From assembly GCF_051307035.1 (NCBI RefSeq), contig NZ_CP195536.1, positions 60,001 through 92,000 of the forward strand: DNA of 32,000 nucleotides. The letters are read 5' to 3'. The notes beneath the pieces were generated by a model. That model made no database searches, was not told the origin of the DNA, and saw nothing but the letters and a program-made list of their open reading frames with translations. The stretch is from Psychrobacter sp. DM4. Its GTDB lineage: Bacteria > Pseudomonadota > Gammaproteobacteria > Pseudomonadales > Moraxellaceae. A program made the position numbers and the translations under genes. Positions 1-32,000 of this stretch are shown one piece after another (positions within the stretch are counted from its first letter, which is position 1; each line of letters begins with the position of its first letter).

Positions 1-1
1 G

Positions 2-1672
2 TCTAAAAAAGATTTTAATCCTTACAAAGAACTAATAGCTACTATTGAACAGGCTGATGCTAAAAGCGTAGTTTGTCAGTATCCAGCCCGATATTTATGG
101 CTTAGTCACCATCTACCCGAATTAAATATTAATCTAAAAGACTGCTCACAGCTGCCAGATCCCAATCAAGAGATAAGCCTAATCTTGGTCAGTAATTACT
201 TAAAAAACCCGGCCTCTTCGTTCGGTCATGTATTGGTCAAAACCAGTAAGGCTACAGGTTCTAAAGATAGTACGACTAACGAAGTCAGAGAGCTTTCAAG
301 TGAGGATCTACTCAATAATTCATATAACTTTGGCGCGCGTATTCCAGCCAATGAAAATGGTGCAATGTACGCGATTAAAGGTCTGTTCGGACTTTACGAT
401 GCGGGTTTTTCGGAGACGGAGTTTTTTAAACAAGATGCCGTGTACTCTAAGAACGAGCAGCGAGATATGTGGGAGTATGTGCTAAATCTTGAAGCATTTG
501 AAACGCAATTACTGAACTACCATTTATACGAAGCAAAATCCGCTAGATTTGATTATTACTTCATCAAACAAAACTGTGGCTATCGTTCAGGAGAGATATT
601 AGAGCTGATAAGCGATGTAAAAACAACTGAGCGCATAGGCCCTTGGTACGCGCCAGATTATGTGTTTGACCAGTTATTCGAGCATGATAGTGGCACAGAG
701 CCTTTAGTAGCCTCGGTACGTTATCTGCCTTCTGAGCAAACACAGCTACGAGAGAAATTTGTACAACTACCCAAGCCAATACAAAACATAATTAATGGCG
801 TCATTCGTACAGAAGACACCGCACTGCTTACCACGCTGAATACCGATGATAGAGCCCTTGCACTGGATTTTTTGATTTTACATCGCACTTATAAAATATC
901 ACAAGACAATACTCCAGAGCAGCAAGCATTCAAAAATGAGTTATTAAGCCAACGTTTTGTGCTACCAGCCAGTAATGGTTTGGCTCAGCTGGCCGTACCC
1001 AATAAAGCGTCACCGGCATTGAGTAATAAAACCACGCAAACCAAAGTGATTTTATCTGAAGATAGAGTGGAGGTGGGACTATCACTATTTGTGAAAGATC
1101 CTCTCAACGCCTACACTGATATTGACAAACGCTTTGAAGCAGTACAAGCCTCTTTAGGCTATGATTTTGGTGATAGCAAATGGACACTAACAGACTTTGT
1201 CTTTTTGGATATGCAGCAGATTGAAGACCTACGCCAACCTTTGTCAGGCGAACCCAAATTGTCTTGGCAACTAAAGACAGGCGCGCGCACAGACTTATTT
1301 ACTGGTAATACTCACAGTCCTTATGCGCAAGGTGGGATTGGAGTCGGCGCAAAATTTGGCAAGCACATGCTTGGCTATGGTATGGTAAATGCGACAGTTC
1401 ATGATCAAGATCGACATGCAGATATAGGGGTTGAGTTTGGTTTGCGCGCTAAATATAACAAGCAGAGTGCTGAGCTGTCTTACATCGCTTCTAAACGAGA
1501 GAATCGTGGCTCTATTGCTCTTACCAAGTTGACACTACGGCAACAGTTGTCAAAGAACAATGATGCCAGAATCATAGTGACACACGCTAATATAGTAACG
1601 CACGCTAATAATGATGCTTTAAGCGATTCAGATGATACAAATGCTAGTGTCGCTTGGCATCATTACTGGTAA
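2..1672 (+). CDS. DUF4105-like (Lnb N-terminal periplasmic domain type) protein, 5' end cut by the window edge; C-terminal third looks beta-barrel-like
   Basis: The frame of ORF 185..1672 stays open back to nt 2, with no stop and no in-frame ATG. The upstream translation (..VVCQYPARYLWLSHHLPEL..) reads like a continuation of the protein. The NPASSFGHVLVK motif resembles the DUF4105 family from memory. The C-terminus has alternating hydrophobic strands and ends in aromatic WHHYW. Confidence 0.55.
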   Translation, partial: SKKDFNPYKELIATIEQADAKSVVCQYPARYLWLSHHLPELNINLKDCSQLPDPNQEISLILVSNYLKNPASSFGHVLVKTSKATGSKDSTTNEVRELSSEDLLNNSYNFGARIPANENGAMYAIKGLFGLYDAGFSETEFFKQDAVYSKNEQRDMWEYVLNLEAFETQLLNYHLYEAKSARFDYYFIKQNCGYRSGEILELISDVKTTERIGPWYAPDYVFDQLFEHDSGTEPLVASVRYLPSEQTQLREKFVQLPKPIQNIINGVIRTEDTALLTTLNTDDRALALDFLILHRTYKISQDNTPEQQAFKNELLSQRFVLPASNGLAQLAVPNKASPALSNKTTQTKVILSEDRVEVGLSLFVKDPLNAYTDIDKRFEAVQASLGYDFGDSKWTLTDFVFLDMQQIEDLRQPLSGEPKLSWQLKTGARTDLFTGNTHSPYAQGGIGVGAKFGKHMLGYGMVNATVHDQDRHADIGVEFGLRAKYNKQSAELSYIASKRENRGSIALTKLTLRQQLSKNNDARIIVTHANIVTHANNDALSDSDDTNASVAWHHYW

Positions 1673-1777
1673 GGCTTTTTATGTTATAGATGCAGAGAAA
1701 AATGGAATATTGACCCATCATCTCCATATTATGTGTTAACTGAATTTTTAGAAATAAAAAATAAAAGGAAAAACAAT

Positions 1778-2791
1778 ATGGCAGAAAAAAACTACTATGA
1801 CATTTTAGGGGTCAAAAAAGATGCCTCAGATGCTGATATTAAAAAAAGATACCGTAAGCTTGTGCGTCAGTTTCACCCTGATGTGAGTGATGATCCAGAC
1901 GCTGATAATAAAATCGCTGAGATTAACAACGCCTACGAGACCATCCGAGACAAAGACAAGCGCGCAGAATACGACGCTATGCTGGACAATCCTTTTGCCT
2001 CTCAAGGCGGCGCTGGCGGTTTCGGTGGACAGTCTGCTGGCGGGCAGAGCGGTTTTCGCTGGGAGGATATGAAGGATCAGTTCGGTGATGGCGAAGCGTT
2101 CGGCGGTGGCGGCTTTCGTTTTGATGATATATTTTCAGCCTTTGGTCGCGGCGCTCGTGGCTCAGCTGGCGCGCAATCAAGCGGGACGTCAGGCGGCTTT
2201 GATCAGTTTGGTGGTGGTTTTGGTGCGCAAGATAGCAAAGGTCAAGACCAACATGCCGAGATCAGCGTTGATTTGGCGTCAGTCTATAGCGGCGATGATT
2301 ACAGTATTAAATTAAATGTGCCTGTGCGCAAGCCTAATGGCAGCGTGGATTATGAAAACAAAACGCTAAAAATCAAAATACCTAAAGGCATCACTGATGG
2401 CAAGCAAATTCGCTTAGCAGGTCAAGGCGCGGCAGGACATGGCGGCGGCAAAAATGGTGATTTATTCTTAAAAGTAAAAATTACCCATAGCGACAATATT
2501 CGCTTAGAAGGCGCGGATGTTTATCAGACGCTAAATATTGCCCCATGGGAGGCGGCGCTTGGTGACAAGGTCAATGTTACGACGCCTACGGGTACGCTTG
2601 GGGTAAGTATTCCCAAAAATAGTAAATCAGGAAGCAATCTACGTCTAAAAGGCAAAGGTATCCCTGCCAAACACACCGGTGATCTGTATTTGACGCTTAA
2701 TATTGTCAATCCAGAAGTCAATACGGATGAAGCAAAACAGGCCTACGAGCAGCTCAAACAAGCCTTTGCTGATACCAGTATCCATCGTTAA
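1778..2791 (+). CDS. cbpA: Curved-DNA-binding protein CbpA (DnaJ homologue without zinc finger)
   Basis: The J-domain reads NYYDILGV..HPD, followed by a G/F-rich linker and DnaJ C-terminal domains, with no CxxCxGxG zinc finger. The ATG at 1778 has an AAGGAA Shine-Dalgarno 8 nt upstream, so the upstream start at 1733 is unlikely. A cbpM-like gene follows. Confidence 0.9.
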   Translation: MAEKNYYDILGVKKDASDADIKKRYRKLVRQFHPDVSDDPDADNKIAEINNAYETIRDKDKRAEYDAMLDNPFASQGGAGGFGGQSAGGQSGFRWEDMKDQFGDGEAFGGGGFRFDDIFSAFGRGARGSAGAQSSGTSGGFDQFGGGFGAQDSKGQDQHAEISVDLASVYSGDDYSIKLNVPVRKPNGSVDYENKTLKIKIPKGITDGKQIRLAGQGAAGHGGGKNGDLFLKVKITHSDNIRLEGADVYQTLNIAPWEAALGDKVNVTTPTGTLGVSIPKNSKSGSNLRLKGKGIPAKHTGDLYLTLNIVNPEVNTDEAKQAYEQLKQAFADTSIHR

Positions 2792-2872
2792 TAGGACGCT
2801 TTAATATATTAGGCTTTAATATAGTAGTAAGCGCACAATAATGATAAAAAAGGACGAACGAGGAGAATGATA

Positions 2873-3196
2873 ATGGAACACTCGCCTAAATTTAATGACC
2901 TCATTATGAGCTTTGATGAGCTAGTCTCAGCTTGCGGTCAAGAGCGCCAGTGGGTACTGGCATTAATAGAAGAAAACATCATTGAGTATGATGTGCCAGA
3001 GTATGAGCAGTTCACAGGCTACCAGCTCACCACAGTACGCCGTGCCTCGCGCCTAAGCCGTGACTTTGAAGCTAGCGTACCGGCTATTGGTCTGATACTC
3101 GAGCTACTAGAGGAAGTGGAGCAATTACGTAAACTCAAACGCCAAGTCGATACGCAGATGCCTGTGATTGAGGTAGATATTGATAGTTTGAAGTAG
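2873..3196 (+). CDS. cbpM: Chaperone modulatory protein CbpM (MerR-like)
   Basis: A small acidic protein sits immediately downstream of cbpA, the typical cbpA-cbpM operon arrangement. GGAG at 2862-2865 favours the ATG at 2873 over the ATG at 2867. Confidence 0.8.
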   Translation: MEHSPKFNDLIMSFDELVSACGQERQWVLALIEENIIEYDVPEYEQFTGYQLTTVRRASRLSRDFEASVPAIGLILELLEEVEQLRKLKRQVDTQMPVIEVDIDSLK

Positions 3197-3216
3197 ATGT
3201 CATAATCAAAGCAGTA

Positions 3217-3246
3217 ATAAAAAAGAGCCACTATAGGCTCTTTTTA
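3217..3246. terminator. Bidirectional rho-independent terminator between cbpM (+) and holC (-)
   Basis: The stem AAAAGAGCC (3221-3229) pairs with GGCTCTTTT (3236-3244) around a 6 nt loop. An A-tract lies on one side and a T-tract on the other. Confidence 0.75.
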
Positions 3247-3313
3247 TTTGTCTAACGGTTATGAATTAGCGGGCGTATTTTAGTATTAACCTAAAATGCA
3301 GAACGTGCAAAAT

Positions 3314-3775
3314 TCAGACTTTAAAGTGCGCAAGCTCGTAGCCTGCTTGCTGATAGCTTTTATATTTATGACGTCCTTCAGCCATACTGACCTCATCAGG
3401 TTTTATAATTTCAAGGACACGAAAGAGTTTTGCTGAACTATTTGCGTTAATAAACTCAGTGACAGGACGAGAAGTAGTATTGATGACAATACCGTCAAAG
3501 TCTGCTGGCATATGAGTGCTAAGCATGACAGGTGTTAAAGGCGTATGAGCATCAGCTTTTTCAGTAACGCTATCAAGAAGACAGTGATGCGGAATAAAAC
3601 TCAGTGGATCCTCAGACCATAGCGCGTCATCAAGTTCAGTCATCTGCGCGTCATCAGCCGCAAGTATCAGTAGCGACTGCTCACTCTTATTAAGCGCCGT
3701 TTGAGTGAGCTGACAAGTAAAGCCCAAGAAATCTTGGGCTTTACTTTCGCTTAAGATATAAAAGCTAATTTTCAT
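3314..3775 (-). CDS. holC: DNA polymerase III subunit chi
   Basis: The protein aligns by eye with E. coli HolC (..LDDALWSEDPLSFIPH.. and C-terminal ..YKSYQQAGYEL..). It lies directly downstream of pepA, the conserved pepA-holC pair. Confidence 0.88.
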   Translation of the reverse strand: MKISFYILSESKAQDFLGFTCQLTQTALNKSEQSLLILAADDAQMTELDDALWSEDPLSFIPHHCLLDSVTEKADAHTPLTPVMLSTHMPADFDGIVINTTSRPVTEFINANSSAKLFRVLEIIKPDEVSMAEGRHKYKSYQQAGYELAHFKV

Positions 3776-3811
3776 GAGTTGATTGTCATCACTAGAGTCT
3801 TTAAAAACCGA

Positions 3812-5464
3812 TTAGGCCATATCTGCGCAATTCTTTAAGTATTGCATAAATAATGGAACAGGACGACCCGTAGCGGCTTTTTCTTTACCTGAATTCCAAG
3901 CTGTACCCGCGATATCCAAATGCGCCCATGCTTGACCGTCTTCGACGAAACGCGATAAGAAGCAAGCTGCAGTGATAGCGCCGCCACCTTTGCCACCGAT
4001 ATTTTGCATATCAGCGATAGGCGAGTCGATTTGCGACTGATACTCATCATCCATAGGCATGTGCCAGACAAGATCTCCCGATTGATTACTGGCGTTTTCT
4101 AAGCCAAATAGTACGTCTTCATCATTACTAAATACCGCTGAGCGCACATGACCCAATGCTACTACGCAAGCGCCCGTGAGTGTTGCCACATCGATGATGG
4201 TCTTTGGCTGATAACGCTGTACGTAGCATAGCGTATCGGCTAACACGAGACGACCTTCGGCGTCCGTATTTAAAATCTCAACCGATTTTCCATTCATGGC
4301 TTTGACGATATCACCCGGACGAGTAGCATCCCCTGATGGCATATTCTCCGCACAAGCGAGTGCGCCAACGACGTTAATTGGCAGACGAGCTTCACACAAG
4401 GCTTTGATCGTGCCAAGTACCGCAGCAGAACCGCCCATATCGAACTTCATCTCATCCATAGCCGCACCTGGCTTGATCGAGATACCCCCTGAATCAAAGG
4501 TTACGCCTTTACCGACTAATACGATAGGCGCGTCATCGTTCGATGCTTGTGCTGTACAGTCATTCTGTTCGACAGCTTTGACTGACTTCTTACTTGGCAT
4601 TTTGGTAGGTAGTTTGTCAGCGAGCGCTTTGAGACCGCTGGCGACTGATGCGCTATTAGTCATCACTTTTGTGACAAAATTTGACTTGCCTTGATACTCC
4701 ATGAGTACTAGCTGACCCTCGCGAGTAGAGCCTTGTGCGACGGCTAAGAAGCAGTCCATGCCGAGCGCTGACATCTCTTTTTCACCTAGAACAGTAACCT
4801 TTAATAGGTCAGGATAAGTTTTTGCTAGTGCTTGAGCTTGCTCTGCCATGTAGACTGGGAAGCAGATGTTACCCGGCTCATTGGCGACGTCACGCGTGAG
4901 GCTTTGACCTTTAAATATGGATTCAGCAAAGTCTAAAGTAGGGGATAGCAACTCATTAGCAAGTAGATAAATATCGGTGAGTACAGGCTCTTTTTGCTCA
5001 GACTTATACTTATCAAAACGATAGCTTGCGGCTAGTAAGTTAAGCGCAAATTGACCAAATTGATCGGCTTCAAATGCATCCCCTACAGCGACAGTGATAG
5101 CGTTCACGCGTTTTTGTGTGCTGCTATAAATGGTCTTGGCGATTTTTTGTAAGACAGATTCTTTTAATTTATCGCAGTTACCAATACCAACTAATAACAG
5201 TTGCATAGGATTTTGCTTCGTGGTTTTTTTGTCGCCCGCGAGCGCATAATCAGCAACGGTTTCGCCCGCTTTACCAGTGAAGTGTGAGACTTCAATGAGC
5301 TGTTCGATACGTGCCTGATAGTCCTTGAGTTCTGACGCCGCTAAAATATTCTTCTTGTCATCGATCAAAACGACTAAGCAAGTAGCGTCTTTATCTTTAG
5401 CTTCTTTTTTTAGTATTTTTTGCGTATGAGTCTTTGGTAAACTTTGGGTTAATGTGATATTCAT
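3812..5464 (-). CDS. pepA: Leucyl aminopeptidase (M17 family) PepA
   Basis: The [12 protein letters not shown] signature, [16 protein letters not shown] and a C-terminus collinear with E. coli PepA are all present. The protein carries an extra ~45 aa segment (see findings). Confidence 0.95.
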   Translation of the reverse strand: [550 protein letters not shown]

Positions 5465-5595
5465 CTACAGTTATCCTTATAGAGGTAAAAAGTGAGATAA
5501 GTCATGGTATCAAAACGCCTTTATAGATTATCATTGTCAGCGTTTTAGCCAGTAGCTAGTGTAACACACCGACGTTTGGGTGCGCTGTGAGCAAA

Positions 5596-5626
5596 GGTTA
5601 GCGAATGTTGTTGTCATTTGCTAACC
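5596..5626 (-). terminator. Hairpin downstream of the isochorismatase-family gene (putative terminator)
   Basis: GGTTAGCGAATG (5596-5607) and CATTTGCTAACC (5615-5626) pair at 11 of 12 positions around a 7 nt loop. On the minus strand the hairpin is followed by TTTGCTC, a weak T-tract. Confidence 0.45.
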
Positions 5627-5653
5627 CATTATAATCTTGATCATCAAACAGTA

Positions 5654-6259
5654 TTAGCTGTTTAATAATTCGTCAGTAGAGACCAAAGCTGAAAATCGAT
5701 CTTGAAGCGCGGCCATTGCGGTATCGTGCATGATTTGAGCGCTAATTGTCTCGCCGTTAGCGTTAGGTAAATCGCGCGTGGCGCTAGCATCATGGCAGAC
5801 AAAGTTATCAAAGCCTAAATCAAAAGCCGCTCTAACACTGGAGCTGACACACATATGACTCATAAAGCCTGCAAACACTACTTGTTGTTTGCCCGCGTCC
5901 TTTATGAGCGCTTGTAGCTCCGTACTGTAAAAGGCGTTTGGGTGCTTTTTGGTAATAACGGTCTCGCCCTCTTTTGGTTGTAGGTCATCGACGATATCGA
6001 CTTTACTCGATAAGGGGTCAAACACTTTGCCATTGTCTTCGCCGTGATGAGCAATATGAAAAATAGGACTATCTTTTTCGCGAGCCTTATTCAGTAATAA
6101 GCGCGCATTGGCTATCGCTTTAGCGCCTACGTCACCTAGTGGCATGGCACCATCGACATATTCGTTTTGATAATCGATAAAAACAATGGCGCAGTTTGAC
6201 CAATCAAGCGTATTAAATTCACCGCCAGCGAGTTGCAATAAGGTTTTGGGTGTTGACAT
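5654..6259 (-). CDS. Isochorismatase-family cysteine hydrolase
   Basis: The family layout is present, with D (FIDYQNEY), K (TKKHPNAF) and C (GFMSHMCVSSSVR) triad positions. Substrate specificity cannot be assigned. Confidence 0.8.
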   Translation of the reverse strand: MSTPKTLLQLAGGEFNTLDWSNCAIVFIDYQNEYVDGAMPLGDVGAKAIANARLLLNKAREKDSPIFHIAHHGEDNGKVFDPLSSKVDIVDDLQPKEGETVITKKHPNAFYSTELQALIKDAGKQQVVFAGFMSHMCVSSSVRAAFDLGFDNFVCHDASATRDLPNANGETISAQIMHDTAMAALQDRFSALVSTDELLNS

Positions 6260-6737
6260 AGTAGTATCCTTTTTTGTTATTAATTTTACTAAAGGTTGTT
6301 TTACTCAATATCTTTTATTCAAAATACTTTGCTTAGTATAAATAGACGTTTACATTCAAATTCTAACAAGTAAAAGCAGTTATATTCGCGGTCTGATACG
6401 AAGCACACACAAACTTATCCAAACCATAGCATTCAAAAATTTAATAGCATTACGCTAAAAGATCATTAAGAGTTGCTGTTCGATGACGGTTTAATAGGTA
6501 CTCTTTATTTGCTACTGACTTTATTCTACCGTTTTTGTTTAATCGTGAATGCATACTTAGCAAGGCTTAGGTAATGTTTGCGAACACTTTTCAGCGTTAT
6601 TTTCGCTCAAAACATGCTAGCATTAGCGGTTAGCTCTACAGCCTACGCCCTCTATCGACGCTTGATATGTTCATAGCGTTTGCGCGGGCATAGCACCTGT
6701 ACGAGCACATCAAATCATTCTCTCAAGAGTACCTACT

Positions 6738-8003
6738 GTGATACTACGCCGCTACATGACCCGTCAAGTTGCCTCTACGACTGCTTTAGTGCTTGGGTTT
6801 TTGATGGTGATGATGCTTGGCGGCCGGCTCATACGCTACTTTGGGATTGCGGCTGAAGGGGGACTAGATGTCAGCTTATTGTTTACCATTATTGGCTATA
6901 ACCTGCCTTACTTCTTAGAGCTGATCCTGCCTCTGGCGTTTTTTATTGCTTTGATGCTAGTCTTTGGTCGCTTGTATGTGGATCAAGAGATGGCGGTTAT
7001 CAATGCCAGCGGCATATCACGTGGTAAACTTGCGCGGCTTATGACGCCTTTAATCTTGGCGCTGTTCGTGGGCGAGGCGGCATTATCGATAGTAGGCAAG
7101 CCTTGGGGCGTACGCTCATCTGAGACGGTTTGGCAACAGCAAGCATTGAGCAGCGCTTTTGATTTGATACGTCCTAATGAGTTCATTAGTAGTGGCGATT
7201 ATAATTTATATGTCGGCAGTCTAAGCGACGATAAAAAACAGTTGCAAGATGTAGTGCTCATCCAAACCCAAGAGATCGGAAAAAGCGGGAATGACGACCG
7301 TTCAAACAATAATTCTGATAGCGATATGCCCGCTTTGCCAAAAGCCATGATCGAGCGCGCAGGCAATGTCGGTAGCAAAGATACAATTACTCTCGCCAAA
7401 CGCGCAGAGCAAGTGGATAACGGCAGTAGCGGCATCACGCAATTAGATTTGTTTCAAGGTCGCCGCTATGAAGTCGGTGCTGGGAGTTTGAAGTATAATC
7501 AGGTTAGCTTTGATCGCTACCGTATTACTCTGACCGAATCCTCAAAAGAGGTGGTGACTGAAAACAATATCGAGACTCAGCCAATCGGTCCACTATGGCA
7601 GGCGGCAACAGGCGGCACGCCAGTCGCTAACGTAGACGCACTACGAGCGGCTAAAGGAGAGTTGGGTTATCGCTTTGCGCTACCTTGGCTGATGATTATC
7701 GCACCTATGCTCGCCGTACCACTGGCGCAAGTACGTCCGCGTCAAGGTCGCTGGCTGCGTCTGTTTCCCTCCGTACTTTTATTTGTTAGCTGTGCGCTTG
7801 GCATCATATCGCTCAAAAACGCGGTGAGCAAAGGCAGCGTGAGCGTATGGGCTTACGCTTGGGTCATTGTAGGATTCATGATATTGGCACTTTATCTCAA
7901 TTGGGCTAGCCGTATTCAGCATCGATTGCGCTTTCGAGAGCCTGCTGGCAATAGCACAGGTGATGAATCACAAACCCCATCTACAACAGGAGGACAGGCC
8001 TAA
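6738..8003 (+). CDS. lptF: LPS export ABC transporter permease LptF
   Basis: The N-terminus ILRRYMTRQV.., a 6-TM YjgP/YjgQ-type profile and a large periplasmic loop match LptF. The gene is translationally coupled to lptG and uses a GTG start. Confidence 0.88.
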   Translation: MILRRYMTRQVASTTALVLGFLMVMMLGGRLIRYFGIAAEGGLDVSLLFTIIGYNLPYFLELILPLAFFIALMLVFGRLYVDQEMAVINASGISRGKLARLMTPLILALFVGEAALSIVGKPWGVRSSETVWQQQALSSAFDLIRPNEFISSGDYNLYVGSLSDDKKQLQDVVLIQTQEIGKSGNDDRSNNNSDSDMPALPKAMIERAGNVGSKDTITLAKRAEQVDNGSSGITQLDLFQGRRYEVGAGSLKYNQVSFDRYRITLTESSKEVVTENNIETQPIGPLWQAATGGTPVANVDALRAAKGELGYRFALPWLMIIAPMLAVPLAQVRPRQGRWLRLFPSVLLFVSCALGIISLKNAVSKGSVSVWAYAWVIVGFMILALYLNWASRIQHRLRFREPAGNSTGDESQTPSTTGGQA

Positions 8004-9202
8004 TGCGCGCCGCTTCTCCAAAAGATCGTTTGGACAACGCCAGACTAGTCAAATTATCCCTACTCAGTCGCTACGTAAAGCTCAATGCGCTGCTCGCTAT
8101 AGTAGCGGCAGTGCTGGGACTTTGGGCACTACAGTTATTGTTCTCATATCTTAACGAGCTAGACTCGTTAGATGATAGCTATACTTTGAGCGCAGCTCTC
8201 AAGTACATCTTTTATCGCTCGCCTTACTTTTTAGAGCAGTTTATCCCGACAGGGGCATTGCTTGGCGCCGTCGTCGGCTTAGGTCTGCTGGCCAATAAGA
8301 GCGAGCTGGTCGTTATGCGTGCCGCTGGGGTCAGTATCTACCGTATCGTCGGTTGGGTGTTGCAGCCAGCGCTGCTCTTTGTACTACTGGCACTCGCTAT
8401 CAACCAGTTTATACTGCCGCAGAGCAATCAGTTAGCGCGCGAGATAAATGACAATGATAGCCGCGCGCTCATCACCTCAGTACGTGGCTATTGGACGGTG
8501 CAACCGAGAGTCAAAAATAATGCTGACGGCGGCGTACAGCCTGATGGTAATGATATTTTGTACATTGACTATGCGGATATAGAAGGCAACATAGGTGAGG
8601 TCAAGCGCTGGCATTTAGATAATAAGGGCAGTTTGCAAACCGCAACCCGCGCCGAAGGCGGACGTTATAGCCAGCGCGTCTCTTTCAATAGTGATAATAA
8701 TACTGAGAGCACCCAATACCGCTACGAGTGGCAACTGAACAATATGACAGAGCTGGCTATCGGCCAAGGCTTTGAGAGTAGTCAAGCCACTGCTACGTCC
8801 GATACCTTAAGCCTTCCTTTTGCACCAGCGTCTGTCTATCTACTGACTCGCGATGCTGAGGATTTGTCTTTGACTCAGCTGTATGATCATCGTCAGTTTA
8901 TGCGCGGGCAGGGCAAGCGCTCGCTCACTCATGAGCTGGCATTTTGGCAAAAGCTACTCTCACCGTTGTCCATCTTATCGCTAGTCATCGTCGCTTGCTC
9001 GTTTGTCTTTGGCTCGCTACGTACTTATAGTCTAGGCTTGCGTATCGTCGTCGCACTGCTGTTTGGTTTGCTGTTTAGTTATGTGCAAGATTTGGTTGGT
9101 TTTGTTTCCTTGGCGACAGGTTTTTCGCCTATGCTCATGGTGCTATTACCCATCATAGGTAGCGCGGCATTAGGGTTTTATCTGATAAAACGGCAGATGT
9201 AA
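8003..9202 (+). CDS. lptG: LPS export ABC transporter permease LptG
   Basis: The protein is a YjgP/YjgQ-type permease. Its ATG overlaps the lptF stop (TAATG at 8001-8005). Confidence 0.88.
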   Translation: MRAASPKDRLDNARLVKLSLLSRYVKLNALLAIVAAVLGLWALQLLFSYLNELDSLDDSYTLSAALKYIFYRSPYFLEQFIPTGALLGAVVGLGLLANKSELVVMRAAGVSIYRIVGWVLQPALLFVLLALAINQFILPQSNQLAREINDNDSRALITSVRGYWTVQPRVKNNADGGVQPDGNDILYIDYADIEGNIGEVKRWHLDNKGSLQTATRAEGGRYSQRVSFNSDNNTESTQYRYEWQLNNMTELAIGQGFESSQATATSDTLSLPFAPASVYLLTRDAEDLSLTQLYDHRQFMRGQGKRSLTHELAFWQKLLSPLSILSLVIVACSFVFGSLRTYSLGLRIVVALLFGLLFSYVQDLVGFVSLATGFSPMLMVLLPIIGSAALGFYLIKRQM

Positions 9203-9218
9203 CCTAAGATTAGTACAC

Positions 9219-9260
9219 TAAAAAGCCCGCCAAAACGACGATGTTTTAGCGGGCTTTTAG
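9219..9260. terminator. Bidirectional rho-independent terminator between lptG (+) and the methyltransferase gene (-)
   Basis: AAAAGCCCGC (9221-9230) pairs with GCGGGCTTTT (9249-9258), and an inner AAAAC/GTTTT extension adds to the stem. T-runs follow on both strands. Confidence 0.8.
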
Positions 9261-9278
9261 TTGCATAGTATCCGAAAA

Positions 9279-9887
9279 CTACTCTTTGGTCGCCATCGTA
9301 ATGGTATAAGTCTTACCTTGTTTAATTTTTTCGCTATTGCCAAATACTTCGGTAAATGAGCGCTTCATAAATTGGCGCAAGCCATTGATCGTCACTACAT
9401 AAAAACGACCACCCTGACGCATCCGTGCATAAGCATCCAAAAAATACAAATAATGCTGCTCTTTACCGACTTTGGCGGGCAAGTTCGACATCACCAAGCT
9501 AAATTCCTTGTCCTTTGCCACATGATTAAAGCCGTTCGATAAGTGCACATCGACGTTGGTTAGACCATTTTTTTCACAATTACGGCGTGCATATTCCACT
9601 GCCATAAAGTCCTTATCAATGAGCGTATGCTGACCGTTCGGACACTCGCGCGCCGCCGTCATGCCGAGTATGCCATAACCGCAGCCCAAATCTATCGAAT
9701 CATCATCTTGCTCAAAATCGATGTAATCAAGCAGCATCAAACTGCCATCATCGAGCTTTTGCGGTGAGAATATGCCCCACGTCGTCGCAAAATCAAACGG
9801 CTTACCCAGCACGTCATCCGTAAAGTTGATATCCTCGCGCCAGCGTTCGGCACTCTTTAATAGCTCAGCAGGCGGTCTATGTCTCAT
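9279..9887 (-). CDS. Small class I SAM-dependent methyltransferase, MTS (RsmC/YbxB-like) domain
   Basis: The segment GIFSPQKLDDGSLMLLDYI resembles RsmC. Motif I is DLGCGYGILG. The motif IV position reads SNLPAKVGK instead of NPPF/NPPI. Confidence 0.75.
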   Translation of the reverse strand: MRHRPPAELLKSAERWREDINFTDDVLGKPFDFATTWGIFSPQKLDDGSLMLLDYIDFEQDDDSIDLGCGYGILGMTAARECPNGQHTLIDKDFMAVEYARRNCEKNGLTNVDVHLSNGFNHVAKDKEFSLVMSNLPAKVGKEQHYLYFLDAYARMRQGGRFYVVTINGLRQFMKRSFTEVFGNSEKIKQGKTYTITMATKE

Positions 9888-10000
9888 GGCAGTCTCAAAT
9901 AGTGAATGATAAGTAGTCGTATATAATGACGGCTATTGTAACGAGAAAAGGGTAGGTTTGCAGCTAGGGATTAGTAGAATTGTCTGCGAGGAGTTGTATT

Positions 10001-10146
10001 GGAGCCAATCCTGCCGTCCGCTATTATCTGCCATACCTGCTAGGGCACGGCTATAGGCGGGTCAGGTTGCTGCTACCGCGACATCCTGACCCGCCAAGCC
10101 TCTGCAACCTAGCAGTCATGACAGGATAACCGCTCCAGAATTTGCG
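10001..10146. other. ~146 nt extended imperfect hairpin element (nested stems); structured RNA or MITE/REP-type element
   Basis: Four stems are nested. GGCGGGTCAGG (10066-10076) pairs with CCTGACCCGCC (10095-10105) in a perfect 11 bp stem. CTGCTAGG (10037-10044) pairs with CCTAGCAG (10118-10125) in a perfect 8 bp stem. CTGCCAT (10028-10034) pairs with ATGACAG (10128-10134) at 6 of 7 positions. GGAGC (10001-10005) pairs with GCTCC (10142-10146). Confidence 0.5.
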
Positions 10147-10170
10147 AAAATGCAAATTCTCTTGCGCTCG
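10147..10170. other. Perfect 9 bp stem-loop
   Basis: AGAATTTGC (10147-10155) pairs with GCAAATTCT (10162-10170) around the loop GAAAAT. Confidence 0.5.
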
Positions 10171-10276
10171 GATGAAGCAGTGCTTCGTTATTTCCTCGCT
10201 CAGGGCTAAGAAGCCTAGTTTGATTTGAGTATCAATTGTTGTTGAACTTCAGTAACGAAAAGATAGGGTAAGGTAG

Positions 10277-10319
10277 GTAGGGTGCGCCCAGCGCACCGAT
10301 AACCAGCGCACCGATAAAC
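10277..10319 (+). repeat. REP-like element: GTAG head + 7 bp palindrome, followed by a 15 bp tandem duplication
   Basis: GTAG (10277-10280) is followed by GGTGCGC-CCA-GCGCACC (10281-10297). AGCGCACCGATAACC (10290-10304) is then repeated as AGCGCACCGATAAAC (10305-10319). A homologous copy sits at 12117-12148. Confidence 0.6.
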
Positions 10320-10339
10320 GGAGTAAGTTTGGTACAAAC

Positions 10340-10439
10340 ATCGTTGGGTCTCATCCTTCGACGCTAACCTACTCTATATCAACTACGGTTGGTTTTAAAT
10401 GTGCTGTAGGTTGGTGTGGAGCTTGTGACACCCAACATT
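10340..10439. repeat. ~100 bp nested imperfect palindrome
   Basis: GTTGGGT (10343-10349) pairs with ACCCAAC (10430-10436), and the flanks partly match (..TCA / TGA..). Inside it, AACCTAC (10366-10372) pairs with GTAGGTT (10406-10412). Confidence 0.4.
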
Positions 10440-10449
10440 ATGAGTCCAA

Positions 10450-10470
10450 AAGTAAGCAGCCTACTTACTT
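10450..10470 (-). terminator. Weak AT-rich hairpin just downstream of the SEC-C ORF
   Basis: AAGTAAG (10450-10456) pairs with CTTACTT (10464-10470). On the minus strand the stem is followed by TTTGG. It lies about 18 nt after the stop codon. Confidence 0.35.
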
Positions 10471-10487
10471 ATATAAAATATAGATCA

Positions 10488-11627
10488 TCAGATGACTCTA
10501 TAGAGATTTTCTACCTCCCAGCCTGTAAAAATAGTGCTTTTATCAGAAAGTAAGTTTTTTGGCCTTTCTTCAGTATGGCTTGAACCTATTTTGAAAAGTG
10601 CTTCTATTTTCTGCTGCTGTTCTGTACTTAAAGTATTCCACCAGTCAGGAGAAATAAAAGTATTTTCAGCAGAGCTAAAGAAGAAGTTGACCAAGTAGCT
10701 GAACATATCTTTCTTGTCTATCTCTAGTAAAGAGTTTATGAACTTATTTATCACTTCTGCCTTTTTTAACCAACTGAAAACTACAAAGCCTTTGCCACTG
10801 CTCGCGAATACGTTGAAGATTAGATAGTCAAGTATTGTCTCCAAATCTGCTATATCTTGGAGATGTTCGTCTTTGAAATCATGCGTAGGGTTAGTTATAG
10901 ATGACACTACAAATGGTAGAGGGTTTGAATACTCTATGACTAAAAAGCTATAATAGTTATCACTGCTATCTAATAATTCGGCGTCTAAACTGCTCTTAAT
11001 TTTGTATAGCTCATTAGCCGATGTTTCTAGACCCAGCTCATAGTAATAAAGATCCTGTTGCTTAATTATCTGAAAAATAAGCGACGCTCCTCTATCCATG
11101 TTTTTCATAAGCTTTGTAGTTTCTAAAGCATTTTCCTTAGCATAAATTTCCTTTGCTACAGATCTGTACGTCAAAGCCATACACTGCTCTTTTGTACCTA
11201 TAAATGGTTTATCTTCAAAACAAGCAAATAGTAATTTGTCATGTCTTGCACAAAATCCTTTAAAAGTAGAAGCCTTGTTAATACCAATTTTTTCAAACCT
11301 AAGGCTGTCCTTGTTCTTTTGAAAGTTTATTAAATTCTGTTTCAATCCTAAAACATGGTTGCTATTATCAGCAATGTCAGATAAGCCACTAGATTTAGAA
11401 ACAGTATGAGACTTGATAATATTATTGCAGTTTGAAAGTAGGTTTTTAGGTGCGTAGCATGCTTCTCTTTTTGATATGTTTTGCTCAAATACTAATATTT
11501 CACTTAGCGATATAGGTTGTTCAAACTCTCTATCTAGATGACAGCGTTTAAACTTCAAGCCTGAACCACACCAACACTCATCATTACGACCTAATGCAAG
11601 TATACAATGAATATCAAATTTCGGCAT
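10488..11627 (-). CDS. SEC-C zinc-motif protein with an uncharacterised ~340 aa C-terminal body (orphan, AT-rich)
   Basis: This is a 379 aa ORF with an ATG start and AAGAGAG about 6 nt upstream. Residues 18-30, CWCGSGLKFKRCH, form a canonical SEC-C metal-binding motif. I cannot assign the remainder to any family. G+C is far below that of the neighbouring genes. Confidence 0.8.
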   Translation of the reverse strand: MPKFDIHCILALGRNDECWCGSGLKFKRCHLDREFEQPISLSEILVFEQNISKREACYAPKNLLSNCNNIIKSHTVSKSSGLSDIADNSNHVLGLKQNLINFQKNKDSLRFEKIGINKASTFKGFCARHDKLLFACFEDKPFIGTKEQCMALTYRSVAKEIYAKENALETTKLMKNMDRGASLIFQIIKQQDLYYYELGLETSANELYKIKSSLDAELLDSSDNYYSFLVIEYSNPLPFVVSSITNPTHDFKDEHLQDIADLETILDYLIFNVFASSGKGFVVFSWLKKAEVINKFINSLLEIDKKDMFSYLVNFFFSSAENTFISPDWWNTLSTEQQQKIEALFKIGSSHTEERPKNLLSDKSTIFTGWEVENLYRVI

Positions 11628-11689
11628 ATATACTCTCTTGAATAGTTATTTGTCGATGATTTTGATGAGCAGCTTGTTCTACCTAAACC

Positions 11690-12028
11690 CTACCCCTGCA
11701 GACTCTTCTTCAAAAGATAATCAAATATAAACGGACCAAAGGGCAAAAACGAGCCGAGGACGCCCGCAGGCATTGCCCATAACGGCATTTTTATTTTGCT
11801 AGTAGCGAGCAATAGCATCAAGATGTAGGCGATAAAGAGTACCCCATGCGCCATACCGATATATTTTACCGCTTCAGGAATGCCTAGCCTGTATTTTAGC
11901 GGCATCGCGATACCAAGCAAGAGTAAAAATGAAGTCCCTTCTAAATAACCCATGATAGTCAGCTTTTTAAGCGTAGAGTTTTGATTCTTTGTTAGATTAG
12001 CTAGAGTAGAGGGCTGAGCTTGTGACAC
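11690..12028 (-). CDS. DUF3817-type small integral membrane protein
   Basis: The 112 aa protein has 3-4 TM segments, and the motif ..GYLEGTSFLLLLGIAMPLKY..GMAHGVLF.. is typical of DUF3817 (from memory). Confidence 0.65.
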   Translation of the reverse strand: MSQAQPSTLANLTKNQNSTLKKLTIMGYLEGTSFLLLLGIAMPLKYRLGIPEAVKYIGMAHGVLFIAYILMLLLATSKIKMPLWAMPAGVLGSFLPFGPFIFDYLLKKSLQG

Positions 12029-12116
12029 TAGATATTCCTTTGACGATTACCAATTAATAGCTATGCTGTATGTTGAATAATTTATCTTGATGCGTAACCC
12101 ACCAAATTTAGAAGAA

Positions 12117-12148
12117 GTAGGGTGGGTGCATCTCGCGCACCGATAACC
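12117..12148 (+). repeat. REP-like element (degenerate copy of the 10277 element) abutting the xerD stop codon
   Basis: The sequence GTAGGGTGGGTGCATCTCGCGCACCGATAACC shares GTAGGGTG and the exact 14-mer GCGCACCGATAACC with 10277-10304. Its stem is GGTGC (12125-12129) with GCACC (12137-12141). Confidence 0.6.
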
Positions 12149-12149
12149 A

Positions 12150-13088
12150 CTAGCCACGCGGATGATGCTCCGCATGTAACTTCTGCAATCTCGCCGTCGC
12201 TACATGAGTATAAATCTGCGTGGTGGACAGATCACTATGCCCCAGTAACAACTGTACGCTACGAAGATCGGCGCCATGATTGAGTAAGTGAGTGGCAAAG
12301 GCATGACGTAAGGTATGCGGTGATAATTCTTTATCGATACTGGCGACTTTGGCGTATTTCTTTAATAGATACCAAAAGTTCTGCCGCGTCATATAGCCGC
12401 CTTGCGCAGTCAAAAACACCGCTTGGCAATTACCCGATTTGAGATGTGCAATCAGATCACCGCGTCCATGAGACAAATAATCTTCTAGCGCATCGCTTGC
12501 ATATTCACCCAAGGGCACGAGACGTGTCTTATTACCTTTACCCGTAATTTGTAGCCAACCCGCGTTGAGATTGACTTGTTCTAAGGACAAATTAATCAGC
12601 TCACTGACCCGTAGACCGCAAGCGTAGAGCACCTCTAGCATGGCTTTATCCCGTACTCCCAGTGCGGTGCTGGTATCCGGTGCAGCAAGGAGGTTATCAA
12701 CATCCGCTTCCGCCAAGTCTTTAGGCAAAGGGCGTCCAATTTTGGGGCTTTTGATACGCTCGCAGGGATTATCCTCTCGCAAGTTACTGGCGATCATCCA
12801 CAGATAGAACTGCCGCAGACTTGAGAGCATACGTGCTTGAGTGCGCGGGGTTTTGTCACTTTGGGCGAGCGTAGATAAGCAATGGAGCACATCATCAGGC
12901 TGCCATTTAGTCAAAGCGATGGAATTGGTCAGCTCGCAGGAGCGCAGGTCGCGCACATAAGCGTTACGGGTACGAGTGGCCAGACCGCGTGCCAGCATGG
13001 CTTGACGAAATTCCGTCATATAAGCGGATTCGTCATCGACGGCAAGCGTTTTGGGCTGACGCTGTTGTACGGCGCGATCACGGCTCAT
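12150..13088 (-). CDS. xerD: Site-specific tyrosine recombinase XerD
   Basis: The C-terminal half is near-identical in motif content to E. coli XerD: RDKAMLEVLYA.GLRVSEL, GKGNK.RLVPLG and HTLRHAFATHLLNHGADLR.VQ.LLGHSDLSTTQIYTHV. Confidence 0.95.
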   Translation of the reverse strand: MSRDRAVQQRQPKTLAVDDESAYMTEFRQAMLARGLATRTRNAYVRDLRSCELTNSIALTKWQPDDVLHCLSTLAQSDKTPRTQARMLSSLRQFYLWMIASNLREDNPCERIKSPKIGRPLPKDLAEADVDNLLAAPDTSTALGVRDKAMLEVLYACGLRVSELINLSLEQVNLNAGWLQITGKGNKTRLVPLGEYASDALEDYLSHGRGDLIAHLKSGNCQAVFLTAQGGYMTRQNFWYLLKKYAKVASIDKELSPHTLRHAFATHLLNHGADLRSVQLLLGHSDLSTTQIYTHVATARLQKLHAEHHPRG

Positions 13089-13109
13089 AGGGTTACCAAA
13101 GGTTAAGGG

Positions 13110-14294
13110 TTAGGCAGGCTGTAAGCACCACAACGAAGTAACTTCGCTACTACGCGCCGCAAAGAGAGGATCAGATTCATCTTGGCTGCGATTATGCTTG
13201 GGCTGAGTGTCGAGACGGTATTTTACGGTTAAACCACTATCTGCAAACCAGCCTAATAATTCCTCACGAGTGCGCAATTTAAGGTGTTCAACCAAATCAG
13301 ATAAAATGAGCCAAACCTCTCCTTGCTCGGCTAAGTGCTGTTTTGCGTCCCGTAACAACTCGCGAAGCATAGTGCTATTGGGATCATAGACGGCATACTC
13401 GAGCGGCGAGCTGGGCTTAGCAGGTAACCAAGGCGGATTACAAACAATGAGATTGGCGGGTGGCGCATCAGTTGGATATAGATTGGCCTCTTGCAACTGT
13501 ATATTAGTCAGTTCTAGACGCTCGATGTTATCACTAGCGCAGGTCAGAGCACGCGGACTCAAGTCCGTCGCTATTACTTGTTTTGCGTCGCGCTTTGCTA
13601 AGATAATCGCCAGCAATCCTGTACCCGTACCGATATCATAGGCGACATCAGGCATAACTGGCAAAGGCGCATCGAGCAATAACTGTACATACTCATGACG
13701 AGTGGGTGCAAAGACGCCATAATGCGGATAAATTGACAGATCTAAATGGTCGATTTTCACGCCTTTTTCGCGCCATCCTGCCGCACCAAGCGCTCCTTGC
13801 ACATCACGAAATGACAGCACACATGCTTCATCACCCTTTTCATTCAAAGGGCCAAAAGCTGCGATGCAAGCGGCGCTCATATCAGGAGCACGGCGTAAAT
13901 TGCTATCATAATCTGCGTCGAGTTCTAACAGCAAACGGCTGAGTATACGCGCACGTTGAGCGGTTACTTGACGCTGCTGATGGAATAGATTGGGTATGGC
14001 TTTAGACTCAGGGCTTTTCGCCGTTTTCTTAGCTTTGCGTAATGCTGAGCGCTCATTGGTGCGATCGATACGGCGATTAATCGCTTGCAATAACTGCCGC
14101 GCGTTATGAAAGTCGCCGCGCCATAGTAGTGAAGTGCCTTGAGAGGCCAAGCGGTACGCTTCATCCGCGGTGGTTTTGTCATCAACGATAACTATTCGCG
14201 TAGGCGGCGCATGATTGCTCTCAGACAACCAGCGCGCTTCTTGTACTATGTCGTTCTCATGCCACTGTACATACTGCTTTTGGGGTGCTAACAC
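13110..14294 (-). CDS. Class I SAM-dependent methyltransferase (HemK/N6-type NPPW motif) with ~190 aa uncharacterised N-terminal domain
   Basis: Motif I is YDIGTGTGLLAIILA and motif IV is VCNPPWLP. The start is GTG at 14294 with AAGGTAGG upstream. The gene ends 21 bp before xerD. Confidence 0.8.
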   Translation of the reverse strand: MLAPQKQYVQWHENDIVQEARWLSESNHAPPTRIVIVDDKTTADEAYRLASQGTSLLWRGDFHNARQLLQAINRRIDRTNERSALRKAKKTAKSPESKAIPNLFHQQRQVTAQRARILSRLLLELDADYDSNLRRAPDMSAACIAAFGPLNEKGDEACVLSFRDVQGALGAAGWREKGVKIDHLDLSIYPHYGVFAPTRHEYVQLLLDAPLPVMPDVAYDIGTGTGLLAIILAKRDAKQVIATDLSPRALTCASDNIERLELTNIQLQEANLYPTDAPPANLIVCNPPWLPAKPSSPLEYAVYDPNSTMLRELLRDAKQHLAEQGEVWLILSDLVEHLKLRTREELLGWFADSGLTVKYRLDTQPKHNRSQDESDPLFAARSSEVTSLWCLQPA

Positions 14295-14338
14295 GTGACC
14301 TACCTTTTATAAATAATATGTACCGTTATTGTGGGCGG

Positions 14339-14665
14339 CTAAGCGCTCTTTTTCTTGACCAGATAGCGATAAAGAGTATGACTCGTTGACGAATTATCAT
14401 CGCTATCGACAGTGATCTCGTTAGGATCAACAGGCAAGCTGACACTGTCATCGAGAGTTTCTTGAGTTAAAAGCTCGTGCCCTAGATGACGACAAAAATT
14501 AGGAATATCGCGTGTGGTCGCAGGATCGGTTGCGAGTATTTCGATGACCTCGCCGCTATCTGCTCGACGAATGACGCGGTGGAGCATCATCACAGGCTCA
14601 GGGCAGATCAGTCCTTGAGTGTCTAGATGATGGTGAGCGGTGCAATCAGTAATTAGAGTTGTCAT
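14339..14665 (-). CDS. tusA: Sulfurtransferase TusA family protein
   Basis: LDTQGLICPEPVMMLHRV..ATDPATTRDIPNFCRHLGHELL aligns with E. coli TusA, including the active-site CPEP. An acidic ~25 aa insertion lies before the C-terminal YRYLVKK. Confidence 0.88.
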   Translation of the reverse strand: MTTLITDCTAHHHLDTQGLICPEPVMMLHRVIRRADSGEVIEILATDPATTRDIPNFCRHLGHELLTQETLDDSVSLPVDPNEITVDSDDNSSTSHTLYRYLVKKKSA

Positions 14666-14727
14666 AGAATCTACGTTGTAAAATGATTAAATAATAAAGG
14701 GGGATTTTTTGATGATGAATTTGAATA

Positions 14728-15186
14728 TTAGTCTTTTGCTAAATTATCTTCTATCGCTAAAAAGTCAAAGAAGCGCTTAAAGTTGGATCTAAATAAAAAT
14801 GCCACCCCAAGCCAGCAGGACAGTCCAAGCCAAGCGGTATCTGCGAACAGTAAGCCACCAATAAGAACGATGGTAGAGACGCCGATACTCAGCGCAATCA
14901 TCGACGGCTGATTCAATCGGTAACGATAGATGACCAGCGCATCATAAAGGGTAATCGGAATCGTCAGAGCGATCAAAATATAAGGCAGATTAAAGTACAG
15001 ACGGTAGAGTAGCTGACTGTCATGAAACATCTTTATGCTGGCAATCGTACCAAAGACCATAAAAGCGATGATCGCTGCATATAACATATAGATAGCGATT
15101 TGATTGGCACGCTGCGCGCCTTTGATACGAGCGATCGCAAGCGGTGCAAAACCATGCTGAGTAGGTTGATCTGAGACCGTATTCAT
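14728..15186 (-). CDS. Hypothetical integral membrane protein (about 4 TM)
   Basis: The 152 aa ORF has four hydrophobic segments and no recognisable motif. Its composition is native-like, and it lies in an operon-like run between ruvX and tusA. Confidence 0.6.
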   Translation of the reverse strand: MNTVSDQPTQHGFAPLAIARIKGAQRANQIAIYMLYAAIIAFMVFGTIASIKMFHDSQLLYRLYFNLPYILIALTIPITLYDALVIYRYRLNQPSMIALSIGVSTIVLIGGLLFADTAWLGLSCWLGVAFLFRSNFKRFFDFLAIEDNLAKD

Positions 15187-15241
15187 AAAGGATGTCGCTT
15201 ATCTATAAATGAGCAAAAGGACGTATAACGAGTTTACTGAA

Positions 15242-15805
15242 TCAGTCGGGCTTAATGGCATCTATCGCCAGCGCACTATCAGGATCACTAAAGTAAGTCG
15301 ATAATAAGATACAGGCGGAGATATCGTCAATCGGTGCGCGCGGGTTATCGATCCAGCTGTTCTCCCATGCAATTTCACGGGCCTCAACTGAGCTCAAGCG
15401 CTCATCACACATCATAACAGTGGCGGGTATGTGCTGCTCCATTATCCGATGCGCTAGGCGCCGCGCAAATTTGTGCGCGCGTTTTGAGAGCATAGAGCTG
15501 CTGCCATCCATGTTCAGGGGCAGACCGACAATAATTTGGCTTACGCCCCAGACTTTGATAATACCAAGTAGATTGTCCCAATCAGGCTGACCATTATTCA
15601 TCGCCAAAATATCAAAGGCACGCGCCGTCTGCGTTATCGTATTGCCAAGCGCCATGCCCATTTTTTTGACCCCATAATCTAGGGATAGCACCAGATGAGG
15701 CTTAGGCTCAGCACTACTAGTATCAGTGCTATGAGTATTAGCGCTATAAGTATCAGAATTGTTGGTAGTCGACGTACTCTCTACTATGTTTAAAGGCTCT
15801 AGCAT
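15242..15805 (-). CDS. ruvX: Putative pre-16S rRNA nuclease / Holliday junction resolvase-like RuvX (YqgF)
   Basis: The YqgF core begins LVLSLDYGVKKMGMALG and continues ..IVGLPLNMDGS... It sits downstream of yqgE, the conserved pair. The N-terminus carries a ~38 aa S/T/N-rich extension. Confidence 0.88.
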   Translation of the reverse strand: MLEPLNIVESTSTTNNSDTYSANTHSTDTSSAEPKPHLVLSLDYGVKKMGMALGNTITQTARAFDILAMNNGQPDWDNLLGIIKVWGVSQIIVGLPLNMDGSSSMLSKRAHKFARRLAHRIMEQHIPATVMMCDERLSSVEAREIAWENSWIDNPRAPIDDISACILLSTYFSDPDSALAIDAIKPD

Positions 15806-15837
15806 GGTGATGCATTTATCCTTTTTCGTTCATTGTG

Positions 15838-16401
15838 TTAAGCATGCCCAATATCGTCGCTTAAATAATCAAAGTTAATACCGATTTTGTCAGCGGCTAA
15901 TTGCCAGCGCTCTTCAAAGGGCGCATCGAACAAGAGCGTCAAATCAGCAGGGCAAACCAGCCAATCGCCAGCGCTTAACTCCCGCTCCAGCTGTTTTTTG
16001 CCCCAACTAGCATGACCCAAACATAGCTGATAGTGACCGACGCCATGACCGACGGCAATACGTTTGAGCACATCTTGACTGGTAGTGATACAGACGTTTT
16101 CAGAGATGGCAAATGACGATGCCCATTCAGGCTGACCGGTATGAAGTACAAACCCTACCTCAGGATACATAGGACCGCCTTCTAATGCCACATCATCCAT
16201 CACTTGTGGATCAGTGACATCGATGCTTAGATCCTCTAATAATTTGCCAACTCGCGCCTGCTCAAGCGGACGGTTGACCATGAGGCCTAACGCGCCATGC
16301 TTGTCATGACGACAGATGTAGATAAGCGCCTGCTCAAAGCGGGGATCTGAGAGCTTGGGCGCTGCTATCAAAAAATGATGAGTCAAGTTAGCTTTAGACA
16401 T
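15838..16401 (-). CDS. yqgE: YqgE/AlgH family protein
   Basis: The 187 aa protein contains FLIA.P.L.DP.F....IY.C.H...GA.G...N motif content, and it shows synteny with ruvX. Confidence 0.85.
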
Positions 16402-16504
16402 AGAGGCAAATGCAACAAAGGTAGGAGAATTGGATATCTGATGTACTAGTTATATGGCGCCGCTCGCACAAAAATCAACACAGTTAGGCTCAGCGTGCGG
16501 ATAA

Positions 16505-18184
16505 CTACTTGACGTCGGTCAATAAGCTGCGCGCATGATCGCGCGTGACATCGGTAATGATTACGCCGCCCGACATACGAGCAAGCTCATCGACCTGCGC
16601 GCTGCCCGTTATGATGATGAGCTCGCTTTGAGTCAGCTTGTCGTGATGCTTTTGTACCAAAATATGTTGATGCGCTTGCGCTGCGACCTGTGCTTGGTGA
16701 GTAATGGCTAAGAGCTGCTGCGTCTGACCCAGTGTCCGTAGTAACTCGCCGACCACTTGGGCGGTGCCGCCACTGATACCGACATCGACCTCATCAAATA
16801 CCAGCATAGGTTTGGCTGCATTAGTATCCGCATTGGTCACCTGCAAAACCTGCATCACAAGCGCCATACGCGACAGCTCACCACCTGAGGCAATTTTGTG
16901 GAGTGGCTGCATCGGCATACCGACGTTGGCGCTAAAGAGCAGGTCGATATCATAGCAGCCTTGGGCATTGTATTGCGCAGAATCACGCTTAGTGGACGCA
17001 AACTCACAGCGTGCATTAGGTAGAGCCAAGGGTTTTAGTTGTGCGATAAGCTGCTGACAAATTACAGGCGCAGCTTTGGCTCTTGCTTTATGAAGTGCTG
17101 TCGCCTGAACAAGATAGTCCTGCCAAGCTTGCTCAATTTGCTCGGCCATTGCATCGCTGCTCGGCTCGTTTTCTAGCTCATCTAACTGCTGCTGCCAAGC
17201 TTTGGCCTCAGTGATTAAATCTATCGCTGGTAGGTTATATTTGCGTGAGAGGCGATGACCCAGACTAATCAGATTATCAAGTGTTTGTAAGCGTTCAGGA
17301 TCAGGGAGCTGCTGTTCGGCATAGTCTGAGAGTAGGGATGTGACTTCGGTAATCTGCTGCTGCGCAAGATGAAGCTGCTCTGAGGCTTGCCCAAAGGTCG
17401 CACTGACATCGATTTGATGATCGCACAGCTTGATCGCTTGTCCAAGCAACGTCATGACATCAGGTTCATCAGTGTCGTTATCGAGTAGATGAAGGCTATG
17501 GCTCGCTTCCGTCATAAGCGCTTCGATATTAGACAGCTCTTCGTGCTCCGCTTCAACATCAGCGTAATCGGTAGAGAGTAGCGGCGCGATATCGGCAATC
17601 TGGTTTTGTAGCAATAGCATGCGGTCTTGACGCTGCGCCTCGCGGCTGGCGATATCATCGGCGCGGCGCTTGAGTTGCTGGTAGTGCTGATAGCTTGTGG
17701 CAGTATTGTCGGCGAGCGTGTTAATTTGCGCCATCGCATCTAGCCACTGGACCACGAATTGCGGTTTGAGCAGTGCCTGCTGAGCGTGTTGGCTATGAAT
17801 ATTAACCAGTAGCGCACCCAAGCCTTTAAGCTCAGCTAAGCTAACCGGCGTACCGTTAAGCCAAGCTTTTGAGCGCCCACTACTACTAAGCTGACGTCGT
17901 ACCAGTACCTCTGGCTCATCCAAAAGGCGCTCATGCGCTGCAAACCAATCGGCTATCGCTTGATTATCTTGTACATCGAACTGCGCATAGATATCCGCGT
18001 GCGCCGCGCCATGCCTGACCATAGCGCTATCGGCGCGCTCGCCTATGCATAGAGATAGCGCATCGAGCAGTAGCGACTTACCTGCACCCGTCTCGCCCGT
18101 AATGACATTGAAACCCTCAGCCATACTCAGCTCATGCTGAGCGATCAAGGCAAACTGATGTAGAGTTAAAGATAAAAGCATCAA
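16505..18184 (-). CDS. recN: DNA repair protein RecN
   Basis: The N-terminal Walker A is VITGETGAGKS, followed by a long coiled-coil middle. The C-terminus has SGGELSR (signature) and LVFDEVD (Walker B). Confidence 0.95.
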   Translation of the reverse strand: MMLLSLTLHQFALIAQHELSMAEGFNVITGETGAGKSLLLDALSLCIGERADSAMVRHGAAHADIYAQFDVQDNQAIADWFAAHERLLDEPEVLVRRQLSSSGRSKAWLNGTPVSLAELKGLGALLVNIHSQHAQQALLKPQFVVQWLDAMAQINTLADNTATSYQHYQQLKRRADDIASREAQRQDRMLLLQNQIADIAPLLSTDYADVEAEHEELSNIEALMTEASHSLHLLDNDTDEPDVMTLLGQAIKLCDHQIDVSATFGQASEQLHLAQQQITEVTSLLSDYAEQQLPDPERLQTLDNLISLGHRLSRKYNLPAIDLITEAKAWQQQLDELENEPSSDAMAEQIEQAWQDYLVQATALHKARAKAAPVICQQLIAQLKPLALPNARCEFASTKRDSAQYNAQGCYDIDLLFSANVGMPMQPLHKIASGGELSRMALVMQVLQVTNADTNAAKPMLVFDEVDVGISGGTAQVVGELLRTLGQTQQLLAITHQAQVAAQAHQHILVQKHHDKLTQSELIIITGSAQVDELARMSGGVIITDVTRDHARSLLTDVK

Positions 18185-18644
18185 CGCCTCTCGTGGCTAA
18201 TCATAACCTTTAAACAAACCCTGTTAAATGTCATCAAATGAGCAAGGGGTGTACCACAACGATGCATGGCTATTTAAGGTTAGATAAAGGAGTGAAAAAG
18301 TAAATACATTAGGCAAATAGTATGGTGTTAAACTATGGCAAATACAAATTCTACTGCTAAAATATCACATAAATCTACAGGCTAAGTACCTAAAAAGATA
18401 GTATTTATCACTTAAAATGCTCATTATTTAACGTCTTATTTTACTAAATTCTGCTATTTTTGGCAGCGTAGTAACAAACTTTACAGATATAATGTGGTAG
18501 CATAATCTCACACAACGATAAACTTTTACGCTCATTGCGACCCTGTTTACGTTGCAAGATATATCAAAGACAGCTGTCCTAGTGATAGCTTGATCCATTA
18601 CTTATTTTTTAGTTTAGTTGTGATTATTTGATAAGGAAGTCCCT

Positions 18645-18980
18645 ATGACAGCGGTAAAATTTTCTAACGTGACTGTTAATGCGCAAGCCACTATATCCTA
18701 CGATGGACGCTGCTCAAGCCATACTATTATGTTCGAAGATGGTCGCCACAAGACGCTAGGTGTCATTTTGCCTTGTGATAATTTGGTTGATCATTATCAC
18801 TTTAGTACCAATACCTCTGAGCGTATCGAAATTATTAGTGGTGAGTGTGAAGTCAAGATAAGCGATGATGAGGATTTTAATTACTACCGCGCTGGACAAT
18901 CCTTCGTCGTCGAAGGCAATAGTGGCTTTAACCTGCGTACCGATGAGATTGTTCAATATGTCTGTCATCTTGAAGGCTAA
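18645..18980 (+). CDS. ppnP: Pyrimidine/purine nucleoside phosphorylase PpnP (DUF1255/YaiE)
   Basis: The protein is a ~110 aa cupin-like protein, with ..HKTLGVILP.. and ..ERIEIISGECEVKI.. typical of YaiE/PpnP. AAGGAA lies 6 nt upstream of the ATG. Confidence 0.8.
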   Translation: MTAVKFSNVTVNAQATISYDGRCSSHTIMFEDGRHKTLGVILPCDNLVDHYHFSTNTSERIEIISGECEVKISDDEDFNYYRAGQSFVVEGNSGFNLRTDEIVQYVCHLEG

Positions 18981-19038
18981 GCGTCAATTTAAACTTGCAG
19001 GTTCAAAATTTCAGCACTAGCAGTTCTCCATCTATACG

Positions 19039-19076
19039 AACAAACAAAATCGCCGAGATTCTGTTTGTTTTTCTTT
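19039..19076 (+). terminator. Putative rho-independent terminator after ppnP
   Basis: AACAAACA (19039-19046) pairs with TGTTTGTT (19062-19069), with an inner AATC/GATT pairing, and is followed by TTTCTTT. The stem is AT-rich. Confidence 0.5.
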
Positions 19077-19116
19077 GAATAATACTCATACTTATACTTT
19101 AATCAGCAGGCCTGTT

Positions 19117-19887
19117 ATGGCAAAACCTAGTTATTTTTATGGTATTCATGCTATCGATGCTTTACTGGCTCATCGTCCTTTAGATGGCTTGAGTTTATTT
19201 GTGCAACAAGGACGCGAGAGCGATGCTCATGTACAGGCCATTATTGCAGAGGCCAAAGCTAACGGTATCAGCATCCAGCCTACGCAAAAAGATAGCCTTA
19301 CGCAGTTGTGCGGCAGTCCTCAACATCAAGGGCTAGTCCTTCACGCGCGTCCCCTAGGATTTGCTGATGAAGGGCTAATCGATACTATTAGTAAACGCGA
19401 TCAGTGTCTGCTATTAGTACTTGATCAAATTACTGATGCTCACAATTTTGGCGCTTGTCTGCGCACCGCAGTGGCGATGGGCGTTGACGCGGTTATTTGT
19501 CCAAAACATCATGCCGCAAGTCTCACACCAACGGTTGCTAAGGTATCAGTAGGCGCCGCTGAGATGATGCCTATTATTAGCGTGACTAATCTAGCCCGAA
19601 CCCTTACCAAGATCAAAAGTGCTGGTATCTTTGTCTTTGGTACGGCACTAGAGGCAAATGCTAAACCCATACACGACGCTGATATGACAGGTAAGACAGC
19701 GTTAATCATGGGATCTGAAGGGGATGGCATGCGCCGCTTGACTAGGGAGAGCTGCGATGAGCTGGTATATATTCCGATGTCAGGTAACGCGCATGGCAAT
19801 CTTCAAAGCCTGAACGTCAGTGTTGCCACTGGTATGGCGCTATATGAGATCAATCGGCAGCGAACTTTAGCTGCTGGGCAAGCGTAA
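19117..19887 (+). CDS. rlmB: 23S rRNA (guanosine-2'-O)-methyltransferase RlmB (SpoU/TrmH family)
   Basis: The SpoU substrate-binding N-domain (YGIHAI..AL) and the TrmH motifs (LDQITDAHNFGA, LIMGSEGDGMR, LNVSVATGMALYE) are present. The ATG at 19117 is preferred because the TTG at 19075 lies inside the ppnP terminator. Confidence 0.88.
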   Translation: MAKPSYFYGIHAIDALLAHRPLDGLSLFVQQGRESDAHVQAIIAEAKANGISIQPTQKDSLTQLCGSPQHQGLVLHARPLGFADEGLIDTISKRDQCLLLVLDQITDAHNFGACLRTAVAMGVDAVICPKHHAASLTPTVAKVSVGAAEMMPIISVTNLARTLTKIKSAGIFVFGTALEANAKPIHDADMTGKTALIMGSEGDGMRRLTRESCDELVYIPMSGNAHGNLQSLNVSVATGMALYEINRQRTLAAGQA

Positions 19888-20560
19888 GATAATCTTGATG
19901 CAAAGGTTCTAAGTGCTGATACAAAGTCTCAAGATCAGCATCATTGAGTACCACATCATCAGCATGACGAGTACGATCACCGCGATCTAATTGATTGAGC
20001 ATAATGGCTTTGATTTTTGCTACGCTTTGCCCATCGCGCAGACTTGCCCGTGCAAGCTGTGCATCCTCCGCCGCGTCTATGACTAAGATACGCTGACACA
20101 AATTGGCTAGTCCTGCTTCTGCGGCTTCAATCAGCAGAGGCGCTGAGAGCACTGCGTAGGCTGAGGTGCTGGTATTCAATTGCGCTTTAGCCGCCTCGCG
20201 TATCGCAGGATGCGTGATGGTTTCAAGCTCTACAAGGGCTTCAGGATTGGCAAATACATGCGTTCTAACCGCTGCTCTATCCATCGCACCCGATGCGTTA
20301 ATCACCCAATCTCCAAATTTCTTTTGAATTTTGCGTAGTGTTGGGCTTCCTTTTGTTACGACTTCGTGAGCGATTACGTCAGCATCTATAATATCGATGC
20401 CTTGCTTGGCGAACCAGTTGGTCGCCGCAGACTTACCACTACCGATCCCGCCAGTAAGTCCGATAACCAGTTTGGTCTTATCAAAACCAGTGACTTGACG
20501 TGCCGATTTATGACTAAGGTCAGCGTAGGATGAGTTTGAATGTATAGGCATAGTGATCAC
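19850..20560 (-). CDS. coaE: Dephospho-CoA kinase
   Basis: The P-loop is GLTGGIGSGKS and the protein is collinear with E. coli CoaE to the C-terminus (LH..YL.LA). The start is ambiguous between GTG at 20560 and ATG at 20551. It sits downstream of pilD as in the Pseudomonas pilBCD-coaE cluster. Confidence 0.88.
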   Translation of the reverse strand: MITMPIHSNSSYADLSHKSARQVTGFDKTKLVIGLTGGIGSGKSAATNWFAKQGIDIIDADVIAHEVVTKGSPTLRKIQKKFGDWVINASGAMDRAAVRTHVFANPEALVELETITHPAIREAAKAQLNTSTSAYAVLSAPLLIEAAEAGLANLCQRILVIDAAEDAQLARASLRDGQSVAKIKAIMLNQLDRGDRTRHADDVVLNDADLETLYQHLEPLHQDYLTLAQQLKFAAD

Positions 20561-20727
20561 TTATTATTGGCGAATTAAATAGGGCAGTTGGACATAAGTA
20601 TCCTACAACCACAATCATAAAAATTGACTATTCTAGCGTCTAAATCACTATCAGATGTCGTGGTTACAGACTGTTATTGTAACGTTATGCTGAGCTTTCG
20701 GTAATCAACGATTAGACATACACATAC

Positions 20728-21630
20728 TTAAGCATACATGCCCAAATACCAACTTACGATATCAGCGCCGTACAATAATGCTATGATACCAGCGATAGCA
20801 ATATAAGGACCAAAAGCAAATGGCTGACTCTCGCCTTGGCGTCGCATCAAGATAATGCCAACGATTGAGCCAAGTAGTGACGAGAGCAGAATAATTAGCG
20901 GCAACATGATGGGTCCAAGCCAAGCGCCAAGTACTGCGAGCAGCTTAAAATCGCCTTGTCCCATACCGTGTTTTTTGGTGACTAAATAAAACACTTTGAC
21001 CACTATCCACAGCGACAAAAAACCCAGTAGCAAACCCCAAATAGACTGCGTTGGTGTCACAAACCAGCTTTGTGAATTGACTGCTAACCCTAGTCCAGCA
21101 AGCGGAAAGGTCAGGCGATCTGGCAATAGCTGCGTATCAAAATCGATACCGGTAAGTGCGATTAGAGTCCAGACTAAAATAAGCGCTGATAGCCCGATGA
21201 TGTTGACACCGAAGTGATAAATGACCGTCACTGTCAATATAGCGGTGACAAGCTCGACAATAGGGTAACGTATACCGATAGGCACTTTGCAAGCAGAGCA
21301 GCGACCACGTAGCATAAGCCAACTGATGAGAGGTATGTTCTCGTACCATTTGATTTTATGTGCGCAGTGCGGACAACGTGAAGCTGGTGTGCTTAAGGTA
21401 ATAGGGGCATCATGCGCTACCATTTGAGTAAGCTTCGCTGCCTGCTCATTTTTTATATCTGCTTGTCCTGCCAAAAACTGACTACATTCTTGTCGCCAAC
21501 TATAAACCATCATTAGTGGCATACGATGAATGACCACATTCAAAAAACTGCCGACACAGAGACCTAATACGGCGAATACGACCAAAGCCAAAGTCATATT
21601 GCTCTGTAATAGCGCTATTAATTGCATCAA
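20728..21630 (-). CDS. pilD: Prepilin peptidase / N-methyltransferase PilD (A24 family)
   Basis: The zinc motif is CPHC...CSAC, the protein is polytopic, and the catalytic Asp contexts GIDFD and GQGDFKL are present. Confidence 0.93.
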   Translation of the reverse strand: MMQLIALLQSNMTLALVVFAVLGLCVGSFLNVVIHRMPLMMVYSWRQECSQFLAGQADIKNEQAAKLTQMVAHDAPITLSTPASRCPHCAHKIKWYENIPLISWLMLRGRCSACKVPIGIRYPIVELVTAILTVTVIYHFGVNIIGLSALILVWTLIALTGIDFDTQLLPDRLTFPLAGLGLAVNSQSWFVTPTQSIWGLLLGFLSLWIVVKVFYLVTKKHGMGQGDFKLLAVLGAWLGPIMLPLIILLSSLLGSIVGIILMRRQGESQPFAFGPYIAIAGIIALLYGADIVSWYLGMYA

Positions 21631-21641
21631 CTTACTATCCT

Positions 21642-22865
21642 TTAGCCGACCACCGAACCCATTTGGAATATTGGCAAGTACATAGCAATGACTAAGCCGC
21701 CAACTAATACCCCAAGCACAGCCATAATCATAGGCTCCATTAAACTGGTCAAACCATCAACTGCGTTATCGACCTCATTCTCGTAATAGATAGCAACTTT
21801 ATCCAGCATCTCCTCCAAGCTACCAGACTCCTCACCAATACCGACCATCTGGATAACGAGACTTGGAAATAAATTGGTTGAACGAATAGAGAATTGCAAT
21901 TGCTGCCCGGTTGCCACATCATTTTTGATTTGCTGAGTGGCGTCATAAAAGACCACGTTATTGGTCGCACCCGCAGTGGAGTTCAACGCATCGATCAGCG
22001 GTACACCCGCGGCAAAAGTTGTCGAGAGCGTACGTGAGAAGCGAGCGATAATCGCTTGATAAGCGATGTTGCCAAAGATTGGCAGTTTTAGAGTAGCGCG
22101 ATCCAAAAAGTCGCGAAATTTCTTTGAGCGTTTTTTGGCCTCCGAAAACCCTATAATAGAGGCACCAATAAGAATGACAAGAATGAACCACCACGATTGC
22201 ATCCACTCAGACATATTAACGACCATTTGGGTAAAGGCTGGTAATTCTGCACCAAAGGAGGCAAATAAATCGGAGAAAACAGGAACCACTTTGATCAGCA
22301 AAATCATGGTGACAATAATAGCGACAACGATAACCGCAATAGGGTATTTCATCGCTTTTTTGATTTTTGCTTTGAGTAGCTCACTTTTTTCTTTATAAGT
22401 GGCGACCCGCTCTAGCATCGTCTCTAATGCACCAGATTGCTCGCCTGAATCCACTAAAGAGCAAAACAAGTTGTCAAAATAGCGCGGGTGTTTGCGCAGG
22501 GCAGAGGCAAAAGTGCCGCCCGCTTCGATATCCGCTTTAATTTGTAGTACCAGCTCTTTCATACTTGGATTATCAAGAGAGTCGGCGACAATCTCAAACG
22601 ACTGCGTTAAAGGCACGCCTGCTTTCATCATCGTCGCCAGCTGCCGTGAAAATATCGCGATATCGATAGCTTTGATCGGTTTTTTGAACTCAAACAAGGG
22701 TTTGGGCTTTTTCTTAATGCCTTTGACCGTGATGCCTTGTTTGCGCAAAGTCGCTTTTGCCAACTCCAAACTACGGCTGGTGGTCTCGCCCTTTATCTTT
22801 TGACCACGGCGATTGACTCCATCATAGACAAAGTCTAATAGCATATCGGTCTTAGCTTTTGCCAT
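21642..22865 (-). CDS. pilC: Type IV pilus inner-membrane platform protein PilC
   Basis: The protein shows a duplicated GspF/PilC domain. The start at MAKAKTDM.. (22865) has GAGGGTGA upstream and matches the PilC N-terminus better than the ATG at 22886. Confidence 0.9.
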   Translation of the reverse strand: MAKAKTDMLLDFVYDGVNRRGQKIKGETTSRSLELAKATLRKQGITVKGIKKKPKPLFEFKKPIKAIDIAIFSRQLATMMKAGVPLTQSFEIVADSLDNPSMKELVLQIKADIEAGGTFASALRKHPRYFDNLFCSLVDSGEQSGALETMLERVATYKEKSELLKAKIKKAMKYPIAVIVVAIIVTMILLIKVVPVFSDLFASFGAELPAFTQMVVNMSEWMQSWWFILVILIGASIIGFSEAKKRSKKFRDFLDRATLKLPIFGNIAYQAIIARFSRTLSTTFAAGVPLIDALNSTAGATNNVVFYDATQQIKNDVATGQQLQFSIRSTNLFPSLVIQMVGIGEESGSLEEMLDKVAIYYENEVDNAVDGLTSLMEPMIMAVLGVLVGGLVIAMYLPIFQMGSVVG

Positions 22866-23025
22866 GTTCTCACCCTCGAATGTCATTCAATAAAACAGTA
22901 TTTTCTACTTATACAATGCGTAACGGAATACTCTTACAAAAGTAGTTATTTATTTTAGCGCAAAACGGATCATTCATTGATATTAATTTTATGGTCTTCG
23001 ATATTATCTGTTTGTGCTTATAGGA

Positions 23026-24729
23026 TTATTCAGAAGTGACGCGCATCATCTCTTGAATGCTTGTCACGCCTTGTAGCACCTTTAGGATACCAGAGCGGCG
23101 TAGATCCCTAAACCCATTCTTGAGTGCAGCGTCTTTAATGTCTATTGCGTTGCCATCTTCCATAATAATACGCGAGATATCTGGACTAACTTTCATGACC
23201 TCATAAATACCGACGCGGCCTTTGTAGCCCTCGCGGCATTCGCTACAGCCTACCGGCTCACTGATATGATTATTGGGATCATCTAAATCTGCATCAGTAA
23301 ACCCAAGCTCCAGCAGACTCTGACGCGGGACATCTATAGGCTTTTTGCAGTTTTTGCATAATCTACGGGCAAGACGCTGGGCGATAACCAGATTGACTGA
23401 GGTGGCAATATTAAAGGAGGCCACGCCCATGTTGCGCAGGCGCGTTAAGGTTTCAGGTGCTGAGTTGGTGTGCAAGGTTGAGAGTACCATATGTCCTGTT
23501 TGCGCCGCTTTAATCGCAATCTCAGCAGTTTCAAGGTCACGAATTTCACCGACCATGACAATATCAGGATCTTGACGTAAAAAAGACTTAAGCGAATTGG
23601 CAAAGGTCAGACCGACTTTGGCGTTAACGTTGACCTGATTAATGCCTTCAAGGTTAATCTCGACGGGATCCTCAGCCGTTGAGATATTCGTCTCGCCCGT
23701 ATTTAAGATATTGATACCCGTATAAAGAGAAACCGTCTTACCAGAACCTGTCGGACCAGTTATGAGCAGCATACCTTGCGGTTTGTGCAGCGCCGCCAAA
23801 AACATCTCTTGCTGATCAGGCTCATAGCCCAAAGCTTCGATACCAAGCATCGCTGATGAGGGGTCCAAAATACGTAACACCAGCTTTTCGCCAAACAACG
23901 TCGGCAAAGAGCTTACCCGAAAGTCGATCGCTTTATTTTTGGATAATTTGAGCTTGATACGTCCATCTTGTGGCACGCGACGCTCTGAGATATCCATCTG
24001 CGACATAACCTTTAGGCGAGCGGCGATTTTGCTGGCAAGTTGCACAGGCGGATTGGCCATTTTTTGCATGACACCATCAACGCGAAAGCGCACGCGAAAG
24101 CTCTTCTCGTATGGCTCAAAATGCAAATCCGATGCGCCCATACGAATAGCATCGACGAGCATTTTATTGACGAACTTGACGACTGGGGCCTCATCAACCC
24201 CATCGGATAGTTTACCCTCGTCCTCGTTAGCCTCAGGGTCTATAAAATCGACGTTTAAGTCGCTATCGGCAAATCCGCTAAAGCTTTGCATGGTATCGGC
24301 ATATAGCTTTTCGATACGGGATTTGAGCTTATCTTCTTCAACCACTACCGTTTCAACGGACAACCGTGAGTTAAAGGCAACCGCATCTATAGCATCGATA
24401 CGCGTAGGATCACTTAACGCTACAAATAATCGCTGACCGCGCTTAAAAATAGGCAAAGCATTAAATTTGCGTACTATTTTTTCATCGATTAGATCTTTGG
24501 GTATGTTGTCATCGTTCAACGCATTGAGATCAAACAAAGGATCGCCAAAAGCTTGTGACATCATAGTCGCCAACTGATAAGCAGTGGCTATTTTATTATC
24601 TACCAAATAAGACACAAGTCCTATTTGCTGCTGCCGCGCCTCTTTTTGCGCGGTGTTCATTTGCGCCTCGTTAACGATTCCTTCGCTAATGAGCTGCTGC
24701 GCTAAGCCGCCAATTTTAATGGTTGTCAT
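23026..24729 (-). CDS. pilB: Type IV pilus assembly ATPase PilB
   Basis: The GspE-type ATPase features are present: Walker A GPTGSGKT, Asp/His boxes, and the tetracysteine CKNC...CSEC. Confidence 0.95.
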   Translation of the reverse strand: MTTIKIGGLAQQLISEGIVNEAQMNTAQKEARQQQIGLVSYLVDNKIATAYQLATMMSQAFGDPLFDLNALNDDNIPKDLIDEKIVRKFNALPIFKRGQRLFVALSDPTRIDAIDAVAFNSRLSVETVVVEEDKLKSRIEKLYADTMQSFSGFADSDLNVDFIDPEANEDEGKLSDGVDEAPVVKFVNKMLVDAIRMGASDLHFEPYEKSFRVRFRVDGVMQKMANPPVQLASKIAARLKVMSQMDISERRVPQDGRIKLKLSKNKAIDFRVSSLPTLFGEKLVLRILDPSSAMLGIEALGYEPDQQEMFLAALHKPQGMLLITGPTGSGKTVSLYTGINILNTGETNISTAEDPVEINLEGINQVNVNAKVGLTFANSLKSFLRQDPDIVMVGEIRDLETAEIAIKAAQTGHMVLSTLHTNSAPETLTRLRNMGVASFNIATSVNLVIAQRLARRLCKNCKKPIDVPRQSLLELGFTDADLDDPNNHISEPVGCSECREGYKGRVGIYEVMKVSPDISRIIMEDGNAIDIKDAALKNGFRDLRRSGILKVLQGVTSIQEMMRVTSE

Positions 24730-24878
24730 AGATATAGTCTCTCCCTAACCTTGCTATCAGTGCTCTTCTTTATCATATCTGTATCTATACTGCTGTTCTA
24801 TATACTATAGCACTTGCTAAATATTTGTTATACTTGCGCGCATAAAACAATAATGATGAGTTATAAAGGGTCGATAAG

Positions 24879-25673
24879 ATGCAAACTTGGGTAATAGGCA
24901 ACTGGAAACAAAATCCTGCGACCAGTCACGAAGCGGGTGCACTCGTGCAAGGCTTGCTTGCTGCTATTGATGCAAAATCTGCGCCAATAGCTTGTCAGTT
25001 GATGGTCGCACCAAGTAGCATACATCTGGCAGCTGTTAGCACGCAAATTAAAGGAACACTGCTGCTCGCTGCCGCGCAAGACATTAGCGCGCACAGTGAT
25101 AGCATAGGCGCCTATACTGGTGATTGCTCAGCGCAGCAAGTTGCTGATGCTGGTGCAACATGGATACTGTTGGGTCACTCTGAGCGCCGTCAGTATCATC
25201 AAGAGTCGCATGAAGCGCTCATACAAAAGCTGTCTTGTGCTCTCAAACAAAATTTGGGTGTCATATTCTGTATTGGTGAGACCCAAGCGCAATATGATGA
25301 TGACCAAACCCTTGACGTGATCGATGAGCAGTTGTCCCTTATCAAGGACTTACTGGAGCAGCAACTAGAGATTGGCAACCCGCTCTCAGAGCGTTTGCTC
25401 ATTGCTTATGAGCCTGTGTGGGCGATAGGTACAGGTAAAGTGCCAACCGTAGCAGAAGTCAGCGCCACCCATCAGCATATTAAACAGACGCTCGCTGGAT
25501 TTTCAGCAGAACTTGCTAATATTAGTGTGCTTTATGGCGGTAGCGTCAATGCTGACAACGCTCAAGACTTTGCCACAGATAGCATGATAGATGGTGCTTT
25601 GGTTGGCGGAGCATCATTAAAAGTAGAAAGCTTTTTGGCTATTGCTGATGCCTTTGGTCAAAACAGCGAGTAA
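24879..25673 (+). CDS. tpiA: Triosephosphate isomerase
   Basis: The active-site contexts GNWK, GHSERR and [11 protein letters not shown] are all present. Confidence 0.93.
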
Positions 25674-25976
25674 TCTGAAGTTTTTACAGTGTTGATGATG
25701 AGTCTATATCAACAGGTGACTTTGATAATAAGCGAGTTGTTGTGTCACAAGTATAAACTACTATGTTGTAAGACTGTCTTTACAAGGCCATAAAAGTGGC
25801 TTTAATATTGCCCTTGCAATCGTGTACAATGCGCCTTATTTATTATGCCTTGATACGATAAGCTCTTACTTAATAGACCTTTAGACTCCGCTTGCACGTA
25901 CTGCGATAAGCGACCTGTAATCAAGCCATACCTTATTATCGTTACCAGTCGTCATTAGATGGCAAAAGAGGACAGC

Positions 25977-26288
25977 ATGTTTACGTTTATATTAGCCATA
26001 CACATTATCGTAGCAATAGCTATGATCGGCTTGATTTTGATACAGCATGGCAAAGGGGCAGACGCTGGCGCTTCTTTTGGTGCTGGCTCCTCTGGTACTG
26101 TTTTTGGCGCTGCAGGTACAGCGAACTTTTTGACTCGTGCGACCGCTGTACTTACGGTTATATTTTTCATTACTAGTATGGTACTGGCGGTTAATGCCCG
26201 TGAGCAAGCTGAAGATCAGTTTCGTTTAGATGCGCCTGTATCAGCGCCGCAAACGCCGCGTCCTTTGACCGAGAATCCTCAGCAGTAG
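25977..26288 (+). CDS. secG: Preprotein translocase subunit SecG
   Basis: The sequence MFTFILAIHIIVAIAMIGLILIQHGKGADAG... is typical of SecG. AAGAGGA lies 5 nt upstream of the ATG at 25977, so the start at 25959 is unlikely. Confidence 0.9.
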   Translation: MFTFILAIHIIVAIAMIGLILIQHGKGADAGASFGAGSSGTVFGAAGTANFLTRATAVLTVIFFITSMVLAVNAREQAEDQFRLDAPVSAPQTPRPLTENPQQ

Positions 26289-26473
26289 TTTGAGCATTAG
26301 TAATTAAAGATAATCGTCTATTGACGGGTACTCAGCGCTTGCTATTTTGAGTCGTTAGTCTTACAATACTTTTTCTGTTTTTACAGCCGACTTTTAGTAG
26401 TCAGCCTACTGTTTGTATTTTCCTCAAAGGGCAGTATGGTTAAAATCAGTTTGATGAGTTTATAGTCTCATAA

Positions 26474-26558
26474 GCGATTGTGGTGGAATTGGTAGACACG
26501 CCATCTTGAGGGGGTGGTGGCGCAAGCTGTGGGGGTTCAAGTCCCCCCAATCGCACCA
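26474..26558 (+). tRNA. leuU: tRNA-Leu (anticodon GAG), class II with long variable arm, CCA encoded
   Basis: I folded it by hand. The acceptor is GCGATTG/CAATCGC, the anticodon stem is CCATC/GGTGG with loop TTGAGGG, and the T arm is GGGGG-TTCAAGT-CCCCC. It is collinear with E. coli leuU and sits downstream of secG as in E. coli and Pseudomonas. Confidence 0.93.
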
Positions 26559-26607
26559 AGTTTTAGTAGTACGAATGCAGTTATAATCGTCTTTAGTCAA
26601 ATAAAGA

Positions 26608-26636
26608 TTGACAAGGTAGTAAAACCTACCTATAAT
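26608..26636 (+). promoter_or_regulatory. Consensus sigma70 promoter for the initiator tRNA-rimP-nusA-infB operon
   Basis: TTGACA (26608-26613) is separated from TATAAT (26631-26636) by a 17 nt spacer. The -10 element lies 16 nt upstream of the tRNA 5' end. The spacer contains the GGTAG/CTACC inverted repeat. Confidence 0.65.
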
Positions 26637-26652
26637 ACGCATTCTAAATTGT

Positions 26653-26729
<77 letters not shown>

Positions 26730-26772
26730 CTTTTTATACTGATGTTTGTACCCTAAACAGTCAGTGTCGATT

Positions 26773-26801
26773 AACCCACCATTATGTTTGTGGGTTTTTT
26801 T
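26773..26801 (+). terminator. Rho-independent terminator/attenuator downstream of the initiator tRNA
   Basis: AACCCAC (26773-26779) pairs with GTGGGTT (26790-26796) and is followed by a T-run extending to 26801. Its position is analogous to the attenuator between metY and rimP in E. coli. Confidence 0.7.
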
Positions 26802-27109
26802 GTACCTAAAGCTCTGTGTTACCATGACACTTGTCTTACTATGCCAAACATTATTGCTGTATGGCACCTGCCTATCGAGCACAGTCATGTTTGTATCCTT
26901 ACGAGTAGTACGACCTCCTTTTAACGTCTCTTATAATACCTACTTGTTTATTTAAAGCGTTGTCCGTTTGATAAAATCAGGGTTAGAAGAGCTTGAGTCA
27001 GGCACTGCTAATATTCTTATAGCTAAATATATCGAGCAAAAAAGCAAGTTACACTATAGGCAATCGGCTAATAGAACGTAACAGGCCAATAGGAAAAAAT
27101 AAATACATT

Positions 27110-27610
27110 ATGAAATTATCAACCAAAGTTGCCGAATTAACCGCTATCATTGAGCCTGCCGTTGCCGCTTGTGATGTGTCGCTATGGGGCGTAGAATTTG
27201 TACCCCAAGGTCAGCGCTCTTTATTGCGTATCTATATAGAAGCATTGCCTGAAGAGCTGGCACAAGACAAGCAGGTCACTATTGAGAACTGCGCAGCAGT
27301 CAATCATCAAGTCAGCGGTATGTTGGAAGTGCATGATCCTATCGCAGGCGAGTTTATTTTAGAAGTATCCTCACCTGGTTTTGATCGTGCGTTCTTTTCA
27401 GAGTCGCAAATGCGTGATTATATCGGTCAAACGGTGAGCTTACGCCTAATACAAGCAATCGGACAGGGCGACAAAAAACGCCGCAAAGCGACAGGTAAGC
27501 TCGATAGTATGGATGACAACTCACTAACGCTTAGTGCCTCAGATGGCGAAGTGTTTCATATTGCTTTGAGTAATATCGACAAAGCCCATTTGATCTACGA
27601 AGATATGTAG
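27110..27610 (+). CDS. rimP: Ribosome maturation factor RimP
   Basis: The N-terminus is collinear with E. coli RimP (..LRIYI.. and EVSSPG..R). It sits upstream of nusA. Confidence 0.9.
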   Translation: MKLSTKVAELTAIIEPAVAACDVSLWGVEFVPQGQRSLLRIYIEALPEELAQDKQVTIENCAAVNHQVSGMLEVHDPIAGEFILEVSSPGFDRAFFSESQMRDYIGQTVSLRLIQAIGQGDKKRRKATGKLDSMDDNSLTLSASDGEVFHIALSNIDKAHLIYEDM

Positions 27611-27745
27611 CATTGAACATATGAGCTAACACCAAAAAATTTGAACCGTGAGCAGCTTGTAGTGACAATATTTGTAGTGATGATAAACATTACTACACAA
27701 ATGATAAGATATGAGTCAATAACAAAACGATAGGACAGGTATAGT

Positions 27746-29230
27746 ATGAGTCGTGAAATCTTAACGGTAGTGGAAACTGTTAGTAACGAGAAGGGATTGA
27801 ATCCTGAAGATATCTTTGAGGCCATCGAAGATGCTTTGGTAGTATCCACTAAGAAAAAGGTCTATACCGAACAGCCAGAAGTAGAGGTGCGTGTCGCAAT
27901 TAATCGTGATACGGGCGACTACGACACTTATCGTTATTGGACAGTTGTCGCTGACGAAGACCATGAGATGCCAGCCTGTCAGCTTGCGATCACTGATTTG
28001 GATCAAAACGAGTGGTCAATCGGTGACGTCAAAGAAGAGCAGATTGAATCCATCGAATTTGGTCGTATTGCTGCTACGCAAGCTAAACAAGTTATTATTC
28101 AAAAGATTCGTGAAGCTGAGCGTGCTTTGGTCGCTGATGCTTTTGAATCACGCATTGGTGAGATGATGTACGGCGAGGTCAAAAAACAAACTCGTGATGG
28201 TTACATAGTCGATCTAGGCGATAATGCTGAAGGTTATTTGTCACGCGATCAGATGCTACCGCGTGAGCAATTACGTGCCAAATCTCGTATTAATGCTATT
28301 CTTTATCACGTCAATCGTGAAAATCGCGGCGCCCAGTTACTGCTCTCACGTACGCATCCTGAGATGCTCTCAGCACTCATGCAAAAAGAAGTTCCTGAGA
28401 TTGCTGAAGAAATCATTGAGATTCGTAATGTCGCTCGTCTGCCAGGTACTCGTGCTAAAATAGCGGTTAAGACTAACGATCATCGTATTGACCCTGTTGG
28501 TGCTTGTATTGGTATGCGTGGTACGCGTATCCAAGCCGTACAGCAAGAGCTTGACGGTGAGCGTATTGATGTTGTCGTTTGGTCAGATGATCCTGCTCAG
28601 TTTATTATCAGCGCACTTGAGCCTGCTGATGTGAGTAGTATCATTTTGGACGAAGATACCAAAACGGCTGATATTGTCTTTAGCACTAACGATCAGTTAG
28701 CTCGCGCTATTGGCTCACAAGGTCAAAACGTACGTCTGGCCTCTGAGTTGACAGGTTATAAGCTCAATATGATGCTAGAAGAAGAGTATCAAGAGCGTCA
28801 AAAGAGCGAATCAAAAGCCTTCATTGACTTATTCTATGAGCGTTTAGAAGTGGATCGTGATCTGGCACAAGCCCTTGTTGACATAGGGTTTACGACTATC
28901 GAAGAAGTCGCTTATGTACCTGTTGAGACTTTCTATGACATCGAAGGCTTGGATGACGAAGCGATTGATATGATTCAAGAGCGCGCTAAAGAAGTCGTCA
29001 TCGCAGACGAGCTGGTCAAACAACAAAACATGAAAGAGCCAAGTCAAGAGTTGCAAGATCTTGAGGGTATGACTGTCAGCTTAGCCTATAAACTGGCACA
29101 AAAAGACATTATTACCGTTGATGACTTGGCGGAACAAGCTATCTTCGATATAGAAGATATCGAAGGCTTAGATAATGAAACCGCAGGAAAATTAATTATG
29201 AAAGCTCGGGAATCTTGGTTCGATGAATAG
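27746..29230 (+). CDS. nusA: Transcription termination/antitermination factor NusA
   Basis: The 494 aa protein has the N-terminal domain, S1, two KH domains (GACIGMRGTRIQ, AIGSQGQNVRLA) and an acidic C-terminal repeat region. Confidence 0.95.
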   Translation: MSREILTVVETVSNEKGLNPEDIFEAIEDALVVSTKKKVYTEQPEVEVRVAINRDTGDYDTYRYWTVVADEDHEMPACQLAITDLDQNEWSIGDVKEEQIESIEFGRIAATQAKQVIIQKIREAERALVADAFESRIGEMMYGEVKKQTRDGYIVDLGDNAEGYLSRDQMLPREQLRAKSRINAILYHVNRENRGAQLLLSRTHPEMLSALMQKEVPEIAEEIIEIRNVARLPGTRAKIAVKTNDHRIDPVGACIGMRGTRIQAVQQELDGERIDVVVWSDDPAQFIISALEPADVSSIILDEDTKTADIVFSTNDQLARAIGSQGQNVRLASELTGYKLNMMLEEEYQERQKSESKAFIDLFYERLEVDRDLAQALVDIGFTTIEEVAYVPVETFYDIEGLDDEAIDMIQERAKEVVIADELVKQQNMKEPSQELQDLEGMTVSLAYKLAQKDIITVDDLAEQAIFDIEDIEGLDNETAGKLIMKARESWFDE

Positions 29231-29396
29231 GCGCTAATCGCATATCGCTGTCTTTTGGTGATATGCTATCAACCATAAAGTGTGGGTGTTCTCCTTATTC
29301 TAAAGTTTAGTGGGACAACATTTGCCTTAACGCAATCATTTGTAGCCAACAATTGAATTGAAAATATAGCAAACAATAGACAGTAGGTGATAATAA

Positions 29397-32000
29397 ATGG
29401 CAGATAAGACCGTCAAAGAACTAGCAGAAATGGTCGGCAAAACCGCAAGTGCTGTAAAACAGCAATTGGTAGATGCCGGGCTGCCTGCTCGCGAAGAAAG
29501 TGATCTTGTCACTGAACGTGAGCAAGAACAGTTAGTGACGTATTTAAAACAAAGTCATGGTCAGCAAGAAAAGCGCCGTATAAGTCTTAAGTCTAAGACG
29601 ACAAGTACGGCGCGCGTGACCGGCTCCTCTGGTAAGTCAAAAAGTGTCAATGTTGAAGTACGTAAGAAAAAAGTATTTGACAAGCCTGATCCAGAAAAAA
29701 TGGCTGCAGAACTAGCGGCTCGTGAGCAAGCTCTAGTAGAATCGCAAGCTCGCGCTGCCAAAGACGCAGAAGAGCGGGCCGCTACCAAGAAAAAGTCAGA
29801 AGAGCGTCAAGCGGCAACGCTAGCTGCTATGCGTGCAAGCCTTGGCTCTAACAAGTCCTCTGATGACAAGAATGACGATGTTGCAGCCTCTGTTGTTGTC
29901 AAAAAAGGCGGTAAAGCGGCGGTTGAAGTTAAGCCAAAAGAGCAGCCTAAGAAAAAGGTTGCGGCGACTAAGCCAAAAGTTGAAACAGCGGCGGAGCGTA
30001 AAGCTCGCGAAGCACGTGAAAAAGAAGAGAATCGTCTGCGTGAAATCGAGACAGAAACTCGCCGCGTACAAGCTGAGGAGGCGCAAAAGCGTACCCTTGA
30101 GCAAATGCGTAAAATGGCAGGTAAATACAACGACCGTGAGCCTGTCGCAGAAGTTCGTAAAGACGAGCCGTTAGCCGAAGGTCTGGTTGGAGATGCGTTG
30201 GAGGAGTCGTTCGAAAAAGAACGTCGCGAAATCAAACGTGGCTCTAACAGCACAGGTGCTCGTGGTCGTCGTCGCAAAAACCAAGACGAGCGTGAGATTA
30301 AGAACCGCAAAAATGGTTTAACCTCAACGCAAGCTTCACAGCATAAGTTTGAAAAGCCCGTCGAAAAAATCGTCTACGATGTCGAAATCAGTGAACAAAT
30401 CGCGGTTTCAGACTTGGCTCAACGTATGGCAGTTAAAGCTCGCGAAGTCACCAAATTGCTCATGAAAATGGGCGAGATGGCACGCGAGTCTGACATGATA
30501 GATCAAGCGACAGCGAGTCTAATCGTAGAAGAGATGGGTCATAATCCAGTACCCGTTAGTGATACTAAAGTTGAAGACGATCTACATGATGCGGTCGATG
30601 AGCGTAGCAGTAACGTACAGACGCGTCCACCAGTCGTCACTATCATGGGTCATGTCGATCATGGTAAGACTTCACTACTCGATAAGATTCGTGAGACTAA
30701 AGTCGCAACAGGCGAGGCAGGCGGTATCACCCAGCATATCGGTGCTTACCATGTTAAAACCGATCGCGGCGTTATTACTTTCCTCGATACCCCAGGTCAC
30801 GCCGCCTTTAGTGCAATGCGTTCACGCGGCGCTCAGGCAACGGATATCGTCGTCTTAGTAGTCGCAGCTGACGATGGCATGATGCCGCAAACGGCAGAAG
30901 CGATTGATCATGCCCGCGCGGCGGGTACGCCTATTATCGTCGCTATCAATAAGATGGATAAGCCAAGCGCTGATCCTGATCGCGTCCTCAATGAGCTGAC
31001 CGCAAAAGAAGTAGTGTCAGAAGATTGGGGCGGCGATACGCCAATGGCCCGTATATCTGCCAAAACAGGTGACGGCATTGATGAGCTTTTAGAGCTCATT
31101 AGCTTACAATCTGAATTGATGGAACTAGAAGCACCTTTAGACGGTGCAGCTCAAGGCGTCGTCATTGAATCAAGGCTAGAAAAAGGTCGTGGTCCTGTCG
31201 TCAGCGTACTGGTCAAAAAAGGTACATTGAAGCAAGGCGATCTAGTCCTAGCAGGCGAGCACTATGGTAAAGTGCGTGCGCTAACGGACGAGCATGGCAA
31301 GCGTGTTAAATCAGCAGGTCCTTCTATACCTGTTGAGATCTTAGGGTTACCTGAGACGCCAGCGGCTGGTAGTGAATTCTTAGTCGTGACTGACGAGAAA
31401 AAAGCCCGTGAAGTCGCTGACTTTAGAGCCAATCGCGAGCGTGAGCGTCAACTTGAACGTCAAAATGCCATGCGTCTAGAGAGCATGTTCGATCAGATGG
31501 AACAAGGCGATGTGTCTTTCTTAAATATCGTACTCAAGACTGATGTCCGCGGTTCTCTTGAAGCGCTCCTTTCAGCGCTTAACGAGCTATCTACTGACGA
31601 AGTTAAAGTCAGGGTTATCAGCTCAGGCGTCGGCCCGATCTCTGAATCTGACGTCACGCTTGCTGAATCTAGTGAAGCGGTACTATTAGGATTCAACGTC
31701 CGTGCAGATGCGACCGCACGCCGCAAAGCTGATAGCGCCGATATGGATATCCGCTACTACAGTGTCATCTATGGTCTAATCGACGATGTCAAAGCGGCCA
31801 TGAGTGGTATGCTCGCGCCTGAACATCGCGAGAAGATACTTGGTGTGGCTGATGTCCGCGAAGTGTTCCGCTCTAGTAAGTTTGGTGCAGCTGCCGGTTG
31901 TATGGTGGTTGAAGGTACTATTTATCGCAACAAACCCATTCGTGTACTACGTGATGACCAAGTTATCTTTACCGGTCAATTGCAATCGTTACGTCGTTAC
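29397..32000 (+). CDS. infB: Translation initiation factor IF-2, 3' end beyond the window (868 codons visible)
   Basis: This ORF is not in the supplied track because it has no stop codon within the window. The ATG at 29397 has AGGTGA 6 nt upstream. The N-terminus is [15 protein letters not shown], followed by a K/E/A/R-rich region. The G-domain [12 protein letters not shown] begins in frame at ~30648. The frame stays open to nt 32000. Confidence 0.95.

Follow-up and report, generated by a model that had tools for sequence, protein, structure and literature searches.

The gene at positions 10488–11627 (minus strand) of the window, by which we mean the whole 32,000-nucleotide stretch of Psychrobacter sp. 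DM4 DNA analysed here, probably encodes a self-contained, single-polypeptide phage-defence protein of the abortive-infection type that belongs to the Rugutis family. Rather than having been inserted once, the gene has long occupied a fixed slot, in which it has been exchanged repeatedly. A first-pass annotation of this DNA had proposed that it is cargo of a defence, toxin or abortive-infection-like kind. Homology to Rugutis supports this proposal, and none of the three tests that bore on it (for fixation at the locus in relatives, for a housekeeping match of the protein body, and for ordinary base composition and codon bias) went against it.

Homology to Rugutis

The open reading frame has exactly the strand, boundaries and length (379 aa) first described for it. 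Its product is a 100% match to a database protein (P0001); for Psychrobacter sp. DM4, NCBI calls it 'YecA family protein'. Searching with the window protein by tblastn finds a 359-aa SEC-C protein of Lactococcus plasmid pUCCL633A. Rugutis has been described as pUCCL633_059, of 359 aa and with an N-terminal SEC-C motif (PMC11381338), and we used as the Rugutis reference the only 359-aa SEC-C coding sequence on pUCCL633A of strain UCCL633, which fits Table 1 of that paper. In BLASTP the window protein is 27% identical to this reference over 347 aa (E=5e-39, residues 11–346), and hhalign with a profile of the body from which SEC-C had been removed gives 99.8% and E=3e-29 over 301 columns. Judged by its sequence, the window protein is a further member of the Rugutis family, which was already known and was first found in 2024. 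The earlier label of 'orphan' gene was wrong, as a body-only profile places at least 4151 clusters (at 50% identity) in the family. A check of the body for a housekeeping family found none, the homology being instead to a validated Abi-like antiphage protein.

The window protein and Rugutis have in common full-length homology, a length of about 360–380 aa, an N-terminal SEC-C motif (residues 8–26 in the reference), the same set of invariant residues (C/C/H...C-x-x-H-D, R and W), and a confident AF2 model without a PDB relative. Each is encoded by a single gene with no conserved partner, on mobile or variable DNA. They differ in that only 27% of residues are identical and in that one is borne by a Gram-positive plasmid and the other by a Gram-negative chromosome (Psychrobacter), where the clade found in the slot also has a 9-residue N-terminal extension (MPxFDIxxIL) ahead of SEC-C.

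Rugutis is an antiphage protein whose action follows DNA injection and whose phenotype at high MOI is Abi-like, as established for the Lactococcus protein only (Grafakou et al., NAR 2024, PMC11381338); its authors note that the antiphage role of homologues is yet to be verified. All phage c2 mutants that escape Rugutis map to the ATPase domain of TerL (Mosterd et al., PNAS 2025, PMC12184496), and TerL is toxic in Rugutis+ cells only (PMC12184496). The link to TerL is a genetic one, and since mutated TerL is still toxic in Rugutis+ cells (PMC12184496), direct sensing of TerL is putative. The large terminase is likewise the trigger or escape locus of Avs proteins (antiviral STAND NTPases) and of lactococcal Rhea (PMC12184496), and Avs, Rhea and Rugutis are all single-protein sensor-effectors. 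The window protein differs from Avs and Rhea in having no STAND/NTPase domain, TPR sensor or recognisable effector domain, and it resembles them in neither sequence nor fold.

The SEC-C motif and the YecA name

The N-terminal SEC-C motif that had been read from the letters is complete: residues 14–31 (positions 11535–11588, minus strand) match Pfam PF02810 at E=1.8e-9, scoring 37.7 bits where the cut-off is 20.4. The motif, CWCGSGLKFKRCH, with ligands C18, C20, C29 and H30, resembles the SecA zinc-finger peptides 1sx0, 1ozb and 1tm6 in a PDB sequence search. It forms the CxC-x8-C[HC] zinc/iron knuckle that is shared with the C-terminal MBD of SecA, with YecA and with YchJ. These 18 residues are, however, all that is common, and the window protein lacks the UPF0149, NTF2-like and ATPase domains. 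Whereas the SEC-C of SecA lies on a flexible tail, that of the window protein is N-terminal and, since it is modelled at pLDDT 89–94, is predicted to be a module integrated with the body and packed on it, not a floppy tail.

The MBD in SecA is described in a bioRxiv report (10.1101/613315) as binding SecB and ribosomes. In the Rugutis family, Pfam finds the motif in 59 of 67 diverse members. The Lactococcus Rugutis has a SEC-C motif and SecB is, to our knowledge, largely restricted to Proteobacteria, so binding of SecB is not the general role of the motif.

The database name implies a housekeeping protein of SecA/YecA type, acting in protein export or chaperoning. That name stands in both NCBI and UniRef, the SEC-C motif is genuine, and the gene is set among housekeeping genes, next to xerD and lptFG. 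Against this, the 18-residue motif is the sole match and is N-terminal rather than C-terminal, Pfam finds no UPF0149 or other YecA domain, and the YecA-like models of NCBIfam (PRK02250, PRK10396 and others) cover residues 8–31 only, at 19–21 bits versus cut-offs of 140–158. The gene is moreover missing in 79 of 80 related species and in 98% of E. coli genomes, and its composition is foreign. On distribution and domain content the housekeeping reading is already refuted, and we give it next to no credence.

The body domain and its invariant residues

In the AF2 model (pLDDT 88, pTM 0.87), the body (residues ~50–379; positions 10491–11480, minus strand) adopts an alpha/beta fold that includes a long helical hairpin. 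Pfam, NCBIfam, PADLOC, PHROGs and PDB sequences offer no match to the ~340 aa outside the SEC-C motif, and the bodies of 67 diverse family members give no Pfam match. Searches of PDB sequences with the single sequence, a full profile and a core profile return SEC-C peptides only. In Foldseek comparisons, the full model has nothing at E<=0.001 in the PDB or BFVD, and a separately modelled core (residues 50–145) has no significant match in the PDB. PADLOC-DB v2 (2023), which is older than Rugutis, yields E1-E2, E2 and PDC-S12 only, all covering residues 12–54, essentially the SEC-C motif.

The spaced Cys/His positions that had been singled out in the first reading proved to be genuine conserved sites. 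In an alignment of 67 sequences with 27–47% identity to the query, ten residues in all are invariant, among them C57, C67, H74, C126, H129 and D130, which form a Cys/His core (residues 57–130, with C126-x-x-H129-D130; positions 11238–11459, minus strand), as well as R155 and W329. The core residues are also invariant in a 45-sequence alignment, in which H91 is nearly so, and are conserved in Rugutis. From this conservation we suggest that C57, C67, C126 and H129 are a candidate CCCH metal centre, accompanied by H74, D130 and R155, of which H74 and D130 are candidate catalytic or binding residues. In the core model, a strand at residues 70–74 ends at H74, and a beta-hairpin (111–115 and 121–126) runs into a helix at 127–139. 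The Cys/His pattern led us to consider an HNH/His-Me finger nuclease, with its beta-beta-alpha-metal fold, for which the beta-hairpin and helix are present, but there is no His ending the first strand. We rejected it on this ground and because there was no Pfam HNH match in the 67 members and no match by PDB profile or Foldseek.

Composition and expression signals

The AT-rich, foreign look of the gene noted at first reading was borne out by computation against the 27 other open reading frames of at least 100 aa in the window. Its G+C is 0.343 versus 0.469±0.026 for the others (z=-4.9) and its GC3 is 0.321 versus 0.455±0.048 (z=-2.8), and it has the lowest G+C of all genes in the window, at 0.32–0.35 along its length in a 500-nt profile. 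At 4.9 standard deviations below the window's other genes, its composition is not ordinary, and the proposal of foreign cargo is not refuted on this count.

A Shine-Dalgarno-like AAGAGAG is present, as had been described, at 11633–11639 (minus strand), 5 nt upstream of the ATG, where it can be read directly from the sequence. The weak hairpin reported after the stop codon exists (~10448–10470, -8.4 kcal/mol), but its energy is at chance level (z=-0.7) and it was not passed by a terminator scan. Neither a promoter nor a terminator of the gene's own was found above chance. As the promoter scan found no sigma-70-like promoter on the minus strand upstream of the open reading frame, co-transcription with xerD and the DUF3817 gene is likely.

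A variable slot between conserved anchors

The gene lies in a variable cargo slot that, as filled here, extends between the DUF3817 stop codon and a conserved promoter box of the methyltransferase gene (positions 9963–11689). On the left, the slot adjoins the DUF3817 membrane-protein gene (11690–12028, minus strand, identified by Pfam), which tblastn does not find in roughly a quarter of 80 Psychrobacter loci and which is 71–90% identical elsewhere. Beyond it lies the conserved left anchor, xerD (12150–13088, minus strand), which is 93–97% identical in 80 species. The conserved right anchor is an MTS-type methyltransferase gene (9279–9887, minus strand, 202 aa, Pfam MTS/PrmA) that is 88–94% identical in nearly all of the 80 loci. 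Its TGCAAAC..TACAAT box at 9934–9962 falls within a stretch (9926–9983) conserved across Psychrobacter loci.

Between these anchors the content of the slot varies widely, with a length of 94–4284 bp across 76 loci; it is empty in 9 loci, and about 20 unrelated types of cargo occupy it in others. A profile search found no divergent, SEC-C-less members of the Rugutis family among this other cargo. The commonest occupants are small membrane proteins unrelated to defence (bPH_4 in 33 loci and MgtC in 6), and we therefore regard the slot as a general variable region rather than a dedicated defence island. The Rugutis-family gene itself was found in one of 80 species-level loci and was lacking from the other 79. 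Psychrobacter celer has both filled and empty alleles, with flanks 97–100% identical and with the slot empty in strain DSM 23510, so that the gene, when tested for fixation at the locus in relatives, turned out to be sporadic. The filled and empty P. celer alleles part at the DUF3817 stop codon on one side and at the TGCAAAC..TACAAT box on the other, with no target-site duplication at these junctions. The slot lies between chromosomal housekeeping genes and contains no integrase and no phage or satellite backbone.

The gene has been horizontally exchanged between Psychrobacter species. Relative to its closest relative it has a dS of 0.22, versus 1.3–1.5 for the flanks, and the step in identity coincides with the ends of the open reading frame. 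This dS contrast, the presence/absence polymorphism and the G+C z-score of -4.9 support the reading of the gene as accessory cargo.

The gene is functional, being under purifying selection and retaining its invariant residues: dN/dS against same-slot homologues is 0.14–0.27, at dS up to 1.9 (for xerD, dN/dS is 0.02–0.04). A decaying, non-functional remnant of foreign DNA, its reading frame open by chance, might be suspected from the AT-richness, the missing recognisable promoter and terminator and the REP/MITE-like junk on the flanks. Such a remnant is most improbable given the selection just described, the intact and full-length reading frame in every same-slot homologue, the ten residues invariant among 67 sequences and the confident structure prediction.

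Repeats and structured DNA nearby

The non-coding part of the slot contains an imperfect, MITE/REP-like palindrome of 116 nt (10020–10135; DNA fold -30.8 kcal/mol, z=-5.9). Window positions 9926–10138, the palindrome included, align over 222 nt at 82% identity with Psychrobacter loci L063 and L080. A repeat search also found a REP-like repeat, GGGTGCGCCCAGCGCACCGATAA, with a tandem 15-mer (10273–10317, plus strand), and a second copy between xerD and the DUF3817 gene (12117–12149, plus strand) that eight relatives inspected, including L001–L003, L012 and L053, lack at this position. Related copies occur at unrelated intergenic positions in loci L016 and L076, and so the repeat is not an att site. 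The idea that the 33-nt direct repeats at 10273–10305 and 12117–12149, which flank the SEC-C gene and DUF3817, served as att sites was rejected for two further reasons: relatives are without the copy after xerD, and the filled/empty junctions lie elsewhere and show no target-site duplication. The 600-bp gap beside the gene has no Rfam family, and its interpretation as the remnant of another cargo gene was dropped because it has no tblastn match to slot cargo proteins. The palindrome and repeats are separate from the gene, being small intergenic elements that are mobile. The repeats and structured DNA noticed in the first-pass annotation are real but are no signature of cargo, being unrelated elements of REP/MITE type.

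Family contexts outside Psychrobacter

Family members occur at the end of a P2-like prophage, adjoining hok/gef, in a P4-like satellite beside a PARIS-like pair of AAA ATPase and DUF4435 genes, at a prophage tail edge in Klebsiella, and next to Mrr_cat and IS66 in Vibrio. The family is also found on 30 plasmids and 45 IMG/VR contigs and in 92 of 5426 complete E. coli genomes (98% are without it). Neighbours are wholly different among Psychrobacter, Vibrio, Klebsiella, Salmonella, E. coli and Lactococcus, so there is no conserved partner gene. Rousset and colleagues reportedly described defence hotspots in P2-like prophages and P4-like satellites in 2022. The enterobacterial family members, at the P2-like prophage end and in the P4-like element beside the PARIS-like pair, fit this pattern, and the Psychrobacter slot resembles it in offering alternative cargo between fixed anchors. 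The slot differs in being chromosomal, without an integrase, phage or satellite backbone, and in that much of its cargo is not defence-like.

Another way to view the gene is as a member of the Rugutis family by descent that has some other accessory role in Psychrobacter, such as that of a stress-responsive toxin, of a selfish or addiction module, or of a factor that targets plasmids or transforming DNA instead of phages. The only family member that has been tested, which comes from another phylum, is just 27% identical, the slot's cargo is mostly non-defence, the window contains no phage, prophage or other defence gene adjoining the open reading frame, and some family members are without SEC-C and stand in other contexts. 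However, every invariant residue is conserved, as is the architecture over the full length. The places where family members sit, namely prophage ends, a satellite, plasmids and the vicinity of restriction genes, are typical of antiviral cargo, and sporadic distribution with fast divergence under purifying selection fits defence genes. We therefore judge another accessory role to be unlikely, though less so than the housekeeping and remnant readings. More generally, function could differ between subfamilies, as the family is huge.

Proposed mechanism and implications

On the preferred reading, as a phage-defence protein, the product would be made constitutively at a low level and in an inactive form, probably by read-through from the xerD–DUF3817 transcript. 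Late in infection it would detect the ATPase domain of the large terminase in the phage packaging motor; both the antiphage action and the TerL trigger are inferred for the Psychrobacter protein from its Lactococcus homologue. Detection would release a toxic activity of the ~340-aa body, and the cell would be arrested or killed before progeny are released. Most likely, the activity of the body depends on a metal centre of the invariant C57, C67, C126 and H129, with H74, D130 and R155 as putative catalytic or substrate-binding residues. The SEC-C zinc knuckle would be an accessory module that may bind a partner, nucleic acid or the ribosome, or may regulate the body, in a role presumably not related to secretion. 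The gene would behave as a cassette in a single fixed, hypervariable Psychrobacter slot, swapped between species by recombination.

A bolder version of this scheme, which we offer as a speculation with rather little expectation that it holds in full, is that the body has an enzyme fold not seen before, with a novel metal-dependent active site (CCCH plus His/Asp/Arg), and acts as the death effector of a terminase-sensing family of at least 4000 clusters. SEC-C would couple it to the ribosome or nucleic acid, and the bare cassette would move without integrase or transposase, by recombination at the fixed anchors of the xerD-adjacent slot.

For the family, C57, C67, H74, C126, H129, D130, R155 and W329 are the first residues for mechanistic mutagenesis. 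The SEC-C module is shown to be optional within the family, and it is predicted to pack against the body, not to form a tail. The database name 'YecA family protein' is misleading, covering as it does thousands of relatives of a validated phage-defence gene. The xerD/DUF3817–methyltransferase slot could be mined for accessory or defence genes and could serve to study integrase-free cassette exchange, and the Rugutis family extends beyond the dairy lactococcal plasmids from which it is known, to Gram-negative chromosomes, prophages, satellites and plasmids.

A Rugutis-family gene in the window

The 379-aa reading frame proposed at 10488-11627 on the minus strand was borne out, as was its AT-rich composition. 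The gene has a G+C of 0.343 and a GC3 of 0.321, compared with means of 0.469±0.026 and 0.455±0.048 for the other window ORFs of at least 100 aa (n=27; z=-4.9 and z=-2.8, respectively), which makes it the most AT-rich of all genes in the window. The SEC-C motif named in the first-pass annotation, CWCGSGLKFKRCH, is complete and N-terminal, at residues 14-31 (Pfam PF02810, E=1.8e-9), and also matches SecA zinc-finger peptides in the PDB; the rest of the protein has no match in Pfam, NCBIfam, PADLOC, PHROGs or PDB sequences. The predicted Shine-Dalgarno sequence, AAGAGAG, does lie 5 nt 5' of the ATG. The weak hairpin noted after the stop codon exists, but its stability is that of shuffled sequence (z=-0.7), leaving it without statistical weight, and neither a terminator nor a minus-strand promoter for the gene rose above scan thresholds.

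The label 'orphan', on the other hand, has to be dropped. A word-indexed search returned 161 homologues, including the identical (100%) Psychrobacter sp. DM4 entry and full-length relatives at 42-50% identity in Pseudoalteromonas, Vibrio, Aeromonas, Photobacterium, Salinicola, Klebsiella, Pantoea and Motilimonas, named in the databases as 'YecA family' or 'SEC-C domain-containing' and nothing more. An exhaustive search of 1.84 billion representatives with a body-only profile, from which SEC-C had been removed, matched 4151 clusters at E<=1e-3, of which 1099 reached E<=1e-30. SEC-C is present in 59 of the 67 members of the family alignment (27-47% identity to the query), and no other Pfam domain occurs in any of the 67. 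Plasmids of Klebsiella, Aminobacter and Priestia carry full-length relatives lacking SEC-C, two of which were compared by hhalign (99.2-99.4%), and thus the body is an autonomous unit to which SEC-C is an optional addition.

Comparison of the protein with PLSDB by tblastn led to a 359-aa SEC-C CDS on plasmid pUCCL633A of strain UCCL633, the Lactococcus antiphage protein Rugutis. BLASTP aligned the two over 347 residues at 27% identity (E=5e-39), and a profile without SEC-C matched the same CDS across 301 columns (probability 99.8%), every core motif being conserved. The window protein gives a confident structure model (pLDDT 88, pTM 0.87) for which Foldseek found no match in the PDB or BFVD, and in combining a confident model with the lack of a PDB relative it resembles Rugutis. 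Given this homology and the same model behaviour, we conclude that the window gene belongs to the Rugutis family of abortive-infection proteins, and that 'YecA family protein' is the wrong label for it.

Function of Rugutis and candidate mechanism

In L. cremoris, Rugutis confers protection from skunaviruses and phage c2. It acts after DNA injection and behaves as an abortive-infection system: at low MOI it protects the cells, whereas at high MOI they enter stasis or die. The c2 mutants that escape Rugutis all map to the ATPase domain of the large terminase, TerL. Expression of c2 TerL lowers viability only in cells carrying Rugutis, although the mutated protein kept its toxicity in such cells (PMC12184496); a 2026 review gives the effector mechanism as unknown (PMC13064643). 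With moderate confidence, the steps established experimentally for the Lactococcus protein are carried over to the window protein by homology.

Ten positions are invariant among the 67 aligned members: C57, C67, H74, G124, C126, H129, D130, F134, R155 and W329. R155 and W329 also belong to a set that is invariant or nearly so, with E160, K164, Q186, D250, Q257, N322 and W330. As regards the effector, the conservation pattern makes C57, C67 and C126-x-x-H129 a candidate four-ligand metal site. In the predicted structure a strand ends at H74, and D130 falls in the first turn of the helix following a beta-hairpin. An HNH or His-Me nuclease was considered and rejected, as the canonical position holds no His and neither profiles nor fold support it.

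The SEC-C segment is modelled at pLDDT 89-94, which predicts that it packs against the body, whereas that of SecA is a tethered tail. SecB is largely proteobacterial, and the existence of both SEC-C-less members and a SEC-C-bearing Rugutis in Lactococcus argues against SecB binding as the general role of the motif; it might bind the ribosome, nucleic acid or a partner.

A hypervariable cargo slot beside xerD

We used XerD (93-97% identical) as an anchor to fetch the locus from 80 species-level Psychrobacter genomes. The slot, running from DUF3817 or xerD to the 202-aa methyltransferase gene (approximately 6940-8900 within each locus, corresponding to window 9963-12149), is hypervariable, with about 20 unrelated cargo types and a length of 94-4284 bp across 76 evaluable loci. 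It is empty in nine loci (94-350 bp), and elsewhere holds a bPH_4 membrane protein (33 loci), MgtC (6), an M78/IrrE-peptidase protein of 416-429 aa with weak capP/RmrA-type PADLOC matches (5), Sel1 or TPR proteins, an IS element, or any of numerous orphans (83-457 aa). This content is mostly AT-rich (G+C 0.29-0.45, chiefly <0.40). The family is polymorphic for presence: tblastn and a profile search of every ORF found a member in just one of the 80 loci, L066. Homologues at 91%, 73%, 66% and 52% identity occupy the same slot in other Psychrobacter assemblies, making the window gene a recurrent occupant rather than a random insertion.

Psychrobacter celer provides both filled (L002) and empty (type strain DSM 23510, L053) alleles, with flanks 97-100% identical. 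Homology breaks off precisely at the stop codon of DUF3817 and, at the other end, at a conserved TGCAAAC..TACAAT box 5' of the methyltransferase gene (window 9934-9962); the segments in between are unrelated, and the comparison reveals no target-site duplication. The two alleles thus represent cassette replacement between fixed anchors. Separately, identity between these alleles falls to 70-87% within xerD (L002:6757-6907), a pattern pointing to mosaic recombination tracts in the surroundings of the slot.

Several other occupants deserve mention. In Psychrobacter sp. Arc29 the slot is filled by a 1009-aa HD-CE protein (L070:7511-10540, plus strand; PF24391, E=4e-51) with a weak HATPase_c_3 match and no PADLOC match, which may be an undescribed conflict-system protein. 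The M78/IrrE proteins (L056:7404-8693, minus strand; L022, L057, L076 and L089) have a C-terminal peptidase domain, to which their PADLOC matches (capP, RmrA, PDC-M69B) are confined, and an uncharacterised N-terminal half. An 868-aa secreted protein is also found. Across xerD, the 394-aa methyltransferase gene (13110-14294, minus strand) has no tblastn match in about half of the 80 loci; L006-L008 have a Cupin_2 gene in its place. Variable regions therefore lie on both sides of xerD.

In two loci without DUF3817, the Rugutis-family ORF begins 2 nt past the xerD stop (L006:7996-8003 and L066:6937-6944; TAGTTATG). This spacing implies co-transcription with the housekeeping recombinase gene and possibly translational coupling. 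Together with the failure to find a promoter, it indicates that the window gene is probably expressed by read-through from xerD.

Exchange of the gene and the adjacent repeats

Against its closest relative, L001, the window gene has a dS of 0.22, compared with 1.5 for xerD and 1.3 for the methyltransferase gene. Sliding-window identity is 78-87% in the flanks, DUF3817 included, and 86-98% (mostly >90%) in the ORF, with steps at the ORF ends, so the cargo moved between lineages well after their hosts had separated. Its dN/dS of 0.14-0.27, compared with 0.02-0.05 in the flanks, indicates a functional gene evolving faster than its neighbours.

The adjoining gap (9888-10487) is unusually long at 600 bp, relatives having 120-195 bp there. 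It includes the conserved methyltransferase promoter region and a 116-nt imperfect palindrome (10020-10135; DNA fold -30.8 kcal/mol, z=-5.9) within a stretch of about 220 nt that L063 and L080 share at 82% identity; the palindrome looks like a MITE/REP-like element. A REP-like palindromic repeat, GGGTGCGC-n3-GCGCACCGAT, lies at 10273-10317 and again after xerD at 12117-12149, so that the copies bracket the SEC-C gene and DUF3817. We rejected these as att sites or insertion junctions, because a few Psychrobacter genomes carry copies at differing intergenic sites (L016:5919, L076:8716) and the P. celer junctions lie elsewhere; the repeats are small mobile elements. About 350 bp of the gap matches none of the other loci compared, and the gap contains neither remains of other cargo genes nor an Rfam family.

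Genomic contexts of the family

In E. coli, the homologue (92 of 5426 complete genomes, every copy chromosomal) comes after gpD where a P2-like prophage ends, adjoining hok/gef. The Salmonella homologue is part of a P4-like element (integrase, AlpA, DUF927), which further encodes an AAA-ATPase and DUF4435 pair, the domains given for PARIS (PMC11381338). Phage tail genes adjoin the Klebsiella aerogenes homologue, a Mrr-type restriction gene that of Vibrio tritonius (with an IS66 transposase gene some 4 kb away), and IS elements together with an Fst toxin surround the Lactococcus member. Further carriers are 30 PLSDB plasmids, two Listeria phage records and 45 IMG/VR contigs, about 20 of whose 45 copies lie <=1.5 kb from a contig end, judging from coordinates. 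This pattern of prophage ends, a P4-like element, plasmids and a restriction gene is typical of antiviral cargo. The initial reading of the gene as accessory defence, toxin or abortive-infection-like cargo is supported overall, and sharpened to a horizontally exchanged Rugutis-family member in a hypervariable slot.

Two neighbourhoods show additional features. Two independent V. tritonius assemblies have an 88-aa ORF about 120 bp 3' of the homologue (L009:9238-9504, L010:1275-1541), with no Pfam match and not seen beside the homologue in genera other than Vibrio. On the K. pneumoniae IncR plasmid pKPN5, a divergent 380-aa member without SEC-C (L096:3992-5131; hhalign 99.4%) lies about 1.5 kb 3' of pifC and a 728-aa KAP-family NTPase, with one hypothetical gene between, an arrangement recalling the phage-exclusion locus pif of the F plasmid.

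The Rugutis family is already described; what still makes this case worth attention is the chemistry and fold of the family's effector, how very widely the family is distributed, and a cassette slot that has no integrase.
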